Below are positions 1 to 64,000 of a stretch of DNA of 64,000 nucleotides, in pieces (position 1 is the stretch's first letter; each line of letters begins with the position of its first letter). The stretch comes from Octopus vulgaris. Taxonomy: Eukaryota. The DNA lies in the NCBI GenBank assembly GCA_951406725.2, contig OX597838.1, positions 6,262,001 through 6,326,000 on the forward strand. The letters run 5' to 3'. A model generated the notes under the pieces. That model was not told where the DNA came from, ran no database searches, and saw nothing but the letters and a program-made list of their open reading frames with translations. The translations under genes and the position numbers were made by a program.

Positions 1-394
1 CATCAGCTAAAATACATGTGAGTTCTCTAGACATCCTATTGGTTGAGGCTATACTCATGAAGTAGATAATTAAGTAACATAAATAGATTTCCAAAGTTCA
101 TTAAAGTTCTTTAAAGATGATGTACAGTCTTATCTGTACATCATCTTTAAAGAACTTATCTGTACATCATCTTTAAAGAACTTTAATGAACTTTGGAAAT
201 CTGTTTATGTTACTTAATTATCTACTTCATGAGTATAGCCTCAACCAATAGGATGTCTAGAGAACTCACATGTATTTTAGCTGATGAGTACAGGACACGT
301 TTATATGCTGTAATTTTTGCAACTTTTAATAAAGCCTGTCCTTGTATGAAACGATTGTACTAAAAACCTATCCATTCTTGTTGCTTCTTTCTCG

Positions 395-397
<3 letters not shown>
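1..397. mobile_element. Fold-back remnant of a probable Penelope-like element terminal repeat; left arm runs off the window edge
   Basis: 1-127 is a near-perfect reverse complement of about 160-286; a 26-nt tandem duplication (129-154/155-180) lies at the apex; a hammerhead motif follows; the element ends at a (TA)n tract. Confidence 0.7.
275..365 (+). ncRNA. Type I hammerhead ribozyme motif
   Basis: Stem I TTTTAG(275-280)/CTAAAA(360-365); CTGATGA 281-287; stem II GTACAGGACA/TGTCCTTGTAT with a long loop; GAAA 348-351; minimal stem III C-GATT-G; GTA cleavage triplet 357-359. Confidence 0.75.
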
Positions 398-436
<39 letters not shown>

Positions 437-442
<6 letters not shown>

Positions 443-939
443 TTGAGGGTACTACTATTCGTAGATACCACACGCTAAGAGGGACCAATGCGGTCAAAAC
501 TACTAAAAGTAAACAAAATTTTACCGAATGCAAAACTTCAAAGCACATCATTTTAAAAAAAGAATTCAGTTACATATCACATGTGATTTCGCATTTAATG
601 CAGAATATGCATTTCATGTTCATCAGTGCAACAAACTCAAGAAATATAAGAAAAATCATAACATTACAAGCTCGATAGCCAACCGTAGAATTCGTCGTAG
701 AAAGTACGAATGTTTATCTTTACATATCTATGAAAATGGCGGGCTTATTCGCAATGCATTTCGATAACAAATTGCCTACTCGGAATAAAATTCAGTATTG
801 AACTATTCCGGTGAAAAATATAACTTAACAATTGAGGATAAAATCTTTAAAAGAAATTATCAGTAGTCAGCGTGAAAAACCTCGTAAAAGAAAAAATCCG
901 TAAATTCTTCCTCTTTGAAAATATTCATATATTTCTTTT

Positions 940-945
<6 letters not shown>
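437..945 (+). mobile_element. Unclassified structured interspersed element between (TA)n tracts
   Basis: Both ends are homologous to the reverse complement of 51180-51430 (CACGCTAAGAGGGAC..TACCGAATGCAA and GTAGTCAGCGTGAAAAACCTC) but in permuted order. Confidence 0.55.
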
Positions 946-1000
<55 letters not shown>

Positions 1001-1403
1001 AAAGCAAAGTAGCTTTGCTAACATGTCTAGAAGAGATACAAGCAGTAACAATACTGAAAAGTAATCTTTGTTGCCTATTCAGCATGTCTGTTCGGTGCGT
1101 ATCAACGTTCCTACCACATTTTTTAATCCCAGGATATTATCTCCTCCAACCTCTGTCCGATATATTTCAAGCAGGTGAGCGAACCCCAACCATTTAGCTT
1201 TTTCTCAGGACCTGCAGACCAGTCTGGTTCCAGGATATTTCTCTTCCTTAATACCGGACATCTGTTTGCTAGACATAGCAGTCGTTCGTCCTTGGTCACA
1301 ATCTATAAAAAACTAAACGGCATTCAGCCACTGAGTTTGCAACAAGGAAAGTAGTTAGTTTTAATGTCTCCAAATGAGATATAAGTTGTAATGCGATGAT
1401 ATA

Positions 1404-1647
1404 CAGGGTGTTCAAAAGTCTCTCCGCTGTTAATGTTTTTCATCCTCACCCTCCAAGTGTCAAATTCTCCAACATGTGTAGAAGACTGAACATAGATATT
1501 GAAAACGAAAGACGATCCTTTCAACATATCTTATAAAAATATTTTGGAACCCATGTAAAGTCTAATATATTCTTTTGTAGCCTTATAACGCCTTATATAT
1601 GTTTATTTCGCAATACAATACTGCGGAGAGACATATTGAACACTCTG
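1404..1647. mobile_element. Tc1/mariner-type MITE
   Basis: Imperfect TIRs CAGGGTGTTCAAAAGTCTCTCCGC / GCGGAGAGACATATTGAACACTCTG with TA on both sides (1402-1403, 1648-1649). Confidence 0.8.
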
Positions 1648-1751
1648 TATAATCATCACTTTTATCGGACGAACGGGAACGTGAAACTGAGTAAAAGTTC
1701 TATGATAGTTTTGCAGTTTTAATAAAAAAAAGTATATATGTCTGTGTGCAT

Positions 1752-1819
<68 letters not shown>

Positions 1820-3319
1820 GTTTATAGACGCATATATGCGTGTTTCTGCGTTACACTTCACGATGTCTTTTTATTTGTAACACTCCCATCCGAAACAATG
1901 TTGAAAAGAAAGCTGGAATACACAACACAAAGAACAGACAATATCAAAACCAACTGGACATGAAAGCAACTGTTAATAATTATATAAATATGAGGACAAT
2001 TCGTCTGAAGACTGCAGATTGATGTAGTCGTGTTGCCATTGAATGTGGTGTAGAAACAATATGAAACAAGACCGTCCATACAAAGACATAAATATCTATT
2101 ATGGAGATAATTTGATAAATATGTATCGAATGGCATCTAATATCATTTTGATAGAATTCTATAAATTATAACATGGCACGATGCCAAGTCCTTTGAGTAT
2201 TTACCGATTCCGAAACAGTGGAATCTGAGGAAATTAGTAACGGTCTCTATCGGTGAATGTTAAGGTCAAAACAAGATCGGAAATTAGTAGATATAAAGTT
2301 GCTGTTGTGACTAAGAGATGATAACGCTAAAGTTTGAATAAAGTTTTCTGTCGGAAAGTAAACCCTCCTTTACTGTAATATAACATTTCCGTTACTTACA
2401 GAATGAGATCTTAGCATTTCTGACAGCAAAACTATTTGTCCAACAGGGGTGCAGCTTAAAACAATATTCTTCCGCTAAGCCTCTCACCGAAGAGAATTAC
2501 CAAATAGAGTACCCGTTGAAAAATCAGCACATATATGCTTCAAAGGAAATCTGACTGCTACATAGAAACAGTATGACACGTTGATCTTCATTTACCCCAC
2601 ACAGAAAAAAAAAATCGCGGAACCCGTCCGAAAGTTTACATTATCTTCCTTACTACAAAATATTCCCCATCAATTAGATAATTATATCTGAAACAGTAGC
2701 TTCTGTTTCTTGCAGAATATCATCCACAAATATCATCCGCCTCGTCTACCATCACCACCACTTTTATCTATAGTAGAAAGATTTATTCATCACAAATTTA
2801 TGCACCCAGTCATAATAATGTTAATGAAGACACAAATATATATATATATCAGAAATTTCAAAAGAAAAACTATGTAAAAAAATTCGGCCAAGGGTTGATA
2901 AGGAACTGTTTTTGAGTTATTGTAACATGTTTCTAGCAATAACATGTGCTGGTCAATAACCTCTGTAAGTTTTTTGACCTCTATTAATTTGCATTTACGT
3001 TCAAATTGCTTATAAGCCACCCATTTAATTTCTTTTTCACACGTTTACCACTTTAAAGATCAGCACACGTTTTAAATGGCTTTCCTTATAAGACTGACAA
3101 AAGTAGTTGAGTTTAACCCAAGGTGTTATGACACAATGACGAGGATTAAGATGCTATGCATCAATATCCAAAATCGTTCGATCCGGCTACATACGCTGCG
3201 GAGTTACTTCCCTTTGTCAGTCATTAAATATAAAGCTTTGCGGATTTTGAGTTATTTTAACTCTTTTTTCTAGCAATTGCTGGTGCTGGTCAGTACCTTC
3301 TGTCACTTTTGTGACCTCT

Positions 3320-3374
<55 letters not shown>

Positions 3375-3626
3375 TAGTGTACATTCAAACACAAAAGATA
3401 ACTAACCTTTAACATGTAATTTTTTACATGCTGGAGATAGCAGCCAACACGGCTAAAACCACGATCTAATAGCAATTTTAAAGGGTTGTTTTCTTTTGTG
3501 ATTAAATTTACACTATTTTATAATATGAATGTGTTGTCTATTGACTAGTGTTATACATGCTAGGCCACTCGTGGTGATATTTATAACGAATATTCGCTAC
3601 CCTATATACGTATCTTATATATACAC

Positions 3627-3705
<79 letters not shown>

Positions 3706-4597
3706 TGAAAACAACATTCCCATTTTTCCCCGTTTCGTTCCCTCTCATCAGACAACAAAATACTCAACATGGGTCTCGATTTGATCTGGTAGTTAAAGAT
3801 AATATATGTGGTGGGAGAATACTGTAATTTCTTGCCTGGTGGATTTACGTTTCGTCGATTCTTTAATAGCATCACGGACATCAGTAAAAAGCAAAAAAAA
3901 TAACAACAATAAAAACGACTTATCTAACTCTAGATTTCTGCTACTGTACCAACATAGAATTGTCAAATGCAGCAAAACATAGCAGTCAAATATAGATAAA
4001 TGTACAGTATTTCTGTTCTGAAATGAAGGATATATTTTATTAGAAGAAATTTTTTAAAAAAGCATGGTGGTGTATAAAAGCGCAAGATCACTTTCTGTTC
4101 AAAAAAGGCTGACATGATGTTCGACAATAGTAAGAAAAAACCGAACGCAAGAACAGTTAGAATAACATTGCGAAGTAGCTGCTTTCTGCTAAAACGAATA
4201 AGAAATCAATAAACATAGAAATGGTTGGTTCACGTTAATTTTTGACATGGTTTAAATCTTATTAAAGAAAATACATTTTCTTGTCATATTTAGAATCTCT
4301 GTAAGATTATTTCGCTCTACAGAAACGAAATCCTTTCTATTAGATTAATAAGGAATCAAAGTCAGACGAATTCAAGGAGATCATACGCGGTTTAATTGAT
4401 TTGTTTATTTATTTATATTTTATATATTATTATTATGATTTTGTTGTTTTTTTCGAAACAGAACCTTCAGTAATTACTTTCATGACGTCATTGTCAATGA
4501 AAAGAAAAAGTAAACAGGTCGTAACTGTTGCAAGGCTAATTAACTTTTGAATCAGCATTCGCACTCTATTACACGAATTTCATTTTCTAGAAGTGCA

Positions 4598-5462
<865 letters not shown>

Positions 5463-5634
5463 TGCACACATATAGTGTATTGGAAAATTAATGTTTCACG
5501 AACATCACACGAAGATTAATTTTCAACAAATAAGTAATTTAACGCTTGTGACTTGGAAGAAAGTGTCATGATGTCTCGGACATTAGACCTTCATCAAAAA
5601 AGAAAAGCGAAGCATGAGTAAGATTACGAAGAGC

Positions 5635-5685
<51 letters not shown>

Positions 5686-6511
5686 AGCAGAGTGATGGAA
5701 AGAGAGAGAGAGAGTGAAGCAAAAGTAGCGTGTGTATAATAGAAAATTAACGAAATTACAAATTAATAATATATAATCAACAGACCAGTAACGGTATTAA
5801 TACTGTTTCATAAAATGTTTGAAGAAAAAGAAGAAAGGAGTTGGGAAGAATTTGTTTAGAAATATATTTGTTTTATTTACTTACTGTTTGGTTACGTAAG
5901 TGACGCAACGTCCAACTATATATATATACAAGAAAAAAGCAACAAAAATGGATCGATATTTCGGTACAGTTGTTTCGTACGAAGACACCTTTATTAAGGC
6001 TGCAAATATTGCAGTAAATACACGTGGCCCGTACTCATCAACCGAAAAAACAATCTGAGTTCTCAAAACATCTAAGAGGGTGAGGCTACACTCATGAAAC
6101 ATTCGGGATAGTTCTATAAAAATCAGATTTAGATAATAAACGGACATCCAAAGTTCTCTAATGTTGCACATTCAAATAACAGACTTTAAAAAATAGTATT
6201 TTAAAAAAAACCTCTTAGTTTCACAGAAATTGAAAATGTAAATCCATCCATAATAATGAAGAATGTTTGAATTCTGGAGATATGAGGAGAGATTTCATAC
6301 TCACAGACGGTGTATTTATCCATAATTAGTTCATAATAAAGTGGGTTTCATGATGTATGAAGATATTCTGGTTGCATTTCTGATCATTTTTGTTGCTTAT
6401 AATTACCCCACGTTATCTTATGGTTAATACCATATAGATTTCTGGTGCATCTAATTTAAGTATCTATATTCATGTGAATTCAACAGAACTCACTTGAATC
6501 TTAATTACTTT

Positions 6512-6556
<45 letters not shown>

Positions 6557-6571
6557 GATATATATATATAT

Positions 6572-7813
6572 AACAAGAAAGTAATTTCGGTTTCTAATAT
6601 GAAATAAGTGCCATGTTTTTTATAGAAAAATTGAACTTTAATCAAAACTATTCTTTTTCATTTTGTTTGATGACATTGTGCTATATTTCTGGCAACAAAA
6701 TGATTCTGTGCTCATAGAACGTGTCGTCCCTTTCAGCCCTAACCCGAAGCAGGTGTAATTTCAGGTCATCATCATTATTATAGGTTTTACTATTCACAGA
6801 ATTTTGCAAACTTCGAAATAAATAGTAATCTCTGAAGGTGCAAAGTCAGGGCTGTATGTTGGATGTGACATCACCTCCCAACCAAGGTCCAATAAATGTT
6901 TGCAAGTTAACAAAGACGTGTATGGTCTAGCGTTGTCGTGGTGGAAGGTCATTGCTTTACAATTTCCCATTTCTGACGCTTTTTCTTCCATTTTCATTAG
7001 TTTTATGATAGTAAACATCTGAATTGATCTTTTGGCTCATTGGAACCAGCTCAAAATAAACAACACCTTGGTAATCCCACCAAACTGACAGCGTGAACTT
7101 TTTTGGATGCAATTCAGTTTTCGGTGTGGATTGTGTAAGCACATGGCGCCGCCGTGCCGTGATTGTTTACAATTTATGTTATTGTAGTCAATCCATATTT
7201 CATCAATAGCGATGATTCGCTTAAAAAAAAACCGTCGATCTCATTGCATTTCAGATGCATATCACAAATATTGTTGTATTAAGTGAATTCAATTCATGTC
7301 GAACCCAAATATCGAGATTCTTAATGAGTCTAAGTCATCTTAAGTGATATTCCATAGCTGTAATACATTAAATCCCTCTCCAATCTCTGGCACAGCTATA
7401 TAATAATTTGATTCATTTATAGATTTGATCCGGCCATCATCAATTTCAATAGGTCGAGTAGAAGGTTGCTCATCTCTGAATGAAAAATCTCCAGAGCAAA
7501 ATCATTTAAATCATTTCAGGTATGTGCTTTCTATAAAGCAATCAGCACCATAAACTCGATATCACTCTCTTCTGAGCCTCTGCGACTTTTTTGGTCTTTA
7601 CGGAAACAAAAACGGCAAAATATGGCGAAAAAGATCGTTTTTGTAGTCCGTATTGAACTTTTGTCGCTGAACCAACAGCTGTAAAAAAAGTATAAGCAAT
7701 TTTCTTCTCAAGCTAAAAGTAACGACTATCAAATTCCAAAAGAAAACAATGACATTGATAGAAGTTATTAAAAAAATTGTAACTATTTTCGAAAAATGAA
7801 ATTACTTCCATGC

Positions 7814-7816
<3 letters not shown>
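6572..7816 (-). mobile_element. Near full-length decayed mariner (DD34D) transposon
   Basis: Minus-strand motifs FRHIL..F.K, SGDFS..DE..S.RP, PKTELHPKK..LSVWWDYQGVVYFEL, HHDNARP and HPTYSPDFAPS, broken by stops and frameshifts; TIR remnants AAGTAATTTCGGTTT(6579) and AAATGAAATTACTT..TGCCAA(7794-7816); about 1.25 kb. Confidence 0.9.
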
Positions 7817-7845
<29 letters not shown>

Positions 7846-7848
<3 letters not shown>

Positions 7849-8221
7849 ATATATAAACGGCAGTTTGTCTGTGTGTGTTTCTGTGTGTCTGTTTTCTCGT
7901 ACCCTCACCCTGACCACTGCTTTCAACCGATTCTGATGAAACTTGACACACACATAGCCCAATGTCATAATTCAAAACTAACGCAGCGAAAATTTTGGAA
8001 AGTTCCCCAGTTCTGAAAAAATCGATAAATTCGACATGGGGTCGAGAATCAGAAACCCAAACCACAGACCGTCTAGGGGACGCAACTCCACCTTTTGTAA
8101 CTCTCAAAAAATTTACCATCATTTTTTTTCCATTTTTTTGCTATTTTTGGGCTATAACTCTCTAAAAATGCTTTATAGTTATTTCCCTTACAAACCTGAG
8201 CAACGCCGGGCGATACTGCTA

Positions 8222-8222
<1 letters not shown>
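7846..8222 (+). mobile_element. Non-autonomous Helitron
   Basis: 5' TC start, internal GTCT/GTGT microsatellite, subterminal hairpin CCTGAGCAACGCCGGG, 3' CTAG end; inserted between A and T inside (TA)n with no TSD. Confidence 0.85.
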
Positions 8223-8257
<35 letters not shown>

Positions 8258-8294
8258 AATTTAATATAATATATATATATATGTATATATATAT

Positions 8295-8452
8295 CACGTG
8301 ACCGACCACGCTATCAGATGTTGCTACACATCGCTGGTCCAAATGCGCTTCGCATTGTTTTAGCCATCCACTGACGCCACTCCGCTGGCCAAGCGAGCAG
8401 GCCAACAGAAGAAAGAGTGAGAGAAAGCTGTGGCGAAAGAGTACTGCAGGAA
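8295..8452 (-). mobile_element. tRNA-SINE 3' fragment related to 58693-59084
   Basis: AAGAGTGAGAGAAAGCTGTGGCGAAAGAGTACTGCAGG is the near reverse complement of CCTGCTGTACTCTTTCACCACAACTTTCTCTCACTCTT at 58837-58874. Confidence 0.65.
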
Positions 8453-8561
8453 TCGAAATCGAAAAATCGAAACTAACACCATACGAGAGAGCGTTGAAAG
8501 CATTTAAATATTAGGCAACGTCCATTCAGTAACACTGTCATTATTCATATATCAAATAAGT

Positions 8562-8745
8562 TAGCGAGATGGTACACTTGTTAGCGTGCCGGACAAATTG
8601 CTTAGAGTTCTAAGTCGAGTAATCTCTTTTTCACCTTTTATGATTTTGGTGCCGATAAAATAGGTACTAATTGAGCAACGGGACTGATGATATCAAGTAT
8701 TTCTTCCCATAATATTTACGGCATTGTATCAGTACTTGAAAGAAA
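8562..8745 (+). mobile_element. Degenerate SINE of the 31447-31861 family
   Basis: GTTAGCGTGCCGGACAAATTGCTTAG and CGATAAAATAGGTACTA match the head and body of the family. Confidence 0.55.
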
Positions 8746-9448
8746 TATTTATATAAATCTAAATATTGCCTGTTTCAATATTTATTTTGTTTTGGTAAGT
8801 TATACTATATTACTTGGTTTTGCAGATAATATAGCTTCTTGTGATAAACACTCAAGGAAATTGTATGGAAATAAAAAGGAGAGAACATTGGTTATTCACT
8901 TATACTTTATCGATCTCATCTTATGAAAGATACCTTAACAGTTGCAAGATTACAATTCAGGTCAAAGATTTCAAATAAATGTCCGAATCCACTTTATCGG
9001 ACACCCCTAATGACTGCTTATTTTGCTGCTACAGCTCTTAATATTTAGTCTGCAACAAATATTTCAAAGAATGAGTTCGAAAATAATTCTCTTGAAGTAT
9101 AACATTTTTGATATGTATATTCTATTAATGCAGGTTAATGCGAATTGTAACTGCTGGTTTTAATCTTATTTTTGTATCTCCATCGTAGCTGAGATTTAAT
9201 GGATCTTTGATGAAAGGCATTCCAGCCATGACCACCTAATGGTTAATTTACTTCTGGGACAACCAAATACATTGGCGAATATGTTCTGCTGTCATACACG
9301 AAAGTATGATTTCAACTGTACCTGTAGGAGATCCCGCAACAACATAGCGGCTTTGTTCTGTGTTTGACCTGTTCAAGATTTTACCTCATTGAATGTATCG
9401 CAGGCGTGTTCAACTCTCAATATTGTGTAGATCAAGGAAAGGACTATA

Positions 9449-9485
<37 letters not shown>

Positions 9486-10209
9486 CGTCCATTTAAAGCG
9501 AACTTGAGATTAACGGATTCACAGTTGCTGTTTCTAGCAGCTTGAACGACCACTTACTGCCTCCCTCATTGTATCGTATAAAAACCAATAAACTCGATAG
9601 GCGCTATTTATCCTTTGATCTCCTATAACCCACATAATATCCGATTGATACAATAATACGCATATTCTTCTCGTTACTGATTATATATTTCATATCCCTT
9701 ATATCATACTCAACTAGCAATCCAATAACTTCAAGATATCTTATACAGAATCCACATCCTTCTCTAAACATCGCCTGAGATCCAAACCGTTGTTGTGTAT
9801 TTCCCTATAAAACTAATCCTAAAATATTACATAATACATAAATGCTATCTGTTATATCATATCATATATATAATATCCGATTGACACAGAAATATAACTT
9901 TTCATCTCGTTATCTTACCTGTGTTTCATGTATTGCACAATATATCCGTCCATGTATATCTATTCAGTAGAACTTCTTTCTCCAAGCAGTACATATTTTG
10001 TACATCGTTATCCCTTCATGCTATTTCTCTCAATCAATGTCATCCTAAAACATTATATCATAAATGATATCTGTAATAATATTATATTATTTAATATCGA
10101 AAGAATATATTGCACCCACCCACCCACCCGCATACATAGATGTATGCGTGTGCATTTGCGCAAGCATATAGATACATACACCTGGATACAAATGTGAATA
10201 TACACATAC

Positions 10210-10211
<2 letters not shown>

Positions 10212-10260
<49 letters not shown>

Positions 10261-10520
10261 CATATATATATGTATATATACACAAAGAAATATCAATATA
10301 TCTATATACATACATAAATATATATATATGCATAAATGAATATATATATATATATATATAGATATATAAATACATACATGCATACATACACATACACATA
10401 CATACACACATACACATACACATACATACACATACACACACATACACACACACACACACACATACACACACACACACACATACATACATACACACACACA
10501 CACATACATACACACACACA

Positions 10521-10584
<64 letters not shown>

Positions 10585-10590
10585 TATATA
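10212..10590. repeat. (TA)n/(CA)n compound microsatellite
   Basis: Directly visible. Confidence 0.95.
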
Positions 10591-11984
10591 TCTTACACAT
10601 ATCCGGAGGTACATATAATGTCTGCTAAGCTTTGAGGTAACCCGAAGAACTAATCATTGTGTTGGTTTCATGGCCAAACGCAGATTAGGGATCAATATAT
10701 TCCCCTGCATAGGACTGCAGGTTATTGCATCAAACATGCTACAGCTATAATAAAATCCATGCAGTGGCAATAAATATGTAAATATAAATAAATCCAGCAT
10801 TTTCCATTAGATTTCATCTCTCGTGTTAGGTAAAACAAAGGTACATCACCTCTTGTTTCCCAGTTTTATTCAAATCTATAAAAGCAACACCGCATTGAAT
10901 GATACGTTGCATCAATTGCACTGAATGAAAATAAGTATTAGGACCTAGTCTGGAGTCAATTCATGTTGTTACATGTTGAATTTCCTTCGATACAGCCTGG
11001 TTATTATTTTACTTGTCATCTGAGAATTTTGATTATTTTTCTATATCGCAGCTTCGGCACTAAATGCAAGGGAAACAATTGAAAAAGGAACTCTAAAGCC
11101 CAAGCAACGTACAAGGAAGTCAAAGGTAGACGAAAAACGAAATGATTTGATGGCATCCGTAGACTCTGAATTTCCAGCTGGATTTCGAATTTGGGTCTGT
11201 GAAGAAACTAGGGAAGAGGTGTTTGAGGACCCCACCATAACGAGGTTTACATAAATAGTAGGTACTGAAGATGTATGAAATGATGGGATCGGTTCCCATG
11301 TAGCTGTCTGCCGGATTAGGCTTATGGATTACAAACGACACACATATTTGGTGCTTACTGCGAAACCATGTTTAACAAAATTCTTTGAGAAAGAAATCGA
11401 GTCGTAGACACAGCAGAGCTCTGGAACTCGGAAGCGAACTGATGAGCCTGTCGCTTCCAAAGCCAGACGGCTTTGAATTTAAAGTATGCAAACCTAAATA
11501 CTTCCAACTGGGAATCGAAACCAGGACATGGACCAATCACACAGGACGTCTCTATCTCCACTGCTGTCCTTTCTAATTAGGTTTATATCTGTCGATTGCC
11601 TAATCTAATTAATCTAATGCACCTAGTGACATCAATCCTGATTTCTGTTTTCCATCGCTTCTCAAATATTTAATGTCGAACTGGGAATTGTCGTAAAGTG
11701 AAGTTTTAAAAGCAACCAACTTTTAAGATCCCATTTAACTTAACTTAAAGAGCATAAATAATTAAAGAAACTTCAAGAAAATAAACACGAAATGTTCTGT
11801 TTGTTATTGTGAGTTCTTTGTTCTTTGGTCAGATTTTACTGGTATATATAAATTTTTCTTTTATTGGGCTGCTTCTTACGTTTATATTCTTCTTCCGTTG
11901 AAAAATACCACGAGGGAGATTGATCTGCTCGTTGTGATTAGATTTGATAAGTGATTAGAAGTATTCTCTGAAGATCTCAGATGT

Positions 11985-12445
11985 GGCATAGAGGATGAGA
12001 AGAGAAATTAAAAGCATGAAGGAGGAGAAGATGGAGATCTAGGGAAGAAAGAGCGCAATGTAGTATAAGATGAAGGAGATTGAGAATAATAATGAGTAGA
12101 ATAAAACGAAAGAGAGAACAAGACAAAGAAGAATTAGACGAATTTGAGTAAAAGAATGAGAAGACGAAGAAAGTAAATGAAAAGAGGAAAATGAATTGGA
12201 AGGAGAAAAGTGAGATGAAAAATAAAAATGAACGCCAAAAAACTAAGATAAAAAAGAATAAAATGAAAGACGATGAAGAGGAAGATGATGCGAAAAGAGA
12301 TGAAGCGAAATGAAATTGGTATGGCAAAGAAAATTAACAGAAACACCAGCAACAGAGAAACAAAAAAAAGGAAACAAAGAGATTAGCAACAACTAATCAA
12401 CAATGAAAACAACAATAACAGCAACAAAAAAGAAATATTTAAACA
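11985..12445. repeat. Purine-rich (A/G) low-complexity tract
   Basis: Strong A/G strand bias with degenerate GAA/GAGA/CAA runs. Confidence 0.75.
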
Positions 12446-12721
12446 AAGTTAATTGATTGAAAGAATGTATTTAAAAGTCAGAATTGTTTCCACAAGAGAC
12501 TAATATTTTGTGAAGTTTTCTTTAAAACAAATAAGTCTAGCACCTTTAGACAAACTAAATTTCTTACACATATATACTACTATAAATGCCTAAACGCTCT
12601 TGCACAAACAAACACAAAAGCACTTTATATGTACAAAAATATGAGCATATATATATATATATATATACACACATACATGCACAAATATGAGCATATATAT
12701 ATAGATATATATATATATATA

Positions 12722-12782
12722 TCAGTCATTTGTATGTGTATAAATATATATATATATACATATATCAGCTCATTTGTATGTG

Positions 12783-12826
<44 letters not shown>

Positions 12827-12892
12827 CTCATTTGTATGTGTATAAATATATATATATATATATATATACATATATCAGCTCATTTGTATGTG

Positions 12893-12923
<31 letters not shown>

Positions 12924-12982
12924 CAGCTCATTTGTATGTGTATAAATATATATATATATATATATCAGCTCATTTGTATGTG

Positions 12983-13020
<38 letters not shown>

Positions 13021-13034
13021 CTCATTTGTATGTG

Positions 13035-13072
<38 letters not shown>

Positions 13073-13086
13073 CTCATTTGTATGTG

Positions 13087-13130
<44 letters not shown>

Positions 13131-13144
13131 CTCATTTGTATGTG

Positions 13145-13175
<31 letters not shown>

Positions 13176-13192
13176 CAGCTCATTTGTATGTG

Positions 13193-13232
<40 letters not shown>
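12722..13232. repeat. Composite minisatellite: 10 copies of TCAGCTCATTTGTATGTGTATAAA separated by variable (TA)n
   Basis: Ten cores counted; the first lacks one C. Confidence 0.92.
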
Positions 13233-13233
<1 letters not shown>

Positions 13234-13448
13234 GGAGTAAACACATAAATGTGAAACAAGGTGGAAAAAAGAGTACTCAAATACCAGTGGTAGAGTAATA
13301 TGCTTTATGCGCAGAAATTCAACAAAATCTTTTCGAGTTTCTCGTTGCCGTTCATCAGACAGTTTTTGCTAGCAAAACTGTCTGATGAACGGCAACGAGA
13401 AACTCAGAGTAACAGATTTTGTTGAATTTTCTGCTGCTTAAAATAAAG
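13233..13448. mobile_element. Fold-back remnant of a probable Penelope-like element
   Basis: Imperfect palindrome 13311-13434 centred on GCTAGC (13368-13373); contains a hammerhead motif; flanked by (TA)n on both sides. Confidence 0.7.
13378..13415 (+). ncRNA. Minimal type I hammerhead ribozyme motif
   Basis: CTGT-CTGATGA-A CG GCAA CG A-GAAA-CTCAGAG-TA-ACAG: stem I CTGT/ACAG, very short stem II with a GNRA loop, near-palindromic stem III. The minus-strand copy in the left arm lacks the cleavage segment. Confidence 0.65.
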
Positions 13449-13482
<34 letters not shown>

Positions 13483-14516
13483 GACCTGTGTGTTTGAAAG
13501 TGTGTATGGGTGAGAGAGAAGGTCTGAAATGCAAGGATGAGGTGGGGACGAAATGAGACATGCATACCTACATCAAATATAAAAATATTGATCAATGAAA
13601 GACTCAACGCGATTGCGGTGATAAGGTATTGATGACGTGTTCAAATATGCTGTAGATATTTATTTCTATGGGCCTAATTACACACAGTTCATAGTTACTT
13701 TTGATATTAGTTTTAAGCATATTCATTCTATATCGTTTCTGATCGATTCGCGCATTCTATAAGCACCAAAAGGTCTTTATGTTATCAAATATTGATTGTT
13801 TTAATGAGGTCTATACAATTCCCATTTCCTTATATATTTGTGTCAATACATAGAGATAAGCGCGTTGCCTACGTTCTATTTGATTCCCATATAAACTAGT
13901 TACGTACGACCTACACGGCAGTTCTTCGAATTTAGATAGAACCAGCCTGGGAAAATTATTACATGCAGCACAAGCAGAACGGTTAATGGTCTTCACTGGA
14001 TTGGAATCGTCATTTAGTTATTCAACCATATCTGAAAATCATTGGACAAGGACGTATCATATTGACGAAGATACGCAAGGCTCAGCCACTTAAAAACGTG
14101 TGAATGCGAAGCGACAACGCTGCTGTAATTTACAAATGTTATACATTTCGTTTTCTTTCCCACTTTGCACAAATTGACACAGAACAGAAAAATCGCCAAA
14201 ACGAAATCACGATGCAATTGCCAGTTTGGAATAATACAGACTGTGTAGGCGTAAGTGAATGTAGGCGTGTTTGTGTGAACCCTTTGTATGCAGGTGTGTT
14301 ACTCTATCTGGCAGTGGATGAAATATTTAAAGAATGTGAAAATATCCTATTTTGTTACCTACAAAAGCCTCAATAATACAATCTACTTATATCATGTAGG
14401 AGCCATGTCACGAACGTGCTGCAGATGGATGCCCAGTTCGTTGATATAAGCTACAACTTATGGATTTAAAATATATGTTGAGTACGCAACTGTATGCATA
14501 CGCGTGAAGATGTATA

Positions 14517-14554
<38 letters not shown>

Positions 14555-14556
<2 letters not shown>

Positions 14557-14945
14557 CGTGTGTGTATGCGAGTGTTTGTATGCGTGTGCATGTATGCGAG
14601 CGGTATGTAAGCGAGTGCTATGTAAGCGAGTGGTATCTATGCGAGTGGTATGTATGCGAGTGGTATGTAAGCGAGTGGTATGTAAGCGAGTGGTATGTAA
14701 GCGAGTGGTATGTAAGCGAGTGGTATGCATGCGATTGGTATGCATGCGATTGGTATGTATGCCTGTGTACGTATGCCTGTGTACGCATGCGTGTGTGAGT
14801 ATGCGTGTGTGAGTATGCGAGTGTCTGTATGCGAGTGTGTGTATGCGAGTGTACGTATGCGTATTCGAATGTGCGTATGCGTGTGTATTTATGCGAGTGT
14901 ATATATGCGCGTGCATGTATGCGAGTGTATGTATGCACGTGCATG
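14555..14945. repeat. 15-bp minisatellite (GCGAGTGGTATGTAA) grading into degenerate GT/GC/AT repeats
   Basis: Visible units around 14596-14730; produces the HTTRL/KRVVC repeat ORFs. Confidence 0.88.
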
Positions 14946-15611
14946 TATCTATGTATTTCGGTTACAGCATAAGCGTCATACATTTATATCACAGAATATC
15001 ATTAAATATCATTAATATTCACATACTCTTCCGTTTTGTTGGTGCTCATTGCATCATATGTAATTAGTCAACGTGACTGGATAAGACAAGAAAATGAGAC
15101 ACCAAATGCTGCAACACGAAAATAGTAACATTGAAAAAAAAAAAATTAACAGCAAAACACAAAACTGATTTAAAAAGAGAAATGAACACAGAATACAGAG
15201 GAAGGGAACAAAATGGCGGATTTAAGCGCCATAAATTTATCAGTACAAAATTCGATGCTTTACGCCGCGCTCAAGAGGTGGTTGCTAAACATATTTATCA
15301 CCTTGAGCACATCCAGTGGATTATCCACAATTACATGATGTAATTAGAGAAAAGAGGCGAGCAGAAACATTATAGAATTTAAGATTTAAGTATTTAATTA
15401 TTATGCCAATTAGTCCTTGGAAGTTTAATTTGTATGGACGATTTCAGTAATTTTGGAAGAATTGCCTCATAAAACATCGGTTAAAACCACTGAAGTCGTG
15501 TTTAATTAACCCTGATTGCTTAAGCAAGAGCCCCGATTCTAATGAGTTTCGTGTACATAGGTTATATATATACATGCATCCATACATGTACATTATACAT
15601 TATATATTTGC

Positions 15612-15651
<40 letters not shown>

Positions 15652-15714
15652 TCATATATGTATATTCGTATATATACGTGTGAATAAATATATATATATA
15701 TATATATTTGTATT

Positions 15715-15756
<42 letters not shown>

Positions 15757-15760
15757 TATT

Positions 15761-15796
<36 letters not shown>

Positions 15797-15813
15797 TATT
15801 TGTGTATATACAT

Positions 15814-15875
<62 letters not shown>

Positions 15876-16739
15876 ATATATATATCTTGATAATGTCTAT
15901 ATGCATGGTTGCATACCTCTCTGAGTGTGTAGTATCCAATTAAGCTGCTTTTATCTCTGTAGATAGTCAATACATATAATTAACTTAATAAACATTATTT
16001 CTTGACTTAAGGCAGGAATTTGAGAGAAGCCACTACATTATACACTCTACACATTTCAGCGAATTTACTTGACGTACGAAGTTTTGTGTTCTAATTGAAC
16101 TGAAATATAATTTGCCACCTGCGTAGTGAAAACCTGTTTAAAATTTGAATTTAGTAATGCTAGCGATTAACTTACTTTTATTAAATGAACTCCGTATGTG
16201 ATTTATTGAATAATTCTATCAGTTTATCTCTGTGTAGAACGAATTTAACGATATATCATTCGGTTTCGTAAATGTAAATCAAGACTTAACATGTCCGCTG
16301 CGTAAATTCATTTCTTGGTCATTCCCGAAATGATGCCAATCATTAATCAATAATTAGAATTGATATTTTTTAGTCTGAATTAACGTTTTTTTGTTTTTTT
16401 TGCGGTATCCCTTGTTACGTAAGTTTTTCTTTTCAATCACCAAAGCTATGTAATTCTTGCTCCTTAAAGAGATATTTAAGGAAAAGTTGTCTTATGCAGA
16501 AATTGACACTTTGCAGGCTTCTGTTTCTCGAAGCCTAAAGCGATATTTCCCGATACTGGCGTAAAACGGCTTTCCGAAGAAAATGTAAGAACATTCTGAC
16601 CAAAAGCGTGGCTTTTTCTATTTTTTGCTTTTTTATATTTTGAATTTTTAAGCCCGATTTAGATTGCAACAATCAATATGTTGTAGTGTCCATGCTCGCA
16701 ACCCCCTCTATATATGTCTTCTATAGACAATAACAGAAC

Positions 16740-17020
16740 ATGTATAAGAAACTTGCTTCCCAACCACATGGTTGCTGGTTCAGCCCCATTGCGGGAGACC
16801 TTTGCCGAGTATATTCCGAGTGAATTTGGTAGACACGAACTAAAAGAAACAGTCGCATATGAGTGTGTGTGCGTGTGTGTTGTTACCCCTTCATCGTGAC
16901 CGCTTGACAATCGGAGATAATGTCGGGGTCGATTTTTCGACGACAACACTTCAAAGACGTGCTCCAGCATGGCCGCAGTCAAATGAGTGAGTCAAGTTAA
17001 AAAATAGAATAAAAGATAAA
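16740..17020 (+). mobile_element. SINE family B (CTTCCCAACCACATGGTT head), degenerate
   Basis: Shares its head and the GTGCTCCAGCATGGCCGCAGTCAAATGA tail with 18288-18740. Confidence 0.7.
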
Positions 17021-18119
17021 ATATTTGAATAAGGGGTTAGGTTGAAATGAATTCCGTGGGATCACGATGGTTGCATGTATATCATTTACATATGCCGCTA
17101 GTATCATTCGAAACACCATAAACTTTACATCGTTTTCTCTAGGATTTCTCTTCAGCACCATTACCTAACACCTGGCAATCATTAAACGCTTTCGGAGCAT
17201 GACTCAGGTTCGATGTTAAAAGCATTGACTAGCTCCCTATTTAAAAAAAAAACAACAAAAAAATACGAGTTACGATGTCGACATAAGACCTGTCATAGTG
17301 GCTTCGAGATCAGTTGGAAATAGCTTTCGAATGTTCCTCAAAATATACTCGATCTTGTTTCATAAAGATGCAGAGAGTAACGTAATCCTTCGAGCTTAAC
17401 TCCTGCAAATCACAAAGTGGTCCAGGCTGGAACGCTCATTCTGCAGCTTTAGCACAACTAATATGAATGTTAAACTAAATCAACAACGAAACTATCACGA
17501 CAAAATCTATAATCAAGGCGGTAAATTGTCAGGTGCGTTAAAGATTTACAAGGAAAACCATTTTTAGGATTTAGGTCTGGAATCCAATCCCTACTGAGGT
17601 AAGCTTTGCAGTTCATTCTTTCTGGGTAGATGAAAAGAAACTCTTACTCTGGTGTAATGGAGCGATGGAAATGTAACCATCTCAGAATGGAAAATTAAAT
17701 ATTTATTCCGTCTCTTTGCGTTCTGAGTCCAAACCCTACCCCAACTACAGAGAACAGGCTTAGTTCACCGCTCTGTCAAGAACCCCTAAATGTTTGTTGC
17801 GTTGTGCGCGTTTTGTAGAATATCGCTATGTTGCAAGTATTCGGGCCGCATCTGTGATTAAGTCTAATTTACACTCAACGATGTAAGAAGCTTTGTAAAA
17901 TGTCAGATATTCAATTGCACCAAATATATGTATGTAGCAAAAGAAAAAAAATTCAGTTTCGGCAAAGTGAGAAACTCTAAGACAATATTAGTCGAGTTCG
18001 AACTCAGGACATAATGAACAGGAAGAAATATGCCGAAGTAATGTTTCGACGCTCAACAATTTCTGGCGTCGCGCTTCATTTGCTATAACCATCATGCTTT
18101 CAACTATAAGGAAAAGAAC

Positions 18120-18270
18120 TCAGGGGAAGTTTTAAATTGATTATATCGAGCTGAGGGCAAAAATGGTGCTTTATTATATTGACATAAGAGGGTGTTATGC
18201 TATAAGTCAACCTCGGCGGAATTTGAACTCAGAAATTAGTGACTCAGAAGAAATACCACGAAACATTTTT
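18120..18270 (-). mobile_element. Degenerate SINE fragment of the 31447-31861 family
   Basis: AAGTCAACCTCGGCGGAATTTGAACTCAGAA at 18204-18234. Confidence 0.7.
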
Positions 18271-18287
18271 ATCAACCCTCTATACCA

Positions 18288-18448
18288 GGCGCAAACTGAC
18301 TTTGTGGTAAAAAAGTAACTTCCCAACCACATGGTTCCGGGTTCGATCTCACTGTGTGATGCCTTGGGCAAGTGGCTTCTACTGTGCATTCGGGACAACG
18401 AAATCCTTGTAACTGGATTTGTTAGACTAATACTGAAAGTATCCCGTC

Positions 18449-18512
<64 letters not shown>

Positions 18513-18740
18513 CACACACACACACACACACATGTGTGTGTTTCTCTGCAACCATTGCTTCACAACCAGTATTGTGTTGTTTACGTCACCGTAACTTAGC
18601 TGCACGTCAAAAGCGACGGATAGAATAAATATTGTTCTTTATAAAATTACTAGGCGGGTTTCGACTAAACACTAAAGGCAGTGCTAAGAGTGGCCGCCGT
18701 CTAATGATTGAAACCAGCATAAGATAAAAAAGATAAAAGA
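18288..18740 (+). mobile_element. SINE family B with an internal microsatellite
   Basis: tRNA-like head with B-box GGTTCGATCTC, then CCTTGGGCAAGT (CORE-like), central (GT)/(TA)/(CA)n, conserved 3' half and A-rich tail. Confidence 0.78.
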
Positions 18741-19611
18741 ACTACCATTCCACCGCATTGGCAACAACAATATAACGGCAATACCGCAAGAACTGTAGAG
18801 AAGAGTTTCCCCAATGGAAATGTTAAGCTCCGTAATGATGCATGGGAGCTGTCCTACTTTATCTGAATACAATTCAAAACTAACAAAATGGCACGTAAGG
18901 AGATCTATCTCATGATACGTTGCACTGCATGACCTTCATTTTGGTACATATACACAAATCCATTGAATTAATGTGATCTGCTTTGTCGGAAGCCGACTAT
19001 GTCAATAGATAAGCTCCTGGCTTATTTAATATCTATAACTGATTTTGTTTCTAACAAATGTATTATTGTGCCGTTTGATAATGCAGAGAACTTCAGCAAA
19101 TAGATGCGGATTCTGTAGCGCTTTATTTTCATTTTTATTCAACATGTTTGCTAAGTAAATAATGGAGTTAGATAACCAAATATGGAAACAGAGCCAGTTA
19201 AACTTAATCGGTAACGGTAATTGTAAAGTGTCATAAAGCTATCATATCCGTCACTTTGTTAGTCCGTTTTCCCTTTCAGCAACAACAATCGCCCAGAGAA
19301 GGCAATTGTTGTCACTGGAGGCAAACTTTAATTATACGCTGGCAATGTTTGCTCTTCAACATAAAGATATGCCCGCCCACACGTGTGCACATATAATGAA
19401 CAGAGAAAAATACGTACACACTCATCTGTCTGTGAGTCACTCTACGCATGGTTGGAATTTTTATGAAATCGAGAGTAATTTTATGCTTATATACAAAGAC
19501 ATAGATATTCATACTTAGTGTATGTATACGTATATACATCATATATACGTTTTATATAATATCACTCGCGCACATACATGCATACACTTGTCTCTCTGTA
19601 TGTATATCTAC

Positions 19612-19657
<46 letters not shown>

Positions 19658-19844
19658 GCATACATAAATATATGCATACATATATATATATATGCATACA
19701 TAAATACACACATGTATATAAACACATATATGTACATATTCGTGTGTATAAATATACGTAAATATATGTATATATTTATGCGTTCATATATATACATTTT
19801 TATATGTGTATGTGTTTATATATAAACAAATAAACATAAATATG

Positions 19845-19883
<39 letters not shown>

Positions 19884-20092
19884 TACATATACACACACAT
19901 TCGTCCGTGTGTTTGTGTACCTATCTCTCGCAGCGTTTACGATACTGCTTTTTGGCAAGTTGTTTCACACAAAACAAATCAGTAACGCACAGCACAGAAC
20001 AAACAATGTTGGAAGATTTGTTATATTTATTTTGTTTCGAGGTTATTTCTACATTCTCTGTTGATTACTTTCGATTATATTGTCATACAGTA

Positions 20093-20447
20093 GAGGAGCA
20101 ATGGTTAAGGCTGGGGACTCGCTGTTTCGATTCCTAGACCGGGCGTTGTGACTATTTATTTAGCGGCAACACCTAAAGTTCCACGTGGCTTCGGCAGGGT
20201 GTGGTGGCGTACACTGCTGTATTCTTACATCAAATTTTTTTTTCACTCTTTGGTCCTCTTTCTGCTGTACCTGTATTTCAAAGGGCCCGCCTTGTCACAC
20301 TGTATCCCGCCGAATCTCCCCGAGAACTACGTTAAGGCTACACGTGTCGGTGGAGTGCTCAGTCACTTGCACATTAATTTCACAAAATACATTGTTCCGT
20401 TTATCGGATCAACTGGAACCGACGTTGTCGTAACCGACGGAATGCCA
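20093..20447 (+). mobile_element. tRNA-derived SINE, diverged copy of 58693-59084
   Basis: Colinear blocks TTTCGATTCC.AGACCGGGCGTT, CTGTACCTGTATTTCAAAGGGCC and TCGTAACCGACGG. Confidence 0.85.
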
Positions 20448-20897
20448 CGATCGCTATACATACCGAAGCCCATGTATGTATATCTTGTTATCTACTTATT
20501 TTATTCTCTCCATGTCTCATTCAACATGTATCTTTCTGCAAATGCATGCATGTACATGCATTTGACTATATGCATGTGTATATTTTGGTATTCTCTTTTC
20601 TATGTAAGATGAGTGCAGCCGTGACTACGTGCTTAGCAAACTTCATTTTCAGCCACACGGTTCCAGGTTCAGTACAACGGTGTGGGATCTTGGGCAAGAA
20701 GTCAGTCTAAGATATTGTCATATATATTTTACAGATTCTTACCATTCCAGTAATCAATTGGATATCTCGTCTTCGAATGAGGTTCCTCCTTTCTACATAT
20801 GCATGGGCACATACGTATATATGCATTTATGCATGTATGTATTATATCTATATACATGATTGCATGCATGTATCTATGTATTACGTATTTAAGTATA

Positions 20898-21108
20898 GGA
20901 GGGGTTGCTTAAAATGTCCTGGCCTTAACTGTGTTGCGAATGGCCTGGTTGCAGGCTCAAATTTACAATTTTTATTTTTTTTATTATTTACTAGGTTTAG
21001 AAAAACGGAAGAGCTGTTGCAATAAGTCTGTGAATCTTAGACGGGAATGTGTTGAAGAAAATCGTCCTGTACTTTCTTTTACCCAAAGCCAGGGACATTT
21101 CAGCACCG
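20898..21108 (+). mobile_element. Mariner-derived MITE
   Basis: Imperfect TIRs GGGTTGCTTAAAATGTCCTGGC / GCCAGGGACATTTCAGCACC; the interior retains a transposase C-terminus-like string (NKSVNLRRECVEE). Confidence 0.6.
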
Positions 21109-22073
21109 TTTGTGTGTGTATGTGTGTGAGTTTATTTGCAACATTACAATTATGCACGTAATATATCTCTTAATTACCATATTTTCTCTACACTCATTTA
21201 GAATTTAATTAGTTGTTATTTATACATAAAGAGATCCATTATAGAAATTCCGTTATGAGTTTGAAATTGAAAAATTAATTATAGAAGGAGGAAGAGGGTG
21301 AGAACTTTTGTATTGTCTATTTGAAGAATGTCATAATCGAAAGGTTTCTGAGAGAAAAGATGTTCTACTTAATCTTGTAGTGAGTTCTTTTAACTCGATT
21401 GGGGGTTTTGTTCTAATAAACTCTCATATCTTCATCTCTGCGTATATATATATATATATATATATATATACGTGTGTGTGTGCGGATTCCTGGCATGTAT
21501 GTGTGTGCCAGTGTGTATATGGTAATGTATGTGTGTACATATGTATTTGTGCGTTTATGCCTGCGCACGTATCGGTATGATATCTTTGCCTAACACCCTC
21601 CATGTACGTGTAGCTATGTATATGTCCGAGGAATACAATACCAGACTATTTTCTGTAATGTCAGATCTTTAAATGTAACAAGATAACGCCAACTATACTT
21701 CCGAGTCTTTCGAATCATTGATTAATCTAGAATGCAGATTAATATTTAACGAACACATAGAATGTTTAACAAAGGATACGACGATGTCAGAAATCGTTGA
21801 GGGAGTTATTGTTCTCTGTACAGAAAAATCTTAAAACTATTTTGTTCTCATGACCTGTCTGGTGTATTCAATTTTTCAGAAGTGCGTTTCTTGTTTCTAC
21901 GTAGATCTATTAGTGAGTGTTAGGCTGTGGGTTTCAAACAGTATGTACTATTGCTGTATCTTGCTGTATATAAGGGTGATGCTTCTGTGCACATTAAATA
22001 TTGATATGTGGATGTGAAATCAGGGATGTTGCCATTGTTTTATGTTATTCCCCCGTCTGTGATAGTGTATATA

Positions 22074-22886
22074 CGAGGGGTTGCCCAAGATTAAACGGGA
22101 ACCTTGGTCCAGGCTTGACGTGACCCTTAGGCATCAATGTGCTGGCCGGCATCGTCAAGTGAGGTCATACTGCCACGTAATGAGTCTGCTTTTCGGCGCT
22201 TCGACCCAGTTCGTCAATTCTTGCGTTAGCTGAAGCGAATGAAGGGCGTACTTAAGTGAAATTTTGTTTTCAGCTAGTGAAAGCGGCAGCCGAAACAGTT
22301 ATACTTCAAACAGCTTACAAAGACGCTGACATGAGCAAAACACAAGTTTACGAGTGTTTCGCAAGCTTTAGGAATGGACACTTGTCACATGAAGACAAAC
22401 TACGTCCAGGAAAACCTTCGACTTCCCGAATGAATGAAAATATCGTGGAAATTCATTAACTGCTCACCAAACAATTTACAAAATCGTTGATATGACTGGT
22501 GCATCTTAGAACTCTTGCCAATGAATTTTGAGCGAGGAACTGCGAATGTAATGAATTGCAAATGTTGTGCCCCGCTTACTCACGGAAGATAAAAAAGCAG
22601 TCATGACTGAATGCGTGTCGTGAACTGAAAGAAACTGTCGGAGGCTAATCTGGGCCCCTTTCGGAAGGTCGTCACTTGTGACGAAATGTGAAGAAAAAAG
22701 AACAGAAGTATTACTATGCTTCACTTCGAAAGAGGTCCAGCACTACTTCGATTAGTGGAAAACACGTCTGGACCTATACAGTGCTTCTAATGGAGAATAT
22801 TTTGAAGGCGATAACAGTTTAAACATATATAGCTAAGTGAATAAACTAATATTGCAAAAGTCCGGGTTCTTTTTGGTGACCCCCCC
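22074..22886 (+). mobile_element. Internally deleted mariner element
   Basis: TA-CGAGGGGTTGCCC.. and ..GGTGACCCCCCC-TA termini; HTH region KFCFQL..AAET..LQTAY..MSKTQVYE..FRNG..ED..RPGKPSTS; VPRLLT linker; C-terminal GEYFEGD; most of the catalytic core is missing. Confidence 0.88.
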
Positions 22887-25800
22887 TATTACCTGTTGTC
22901 GGGTTATATATATATATATATATATATGTGTAACTGTCACGTCATAGACTCAGCAGGGCAAATCAATCTGTCCGGTAGTAACGGGTCTAAAAGCTTTGTC
23001 TACATCACCGATATGTAAACGTGATAGACGCAGACATCCGTTCCGCTTTGATTCACAGCTGGGAATTGCATATACCAGCCACAGTATTTTTAATTACTTC
23101 GTACAATCTTACAAAACGTAAATTAAGTTAATCACATTTGACTCCCCTTCCATCTCTCTCTCTCTCTCATTCATTCAGATATTTAAATTGAGGCACATTG
23201 TTAAGACGAACGTATTTGCACACTCAGACAATATTAGGTGAGTATCAAACTCTACATTTACCCCCAATATTCATACAGTGTATGCAGATGGCACGGCCTA
23301 ACTTAATGAATAAAACTGTTCTTGTTTGTTCAGACATGTTCTTTTTATAAATAATTTCCAAATACTTCCGAAATGCAGATTTCAGGGTAGGTGATTGAAA
23401 TATAAATGAATAACAAAGATGTATAAGTGTCAATTCATTACCATCGTTTCCAGCGACCTCTTTAATTGATCAATGAAAGCATCACATCATTACAAAGAAA
23501 ACCGTTCTCATCCGATGATCGCATAGGCCTCAAACATACAGAACAAGTTAGATATCTAAACATATTCATATCATCAATAGAGAGCAAAAGTGTACAATGA
23601 TTCCGCTGCTAAATGTTTTGGCAGAATGAAAACGGCAGAACAGAGAGTGACAACCCAGAAATTAGCGCAGGCTAGAGAGTGGTTGTAGGGATGAATGAGA
23701 ATAGTGACCCCGTTATCTATACATCGAAGATAAAAGGGAGGATGTAGTTTTCAAAACATCTAAAATTAGATCTTTAGGGAGTTATAAATTAATATGATGA
23801 CAGACCGTTCTACTATCTATGAAAATGAAACTTTACATCCGGCTCTATCAAGGCCATAGGACATGGCGTGGTAAAATGATATGTCTAATGGACTAGTGGT
23901 GATCATAGAAAGAAACGTGGCTATAGGGACGGCTAATAAAGCTTATATTAACTGTCATTTGAAAGGGGATGGAAAGTGAATTGTTAAAAGGCATACCACT
24001 TAAATGCTTATGGGTGGAATATGAATTGAAGGATTAAGTTTCATCCTAGGTTTACTTGTAGCATGAAAGCAAAATGTAAATATATAGATATATACAGGCT
24101 AGAAAGATATTTGATATATGACTAAATAAGAGGATATTGTATACTTTAATATACGAAAATTATGAAAAAAAATTAAAACATATAAATTACCACCAAATTA
24201 TTGTGCTATAAAATCTTTTAAAATACAAGGAAATAAAAATATAAGCAAATATAAATATGAAATATAAGAACATATTAAAAAATGATGGATATATATATAT
24301 ATATATATATACATACAAAGGCATTAAAATATGAAACATAAAAACATATATATAATATATATATAAGGGAGGAAATATAATTTTATATTCACAGTACACA
24401 GTGGGATATATGAAACAAATTTTAAAACTGACAAAAGTATTAATAAAAGATACAAAATTGTGAAAAATATATGAAGAGTATATAAAATCTTAAGATATAA
24501 GGATATAAGATTTATATAATATATGAGGAAATATAAGAAAATGTCTGAAAGAATTATAAAAGTTATAAAAAACTATAAGCAAGTTCTTTTATTAAAATAT
24601 TTTATAAATGTACACCAATAAAAGATTTTTTACTAAGATATATAGAAAAAATAAGATACGATAAAATGAAAATATTATAATGGAATTTTTATATAATCGG
24701 AATATTAATTAATTATTAATGCTATATGGAAAAGGAATAAGTATGCCGGGTTATAATAGAGATGAAATAGAATTAAGATTATCATTAGAAATAGAGTAAG
24801 AAAATAAATTTGAAATGCAACGAAGAACAAGGATCGAGGTATGATAGTCACAGACCATAGATGGTATATTTTATAATTAGACGAGTTTTTAAAAGGAAGG
24901 ACTAATTAGGAAAATATAACGCCGCACGTTCGGCCTCACGAAACCAGTGAGTGTCCGATAGCTCAGAAGACCGCGAATCTCGCCAAACCAGCTTTCTGAG
25001 AACGAAAAAATCTTTAGTCAAATAAGTCAGACGGGTTAAAAATTACGAGCAAAACACTTGAGGACAACCTAAATACGAGAACTTTCATTAAGAAACCAAT
25101 AACATTTATGGCAGAAATAATAAATTCTTTAGTGAGTTTTTAGATAGTTTTTTTTTTTTCATTTACCTTTGAAATGTAAAGACTTCGTTTGGTGAGTTCT
25201 TCTATTATTCACCAGTCTAATGATTTATTTTCGATCTCATTTTTTCTTCGACTGGTTCTTGATATTTCTGAATTCACGGTACAATTCCACCTTCTTTACG
25301 TTGCCAAGTTCACCCTATTTTAGCAGTCAGTTCAATACCATCCACGGTGCACATTAACCGCCAAAACAACTTCACACTCTACACCAAATAATGTATCAAC
25401 TGATCCATACGAAATTTCTCTCCCCCATCACACACAACAACTGCCTCGCATCGACCGCATGGCATCGACTACATCAAACTGTTCACGTCGGCTTCCAGCA
25501 TATCACCTTCTTGTCCGAAGTTCTAGCCCTCTGTCTACATTGCCTTTCGGCACGAACTAACTCGCTATGGGGGCAAATTGTCTTCGTACTTCTCCAACAC
25601 CGTAAAAGCGTAACAAAGACATACCATCTACGTTTTAAACAGTCACGTGACCACAAAGTGTTATGTTTTTCGTCTTCGCTTGCAAAACCAGAGACCAGTG
25701 CTCGAATTCGCGTCAGACAATTGAGACACTATCTGAATATAATTCTTTTCGTTCGTAACAGTATATTTATATTAACCATGATTGAATTGATTCACCATTG

Positions 25801-25927
25801 GGATTAGATAGGGATACATTGTGATTACGAAGATCACAGGGGTTAAAGAGAATAAAAAATCTACAAAAGCTGCTGTGTATCTACGTAATGATACTGCCTA
25901 AGTATTTACAACCTTCACTTGAGTCGG

Positions 25928-26000
25928 ACCATTTAGCTTTGAGTTCATTAGCTTCCTCACCCTTCTGATGTACTCCTTCTCAATTTTCGTTTCCATTTCT
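25928..26000 (-). mobile_element. Short R4/Dong-like non-LTR fragment
   Basis: Minus strand reads KIEKEYIRRVRKLMNSKLNG, resembling the segment just after the RT domain in this clade. Confidence 0.5.
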
Positions 26001-27339
26001 GTTGTTTGTGCCCCGTCACAATGGAGGGCGCCGTTCACTGGACGTAATACGCACAGCCATATTTATAAAAGAAAAAGAAATCCGTGTCCATAGACAACTG
26101 CTTTTTTTCGGACAATATGACTGCATTTTACTTAGTAGGATGCCAATATTGGAAAAATTATGATCTTCTAAATTTCCTGCTCTTTTCTTTTGGAGTTGGC
26201 ACCATTTTCCGGGCAAACGTTACTCTACAATCCTTGGAAGCGAAGATTATTTCAATAAAACAAGAATCTACTCTTTATGGTATTTGATTTAACCTCATTC
26301 GTCCTTTCTCTTCGAAAACATACTTCTAGAATTCAGGAATTATACCTCCTAGGACCTCTTATTTGATTTTACGCAAAATACCAAACCAAGAATAGCGTTG
26401 AATATTTTCATAAATACCTAAATATGTCTGTTCATATGGATTCTATATCGTTGCGTTTGTATGAATTCTTTATCCCCCGATATGAATATTTGCATTGGCC
26501 ATATTCGTCATACAGTCATTCCTCTAATATCTGTGGAAGCTGTGAAAATTACAGGAAATTCAACATGTCTGTTGCATAGTATATCATAATGTATATCATA
26601 AACCAGCAATAAACTGTCCAGATTGCAGTTTTCTATTCGTAAATACGAGACGAAAATAAGACAAAACAACAACAAAAACTCATCACTCTACTGCTGATAT
26701 ATTGCTACTGGTTACCGCATCTAGAGAGATGGAATCTGTGGTTGTAACTGTAAAAAGAGAAACCGATATATCAACAATAGACATAAAACTGAAAAGTCGT
26801 ATAAGCTCTTACTGAAAAAAAAACATATATTGCAATGTATGACTTGAGGTTATGGAGTACAGTCTCACATCCGACAATGCTGCTGGGTTGGACATCATTT
26901 GCTTACGTCACACATATACAGACACATGTGTGCCAGTATATTTTGCATAACATATGTGTGCGTGTGTGTTTATGTGTATGTGTGTTTGAGGGAGAGACAG
27001 AGAGAATAAGTGTGTGTGTGTGTGTGTGTGTGTGTATGAGCAAGCAAAATATTTAGTTATAAATAAAAACAATATACATTAAATTGAGTTCTGCAGCATG
27101 ATTTATCAATGTATTTGTCAGATTATTTTCTCTATTATGTTTTTTCTCTTTTTATTTTAATGTCTGTTTTCTTTTACTGGTTTCTTTCATATCATTTGAT
27201 ATCTGTTTCAGAATAAATAAAAATGATAAAAATCGTTATAAACTCATCATACATCTACCAACTTATTGTGTGCATGGGAAAAAAACCACATAGCATAGCA
27301 CTTGTAATTATTATTTCCATTTTACTTCAAAGATCTCTC

Positions 27340-28790
27340 GATTTTATTTGCTTCGGTTATGTAACGGCGGGACATAAAGTGTTATCATAGATCTCACAAG
27401 GTTTTTTTCCACGATACGTAACACCCAAGAACCAATCTCACAAGGGTTTTTCCACGATACGTAACACCCAAGAACCAATCTCACAAGGGTTTTTTCCACG
27501 ATACCTAACACCCAAGAACCAATCTCACAATTGTAGCTGTCCCTAATACAGTAGCTTTTTGAGTATTTACTATCTGCATATCAATTCCATTTTCTCCTCC
27601 GCCATATTTCTCAAGCCTGGTTTTTAGTGTTCCGAGTACCCCTACAAATACTGAGATTGCTTACATTCCTGCAATTTCGTATTTTAGTACCTTGTACTTT
27701 TCAATCTTTTCCAGTAGTTTCCCACCCACCGTACAACCTCAGGTAGGTCCAGGTAAATGATGTTGATATTCTTCACCCTTTTAATCTGTACCTCACTATC
27801 TGGCCTCCAAACTTCAACCACGAAGTCACAGTTGATTGTAACATCCCACAACATCTTGTGTACATTATGATAGCTAACGCCTTCTGCTTTATGCTACTAT
27901 CGTTTTCGTGTTCCGTCCAAACAGCACTTCTTACACAATCTCCAGGGAACAGACCTGGACACGTGCCTCCGTATTTCTTTTGCTCCACTCTCCTGCACTT
28001 ACTCACTCACAACATGTGTAATCTCGCTTTTTTTCCGTGCTTCCACACATACTACAAAATTGTGATTCAATATTCTTATGAAATTTCAGCTTAGTAGAAT
28101 TAGAGCTTGATCCTCGGCGCTTCATATAAATGCCTTAGGGCATCATTTCAGAGCATGTTTCTTCAACCACCTGCAAATCTGCTGCTCTTGTCTTTCCCTT
28201 CGATATCTCTAAGGCATTGCCTATGCATTGCTTTTGTTTTCTAGTTGTTGATTCTGCCTCCTATATCAGGTATCCTAAATATGTCTGGGTGTGTCATATT
28301 GTCAGTAGGAGTTGCTATTCCTAGCGCCGAAGAACAAAGTTTCACTCTGTTGTTTGACCTACCAACCCACAGTTTTTCTCATTGACAGTGCACATCGTGA
28401 ATTCTATGAGGCCTATTCTTCCCTCGTACCTAGGCACATACTGTCTATCGATATCGCCTTTTGGGTGCAGTTCCTTGTTCATTGTCATGACTTGCCTGGT
28501 CTTGATATCCATTTCTTCTAACTTATTCTTTGTCTACCTAACAATCCATGCGAGTATTGCTTTGGGGAAACAGCCCATTTATTCATTCCTCTGATCTTGT
28601 TCTTTCGATTGACTTTATTATCCAGAATTAATTTGGTTCTACTCAGCTTTTCTTACCTAAAGCGCCCCTTCATCTCATTCTTGATTTTGTCATATTCAGA
28701 ATTATCCAGACGCTTATATCCACGTTTCTGAACATCCTTGATCCTCTCGCCACAAGGCGATGAAACTACATTGCCTTTTTTATGATTGCC
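27340..28790 (-). mobile_element. 5'-truncated, decayed R4/Dong-like non-LTR retrotransposon (REL endonuclease type)
   Basis: Minus-strand remnants LEEMDIKTRQVMTMNKELHPKGDIDRQYVPRYEGRIGL, LWDVTINCDFVVEVWRPD, VFVGVLGT and QKATVLGTATIVRLVL, with many stops and frameshifts. Confidence 0.85.
27391..27530. repeat. Tandem triplication of a 43-44 bp unit
   Basis: ATCTCACAAGG(G/T)TTTTTCCACGATACGTAACACCCAAGAACCA x3 plus a partial unit. Confidence 0.92.
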
Positions 28791-28841
28791 TTTTTATGAC
28801 GATCATACAATGCTGTTCAATCCAGAATTCCATCCGGATGA

Positions 28842-28952
28842 CATTATTATTATTTTATCATTATTATTATTACTATTATTATTATTATTATTATTATTAT
28901 TGTCATCATCATCATTATCATCATCATCATCATCATCATTATTATTATTATT
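28842..28952. repeat. (TTA)n/(TCA)n microsatellite
   Basis: Directly visible. Confidence 0.95.
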
Positions 28953-29232
28953 GCCTTTGCACAGCCTCTAGCGCTGCAGATGTACTGCGATGTCAGTTGT
29001 TCACTACCAGCGAACTAAGGTAACACTTCTGCAAGTACACCACCGTTATTGCAGCCCCTATTTGTTCCACGTACTTCTCAAGATTCTTACATACTGTTCC
29101 CATGGCTCCGAAAATTATTCATACTACTGATACCTTTTTCATCGCGCATACCTTGATGTCAGGTGGGCATGCTATATCTATGATCCAGCATAGTTTGCTT
29201 TATTTCTCAATTAAGTATATGCCTGGCTCCCT
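28953..29232 (-). mobile_element. Second R4/Dong-like 3' end fragment
   Basis: Minus strand reads LCWIIDIACPPD..MKKVSVV*IIFGAMGTVCKNLEKYVEQIG..LQK; bounded on both sides by (TTA)n. Confidence 0.75.
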
Positions 29233-29237
29233 TATTA

Positions 29238-29238
29238 A

Positions 29239-29324
<86 letters not shown>

Positions 29325-29348
29325 TTTTTATTATTATTATTATTTTTA

Positions 29349-29397
<49 letters not shown>

Positions 29398-29428
29398 TAT
29401 TATTATTATTATTATTTTTGGTATTATC
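29238..29428. repeat. (TTA)n microsatellite
   Basis: Directly visible; source of the poly-I and poly-N ORFs. Confidence 0.95.
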
Positions 29429-31446
29429 ACATGATGAATGCAATTATAGAAATGTTTACCTTTTTTGTTCTACAAATTATGAAAATAATGCTTTATATAA
29501 TGAGTTATATAATAATCTATTAATTATATTGTGTAGTTTATGCATCTCAGTATCATATTATATCATGACATATCCTCATGTATTATTTAATGCCATTCAC
29601 TACAGCTTTTATCTTTGTATATAGGCTCAAGATTCGGAGTTATATATTGCTAAAGGATATAAGCATCGGCTACAAATCCGAAACAAAAATGTGTATTCTT
29701 CAGAAGTGATATGAATTTTTCATCAATAATGAACACTTTTGAACCACAAAGGAAGAAACACTGTGTATTACTTATTAACAGACTGAGAAGCTTTTACCTC
29801 CGACTCTATTATTCCTGAACTGCGACATAAAATATAAACATATATTTCTCTAATTATTTTGGCCGTGATCCGAACTGCTAATCCGATTCGCTACTCACCC
29901 TTTTATTACGTGAATATATTTTGTCAAAGGATTGTACAGCATGTTACTATACAAGAGAAAAGAAGGATTTCAATAACAGACCCTCAAATCAGAAAATCTG
30001 ATGCATCGACAGCAATAAATTCCAACGATGCTTGAACGTTTTCGTTTCATTACTTTTTCTATTGAAAATATTTACTTCAAGGGGATAAATCCCTGTGCAA
30101 GATGATTTATTTTCGCTTTATTTATTTGATATTTGATATTTGGTATGGCAATATTTTCCAGGGCCACATAAGGACACTAGCTTTGGAAGTTTTGATTCTA
30201 TAGAGGATATTAAATGTGGAAGAATTGCCAAACAGTTGTCGAGTGTCATATTGAATATCAATCGGTTTTTGTTTAGGATTTCTCATATTATTTCAGTACA
30301 TAATTGGAAAGGTGGATCGCTGTTAGCCATAGGAGATTGAACAGTAACATTTTTATATTTAGAATAGACTTGGCAAGGAAACAATTTTGATTGAAGTCGA
30401 AACCTCACTTTTCACGTTATATTATCGTCATATTGAACGATTTTTGTCTCCTCGCATGGAGAGCGGCATAACATTTGTGATGAAAAGACTCATAACTCGA
30501 ATATTGGATTGAAGTTCGATTCCAAACAAGATTTTTACGAAATTCGCTAATTCCAATAATAGTGCATACATGAGCACAACAAATTCCAATAATTCAAGCC
30601 TCAAACCTATATATTTAGTCAGAAAGGAATTGAAAAAGACAATAGAGGATAGTTTGTCATTCCACTGCTTGGAATATGTGCTATATAATTATCTATCTTC
30701 TATAAGTATTTGTTTACTCTCAGCTTGCCGTTTGAGCCCTGTTTATTGATATGCGTTCTAGCCGTGGCCATCCCATTTTACTTCCTTTTTCATAGGCTGA
30801 TGTTGCATGATAATAGCGACTGTAGAATATTATAGAATGGGTAAAATATCGCATCATATTGCCTGAAGGTTATTTTATTTATCCACATTTTATACTACCG
30901 GCACACGTGTTATGCATTTTCCTAATTCTATCCCAACGTAAATTTATTGATCGAGATGTTATTGCTTTATCTTTTTAAAAATGGATTGTCGTATATTCGA
31001 ATGTTCTCCTTCGTTCACGTTGTTTAATTCACAACTCACGAAAGCCTTTTATGGAAAATTTAGAAACAAACAAGTAGAACTCTTGTCAGTTGTAAAAGTT
31101 CAATTTCTGAGATGTATTTACTTACAAAGTCATCCCAGCTTTCAGTTTTAATTTTTTTTTTCGTTTTTTAGAAGTCTGTGAAAGTATTGTATTATGTTGT
31201 GTGGAGTAACAGGGAAATTTGGCTACACCTTTCACATTTTAATAGGCTGTGTGACCCTGTTGAAGGTAACACTTCGGCAACGAGGTACCGCACCTTTACA
31301 ACGCTTAATGACAGGAATACATTAAGTATACCGTATGATAGATATAATATGTTTATATTTGATACAAAATGCTTATCTCGAAATCTTTCTCAAATTATAT
31401 TTATCTGACAATCATTCTAAAGTTTCATAGCAGAAAATATATTTTC

Positions 31447-31861
31447 TATTTCCTTACTACCCACAAGAGGCTAAACACAGAGAGGAAAAACAAGGACAGA
31501 TAAACGGATTAAGTCTATTATATCGACCCCAGTGCGTAACTGGTACTTAATTTATCGACCCAGAAAGGATGAAAGGCAAAGTCGACCTCGACGGAATTTG
31601 AACTCAGAACGTAACGGCAGACGAAATACCTATTTCTTTATTACCCACAAGGGGCTAAACACAGAGGCAACAAATTAGGACAGACATAGGTATTAAGTCG
31701 ATTACATCGACCCCAGTTCGTAACTGGTACTTAATTTATCGACCCCGAAAGGATCAAAGGCAAAGTCGACCTCGGCGGAATTTGAACTCACAACGTAACG
31801 GCAGACGAAATACCGCTAAGCATTTCGCCCGGCGTGCTAACGTTTCTGCCAGCTCGCCGCC
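31447..31861 (-). mobile_element. SINE family A, dimeric body, 22-bp TSD
   Basis: Minus-strand head GGCGGCGAGCTGGCAGAAACGTTAGC, B-box GAGTTCAAATTCC, central GCCTTT(C/G)ATCCTTTCGGGGTCGATAAATTAAGTACCAG; two units of about 185 bp; TCATAGCAGAAAATATATTTTC duplicated at 31425-31446 and 31862-31883. Confidence 0.92.
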
Positions 31862-32525
31862 TCATAGCAGAAAATATATTTTCATTCTGCTTCACATTAA
31901 AATACGAGAGAGGTATAACGTATATCGGAGGAGATTTGCTTAACCACGTGGATATGTTTGCTCCCAGGAGTACAAATATTAGTTCGATGCAACAATACAG
32001 AAGGAAATAAGTACATAGTTCTTGCTAACGTTGTCCTAGAAAGGAAAAAATATAATTCAGAATTTGACAATTACAACTAGTGTTTCCACATTATCAAAAC
32101 CCGATACACAATTATGAATTTACAACGCAAACATATATATTTGTCTTCAATTGCCTCATTGTCTCGTTATGTTCTCTGCAATAACAAATCTGATATAAAA
32201 GCGTTTGTTGCAAATCGTCAAAAAATTAAGTGGGATTCATAACAAATTTGAATTTTATACGTTTTTTATATGTTAACATTTTATATGAGAAAAGAAATTA
32301 TTTTCTCGGTGGATAGTTATCCACTTGAGTTTATTTTCTTTGAATGTAAAATGGATTTCTTTATCCGAGATATCTCTGTTAATATATAATGGTACTTCAA
32401 CAAAAGTAATTACTGTAATGTGTTAGAAAAGTATTGAAAACTACGTTAATATTATTTATTAACTGGTGTTTGTTCAACAGGATTTAAAATGATATTTGTC
32501 TAGTAATATTCTCTATTGTATGGAA

Positions 32526-32935
32526 GGTATGCGTGTGTGATTAAGATCGCTTTGCAATCACTTGGTTTCAAATTCATTTCTCCTTCGTGGCACGTTGGGC
32601 GAGTGTCATCCACTATAGTTACAGGGTGACAAACACCATATGAATAAATTTGAACAACTGAAACTCTGTGGCGACCCTCCTGTATAAGCGGAAGTATATA
32701 TGGGAGTGTGTGTGTGTTCGAGTATGCGTGAGTGTGTGTTGGTCTCCTACCACCACTTAAAAACCACTGTTCTTTTGTTCACGTTCCTCTAATGAGTGGT
32801 GTCACAAAAGAGACCGTTTGAATAAATATGAGACTTAAAATAAGTACCTGGGTAGATTTGTTTGATTAGACATACCTGTGGAAGTGTACGGACATGATCA
32901 TGATCCAACAGCTCCAGTAATTGAAAAATGAAAGA
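32526..32935 (+). mobile_element. SINE family B, degenerate
   Basis: CGTGGCACGTTGGGCGAGTGTC..CTATAG and CAAAAGAGACCG..GAATAA blocks colinear with 18288-18740. Confidence 0.6.
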
Positions 32936-33687
32936 GACGTCCCTAGATCTTGGTTTACAAAGCAACTGTGCATATCCATATGTAAACGCAGCCACACGCA
33001 TTTACACACATATATAGAGAGAGAAGGAGAGAAAGTGAGAGAGAGAGAGAGGGATATCACAGAAATCACAAGGGTACAATAATAAGTCAAATAAAAAACA
33101 AACACATAATAAGCAAAGATGCTAGTTATAAAATCTCTGATAGTAATGCCAGATTCGCACACAAGACTTGGATTTTCCTGGAACTATTCTAGAAGATACT
33201 TACTCAAAACGTGTCCCATAACGCGGACCCTAAAAGCACGTCATTGGTTTAGAAGGGAAATCTTAATGATATAGGCATAACAAATGTTCTGCTGGCATGG
33301 ATAACGAAACATCTCTTTCGAGTTACCGCTTCTTGTATAGGATATGTCGTATATCACGAAACCACAGCTTTCTTTCCACACTTTACAAAATCCAGAATTA
33401 CTGACACCCAACAAATATTTCCAGGATATAAACTTCTAGATTCTTGTACATTCAGCCAATAGATGACACCCGTATTATTGGTAAGAATATCACATATCTG
33501 TAAGCTGCGTCCTTGTAATTGTATTCATAGCAATAAAATATCACAAAGAGCTGCGCCATTCGAAACTAACGTAGTTATATGAAATTTACGAAGATAGCTG
33601 CGTAAAACTGCGAAAGAACACATCAACAACATTACACCACCTTCCTATTTGCGCTTAATATATTGTTGTTGTTGTTATTATTATTAC

Positions 33688-33718
<31 letters not shown>

Positions 33719-36700
33719 GCTCTTGTGCTGTTGTTTTTGTTGTTGACGCTGTTGTATCATCTATATATTTCACATATGTTTTTCTTTTGTTTTTTTTTAA
33801 ATGCTGTTGCCGTGTTATCTCCTTTAAACTATTTTGCTTCCTTCGAATCGCTCTCCTTCTTGGAAACCAAATTTCTTCTTTTTTCTCTTTCTGTCGGTGT
33901 TTTTTTTTCCTCTCCTATTTTATTTGATTTTTGTTTGTTTTTCCTTTCTGTTTTTTTTTTTTTTTTTTGTCGTAATCCTGTGTCATAAATTTATTTGATC
34001 TATTTTCTCATGCTGAAAATGTAAAAGTATTTTGCGGTGTGAGAAATGAAAAATAAATAAATAAATAAATAAAATGGAAAAGAAAATAAAAATACGAAAG
34101 TAAATGTGTCTGGATAGAGACAAAAATTGTAAAAAAAAAGAAATCACAAAAAATTAACGAAAATTGCTTCATGCCGCTTTATTACTCACAAGAGCATGCA
34201 TACATTTCTAGTTTTACAATGTTCTCAGTTTTCTTCACCTTCTACAACGAATATGCCTACTGTATTATTCTTTACTGCATTCCCCATTCCTCCAGCACCT
34301 AAACCTCCTCCTCCTAATTCTCCTCCTCCTATTCGCTGTTGTTACTAATGGTGATGATGATTCACTTTTTGTGCGCTTCTTCTTTGGCGTTTTTTGCGTC
34401 CACGCTCTCTTTCTGTTTTTTTCTCTTTTTATACTTTTCATGTTTTCCATTTATATTTCTAAGTATTTTTCTCGATCATAAGGATTATCGCCACCACCAC
34501 CACCACCAGCAAAAAGCATTTTTCTTCAGCATTCTTCTTCATCATCACCGTCATTATTCCCATCATGATAATCGTCACCTGTGACCTTTGTAGCAGTAAC
34601 GAAACAGCATTTCAAAATCGATGAATATCTTCGCCCAGTCTTTCTCCCTCAATGTGTCCTCTGTTACACACACGGCGTCAAATATAAAACCATATTAAAA
34701 ATCGTAACCAAACACGATATCAGATGGCGGTCATATCAAGTATATTCTGTCAGCTGATATTTCGTAGAGAACCTGAATATTTTCTATAATAATTGTTCAG
34801 ACCAAGATTTAGTTTTCAATAGTAAAATACAAGTTTTATGATAAGGTCGTACGTAAAACGAAATTAATGGATGTTTTCTTCAAGAATTTATCATAAAATT
34901 ATAAAATCATTCTGGTTAATCCCTGAGCTGCATCGTTTTTGTTTTCCTCACACATAAATATTTCTTGCTAACTGGTTAATGTCGCCTGCATTATTATGCT
35001 AATATTAGCGTATTATTTCTATTCCAGCAGATAGATTACCGTCTTCTATGTTATCAAATTCAAATACCAAAATCTCTATTACATAAAGAACTTGAAACGT
35101 AGGGTTACCGTATATATTTTATGATTGTGCGCAACATTATTGCAGGGTAAAATTCATGATTGTTTCTGTGTTGTGCCAATAGTAATGTATTATTTCTCTT
35201 TCATGCAGTTGATCGCCTCTTGTGTCATCAAATGGCAAAATGTAAGAGAACTGTGAAAGATACGATTATAGTATATATATATTTCCCGTTTTGTATGTAA
35301 CATTGCTGCAGTACAAAATTCATGAGAGTCATTTTAGTGGATCGCTGTCATTCCTTAACATTTAGTTACTTCTCAGATCAATGTTAAACCACGCGTGCAG
35401 AGGCAGACATGCAGAGGAATGCTCTCTTCTCCAGCAAACTTAAATCGAAAAGCGAAAGCGTCATATAATGTAAATAAATGTACGACAGCATAAACGGACA
35501 TTTACATGTACGTACATACACACATATACAAAAGAGAAACACACATACACCACACAACTCACACACATACACACACATACACACTCATATGCAATCGTGG
35601 TATCATACTTAAAGTAAATGTCTAATTTGAAGTAGCTCTAATACTACCGTTCATATAGAATACTTGCATATATGCACTCATAAATATATATGTACACACA
35701 TACACACACGCATACACACGTATATGCGTGTGTATTTCTGCGTGTTTGTGTGTGTGTGTGTGTGAGGGTTTCGACGCAATACATTACAAGTTATGCGTGC
35801 ATGTTGCATTCGCTTCGAGATATACAAGTGAGTCACATATTCATATTTTCTCGATGATTCTACATTTATTCGGTAAATGGAAATAAACTTTCGCACTTGC
35901 GAAATGTAATGTTTCGAAGTTTATGTTGGAATCATGAAAGTTTAAATTTGTGCCAGTTGTAGCACGTCTTATATTTTTGCAACATTTTCTTAAACAGATC
36001 CCGTTATTTTCTTGCATGGAGTGACTTCCTAACGCAATATATTAAAAGGTATCATTTATCTTTTTACTTTGCTTTCATAAAACACTAAAAGGCAATGTTG
36101 AACATACGTTGCGATATACGAAGAGCGAAACGTCACTGCTGGGATGGCTTTGTCATAGGCCTGCTTATTCAGATATAATCAGTGTTTAAGCAGCAATTGT
36201 GCAACCTCTAACGCAGTATTACTAGATTTTCTTCTTTCTTAACTGCTAAAATGATCAGGCATATACACATCGAATGAAACACTTGAGGACACAGACATTA
36301 TGAAAATGTTAAACACAGGACTGGCGAGGCATCAATGCTAGTTTTCCCATTAATCAACATGGAATGATACAATCGCAAATAAGTAAACCCCTACATGGTA
36401 ATTTTACGGGCTAAATATTAATAATAGTAACAGACGATAGCTCAGCCATCGCCGTTATATTCAGGTGAATCGTACAACGTAAGTGGCTGGAAGCCATTCT
36501 AATCGTCATATACCTGCTGTCGATACGGAAGTGTTTCCAGCATTGCAATGGAATTAGAAGAGCTTGCAAGGACCGCTGAGTAGCTCTTGCAGTTTCTGAG
36601 AAATTTCTCTGATGTCTATTTCACCCTAAAATCACAGAGAATCGAAAAACCTAAAGAAAAATGGCTACGTACAATACATTTGACAGCGCGGTTTCGCGGT

Positions 36701-36776
36701 TTGTAAACAGCGAACTTATAGATATACGCTCATTCATACGCTCACAAACGCAAATATTATGTACAAGCGAATATAT

Positions 36777-37173
36777 ATTTCTTTACTACCCACAAGGGGC
36801 TAAACACAGAGGACAGGCAAACAAGGACAGGCAAACGGATTAAGACGTAACTGGTACTTAATTAATCGACCCCGAAAGGATGAAAGGCAAAGTCGAGCTC
36901 GGCGGAATTTGAACTCAGAACATAACGACAGACGAAATGCCTATTTCTTTATTACCCACAAGGGGCTAAACATAGGGGGGACAAACAAGGACAGACAAAA
37001 GGATTAAGTCGATTATATCGACCCCAGTGCGTAACTGGTACTTAATTAATCGACCCCGAAAAGATGAAAGGCAAAGTCGACCTCGGCGGAATTTGAACTC
37101 AGAGCGTAACGGCAGACGAAATACGGCTATGCATTTCGCCCGGCGTGCTAACGTTTCTGCCAGCTCGCCGCCT
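36777..37173 (-). mobile_element. SINE family A, dimeric body
   Basis: Two tandem units plus one head, highly similar to 31447-31861. Confidence 0.92.
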
Positions 37174-38386
37174 TCGTACAAACACATATAAGCATAATAT
37201 CTATACATGATGTACACCATCGAAACACATATACACATACTCTCTCACAAACATTCCAAAGCATTAATTTGTAGTTACAACCTAGGAACCAAACCTAATG
37301 AGTGGATTTTTGAACATCGGTGCTGGTTTCTAAATAAGTGAAGCAAACACAGTATATAAGGATTTTTTAATTGTAGAATTTTAATATGTTAATAATAAAG
37401 GCACGGATATGAAAAATCTTTTAAAAAATTAAATAAACTGTGGTAATCGTACTACAAGAATAGAAAGCTATTTTAAATGCTATTATCAGAATGAAATATC
37501 GTATATTGCTTTCACTCTTAAAAAGAAATTGAGGACCGTTAACTGAAGAAAAATTGAAAGAATTTAAAATTGTGGAATCTGAAAGTTTTCTTTTATACGC
37601 TTCTAAGCATAGGAAATATCTTGCATATACTTAGGGCTGTTCAAAGTCAGTGTTTACATTTTAATATAGATTTTTCAATAACCGTAAGTGATTCACATGA
37701 AAAAGGGTGGAAGATGATGTTAGATGTGAGAGATATTAAAGGGTTTATAGACTATTTGTATCGTAACTATAAAGAAATTTGAAACCGAGTAATAGTAAAT
37801 ATAGACTGCTATTGTATGAATTTTTAAAGAATGGGAAATATTTAGGTAAACATTAATCAAAAGAAATGTAAATGATATATTATATGGACGTATGAAATAA
37901 AGTTTAAATTTCAGAATCTTGTGGAGATAATGAGAAAAATAAAAATGAAGCAAACTATAAAATGATCTTATCAGAGAAAATGGCGGGGGTCTGATATTTC
38001 TTGTCAAGTAAACTGAAGTGGTTGCTTATACGAAAATAAACGCGTCATTATATATGAGTAGCTATATTAAAGTTATAAATAATCGACATTAGTTTAAGAT
38101 TGGAATTCTATCGGTGTAATTCGAAATTTGACCTCTAAGTATATGAAACTGCGAATGAAAAAAAGTTAAACTGTACATACATGTGTGTATGTAATTGTAT
38201 GTTTGTGTGTGTGTGTTTGTGTATGAATGTTGATGGTCAAGCGATCAGGGTTTCGCATTCACAAACGTAAGAAAGTACTTTCGATTCCAAAAGTAGTGTC
38301 ACCGAATGTATTTTTTTAAAGTAAAACACTTCGTATAGTTTTATTCCACACTGATATACACAGACAGATACATGCACACGCACACC

Positions 38387-38553
<167 letters not shown>

Positions 38554-39470
38554 GGATGAAAACAGTTTGATTCAAATTCCGTGCTATTTAAAGTTTCAAA
38601 CCCTGTGAAGCTAATCGTCAGGCAAGCATTGAATTTGAATCAAACGGTTTGATCCATACTCGTAGCTCACGCTATTTTTGTATGTCCACTCTCTCTCTCT
38701 CTCTCTCTCTATCTATCTCTCTCTTCCAATTCCTCTCCCTATCACACGTACACACACACACATATAAGCCGGATTGAGCACGTGTATGCGTGTTTGCGTT
38801 CATATGTTTACATTTTAAGAGCAAAAGTATACTCTGTGTCTTTAGTACCAATTACACAGCACGAAGAGTTTCAAACATTATGTTCGTGAAGTGAGTGCTG
38901 TTATGGACATTGCTTTAGGAGGTGTGACTGCGTGTAACAGAAATAATTAGACACAACACTGACGTTGTATTTGCTGCTTATATGTGTGACTACAACTAAA
39001 ATAAATCATCGATTTATAATTATAGTAAGTTATACAGAAATAACTACTTGTTTTGTTTAAAAGTGTATAATGAAAATAATACAACAAAGTTATAAAATGT
39101 TTATTGAAGTCAGTTCAATCTAAGTACTTCAGTTCTATCAAAAGAAGTACAAGTTATATATGATGAAAGTGAAAGTAGGTGAAAGTTATGTATAGCAAAT
39201 TTACAGGTGTTCCAGTGACACATACGTAATGATTACGTAAGGCAGGGAACAGTTTTACTGCAGACATCACAATGTTTGTTTCCTCGGGAGAAAAGTTACG
39301 TTTAGTGACAGTCAAGAATTTTGCGGAAGAAAGAGCTACAGCGTTTGTAGAAATTGTCTGGTGTCAGTGTAAAGATCTACTACACATTGCATTAAACATT
39401 CTTACAAACTAATATACCAGTGCCAGTGAATAATATACAAATACACACACACTCTACATATATACATATA

Positions 39471-39855
39471 CGAGCAAAACGTCCCCCCCCGTCCAATGAA
39501 CGGTGGTGAGTTGTCAAACATTTAAACCAAATTTTCTCAAAACAACTTGTCCGACTGTCCGATAGGCCTCCCCTTTCGGAAACACTGATTTAACCTAAAT
39601 TTGAGACACTAGCAAAAGAAGAAATAAAGATATACTTTTTTCTACTCCAAGAAAAACCATTTTACAAATGCACGTACCCACGGCTTAATCGATTGCATTC
39701 TCACCTGGAATCGATTTTTGTAAGTTTTGCAAGACTTATACACACCCTGATACCGTCGGTATCTACATATCAAATTCGCGTGCAATCGGATGGAAGATGC
39801 CCGAGATCCTAGAAGACACACACAGAGACAGACAGAACGGATTTTATATAATAGA
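39471..39855 (-). mobile_element. Non-autonomous Helitron (second family)
   Basis: Minus strand starts TCTATTATATAAAATCCGTTCTGTCTGTC; subterminal hairpin CCGTTCATTGGACGG; ends GCTCG|T, read as CTAG with one substitution. Confidence 0.7.
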
Positions 39856-40174
39856 TATGCACACGCACACACACACATGTGTACGGATATTTGTATATAT
39901 GTATAAATGCATGCACATCTATAATAAGACTTAAAATGAAATCTGCATATAAAGCGTGCCGTGTTGTAATGTTAATATAATCTGTTACTACATTTTTAAA
40001 AAAACAGGCAAACATATTCAGTTCATACAATACTTTCCATGACAACAAACCTCATTTCGAATAACATAATATTTTTCTGGTGCCCTTACATTAATTCCAG
40101 TAATATACACACGGTACATATATACATAATTTAATATTTTTCTGCTATGTATAGTAAATGCTATTATATTATAC

Positions 40175-40470
40175 CAGTGGTTCCCAAAGCCTTTTTAACT
40201 CAATGTGTAATTTAAAGCAACTAATATATTTTATCCTATTTTCTCCATAAAATGAATAATATTTAACATGTATAACATAGACAAGTTCAAAACTCTAAAC
40301 ATAAAATTACAATTTACATAATATAACATTTCTTTATTTAATAATTGAAGCATATTTCTGGCTTCAAATTTAAAGTTTCAGTTTATATATATGCCGTTTT
40401 TAAATATGATTTTTATTATTTTCCTAATACACGTAGCTAGGTATGGAGACTTGCAGTTTGAGACCAACAG
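40175..40470. mobile_element. Possible decayed hAT MITE
   Basis: CAGTGGTTCCCAAA start and a weakly matching TTTGAGACCAACAG end; no TSD seen. Confidence 0.35.
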
Positions 40471-41454
40471 TCATATCAGAATGAAAAACTATTGAATTAT
40501 CAATCGCAATTTGTCATTGCAAATTTTACAGTTGTAATCGAAAATGGTATTTTACAGCAATTTTTCATTCAATCTGATTATCAGTAGTTATTTCCCCTTT
40601 AAACCTTTTTATAACATTTTAGTTTTGGAAATCTAGTTTGCATAATTTTTGTTTCAAAGAATTTTAATTCCATGAAATACATAGCAAACCATATATATAT
40701 GTTCAAGGTTTTAAAAAAAATTATAAAACGCAATATTGTTTAAATCGTTCAATTTTATCTTACACACCCTTCAAATTTACAAGCATATCCAAATCATTAG
40801 TTTTTAATTTGAACTATAACAAGTCAAATATATTACTAATATAGGCAACCCTATGTAAGTTATTAATTGTTTCAGCTTCGAAATATTTGACTCTATTTTT
40901 CCGTCAATTTCCTTTAGTAGTAATTTATCTCTTTTATATTACTCGACATGCCTAACATTTCTATATATTTTATATAAAAACAAACATTACAGATAAGATA
41001 CTCGTTGTTTCTGTGATAAATTCGCTTAATCTTGAGTCAGCATTCTGTATTTCGTCATTATATACAAAGGTCTTTAAATTTCAAAACAGTACTTCAAATA
41101 TAATATCCAATATTTCATTTGTATATGTTTTCTCTAGCAGTTGCCATAGTATTCTACTTAAATGCTCTCTACATACTGGAATGATTCGCCGTCTCTGCAT
41201 ATTCTTCCTATTTGCAAAGTGATATAGTTTTTATTTGTGTATATTGTGTACATACATTTATCAAAGTGCCGAATTAATGATATTTCTTGCATTGTTAATG
41301 TTGCAATTATACAAAGCAAATGTGATTTAAAAATTTCTTTCGTTTAGTCTTATTTGTTTTGCGCCGCGCGATGTATACTTCATATACTTAGAAATATACA
41401 TGCATGCACAGATGTTAATATAGACACGCGCACATACATACATGCATACATATA

Positions 41455-41787
41455 TACATTATTTACATTATTTACATTCGACAGATATTTGTCCTCATCT
41501 TGTTTGTTGTTAACTCAAAGTTTCGCTGATATTCCCTCCAGCGTTCATTTTGAGGAAATTTCGAACCCAGATTCGGAATTTCCCCATGACACCTTATAAA
41601 GGCTGGAGGGTATATCATTCGAAACAGGTTCGAAATTTTCTCGAAACACCTGATGAAAGCTGGAGGGTATATCAGCCGAAACGTTGTGTTAACAAGAACC
41701 AAGATGAGGGCAAATATCCATCAAATGTAACTAATGTAAATAATGTAAAGAAAGTACATAAATCCTCATCTCTTAAATATTGAACTA
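41455..41787. mobile_element. Fold-back remnant of a probable Penelope-like element
   Basis: Diverged inverted arms at about 41455-41548 and 41653-41747; internal duplication of the GCTGGAGGGTATATCA segment; hammerhead motif; (TACA)n flanks. Confidence 0.7.
41645..41690 (+). ncRNA. Minimal type I hammerhead ribozyme motif
   Basis: AACAC-CTGATGA-AAGCTGG AGGGTATA TCAGCC-GAAA-CGTT-GTGTT: stem I AACAC/GTGTT, stem II GCTG/CAGC, essentially no stem III (palindromic AACGTT). Confidence 0.7.
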
Positions 41788-41812
41788 TATTATACATACA
41801 TACATACATACA

Positions 41813-41846
<34 letters not shown>

Positions 41847-42283
41847 CATACGTGCATGCATGCATGCATGAATATCTCGATTTGTATACATTGGCGGATG
41901 TAAAAATACATTTGGCAGAACAGATCTTTCTGTATCCCAAGTAATATTCTATGACAAAAAGTAAAGTTCCTTCCCGTCATTTCTCGATCTTTCTCATTAA
42001 AAAACAACACTGCATTCCGAGCCCGAAATATAGTGCAATGGCACTCTACATGCTGCATAAGCTTGTCTGACAACTGCTCTGTCTTGAAGGTCGAAATTAT
42101 TGAATGCCTTAGTTATAACTTATGTATACCAAATGATATAAGCGTACGTACGTGTGTGTGTGTGTGTGTGTCTATATATATATAAATAAATATAAATGTA
42201 TGTGTGTGCGTGGTGCCTCTTTTAGCGCCTTATTATTTAACACACTCACCAGTAAAGAACCTTGCCAACCAAATCCAACAAGG

Positions 42284-42320
<37 letters not shown>

Positions 42321-42376
42321 TATATATATGTATAAACATATGATGTACAAGCATAGTAGACAGATAGTTACATAGT

Positions 42377-42377
<1 letters not shown>

Positions 42378-42456
<79 letters not shown>
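42378..42456. repeat. (GATA)n microsatellite
   Basis: Directly visible. Confidence 0.97.
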
Positions 42457-42943
42457 AATCTCGGTCATAAATATTCGTAATGACTGAATCGATAGATAGA
42501 GAGCGAAAGACAAATTGAACAGTTCTCTCTGCGTGACAGAAGGTTTTCTTCGTAATTGAAACGAAAATGTTTGCCAGAGATACAAAATCGGATTATGCAG
42601 AGTTGAATAGCAACGAAACAATTGCTGTTAACAGCCTGGTAAGGCTCCCTAATCAAATAAGTTGCCAACATGTAGCATTCATCGTAATAAAAGAAAAGAC
42701 ATACAGATTGGAAAGTACATGCCATGTATTTTTGTTCTTTCTAGTTTGGCTTTTTTTTAATAGTTATTTTTTTTTCTTCTAAGTTGTTTCATGGGATTTT
42801 TTTTTGGTGGATTCTTTTAGAGAGGAATATGTGTGTGTGTGTGTGTGTATGTGTGTGAGCGGGGTTATAGACGAATTTGACATCCCAATAAGTATATTGT
42901 CGGAATGGGAATATAAAATCTCTGTTAACACTGAAATACTACA

Positions 42944-43596
42944 GTGATGTATGTTGGCGGTGATGATGCTGATGGTGGTGTTGCTGTTGTAGGTGGTGGT
43001 CGTGGCGGTGGTTTCAATGGTGGTGATGATAAGGATGTGATTATTATTATGATGATGATGATTATGTTGACGATAATGATGGTGATCCTGATGATAACGA
43101 TCATGATTAAGGTCCTGATTGTTATACAGCTCGCGCTACTGCTGCGGCTGCTGCTGCTGCTTGTATAGGCTATGGTGGGTAAGTTATAGGCAGCGATATT
43201 GCTGGTGGAGATGGTGGCGCTGTAAGGATTTTGCTGGTGTAGGTGATACTAGAGCACGTGTTGATGATATTATTGATGGTGGATGCGGTGAGGATGGTGG
43301 TGGTGATATTCACAATGATGGAGAAATTGCTGAAGAATGTGATGATGTTGGAGACAATGCGATCGGTGATTGTGATGATGATAAGAAAGGCGGTGGTGGT
43401 GGTGGTGAGGGCGATGGTTATGGAGAAGGTGGTCTTATTGGAGGAGATGGTGGTGTTGAGTATTTCGGTGATATCGGTGGTGGAGTTGCAGATGATAGCG
43501 GAGTTGCTGCTGCTGCAACTATTGTGATCACGACGATGATGGCGCTTATGATAATGATTGCGATGCTGGCAGCTGATGAATGTGATGATGATGGCG

Positions 43597-43628
<32 letters not shown>

Positions 43629-44112
43629 GATGGTGATGACGACGATGTCGATGATGAAGTTGATGTTTGTAGTGATGGTGGTGATGATGATAGTGATGAT
43701 GATAATGACGATGATGGTGGTGGTGGTGGTGGTGGTGATGGTGAAGACGATGATGATGATGATGGAGAAGTTGTTGTTGTTGTTGGTGTTGGTGTTGGTG
43801 GTCGTAGTGATGATGAAGATGATGATGATGATGGAGTCGGTGGTAGTCGTGGTGACGATGATGATGATAAAGACGACAACGATGACGGTGATAGTCGTAG
43901 TAGTGATGAGGAGAAGGAAGAAGACGTAGTCTAAAGAAGTGAAATAGGAGGCAGGGAGAAGGAAAAAACCACAGCCGCAAATTTGAAAGAGGAATAAGAG
44001 ATGAACGGTCATGAATGAGAGGCTATCATGATGATGATAATTATGAAGATGATGATGATAATGACGATGGTAATGGTGATTGCCATGATGATGATGATGA
44101 CGACGACGATGT
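42944..44112. repeat. Degenerate trinucleotide low-complexity tract (GAT/GGT/GTT/GCT)
   Basis: In-phase GNT/GAT runs giving poly-D/G/M/V on the plus strand and poly-I/S/H/T on the minus strand. Confidence 0.88.
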
Positions 44113-44306
44113 TAGTAATATTTGTGTTTCTGTTGACTGGACATTAGCAAAGTGAAGCGACTTTCACATCATGTGTGTGTGTGTTAAGTGAGATGAGACA
44201 AGTCAGAAGGAAATGAGATGACATGAAGAGAGGACAGGGAAAACAACGATTCCAAATAGAAAATGATATTAAGGTAGCTGCTGGCGAGATTTAATCGAAT
44301 TGATAC

Positions 44307-44307
<1 letters not shown>

Positions 44308-44366
<59 letters not shown>

Positions 44367-44379
44367 ATATGTGTATATA

Positions 44380-44436
<57 letters not shown>

Positions 44437-44580
44437 CATATACATGCATATATATATATACATATATACACGCATATATATATATATATATATATAAAAA
44501 TACACATATACATGCATATATATATATATGTGTATATATATGTGTACATGTATATATATATATATACATATATACAGATA

Positions 44581-44612
<32 letters not shown>

Positions 44613-44803
44613 CATATATAAATATAGGGAGATAGTGTGTGTGAGAGAGAAAGAGAAAGTGAGAGAGAGTTACATAAACATGTACGCCCCTCTTTGTATA
44701 TGTCTATATATAAGGTTTATATATATGTGTGTATATATGTATATGTATATATCTTTATATATATATATATATATATGTATATATAAATATATATATATAT
44801 ATA

Positions 44804-44865
<62 letters not shown>

Positions 44866-45176
44866 TTTGTATGTATATATATACAGTGCTTCGCGGCCCT
44901 TGTGAAGCCGGAGGCTATATCCCTCCATATCTCAGTTTGCATTGTACTGCTCGAAAACTTCGCTTTATAGTCACACGTGTTATACTTATTACTTGTTCGA
45001 AATACTGTTTTTCTTGTTGCACGGCTTCTTGTAAAATTCCATATATTCTAAATTCATTACACATCAGCGAACAAATTCGACCGTGCACAGACACATTCAC
45101 ATACCATAAACGTTGCACATCACTAAAGCAACATGTGTATGTGGGGGGCCGTTGCGAGTTAATGCATATAAATATA

Positions 45177-45265
<89 letters not shown>

Positions 45266-45342
45266 GCGTGTATAAGTGGATGGATGTGGGCTATATATAT
45301 ATATATATATATGTGTGTAGATATATATATATATATATATAG

Positions 45343-45381
<39 letters not shown>

Positions 45382-45517
45382 TATATGTATATACATAAAG
45401 ATGTACATTTATATATTCATATATATATACACACATTCTTATATAAGCTTGTTTCATAAGCATATATATATATATGTACACATTTGATATGCACACATAA
45501 ATATATACATACATATA

Positions 45518-45559
<42 letters not shown>

Positions 45560-45740
45560 TAGATATACATAAATATATATACACATACTGTATATGTATA
45601 TATATATATATATATATAAATATATATATATAAATTGAGGGAGAGAGACATACACACACATTTATGCATTTATATACATACATATCTTGTATATGGATCT
45701 TAAGTGTGTGTGTGTATGTGTATGTGTGTGTGTGTTTATG
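44308..45740. repeat. Large (TA)n-rich microsatellite field with a unique island of about 280 bp (44884-45165)
   Basis: Directly visible. Confidence 0.9.
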
Positions 45741-46293
45741 CATATAGAAAGTGAAAAAAGTGAGTGAGGGATAGAGAGAGTGAACGAGACAGAAGTAGTG
45801 AAGCACGATTTCACACACATACACACCTGGTCACATGAGTGGAACACCTGCAAAATTCAAATTTTTGAAACGGAAAAAAAAAATTTAATCTGTTCATATT
45901 CCTGGAAATGAAATCAATTATTGTATTCAGATATTTAAACAGTTATAGACTTTATGTTTATTCATAACTAGTTACTATATAATTTTTTTCTTATTCAACG
46001 CTTCCAGCTTTATCATCTTATAATTTTCTCAACCTTTTCTTCATATTGTCAACAACCTATTTTTCTATAACGTTCGTTCTATGTTTTTCACGTTTCACAT
46101 ATTACTGCTAAAGAATTTATTTTATTTCTTATTCTCTTCTTCCTTCGTGATTTAAGTTTACACTTAATCATCTAACATTTTAAGCGGAATTATTTTTTTG
46201 TGAACGATGTCTGAATTTTAAAAAATAAATCAAGTAGTCTAACATTTATGAATAACTGGACAGAATATAGAAGAGAATTACATTATTTCTGTT

Positions 46294-46404
<111 letters not shown>

Positions 46405-46535
46405 TTTGATACTTTATATATATATATATATATATATTTATAAATGAAATAAAACATATGCATATATATAAACATATATGTACGTACCTACCTCTACATG
46501 TACATATACACGCATATATGAGTACAGGACACCAT

Positions 46536-46569
<34 letters not shown>

Positions 46570-46581
46570 ATATATATATAA

Positions 46582-46707
<126 letters not shown>

Positions 46708-46989
46708 ACATACATATATATATATATATTTCTTTACTAATCACAAGGGGCTAAACGCAGAGCGTGTGTGCAAGTGTGTGCAAACCAGCCAGACATTGCT
46801 CGCCTACGCAGATGCAGTAATACCAATGTGTCTCTCAAGCTGTCACTTCTGTGATTATACCAATTCAGCTAGCTATTACGTATATTATGTTTTAGCACAA
46901 TACTTTTGAAAGAAATAATTTTTGCCGGATAAAACAACCGCAGTTTGTGGCGTTTAAACGGCAATAGTTCGTAATGTTGTAATTTGCGT

Positions 46990-47190
46990 GTTTCATTCGT
47001 TAGTCAACGGCCATACAGGGGCACCAGCTTGAACAAATATTTAGTCGTATATATCGAGCCCTTTCTTTATTTTTTAAAACCCGGTACGTATTCTATCGAA
47101 TTCCTTTGGCGAACCGCTAAGTTACGGGCCGGAGACGCAGCAGTGCCTGTTGTCAAGCGGTGGAGTGAGAATGAAACAAACACAAAGATA
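46990..47190 (-). mobile_element. SINE family B, 3' half
   Basis: TATTCTATCG..GAACCGCTAAGTTACGG..TGTCAAGCGG is the reverse complement of blocks at 16900 and 18590. Confidence 0.65.
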
Positions 47191-47501
47191 CACACACACA
47201 CATACACACACATGATGTGTGTATATACACAGAATGTTCCGTAATTTAGGTCGAATTCTTTCCTGCACAAATTTACATCTACAAAGTATTGGAGAAATTT
47301 TTACACCGAGGCTAATTTTGAGGACGGAGATACCAAGTAAGATGCAGCAGGAATTGGAAATATAGATCGATTGAATGTTGTTTACATGTTTACAGTAGAC
47401 ACGCTGTGGTTTGTTATGCAAGGAAATAAGCCATATACATATATACATATAAATGTGTATGCATGCGTGTGTATACTGGCATATTTGGAACTATATAAAC
47501 A

Positions 47502-47552
<51 letters not shown>

Positions 47553-47617
47553 ATATGTATAATATATATATATATGTATATATATATACATATATATGTG
47601 TATATATATCGATGTGC

Positions 47618-47663
<46 letters not shown>

Positions 47664-49041
47664 ATGTCTGTGTGTATGTATACATTTATAATTAATCAAG
47701 GATAATATATAGCTATATAAATATATCTAAGTGTGTGTGTCTGTGTATAGATATGTGAGTAAATGCACACATACAGATACACACGCACACGCGAAACATA
47801 TATACGTATACATTGTCAGAGAGTAATAATTGGTATGGTCAATCTCCGTAGCATATTAATATATATACTAAGACAACAGAGAAGGGCAGAACTAAATGCA
47901 AACATATATGTTTCCTGTCGTCTATTATCATCAAACAATAAAATTATAAACACAATGTGTTAATATACGAGATTAGTTGCTTTGTCATATGATTCTAATG
48001 TTTCGCATTATTAATTTCGTCTTTAAAGACAAAATCAACGTCTAATGTTTACTTATGCGCTTAGATATTGAAATACTAAAGAGTTTCCAATCTTTAAATA
48101 TGAAGTTAATAATCCGGAAAATATAATACTACAAAAGTAGAGATCTAACAGAACGCTTTGATATACGTGAATTTTGAGAAAATATTAGTATCTTTTAAAT
48201 GTGTATATCGCTATGAAAGTTGCAAATTCCCGTGGTAGGTCTACATTTCAATGACCCTGGAATTACCCGTAAATGTGTTAAATATGAAAACCGTGGTATT
48301 CGCTAGAATGTCATCGGACGTCGATTGAGGTTATTGGGTCTCAACAAAGTTAAATAGTATATATAGGAGTGAAGGAGTATGCCGTTACCTTGAGAAAACT
48401 ATGAAGAGAAGAATGTTCCAAAATCTTGAATGTTTTAAACCTTTAGTCAAAGCATAGCTTGACACGATTTTCAAGGGGAATCATTAACGTGCTAAACATT
48501 GGTTAATAATGTCATATTACAACAGAAGATACATTTTCACTGTAACTTGACTTGTGAACATAGCAGACACGCAGTAGTTGGGCATTGGATTTCTTAAATG
48601 CTCAACTAGGTCATGTAGATAGAATCCTACCCTGTTACCAAATTCATAGAATACATTCTACAGAATCTTTTGAAATGCTTCCAAGGAAATACTTCCAAGG
48701 AAAATATGCGTATATTTATTGAACCCCTATAAGTAATCTTAAATTTTGGAGGACACAAATAAATGTGATCTTACATGTGGAAAAAATTATAAAGATCCCC
48801 TTCGTTCATGAATGACGGTGTGATTGCTCATTGAAAGATCACCTCCGTGGCACAAGTCCTGGTGAGGTTGTTTTGTGGAAGACCAGCAAATGCCCATGCA
48901 CACGTACTTTCTTTTACTGATGACGGTATGACTTGAAGTATGAACTTAAAGAACCTGATCAAATGCCAAGAAGTATTTTTGCTAAACTCTAACGCTTCCA
49001 GATTTCTTTCTCTGAACTGTCATAATTTGGTTACCAGCACA

Positions 49042-49352
49042 TGGTCGGATACGACCACGAGTTTTGCCATTGGTCTGATAAACAGAATATCACTCAAGAA
49101 ATTAATGTAGAAGTGGCTGACTACTTCACAGTTACGTATACCCTTAATGTAGCTCTCAGTGAGATTTAATGTGACACAGAATGTGACAAGCTTAGCCCTT
49201 GGAATTGCAGGTACAACTCATTTTCGCCACCTTAGTGGACTGGATCAACATGAAGTAAATCGCCTTGCTCAAAGAGCACAAGGCATCACAGAAAATAGAA
49301 CTTACGACCTTACACTGTGATCGGAATATACATACCGCTAAGCCACGAACCT
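49042..49352 (-). mobile_element. Degenerate tRNA-SINE sharing its 3' half with 58693-59084
   Basis: GAAATTAATGTAGAAGTGGCTGA..CCCTTAATGTAG..GTGACACAGA..GTGACAAG matches the reverse complement of 58915-59010. Confidence 0.65.
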
Positions 49353-49886
49353 TCACAATAATTTAACATCGAGCTAACAGATTAACAGTTTTGAGTGGGG
49401 ATGCGTAATCGATATTAAAGACAACATTGCTTGATTGGTAATTTATTTTAGCAACCCTTGAAGGAAGAAAGAAAACATCGAATTTGGCGTGATTCATTAT
49501 TAGAACCTAATTAGCCGGAAGGAATACCACAAGGTAGATTTAATGATTACGCCATTTTGCCGTCTTTCCATCACAAATAATAATAACGCCGCATACTAAT
49601 TACCGATTTATTTCCTTTTAAAAGCAGGGCCCTTCATTTTGCGACATACATTCGAAGTTAACGTTTTTCTTTTTAATTATTTTAATTATTCTGCTGCTGT
49701 CACGCTGCAGGGATGCCTCGAATGGTTTCTTCAAAGAAACTCACTAGCGTACTTATTTCTATTAGTAAGCCTGTCATTTACTCTATTTGTTTTTCGATTT
49801 TTTCCGAACTGTTTAGGTTACGGAGATGTAAACAAACCAACAATGATGTCAATCAGTGATGGAGGACACACACACACACATACATA

Positions 49887-49960
<74 letters not shown>

Positions 49961-49991
49961 CAGACAGACAGACAGAGATACATAAACAAAT

Positions 49992-50084
49992 GAATAGATA
50001 GATAGATTGATCGATAGATAGATTGATAGATAGATAGACAGATAGATAGCTAGATAGATAGATAGATAGACAGAGAGACGGATG

Positions 50085-50139
<55 letters not shown>

Positions 50140-50249
50140 GGATGGATGGATGGATGGATGGATGGATCGATCGATAGATAGATAGATAGATGGATGGATG
50201 GATAGATAGACAGATGGATGGATGGATCGATATATAGATAGATAGATAT

Positions 50250-50286
<37 letters not shown>

Positions 50287-50303
50287 AAGATAGATGGATG
50301 GAT
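49992..50303. repeat. (GATA)n/(GGAT)n microsatellite
   Basis: Directly visible. Confidence 0.95.
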
Positions 50304-51146
50304 ACACAATCCTACCACTATATTTATGTTACCTCCTTTAATAACATTTATTTCTCTGCCTTCCCTAAAACATTGCTATTCATGAAAGCTTCGATATAGC
50401 ACGCTTTTTCGAGTTGTCAAAATATTGTTTAATTTTTCGTGATATTGCATTGACGAGCCGCTGTCTAATAACGTATTCATTTTCTGTTTTTTTCTCTTTA
50501 TATTCCACGGTATTCAGAAACATATTAAAACAAATGTACCTGAGGCAGGTATTATCTCGTTTATTAAAATGTAGAAACACGCACGCGTACACTAACACGT
50601 ACATTCATATTTATTCTATATTAATTATATAAATATATATATATTAATACATTAAGTAACAAATGCAGTCGATGAACGCGTATGTTTGACTGTTCTGACA
50701 GTGCGTGAGTGCGTGCCAGTATGCAAAATAGAGAAATGAGGCTAATACGTCAATTTTCGTTACTATAATTTTTTTCATATGATTACCTCAAAACATTTTT
50801 ACGCAGCTCAACACTTAACGAGACGTAGATGAATGTTTTAGATACATTCTGGAACAAGAAATTCTGCTCTCAAATCTCTGAAGTTCTTTCCCATATTTTT
50901 AAAGTTTCTTACATTTAATTTCGTAGCAAATTTCAAAATTGCTGTTGACAGAGCAAATTTCTCAGATTTTCACAAACACCCCATCTTTAGGGTCTGTAAC
51001 ACCCCATCTCTAGGCCTTTCTGAATAATACTTGTCACATTAGATTATGATCCGGTCTAATATTAGGCAAGAAACACAACGTATTGATATTCTTTCCATAT
51101 TAATGCTAAGCCTATTTCTGTCTATTGGTGTAACTACGAATATGAG

Positions 51147-51179
<33 letters not shown>

Positions 51180-51181
<2 letters not shown>

Positions 51182-51430
51182 TGATGATCTGTAGCTAAAT
51201 TCTGTTTTTAAATGACTTGCTTCGAGACTTGCATTCGGTATGATATGTTTATTTGGGTAGTTTTGACTTTAAGAGTCCCTCGTAGCGTGCGGCATTTATG
51301 TGTAATAATGCCCTCTATATAATATAAATAAATATATTCAAGTGAAAAAATTTACAGATGTTTTCTCTTATGAGGTTTTTCACGCTAACTACTTGATAAT
51401 TTCTTATGACGATTTTATCCTATTTTTAAA
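51180..51430 (-). mobile_element. Unclassified structured element between (TA)n tracts (family of 437-945)
   Basis: Reverse-complement homology to 440-590 and 830-935. Confidence 0.6.
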
Positions 51431-51441
51431 TTATATACATA

Positions 51442-51506
<65 letters not shown>

Positions 51507-52144
51507 GTATGAGTGTGTAAATGTATATGCGTTCGCTTTCAATACCACTGCATATCTACCGAAGCAAACAACACTTTCTATAATCTATGCGCAGACCTAA
51601 AGGTTTGAGTATCCCGGTGTGTTTATGTGCGAGTGTAACTATATGTGTGTGCATGCGTGAACGCGTGTTCTGTTGCTGAACAACACCTTAATATCAAAAT
51701 CGTAGTGGGTTTTGCGATTAAGCCAGATGGTGCATTTCACAGCTGTGGTCATTCACATAAATGAATTAACCTGTCACATTAAATGCCAGCCGGGAATAAT
51801 TTCTATGAAACCGGGTATGTAATAATTTTATGCACATAAAGCAACGGCCAAAGGACCTTGCTTGATTTACAAACAATAATTCAAATTGCTCTATTCTCAT
51901 ATGTAACGTTCCGTTGCTGCAATGTGTTTATCCTTTAAATATCATACTGGTCATTCTGTTCCCGACTGATTAGGTAATTGAAATATTCTGATACTTGAAG
52001 CTGGATGGTTTCAATTAGAGCTAACTTTCCAAATTATCTCATACACTCATTTCCCGGCAACTCTTTGCGGACTTTAATAACTCTAAAGTTCAGATATATT
52101 ATTGAACAGCCAATGTTTAACTATCTAGTGAACATATGGATATG

Positions 52145-52590
52145 TGGTGAGCTAGCAAAATCGTAAGGATGCCGGACGATATGCTTCGCGGTTTTTCGTC
52201 CGTCTTTACGTTCTCAATTCAAATTCCGTTGCGGTTGACTTGGCCTTTTTTTCCTTTCATATTTGCTAAATTAAGTACCCCTTAAGTACTGGGATTGATG
52301 CAATTGTCTAGACCAGTGCTTTTCAACCTTTTTGCTGAAGCGGAACCCCAAGAAAACATTTCACTGGCTCGAGGAACCCCTGTGCAATAATTTTATTGTC
52401 TTATGCACACATATCTGCACAGGAAAATTAAAAATTACTATCGATTTTAGCATTTTTGTAACATCTTGCGGAAACCCTGGACTGTATGGCGGAACCCTAA
52501 GGTTCTACGGAACCCTGGTTGAAAACCACTGGTCTAGACACTTCCACCAAAATTTCAGGCCCGGCATCTGTACTTGATAGAAAAAATATA
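52145..52590 (+). mobile_element. Degenerate SINE family A interrupted by a hAT MITE
   Basis: GGTGAGCTAGCAAAATCGT..TTCAAATTCCG..TAAATTAAGTACC; the tail resumes after 52539. Confidence 0.7.
52314..52531. mobile_element. hAT (Charlie-like) MITE with 8-bp TSD
   Basis: TIRs CAGTGCTTTTCAACC / GGTTGAAAACCACTG; TSD GTCTAGAC at 52306-52313 and 52532-52539; subterminal GGAACCC repeats. Confidence 0.93.
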
Positions 52591-52800
52591 CAACCAGTTT
52601 ATCAAAGACTGTGTTTGTATCACAATTCAGTAATATTTCTATATTAATTCAATTGATTTTAGCCACCCTGCAGAAATCCCTGTTGTGGGATGTGAGTAAA
52701 TTGAGATTATGTACACGAAATGGGACTAAAACTGAAATATTGTAATATAATAAAAGACAAGAAAGGATTTAGCATCATGCATGCACAATTACAGAGATCA

Positions 52801-52835
<35 letters not shown>

Positions 52836-52905
52836 AGTAAGTAAGAATAACAAAAAACAAAAATAATAATAGCAACAACAACAACAACAAGAATAATACT
52901 GATAC

Positions 52906-52953
<48 letters not shown>

Positions 52954-53059
52954 TAATATAGATTTCTTCTACCAACTTAATAATCTTTGCAACCGTCTGA
53001 ATAATTTTTACAAGCAATTTAATAATGCTTGCAAGGAATTAAACCATAAAAATTTATAT

Positions 53060-53830
53060 GAAAAGAATTGTAAATAAATTTATTCAAGAATTATTTCTCG
53101 CTTTGCAGAACGTGTTAGATACCCAACATTTTCCTGTTAAATGCCACAGTTTTCTGCTACCATTTCCCAACTAAACTTATTTTCAATAAATTCACTAAGA
53201 CTTATTTTCAAGAAGTTCATTAATAGCACCTCCCCTTATCTCCAAATTCTTCCAAGCATCTATTGGGTTGATGAGAAAAGGGGAATAAGGTAGAACATAT
53301 CTAATGTTATAGGTAGCTGCCCCCCCAAATCAACAGACTGCCCCCTATAGTGGTGAATTCCGGTACTACCAATAAAAAATACTGGATTTCTTATGCCGTT
53401 TTCAAAAGAAGCTGCCTTTAACTCACGGAGAGGTCTCTTAATACCTTCACCATTTACTGCCCTGTCATGGATTTTTGTGGTATATCATACCAAATTTATT
53501 CATAGCCACAGCAACAGAAATGTTTCTGCTTCGCGCAGCAGGTACAGATACATATGCTGATTGCCCAGTCTTATTACGACCTCTGTTTGGTTTTGTTACC
53601 ACCGAAAATCTTGCTTCATCTAAAAACGACAAAGCTCTTACCAGCGTTTTCCGCTTCAATATTCCGATAAGCAGTGGTATATGCCTCGCTGAGTTCAATT
53701 ATGCTTTGACAATTTCTTCGCTCAGGATCGAGCATGGCACTTTTTAAAGTATAATGAATCTGACAAAGGTTTTTATTGATAGTACGTATTGATACGTGAA
53801 TGCAGAACCTTTCTAAGAACCAATTAGAAA
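53060..53830 (-). pseudogene. Decayed Tc1/IS630-family transposase
   Basis: FLDEARF..RGR..G..AYVSVPAARSRNISVAVAM (ORF 53465-53698) and downstream VLPYSPFLINPI, approximating the LPPYSPFLNPIE motif; frameshifted; TIRs not identified. Confidence 0.75.
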
Positions 53831-53883
53831 TACTTTTGAGAGAGTTAGTACTAAGATTTTTTATGAGAGTAGAATAGATGTAA

Positions 53884-53915
<32 letters not shown>

Positions 53916-53920
<5 letters not shown>

Positions 53921-54328
53921 CAACAATTGAGGGTAAAATTAATTAATTATTAATCAATTTCACCAAGTGTTCAGTATGCAAAGGGACCATTTAAGGCGAA
54001 TTCAAATTATTACATTATATAAAAGGGCTTAGTAAAATAAATTACTTTGCCGCATACTGAACTCATTAGAAATAGCAGCTAAAAAACTTTTTTAAAGCTA
54101 TTTCTAATACTTAAAGAAAATCTCTCTCATATATAGTGTTTGCTTAATTCAACTCACAAACTTTTGTGAGTTGAATTAAGCAAACACTATATATAATTAA
54201 GCAAACACTATATATGAGAGAGATTTTCTTTAAGTATTAGAAATAGCTTTAAAAAAGTTTTTTAGCTGCTATTTCTAATGAGTTCAGTATGCGGCAAAGT
54301 AATTTATTTTACTAAGCCCTTTTATATA

Positions 54329-54333
<5 letters not shown>
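53916..54333. mobile_element. Fold-back element between (TA)n tracts with arms of about 150 bp
   Basis: 54011-54160 is the reverse complement of 54163-54333 apart from a 21-nt tandem duplication (54174-54194/54195-54215); 2-nt loop. Confidence 0.8.
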
Positions 54334-54419
<86 letters not shown>

Positions 54420-54759
54420 AACATTATTATTTCTAAAACTCTCAAATAAAGTATCTAGTAACAGTAAGTTAAAGCAAAGATTGTTTGCCTACATAATGTG
54501 GAAGTCTGGGATGGGACGATTGTTATTGTTGTTTTAGCCCTAGAAACGGCCTTTCCAGTTGGCTATACGACAGAGTATACGTGTCCTGCTATATTTCCTG
54601 GAGCTAAACAGCAGTAACAATCGAACCATTTAGGACTGCCACAGTATGTTGGCAAATAGTCTTCATATATATATATATATATTATTTATATATATATGTA
54701 TATGTACATATATATATATATTCCTTTGTGTATAAATTCATGTATATATATATATATAT

Positions 54760-54811
<52 letters not shown>

Positions 54812-54816
54812 GTACG

Positions 54817-54859
<43 letters not shown>

Positions 54860-55785
54860 CTTTGCGTATAAATAAAGGTATATATATATTTATATACGTG
54901 TTTATATATATATGTATATATATATATATATTTATATATACACATGTATGTATTTTTTATACAATGAAAAATTCAGCACTATATCTATATATCTATTCTA
55001 CTCTCATAAAAAATCTTTGATATACGATGAGGTTTGACATGCGACGCAAACAGTAAATACAAGATAAAGATAAGAAAAAAACAAAGAAAAATAACTATAG
55101 TAAAAAAAAAACACATTTTACGTTGCTACTAGTGAGATTTGAAATCAGAAAGTTAAAGGGACGTAACTAAATAGTGTTATGCATTTAGTTCTGCATGCTG
55201 TACATACTTATGCCACTCCACTACTCTTATTATATATTCCGAAATGTAATATTGGGTTTGTGCCAAGTCGAAGTATATATATTGTATGTATAAAAAGAAA
55301 ACTTAAACCACAAAATTTATATACGGTTCGTTGGTCTGGTTGCTTCTATTTGATTTTCTCTTTCCTCTATTCGAAGAGTGCACGTCTGTATATCTTCCCA
55401 CATTTCATGCGAATACGAAGAACAGCAGAAAACTCCCAACAAAAACAAAAACATATGAAACCATATAGAAACAAAGAAAGAAAGAAATAAACAAACAAAT
55501 CAAAGCAAATAAAAGGAAATATGTAGATAAACATATAGCAGTCTATATTAAAGACAATAGGCTTTATTTGACTATATGATAATCGATTGAATCACGCATG
55601 ATAGAAGAAAGAAAACCGGTTGGTGCACGCGCTGAGAACAGCACAAATCTAGTCATGACAAATACATATATGTGTGTGTATGTGTTTTTATGTGAGTGTC
55701 TGTATTATATATACTCATTTATGTATAAATATATATATATATATATATATATTTATATGTGTGCGTGTGTATATAAGCATATATG

Positions 55786-55820
<35 letters not shown>

Positions 55821-56057
55821 TGAATATATTATATATTATATATATATAAGTATATGTGTATATATACACCCGGAGAGGGAGATGGAGAGAGGGAAACTGA
55901 GAGTGTGATAGTGAGTGAATAGTGATAAATCGATAGATAAATATATATATATACATACATATATATATACATTTATATACATATATACATATATATATAT
56001 ACATATATATACATATATATATATATGTATGTATATATATATATATGAATGTATATA

Positions 56058-56090
<33 letters not shown>

Positions 56091-56639
56091 TTAAATAAAT
56101 ATATATATATCTTTGTTTGTGCATGAATATATCCCCATGCAGATATATATATTGGTCATCCCTAAAATTTGATAGCTTCTTCTACATCATAATTATCATA
56201 TACTTTCATCATTTTAGGCATAACATGTGCTTGTTGTTGCAGTTGTGTATGTGTGTATGTGTTTGTTGTGTGTGTGTGTGCGTGTGTGTGTGTTTGTGGA
56301 CTATGAGCACATTTTCTTCAAATATCCCACAATATTACGTTCGTATCTACCTAGGAGTTTTGATATGTCCATAAGGTGCTGATATGCATGACAAAATCAA
56401 AGACGTTTGTAAAATTCAGTAAAATTTAATCGCAATTCACTTATACATATGCATGTGTGTTTGTGTCATATATGTGTACCTGTATGTGAGTGTGAGTGAG
56501 TGCGCATGTTACGGTGTGTGTATATTTGGCTCAAAATTGCTCGCTTTGTGCATAACTCGGGAAAATTTATGTTGCATTGATATTAGAGATTTTGTTTTGT
56601 TAAAATGGACAAGGGTGTCGGGCAAGTTGCCTTGCAAGG

Positions 56640-57287
56640 TCTTTTAACTTTAGCTAATATTCTGAATTTACTGAGATGACGAAGGAGATTCTGGGAACCG
56701 GTGAAAATGTCTTTAACAGGTCGGACAAATTATATTCATTGAGAAGTATGTAGCGACCAACCAGAATGACAAGATGCTGGTCACGAGGTCGGATGCTTGT
56801 TTCGAAGACACCAGCAATGTATTTCAACGAATGAACCCCGCTGGAGTGATGGTTTGCTCGACAGTGTCATCCAGTGGTGGAAAATCTCCTCTGGAGTTTA
56901 TTAAAGAGGAGACAATGCTGGCAGATAATACTTTGCACTGTGTGACCGAAGTATTTAGAGATAATTACGTGTTCAGGCAAGACAGTGGTCCTTCTCAAAC
57001 GTCCAATGTGACACAGCAGTGGTTGAGCAACGATATTTGTGGGTTCTAGGACAATAATGCATGTCACCCTCTCCATCACCTCGGACGTCAACCATATGGA
57101 CTTCGCTGTTTGGTTCATCCTAGAAAGTCACGTTTGAAAAGATTTCTGCAAAACTATAACAGCTCTCAAGAAAGCCTTCGTCGCGGCATGGGATCGTTTA
57201 AGGGACGAAATCGTCCAGTGTTCGTGTGACTCTGTTCTCAGCTGTCTTCGAGTTCTTGTGAATGCTAAAGACGGACATATTCAATGA
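56640..57287 (+). pseudogene. Decayed Tc1/mariner-superfamily transposase, probably DD37D (maT)-like
   Basis: PAGVMV..VSSSGGKSPL.FI, YVFRQDSGPSQTSNVTQQWL, SDVNHMDFAVW (approximating SPDLNPMD..W) and C-terminal AKDGHIQ*. Confidence 0.78.
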
Positions 57288-57346
57288 AACTTATCTTAAC
57301 ATGTTACATGACCTTTATAAGCTGTCTTAATCAAATTCATTTAATA

Positions 57347-57475
57347 CAGTATACCTCGGTTTACGAACGACCCTGATAACGAATAAATCGTGCTTTATAC
57401 ACACACACCTATATATATATATATATGGCATGAGTTATTCGCAAACAGAGTTGTCCAAAAACCGAGGTGTTACTG
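57347..57475. mobile_element. Pogo/Tigger-like MITE
   Basis: TA-CAGTATACCTCGGTTT ... AAACCGAGGTGTTACTG-TA, with a central (CA)/(TA) run. Confidence 0.75.
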
Positions 57476-58631
57476 TATATATATGTAAGTATATGAGTGT
57501 GTGTATATGTATATATGTGTGTGGGGATGTATATGTCTGTAAGCATGTATAGTTAATATCTTATGTATTTGCAAATTCTGCAAAGAACAGGAACGAATTC
57601 TTATTTCGGATAGTGGAACCAGGCGCAAAGAATGCTAAAATTAATATATATATATATATATATATCAAATGGCAAACAGACACCTATATAATAAATTCAC
57701 CTAATAATCTTACCCAGTTAACCACTCTCATCGTCTTTTACATTTCTGTCATGAAGAGTTTTTGTTTTTATTACACCAACGATACAATAGTGAATATTTA
57801 CTTTGTTGGAGGGAAACGAAATCGAACCAAGAACCATACAGTTGCAAAGCGAAATTTTTAATATGTGGAAAAATGTCGTCCTCGTTTCTTCCTTAACACC
57901 CGTAATTTTAACGAAAATGTTTACGCAACATTCTGAACACATTGCGCATTGAAATGGTTGATTGAAATTTTGCTGGTTGAGCATAATAACATTTTATTTC
58001 TACTCCGTAAATAGATTTAAATGTTCTTGTCTAGAAAGAGAAATTGTAATGCATGCAGGAGAGCGCCTAGTCATGATTTACAAGTTTCAGAAATGTGTAC
58101 CGTATTCATTCGCTTATGGCAACACTGATCTAATTCAATGGTCGATTTTCGATAATTTAATCTTATAATGTAGCTTAACTGATGTATCCATTACAATTCC
58201 GCTTTTCTTTTATTTTATTATTACATCGCTTTAGATAGTATATTTTCAAACATAAAACTAACTTCCTCGTCCTAAAATCTCATAATTAGTTTAGCAGTTT
58301 CAACAGAGACATGGTAACAGGTACACGACGAAGCTGTATGCAAATAACCTGAAAGTAAAGTTTACACATATGTTCTCCGACAAAGTAATTTTCATATTAC
58401 CACCGAACCACCACTAACAGCAACTAAGCCAATGACGCTCCACAGGAGGTGGTTTTTGTGGTCGCTCGACTTGTTAAAAACGGCAGCTAAGATTTGCTTC
58501 AATGACAACCCGCCGAGTTTTAGACATGTTAAACGATACATTGGGAAATGTAGTCAAGATGCAATACTGTGGATTGATCACAGATGGAAAGGTTTTGATC
58601 ATAGGTTCGATCCAACACGATTGATATACAC

Positions 58632-59137
58632 TACGAACGCCTCTGATAACGAATAAATCCCGCTTTATATATGTATATATATATAGCAAAGTGGAGGCGC
58701 AATGGCCCAGTGGTTAGGGCAGCGGACTCGCGGTCATAGGATCGCGGTTTCGATTCCCAGACCGGGCGTTCTGAGTGTTTATTGAGCGAAAACACCTAAA
58801 AGCTCCACGAGGCTCCGCCAGGGGATGGTGGTGATCCCTGCTGTACTCTTTCACCACAACTTTCTCTCACTCTTACTTCCTGTTTCTGCTGTACCTGTAT
58901 TTCAAAGGGCCGGCCTTGTCACTCTCTGTGTCACGCTGAATATCCCTGAGAACTACATTAAGGGTGCACGTGTCTGTGGAGTGCTCAGCCACTTACACGT
59001 TAATTTCACGAGCAGGCTGTTCCGTTGATTCAGATCAACCGGAACCCTCATCGTCGTAACCGACGGAGTGCTAAAAGAAAAAAATATGATATATACCATG
59101 AGTTATTCTCAAACAGAGTTGTTCCAAAACCGAGGTG
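58632..59137. mobile_element. Second copy of the 57347-57475 MITE, split by a SINE and lacking both termini
   Basis: TACGAACG..CTGATAACGAATAAATC (58632-58659) and CATGAGTTATTC.CAAACAGAGTTGT..AAAACCGAGGTG (59097-59137) match the two halves of 57347-57475. Confidence 0.75.
58693..59084 (+). mobile_element. Full-length tRNA(Arg)-like SINE resembling the octopus OR families
   Basis: A-box TGGCCCAGTGG (58703-58713), anticodon-like TCG, B-box GGTTTCGATTCC (58746-58757), length about 390 bp, A-rich tail; related copies elsewhere in the window. Confidence 0.9.
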
Positions 59138-59184
59138 AAAGTTCTTTTTACCGGTTGCGCAACCGGTAAAAAGAACTTTCACCT
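59133..59184. repeat. Perfect 52-bp palindrome with no spacer
   Basis: AGGTGAAAGTTCTTTTTACCGGTTGC|GCAACCGGTAAAAAGAACTTTCACCT. Confidence 0.95.
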
Positions 59185-59241
59185 AATTAAATACACTCGC
59201 CCTTACTTAAATTATTTTGTCAGCATTTTCTTCATTTCCTT

Positions 59242-59273
<32 letters not shown>

Positions 59274-59378
59274 TAAAAATTATATTCACCGATCTAATAT
59301 TGAACTATTATTTGTGAAATTACAGTTTCGATATAAATATTGTGCGCATGCTAAATGATGTGTGTGCGGAGGGGGTTG

Positions 59379-59417
<39 letters not shown>

Positions 59418-61378
59418 ATGTCTACGAATGTTTCGTAGAAAAACTCGTATGTGTTTTGAGTGAGTGATGATTTCGTTATCAGTTCTCTTGCGAACTACAT
59501 ATATGTCTACCTAAATCAGCCTTGCCTGAAATTCCAATAGGTTAGGTCACTTTGCTATGCATCGAAGTACACTCACCTAAACACATACGTAGTCTTTAAC
59601 AAACGAAACCGCCTAATATCGATCTTCATACCTTCCATATTTTTTCCTCATTTTTTTTCCATAATTTTATTTTTTTGTATTCATTCATTTATTTCTCCTA
59701 TTCTTTATTTTGCTCATGTTTTATTCATTTAGCCACAACGGGATGATCGGCTGCATCTCTAGAAAATGAATCTTTATGATAAACTTTGTTTTTATATTAT
59801 TTAACCTTTTATTTTAAAAAAAACGTTTTCTGCACCAAGTCTCTGGTATTATTATTACTATTATTTTTTTCTGAATTTGAATCTCCATATATAGCGATTC
59901 AAACATTTTCTAGAGCAAAGTCTGCCAAATACAGTTATTGCCCGTGACTATATAGTGAAACTATTTGTTAGTAAAAACAGTGTTTTAACATGTCGTGTAA
60001 TGTTGCGTAGTATAATTTGTTTGTTACCATGTTACACCACAATTAAGTGAGTATATATACATATATATACACATATACATATGTATGTTGGTATGTGTTT
60101 CTTTATATGTATGTATGCCTATGTATGTATGCATGTATGTATAATCGCGAGTGCTCGTATGCGTATATATATGTAATATATTTATTTATTTATTCAGTGT
60201 GTATACGCAAATCAGTATGACGTGGCACTAAAATCGAACTGAGTGTTGCTAATTAGAACCCATTTAATTATCTCAACATGCACCACTGTTCATTGAATGT
60301 ATAGGATGTATCGATTGCGAAGTATTTACTAGGAATCGAACCGTGGAACCGTACATCTTAGCAAAGCTGTATGCGAGTGACTATCATGAATTTGATACTA
60401 ATAAAACAAGACTGATATTTGAGAGACCAAGTGTGAAGCTCTGCACATCGCGCTAACTCTAGACTTGTATTATTAGCTTCCTTTGGTACCAGTAATATAC
60501 GTGGTTTGATACAAGCTATTAATCAAGAAGCTTCGCGTCAAACGTTTTTCTTGGTGAATTGTAAGTAACTATTCCAACGAATTAGACGCCAGAATGGCGA
60601 CTTTATAAATCCTCTTGGAATTTTGGGAATAATCAATCAAAACCGAATTATGATAAATAAAGAGAAAGTATATCGATAGTATCAAGAAATCTTAGCGTTC
60701 ATATTAAATAGACACATAGACATTGAATGGTATCAAAGTGGGATATTAGTGTAATACCGCTGGGTATGTCGTCTCCAGAATTTATTGACATTGATCAGAC
60801 AATTTAACAAAGTGATATGAAAGTAAAACAGTTCCGAATTGTCCAGTACGAAGGACGCCATTTAAATATTTTCATAATGGTAAATTGTGCTTTACTACTG
60901 GGACCATAGGTGTTTAAACTATAATGTATTCAGTTTTTGTTGAAGTCTTTGCAGAATTAAATCATCTCTATGCTGATATTCTGCAGAAATGTTTTTGTTG
61001 GAAATATATTTTTCACGCGCAAACTTTAGTGCAGTATTTTACACATAAATCATACTAATAAGAGAATGAGAGACGGAAATCAAGTCTTCAGAATTATGTT
61101 ACATTGTCACATTCTCTTGTTATAGTTTTTTTTATTTGCAATTCAAACGAACACTTGTTACTATAACTGTTAAATCACTGCTGGCTGATGACGCACATTC
61201 TGTTCTTCAATTAACTGAAGTAACATCTGTCTGAATAATCATGGTTGAATAATACATAGATATGTGTAACCTTACTGCGCCTCTTTGAGAAACTATCTGT
61301 GACACAGATTGAGACAAGCTTGAATGAACTAACGTATTGTACAACGTAAAAAAGTGACGCAGTTAATGTTAGAATGTT

Positions 61379-61977
61379 TATTTTTTATTGCCCACAGGGG
61401 GCTAAACATAGAGAGGATAAGCAAGGACAGAGACAAAGGGAAGTCGATTACATCGACGCCAGTGCGTAACTGGTACTAATTTAATCGACCCCGAAAGGAT
61501 GAAAGGCAAAATCAACCTCGGCGGAATTTGAACTCAAAACGTAACGGCAGATGAAATACCTATTTCTTTACTACCCACAAAGGGCTAAACACACAGGGGA
61601 GGAACAAGGACAGACAAACGGATCAAGTCGATTACATCAACCCCAGTGCGTGACTGGTACTTAATTTAATCGACCCCGAAAGGATGAAAGGCAAAATCAA
61701 ACTCGGCGGAATTTGAACTAAGAACGTAACGGCAGATGAAATACCTATTTCTTTATTACCCACAAAGGGCTAAACACAGAGGGGAGAAACAAGGACAGAC
61801 AAACGGATCAAATCGATTACATCGACCCCAGTGCGTGACTGGTACTTAATTTATCGACCCCGGAAGGATGAAAAGCAAAGTCGACCTCGGCGGAACTTGA
61901 ACTCAGAACGTAGCGGCAGACGAAACTCCGCTAAGCATTTCGCCCGGTGTGCTAACGTTTCTGCCTGTTCAGCGCCG
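61379..61977 (-). mobile_element. SINE family A, trimeric body
   Basis: Three tandem units of about 182 bp starting near 61379, 61561 and 61746, plus a single head. Confidence 0.92.
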
Positions 61978-62999
61978 TTGTATTAGTGTTAGAACATTGT
62001 GTAAACATCCAAGCATCGTTACTTTCTTTCCAATTCCTACTACATTGTTTTAAACATACCAAGCCTCCTATTTCGATCGTTAAACCATATAAAATTTCTT
62101 CATATTTTTCAAACTTTAAATGTATTAGTTTTCTATCTGATTTATGTCGGTGTATTTGTCAAATTAGGATTTTGGGGTTCAAATGTTCATCAGAAACGAT
62201 GTACGCATCATCTCTTTGACCTTGTATACAATGTCCGTCGACTCAGTGACCTGGTATTGTCAAGAACGACACTATATAAAATAGTACTTGTCAAGATTCC
62301 ACTCAACAGATCTCGAACCCGTGAATTCATACATGTGGAAAGAACGTCTTAAACATTCGACTATCATGATGTGAATAACATGTATCAAAACAGAAAACAC
62401 AACCATTCATCCTCGTACTAATGATAAATATTAGATTCGACCTTTAGTTTATTTCGAAGCAATTTCCTTCAAAGATGTAAGAGAAAAATAAACTGTAAGG
62501 TATAATTGTATTTGAAATAATGCAGATGGTGTAAAATAAATCTATATTGTTATTAAGGTGGAATAAAAAATAAACCAACGTGATTTGTAACTGAATTTGT
62601 ACGTCATGGACACATATTAGTCACTATAACACAACAACAAATCTATATATCTATCTGTCTATCTTCCTCTCTCTCTATATATATAGTGTGTGCCTCTATA
62701 TATATATGTATGTTTCTATGTATGTATGTGTGTATGTATGAATGTATATATGTATGTATATTCGTTCTTTAGTATTTTTTATTTCGTGTTGTGTTCTTAA
62801 ATCAAAATCATATCTGAGAGCGGAATTCGAAATGGAGAAGAGATGAAAAAAATATATATAAAATGAGAAAAGAAAAAGGTAAATTTAATTATAGTCGGCA
62901 TAATGAATAAAACAAACATGTCGAAGGATATGAGGTATGGCGTATATAATGAATTAGATTCTTTGAGACAGAAGACAAAATAAAATGTTCTGTTGGCGG

Positions 63000-63165
63000 C
63001 CATGATGATGTTGTATGATGATGAGGATGACGTCGAAGACGACTTTGATGATGATGGCGGTGGTGGTGGTGGTGACGATGAAGAGGATGATGATGGTGGT
63101 GTTGGTGGTGGTGGTGATAGTGAGGATAATGATGATGATCATGCGGCTGATAACGATTAAGATGT
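63000..63165. repeat. Degenerate (GAT/GGT)n tract
   Basis: Directly visible. Confidence 0.9.
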
Positions 63166-63747
63166 ACGTAACCTATTTTGGACTACTATCCAGTAAGTAT
63201 AACTGTTCAAAATCCCAATGAATTCACATTACAGAATAAAAGAGAAAATTCTAAAACAAATAAATAAAAATGCATCTATTTGTTTGTGATGAGGCTTTCG
63301 AATATGATGAACCTCATGAAGATATTGACGTGTATGAAGAAAATACCGAGAAAAGTATCAAAAACATTATAATTACTATAAATAGTAATTATTATTTGTG
63401 TTAACTTTTTTTCAGAAACAGTTTAAATTTTAATGAAGCATCATAGACGAAGCAATCTACACGTTTATTGCTTCGACAAAGAAGCAGTAAATGGTACTAT
63501 TTTCCGCCTCACTAACAGGTTTGCCCTTCTCTGACATAAAATAATAATCACTTATAGTTAATATATTGGTTTCCGAAGTCACGTTTCGCAATTTATATTT
63601 ATATTAGATATTATACATAATTTATATCTATACTTGATAATCGTCACGCACAGATAATATAATACGCTGCAGAGATATGTATACTTATTTTCCGAACAAT
63701 TAGTCAGAATTTTCATCGTGTGCTTTATATCATTTTCATCGGTAGCC

Positions 63748-63900
63748 TTATTACCTCCACCTTAGCGAAGGCAGAGGTGTTGTTTTCAATCGTGCTGGTT
63801 TCCTTGTTTGTCTGTGGACAAGATATCTCAAGAACTGCTGAATGGATTCAGACGAAACTTTCAGGGATGTTTGGCTTCCTGACCGGCCCAAACAGTTTAA
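63748..63900 (+). mobile_element. Helentron-associated (HINE/DINE-like) element, 5' part
   Basis: TTATTACCTCCACCTTAGCGAAGGCAGAGGT terminal hairpin, then GTTTGTCTGT and GATATCTCAAGAAC..TGGATT..ACGAAACTTT blocks, recalled as typical of this class. Confidence 0.55.
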
Positions 63901-64000
63901 TTATTTATTCTCTGATTGGGAAACTCGAGTATGCGATTAACTAATAATAATTGTTTTTATTCGAGTGGCATTATTGGCGTGCCTTTATAATTATTGCTTT

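Follow-up and report, generated by a model that had tools for sequence, protein, structure and literature searches.

What kind of element gives rise to a repeat whose two halves, within one stretch of Octopus vulgaris DNA (contig OX597838.1, 64,000 nt; hereafter, the window), occur in opposite order, each time inside a (TA)n tract? The best explanation, to which we give a probability of roughly 70%, is that the repeat is a unit of a multi-copy non-coding repeat, a non-LTR retrozyme, which a borrowed Penelope-like enzyme reverse-transcribes from circular RNA into (TA)n. Within the retrozyme reading, the template would be a circle slightly more readily than an uncut tandem RNA, both with the same DNA outcome.

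The sequence-only reading had described an element of about 510 bp inside (TA)n, with a block A first and a block B last, and a homolog in which B directly precedes A. The element does lie between two (TA)n tracts (437-945, with the tracts at 397-442 and 944-1000), and its end was moved inward, as the unit stops at ~932 and the following 11-13 bases (933-943) do not belong to the closed unit. The permutation was borne out by alignment. The counterpart of block A (437-587) is 51322-51177 (74%, E 6e-17) and that of block B (818-932) is 51436-51324 (83%, E 3e-26); in the homolog, block B stops at 51324 and block A begins at 51322. When the element is closed at 932->437, it aligns to the homolog without a break, with 210 of 257 aligned positions identical and nothing larger than one-base gaps at the junction. 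The direct B-then-A order of the homolog was thus as claimed, and its bounds were widened from 51180-51430 to 51177-51436. This partial copy is without the CUGANGA and GAAA cores of the hammerhead described below; a third copy was not found within the 64-kb window, and a target-site duplication is unreadable within the (TA)n flanks of both copies.

The full unit comprises about 490-496 nt with 31% GC, is non-coding and is opened within an AT-rich linker. The longest stop-free stretch on its sense strand is 47-67 codons, and none exceeds 67 codons in the doubled unit. A plus-strand frame of 79 aa was considered as a protein and rejected, its single Pfam match (E 0.098) being far short of the cut-off and taken as chance. 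Simple patterns detected no Pol III A box in the element and a lone B-box-like match on its minus strand, which speaks against a tRNA-type SINE. Elsewhere in the window there are a SINE-like family in tandem arrays with a unit of 184-185 bp and 2-3 copies each (31446-31861, 36770-37178 and 61379-61976), fragments of it (18132-18268, 46722-46762 and 52146-52312), and a dispersed repeat of ~330 bp in three copies that are 70-81% identical (20119-20445, 58742-59072 and 49036-49215).

Compared with shuffles, the whole linear element folds with z -2.0 on the plus strand and -2.3 on the minus strand, and the circularized element with z -2.1 and -2.4 (0 of 60 shuffles equally low), a modest predicted folding signal that does not give the choice of strand. 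The circular or tandem topology had originally been argued from two helices, AGCGTG/CACGCT and GTAG/CTAC, that were thought to close only in the B-then-A order. This argument was abandoned because the linear element already forms those helices, both being nested in its minimum-energy fold; the homolog on its own does not fold more stably than its shuffles (z -1.0 and +1.2). The conclusion drawn from it, a retrozyme-like monomer whose template was circular or tandem, is retained on other grounds, namely the predicted hammerhead and the end-to-start joints.

Features of the element, its partial copy and its neighbour in the window
Feature	Position	Strand	Basis or content
Retrozyme-like repeat unit	437..932	(-), inferred RNA sense	Self-closing joints and family contigs
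Extra bases beyond the closed unit, inferred 5' end of the insertion	933..943	Unassigned	Alignment and joints
(TA)n flank, inferred 3' (priming) end	397..442		Repeat tract
(TA)n flank, inferred 5' end	944..1000		Repeat tract
Predicted type I hammerhead	562..638	(-)	Own descriptor and motif scan
Hammerhead stem I	638-627 with 574-562	(-)	
Hammerhead core CUGAUGA	626-620	(-)	
Hammerhead stem II (29 nt)	619-591	(-)	
Hammerhead GAAA	590-587	(-)	
Hammerhead stem III	587-576	(-)	
AUA triplet, predicted cut	between 575 and 574	(-)	
Block A half of the structured module	445..503	Unassigned	Fold and compensatory changes
Block A hairpins	448-469 and 483-495		Compensatory changes
Block A arms complementary to block B	445-448, 471-476, 498-503		
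Block B half of the module, arms complementary to block A	863..883 (863-868, 869-874, 880-883)		
Partial second copy (260 bp, inside (TA)n)	51177..51436	+	Alignment
Hammerhead stem III and cut triplet of the partial copy	51177-51189		Further content of the copy: stem I 3' arm, block A, linker, block B
Penelope-like terminal piece, separate from the element	1..396	+	Palindrome 1-286, hammerhead 275-365, 37-nt tail into (TA)n

Contigs from 4 of the 24 listed public sequencing runs (X2, X3, X6 and X20) were aligned to the element at 80% likeness. X3 and X2 are guessed to be DNA and X6 to be RNA, X20 is the only run recorded as RNA, and the contig data carry no strand, RNA level, circularity or copy number. 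The 945 contigs of X3 and the 629 of X2 lie over all 30 bins of the element, and X20 gave a single contig (493-742, depth 2.2). These contigs place the element in a multi-copy family with many diverged copies. Contigs that run from the end of the unit back to its start were seen at 932->443 in X3 and X6 and at 934->443 in X3, with further joints at 932->445 and 916->443 in X3 and at 932->652 in X2. Four of the seven X6 contigs (records 18, 22, 23 and 24) together close the unit into a loop, neighbouring contigs overlapping by 25-30 nt, and this fits a circle or a tandem, of RNA or of DNA; the remaining three are more diverged or bear flanks. Head-to-tail joints were seen, but no contig is long enough for two hammerheads, and the joints could derive from copies slightly longer than one unit. 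Runs X9, X22 and X23, which belong to one study, differ in their share of element words (0.38 vs 0.00); word shares for runs other than the four aligned were not used as evidence. A 21-mer pattern of block B had 2 loci in metagenomes and none in genomes or viral contigs, and a hammerhead pattern had 30 loci in genomes and none in viral sequences. All 32 loci were rejected as further copies, showing no likeness to the element beyond the pattern, and the phage collection held no match to the element.

A type I hammerhead is predicted on the minus strand of the element, which is opposite to the strand that had earlier been taken as the RNA. Our descriptor was built from the textbook core of the type I hammerhead and drawn up after the site had been seen; it has 2 matches on both strands of the window, this site (638-562) and one in the neighbouring element (275-365). 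Of 3000 dinucleotide-shuffled versions of the element, 5 contained any match to it and 1 a match with the observed stem lengths. The ribozyme-shaped fold has -15.0 kcal/mol against a minimum of -16.1 (gap 1.1), and shuffled sequence folds as well as the 81-nt hammerhead region (z -0.98). The G-U pairs of stem I form on the minus strand only. Four pairs of stem III are kept across three versions with three different loops (the element, the homolog and an X3 loose end), and the cut triplet is AUC in the homolog vs AUA in the element. A loose end in X3 behind 694 is a family variant in which a hairpin loop of the unit holds a short (TA)n, after which the element resumes.

The variants listed among the family contigs include one at the free core position 7 (622), one that restores the pair G10.1-C11.1 (619) and one by which a stem I G-U becomes A-U (567). 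In the element itself, 10.1/11.1 is an A-C mismatch, and G-C at this pair makes up only about 51% of the depth in X3 and 14% of that in X2. None of the 40 variant rows listed, of 46, hits an invariant core base, which by itself is weak support, estimated to occur by chance in ~1 of 6 cases. As far as base changes can tell, the variants in other copies fit a minus-strand hammerhead fold. Rfam gave 0 matches for the whole window at gathering score, and at E up to 10 for 1-1000 and 51150-51460 it gave palindrome and microsatellite matches only, with no ribozyme; it likewise misses the hammerhead of the neighbour.

This neighbour and the element lie tail to tail in one shared (TA)n. It looks like the end of a Penelope-like element (PLE), and its layout fits the PLE layout in PMC8557442. 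Its hammerhead is a full type I with a 60-nt stem II, and in the middle of its 286-bp palindrome (1-286) a 26-bp stretch is duplicated in tandem (129-183). A related Penelope-like terminal piece is at 5931-6165 on the minus strand, ending in (TA)n at 5931. Judged by motif and layout, these pieces show that the genome holds hammerhead-bearing, (TA)n-inserting elements besides the retrozyme-like unit. The element has no similarity to either of the two pieces, an equal score being reached by 89 and 114 of 200 shuffles. Three further sites (13304-13442, 3700-3780 on the minus strand and 41484-41718) are palindromes or sites with close CUGAUGA...GAAA cores, like the minimal hammerheads of PLEs; these failed the full hammerhead descriptor. 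Long near-perfect palindromes with no obvious hammerhead core are present at 54022-54322, 57344-57478 and 59133-59184.

Given such neighbours, the unit might itself be the pLTR of an autonomous PLE or a DNA satellite derived from one, with its permutation produced by partial-tandem insertion or by DNA duplication and with no free RNA circle. Type I hammerheads and insertion in partial tandems are features of PLE pLTRs (PMC8557442), frog retrozymes are described as related to pLTRs (10.64898/2026.07.22.740005), a purified PLE works mainly on uncut RNA (PMC11167929), and the window itself contains pLTR pieces in (TA)n. We nevertheless regard this as improbable, since downstream of the hammerhead one comes, after ~490 nt, to the start of the unit again and to no ORF, in keeping with the short stop-free stretches of the doubled sense unit, and no long continuation is common to the 14 loose ends listed, of 131. 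The PLE-type terminal repeat, which had been proposed alongside the retrozyme, accordingly became the less likely alternative as the unit closes on itself without an ORF. As for linked reverse transcriptase (RT) or GIY-YIG frames, no RT or endonuclease frame was evident by eye among the 71 frames of at least 100 aa in the window.

A linear element with fixed ends would yield B-then-A joints if two copies had inserted side by side in one (TA)n and had later been truncated. The spacers at the 932/934 joints consist of 4-8 TA-like letters that differ between copies, a family that favours (TA)n is expected to produce neighbours, and the X3 joint contigs have single-locus-like depth (38-103), all of which would suit such adjacent insertions. 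But the spacers are only a few letters long and are no microsatellite tracts, and the homolog aligns across the junction with one-base gaps. Moreover, X6 contig 18, the only listed cover of 824-932 in its run, is ~98% identical on either side of the joint, and a copy in X6 begins with the B-side letters of the linker ahead of block A. We therefore give adjacent insertion little chance.

Helentron ends have a terminal hairpin beside a short inverted repeat, and head-to-tail joints are known for Helitron/Helentron elements; the element resembles them in the hairpin near one end, the short inverted repeats and the head-to-tail joints. Although active Helitrons are listed for Octopus vulgaris (PMC13282606), a non-autonomous rolling-circle element (Helitron/Helentron) or other DNA transposon, with B-A as a head-to-tail DNA junction and hairpins acting on ssDNA, is the most improbable of these readings, as the element has no terminal inverted repeats and no CTRR in its last 25 nt on either strand, its inverted partner is situated 60-70 nt from the other end, and the hammerhead motif, the G-U pairs and the internal ends at TA motifs would be left unexplained.

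Returning to the retrozyme reading, the ends of the copies bear on the template. In the ribozyme sense, the element makes one complete turn whose opening, in the linker, lies 138 nt past the predicted cut, and the homolog starts 13 nt upstream of the predicted cut and ends at the position matching 818, ~250 nt past it. Both copies in the window run across the predicted cut site, which excludes a cleaved linear monomer as their template and leaves a ligated circle or an uncut tandem RNA as possible. The homolog shares its boundary at 818 with nine X2 contigs, which begin there behind (TA)n; other contigs stop near 579 before (TA)n, and one joint is at a motif at 644. Four of the five classes of ends (the linker, 818, about 579 and 644) are at most 2 nt from ATAT/TATA, the exception being the homolog end at 587, and these motifs, located at 437, 574, 605, 644, 724, 818 and 921-932, cover 13% of the unit (rough p 0.001 for the proximity). 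This count is based on the listed joints and the 14 listed loose ends of 131, and ends beside (TA)n are ambiguous. As a lead from these alignments, copies appear to end preferentially at ATAT/TATA motifs next to (TA)n.

A second conserved structure spans the A/B junction. In the two block A hairpins, 4 of 12 pairs are changed on both sides between the window copies and 0 are broken; this covariation comes from two sequences only, 32 of 500 shuffles reach it, and slid controls are 21-33% paired. The change of the pair 486/492 recurs in all three deeper runs, and the module has no Rfam family match. Our guess is that it serves as a docking site for the borrowed enzyme.

Under the retrozyme reading, the cycle would start with read-through transcription of a locus holding more than one unit, from which the hammerheads would cut out monomers that a host ligase would close into circles; monomer excision and ligation to circles have been published for coral, mussel and axolotl retrozymes (PMC7229834). 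A microsatellite-targeting Penelope-like protein would then nick (TA)n, and the DNA end would act as primer where the RNA is rich in UA, mostly at the linker, 138 nt past the cut, and also at the patch at 818. Copying would go one full turn, as in the element, or halt early, as in the 51-kb copy, giving permuted copies. We guess the partner to be a Neptune-type PLE because cephalopod Naiads are old remnants; Neptune and Naiad PLEs show a (TA)n bias (both from PMC8557442). According to PMC11167929, a purified Poseidon-clade PLE starts copying at an internal position of the RNA that lacks homology to the cut DNA, and it works mainly on uncut RNA; this behaviour argues against the proposed priming step and against the need for a circle. 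We advance only tentatively, and think it rather doubtful, that the genomic copies, thousands of them in this reading, come from one RNA circle that was opened now at one UA-rich point and now at another, and so record target-primed reverse transcription on a circular template, with the A/B-junction structure as the binding site of the Penelope-like enzyme.

In general, the unit is similar to metazoan non-LTR retrozymes (coral, Mytilus galloprovincialis and axolotl; PMC7229834) in being short and non-coding with GC below 50%, in having one type I hammerhead (here predicted) per unit and no LTR structure seen, and in closing on itself, with many copies and PLEs in the same genome. Its 490-496 nt exceed the 170-400 nt of the retrozymes in PMC7229834 and are inside the 51-972 bp given in the vertebrate survey 10.64898/2026.07.22.740005, and it is seen as one-unit or shorter copies in (TA)n and not as arrays; both the unit size and the solo monomers are within the published retrozyme range. 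Different from metazoan retrozymes are the 29-nt stem II, the several TA-like opening points and the second conserved structure at the junction; PMC7761336 reports for them no conserved motif pointing to a partner.

With the pLTRs of Neptune, Poseidon and Naiad elements (PMC8557442 and PMC11167929), the unit has in common that a type I hammerhead lies upstream of the insertion end, that microsatellites are the targets, that reverse transcription starts internally (here a proposal) and that no target duplication is visible in (TA)n. It differs from them in the lack of an ORF and in reaching 138 nt past the cut, vs a PLE tail of 30-40 bp (37 nt in the neighbour); Naiads, according to PMC8557442, are without canonical hammerheads, in contrast to the hammerhead predicted here.

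The published literature on retrozymes, Penelope elements, hammerheads, octopus and cephalopods gave no report of this family, the search lying mostly outside subscription journals and repeat databases. Nor was a published report of a retrozyme in octopus found, the search not extending to the supplement of PMC7229834, which possibly names more hosts; the supplement to the Octopus vulgaris repeat paper PMC13282606 has no sequence and no ribozyme term. For animal retrozymes at large, the template, the priming and the partner enzyme of the return to the genome are still hypotheses in PMC7229834, PMC7761336 and 10.64898/2026.07.22.740005.

Because the family has many copies, some of them permuted, and a simple target, the re-entry of retrozymes into the genome becomes testable. 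If the ends prove fixed, the element would be an ordinary further retrozyme or a PLE remnant. If the retrozyme reading is true, it would add an octopus retrozyme, and if the permuted ends record the copying of a circle, they would supply a missing step and a recognition motif of the retrozyme life cycle.

Follow-up and report, generated by a model that had tools for sequence, protein, structure and literature searches.

The helices that an earlier note had read, on the minus strand of a 64,000-nt stretch of Octopus vulgaris DNA (assembly GCA_951406725.2, contig OX597838.1, positions 6,262,001 to 6,326,000; hereafter the window), as a candidate variant ribozyme are, to judge from the sequence, the reverse complement of a conserved multi-helix structure lying in the hammerhead-bearing strand of non-coding tandem retroelements. 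These elements fit non-LTR retrozymes and are likely non-autonomous Penelope-like elements (PLEs), and their conserved fold probably acts as a docking and initiation platform for a borrowed PLE reverse transcriptase-endonuclease. Both the element class and its hammerhead are already known, and the claim of a variant ribozyme does not hold; the other possibility raised in the same note, an undescribed cis-acting RNA of a retroelement whose structure is selected for, finds support on the opposite strand, where it can be tied to two insertion ends.

The motif is present in thousands of tandem units of 0.5–0.6 kb, belonging to at least nine sequence families and inserted in (TA)n; the host genome measures 2.8 Gb and is rich in TA repeats. 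First-look candidates numbered 2381 for the family of the copy at 51240 (family A) and 1825 for that of the copy at 437 (family B), and 40 from each list were scored. The family of the element at 53916 (family C) was counted by pattern search, where an 18-mer taken from it gave 1394 exact matches vs 0 for the reversed control, and the end motif common to the elements, adjoining TATATAA, occurs 3458 times vs 99 for the reversed pattern. All the strings quoted in the earlier note are present in the window and, with such high-copy families and reversed controls of 0 and 99, lie far above chance. Further families were drawn from 70 loci among the first 100 places listed for the end motif plus TATATAA, which gave families D, E, G, H and K with subfamilies, and also some unrelated matches. 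The features of the window are the following.

51178..51431, plus strand: family A retrozyme copy that lacks its 5' part up to 12 nt ahead of the cleavage site of the hammerhead, with its 3' end fixed against (TA)n
51147-51178 and 51432-51510: TA tracts flanking the family A copy
51178..51195, plus strand: 3' half of a type I hammerhead (stem III and 3' strand of stem I), assigned by comparison with sister copies; expected cleavage between 51189 and 51190
51257..51277, plus strand: outer three-way junction, 5' strand of P0 (51257-51260) and hairpin Pa (51265-51277)
51283..51289, plus strand: 5' strand of P1 (partner 51381-51387)
51291..51322, plus strand: hairpin P2 (51291-51312), CU and TA-rich linker, forming insertion end site 2
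51365..51374, plus strand: small hairpin P3 of the inner junction, weakly supported (pairing probability 0-0.99 depending on the family)
51381..51392, plus strand: 3' strand of P1 (51381-51387), stacked directly on the 3' strand of P0 (51389-51392)
51395..51432, plus strand: terminal hairpin H1 (51395-51399 with 51415-51419), CU and linker, forming insertion end site 1
443..932, minus strand: family B copy, one permuted monomer that starts and stops at site 2, with site 1 inside at about 819
569..632, minus strand: complete canonical type I hammerhead (CUGAUGA 626-620, GAAA 590-587; stem III is palindromic); cleavage is expected between 575 and 574; in family B stem II opens with an A-C pair
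53916..54333, both strands: family C insertion of the inverted type, whose minus-sense arm ends at site 1 at 53916 and whose plus-sense arm ends at site 2 near 54333, both arms being truncated before the hammerhead

Units measure about 495 bp in family A, about 497 bp in B, 545–563 bp in C and about 578 bp in E, with a GC content of about 0.3, and no PLE protein matches were found inside them. Copies range from truncated monomers and partial tandems to arrays of as many as 13 units; tandem units were found in families A, B, C, D, E and G, and none were found for H and K. One end of each copy is fixed against (TA)n and the opposite end is variable, often followed by an inverted arm, so that 5' truncations, partial tandems and inverted arms make up 59 inverted and 65 direct clusters (116 loci). 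In target-primed retroposition the fixed end is the 3' end of the retroposed RNA, and the RNA is therefore the strand opposite to the one first read. The normal unit of family B joins 932 to 443; contigs of four sequencing runs that we guess to be RNA span the unit and contain this join, and tandem DNA gives the same join. A further family with a 363-bp tandem unit (family F; L122, L125, L127) fits the end pattern, with its own two-end look, and was excluded as a separate system, its hammerhead-like core (CCGATGA...GAAA) lying on the same strand without the module. The window also holds two related tandem repeats of 184–185 bp (31446-31814 and 61379-61925).

By its sequence, a canonical type I hammerhead is present in every family that was followed far enough, on the strand opposite to that of the earlier note, which had overlooked the complete window example at 632-569 on the minus strand. 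A strict search of families A and B gave 55 matches in 41 of 55 loci, and the hammerhead was also found in families C, D, E, H, G and K, with a long stem II (25–60 nt) and a stem III that is palindromic, near-palindromic or closed by a 1–2-nt loop in all families looked at. In the family A copy of the window the CUGANGA/GAAA half has been lost, and sister copies retain it. The hammerhead precedes the end motif on its own strand (79 hammerheads in 62 of 242 loci); those of the opposite class numbered six in the 242 loci, three of them in inverted arms and three without assignment. The insertion sites lie 219–294 nt after the hammerhead GAAA, the fixed end at about 220–290 nt. Rfam returned no match in the window at gathering score; at E ≤ 1 in four loci it returned simple-repeat miRNA matches and one U6, and its hammerhead models did not match. 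A full-length U6 copy (106.8 bits; L255:1022-1127) is inserted in H1 of a family G unit.

The proposal of a variant ribozyme with hammerhead topology on the strand first read would make this strand an antisense cutter, as in circular RNAs of two polarities, and in its favor the three stems follow the type III order and are linked by short purine-rich joints in families A and B. Among the family A loci, however, CUGANGA is absent between stems I and II in 29/29 and GAAA is absent between stems II and III in 29/29, the latter position reading AAAA in 26 and ATAA in 3; GAAA is absent in families C and E as well. The joints vary freely between families both in length (0–9 nt) and in sequence. The CT-ACGA string taken as the core proves private to the window copy, CTACGAG being found in one family A locus of 29 (the window itself) and CTAGGAG in 23. 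In the 437-945 copy the halves are permuted, with CACGCT (471-476) before AGCGTG (869-874); this copy represents a monomer opened at a TA site within the unit, and the type III order therefore exists only across units. With no Rfam match for the candidate in the window, a canonical hammerhead on the other strand and wobble pairs that favor that strand (see below), the variant ribozyme is rejected on these sequence data, and an antisense cutter appears highly improbable.

Read on the hammerhead strand, the fold comprises an outer junction of P0, Pa and P1, an inner loop with P2, an A/U-rich stretch and the small P3, and then the terminal hairpin H1; the 3' strand of this hairpin corresponds to the end motif and, in reverse complement, to the AGGRTAAAAT string seen upstream of the helices in the earlier note. 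Across 13 family representatives, 226 of the 247 helix cells of P0, P1, P2 and H1 are paired on this strand (210 Watson-Crick, 16 G-U, 7 A-C and 14 other), vs a mean of 202 (sd 2.8) in a shuffle control with 0/20000 as high, in which the representatives are treated as unrelated and the helix registers are those picked by the analyst by rule; two registers were picked wrongly by the automatic procedure (P0 of E_L181 and P1 of G), and both lower the paired count. Two or more Watson-Crick types are seen in 12 of the 19 helix columns and, within P1, at five of the seven positions, together with a sixth (position 2: A-U, G-U, G-C), so that the compensatory changes noticed by eye in three copies are real. 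Family G, fetched later and outside the data on which the model was set, has Watson-Crick majority pairs at 19/20 positions (27 loci), and family K, also fetched later, has 19 plus one fixed G-U (26/30 loci), making 20/20 majority pairs; a third P0 variant is present in this later check. Within families A and B the paired share of the 405 cells is 94.1% (33–49% in slid controls; 0/500 shuffles), and just 4/35 pairs change on both sides. P0 has a low predicted probability in family C, and plain MAFFT misaligns P0/Pa between family groups. A covariance model trained on A and B alone finds the other families weakly (E 0.006–0.5), with 14 of 18 weak matches lying, by position, on the right strand of a family member.

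The structural part of the original claim thus stands, since the helices are real and covary, and its strand does not, the fold being better supported on the plus strand of the window for 51256-51431. An alternative is that the helices act in the first-strand cDNA, for example in second-strand priming or in endonuclease resolution; the majority of the pairs, being Watson-Crick, can form in RNA and cDNA alike, and for the window copy the folding z-score is better on the strand first read (−1.85) than on the hammerhead strand (−0.93). Over seven references the z-score favors the hammerhead strand in four, and predicted folding energy by itself does not decide between the strands. Against an action in the cDNA, the wobbles fixed within families (D P1.2, C/E H1.4, E P1.4 and K P1.5) take the form G-U in the RNA and A-C in the cDNA, and over 25 copies the non-Watson-Crick pairs on the hammerhead strand are G-U in 28 cases vs A-C in 13, which makes this alternative improbable. 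Pairs counted within families (72 copies; A-C 54 and G-T 31 on the strand first read) mix in neutral decay, and the strand call therefore rests on the family-level pairs.

Insertions end at two sites, 90–115 nt apart (about 100 nt). Of 59 inverted clusters 50 combine site 1 with site 2, two have two site-1 ends and seven are of other kinds, and the direct clusters end at site 1 in 49 of 65 cases, at site 2 in eight and elsewhere in eight; these counts refer to 116 loci left after removal of 14 overlapping ones from 130, chosen via site-1-containing queries, with site-2 windows 8–42 nt wide and two clusters that merge neighbors. Both sites follow a hairpin, P2 or H1, closed by CC-like pairs and followed by CU, and the distance from this hairpin-CU to the first (TA)5, searched up to 22 nt, is 7–14 nt in 120/141 site-1 ends and in 64/94 site-2 ends. 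A tail of 90–115 nt is present on one side only in 50/59 inverted clusters. Just downstream of site 1 a CCGG(A)-containing motif is found (window 800-818; L130, L004, L228; families A, B, D and the 5' region of a Hydra-type element), which we take to resemble an ETS site and possibly to be an internal promoter.

The accessible parts of an in vitro study of a PLE protein offer a close parallel to these ends: reverse transcription starts at two sites inside the RNA, both downstream of the hammerhead and sharing no homology with the cut DNA, and the genomic tail corresponds to the RNA stretch between the two starts; the purified protein, predicted to be a dimer, cuts both strands of AT-rich DNA and needs the RNA downstream of the hammerhead, not hammerhead cleavage (PMC11167929). 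Tandem and inverted arms, a tail and a (TA)n bias are described for PLE insertions in the part of PMC8557442 that could be consulted. Because these two starts match the two insertion ends, the conserved fold is probably the docking and initiation platform of the borrowed enzyme. Tandem units would be transcribed, and hammerheads acting in pairs, given their palindromic stem III, would release monomers and perhaps circularize them. The two hairpin-CU-linker modules would be kept in a constant spatial arrangement by the P0/Pa/P1 junction. Once the PLE protein had cut (TA)n, one DNA strand would serve as primer for cDNA synthesis at site 1 and the other as primer at site 2. Such two-site priming would give rise to copies that are truncated, form partial tandems or are inverted head to head, with a tail of 100 nt on one side.

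The fold may instead serve another step on the hammerhead strand (stability or export of monomers or circles, or control of the hammerhead), the ends being set by TA microhomology alone. Both sites are indeed A/U-rich and abut (TA)n, and retrozyme circles are described as highly self-paired in the accessible text of PMC7229834; site 2 is TA-rich in most families, and homology priming could therefore contribute. However, the ends keep a constant spacing from two analogous hairpin-CU motifs despite the A/U-rich loop of 30–55 nt that follows P2, families D and E have no clean TATA at site 2 and yet end there, and the two invariant-looking motifs are those adjoining the ends, so that this explanation seems unlikely. 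Within the platform model, a more specific and tentative version can be envisaged, in which two hairpin-CU-linker-UA start modules, kept about 100 nt apart by the covarying three-way junction, form a bipartite platform; each module may serve one of the two subunits of a PLE RT-endonuclease dimer, which would allow priming on both of the cut DNA strands. If true, the PLE class, sister to telomerase, would have its first RT-binding RNA defined by covariation, and the tail and the inverted insertions would have a structural explanation.

As to the source of the enzyme, two young autonomous PLEs were found, a Neptune-type one of 1008 aa and a Hydra-type one of 727 aa, the clade names resting on motifs described in the consulted part of PMC8557442; Pfam has no family for either protein. 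Both have a hammerhead upstream of the ORF, and the sequence and fold after it are other than those of the module, so that an autonomous element with this module was not found among the two; no ORF joined to the module was found in the flanks of families H, E, G and K. Other Hydra-like PLE lineages exist in the genome. The Neptune-type element (L161-L167) has a CA-rich 3' UTR and, in most copies, a CCGACGA hammerhead core, and the Hydra-type frame has about 100 equal-scoring copies among the matches listed. An inverted pair from the hammerhead region of the very young Hydra-type PLE occurs at window 13233-13453 (also in L228, L236, L241, L246 and L250), its arms ending about 65 nt apart, with the same two-end logic and a different module. 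At L011:1180-2110 a family A copy adjoins a Neptune-type endonuclease fragment with no TA tract between them, by insertion or template switch. Two other repeats were noted: a short element beside (TA)n with a core that looks tRNA-like by eye and palindromic ends like the site-1 motif (L089:1877-2132, L090:1222-1380), and an abundant repeat (2753 candidates) with a hairpin and TATA at its end, lying immediately upstream of a family H copy (L128:1860-2117).

At least nine diverged non-coding families with the same helices beside the same two ends would offer a ready and mutable model of the signal by which the RTs of PLEs, the closest relatives of telomerase, recognize their RNA and choose internal starts, and the shared fold and ends support the view of animal retrozymes as PLE passengers. 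Telomerase RNA has a three-way junction (CR4/5) close to its template region and is copied by a TERT-related RT; the likeness to the fold described here is an analogy only. The in vitro PLE study maps two starts and, in its accessible text, no conserved fold (PMC11167929), and in the main texts of the openly accessible literature neither this fold nor a tail of 100 nt was found described.

When compared with known systems, on the basis of the accessible text of the sources cited, the elements share with animal non-LTR retrozymes the non-coding, low-GC tandem units with one type I hammerhead per unit, the range from monomers to long arrays and the co-occurrence with PLEs (PMC7229834; bioRxiv 10.64898/2026.07.22.740005), and animal retrozymes have been argued to be non-autonomous PLE derivatives (10.64898/2026.07.22.740005). 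In contrast, the units are longer (495–580 bp vs the published 170–400 nt), and the accessible text of these reports describes neither insertion strictly into (TA)n nor two fixed ends, nor a structure that covaries and is shared by families (PMC7229834; 10.64898/2026.07.22.740005). The neighboring hammerhead, and not the motif first noted, matches type I hammerheads with palindromic helix III in its CUGANGA/GAAA core, NUH site and expected action as a dimer (PMC4209133), its stem II of 25–60 nt being missed by the Rfam models. With the pLTR and tail of EN+ PLEs the insertions share 5' truncation, partial tandems, inverted arms, a one-end extension and a hammerhead upstream of the ends (PMC8557442; PMC11167929), as well as the (TA)n bias known from Hydra and Naiad (PMC8557442), whereas they have no ORF and a tail of about 90–115 nt, approximately three times the published 30–40 bp. 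Finally, the Anolis PLE starts in an AC-rich stem-loop for which the accessible text gives no covariation model (PMC11167929), unlike the hairpin-CU modules and the covarying junction of the octopus elements.
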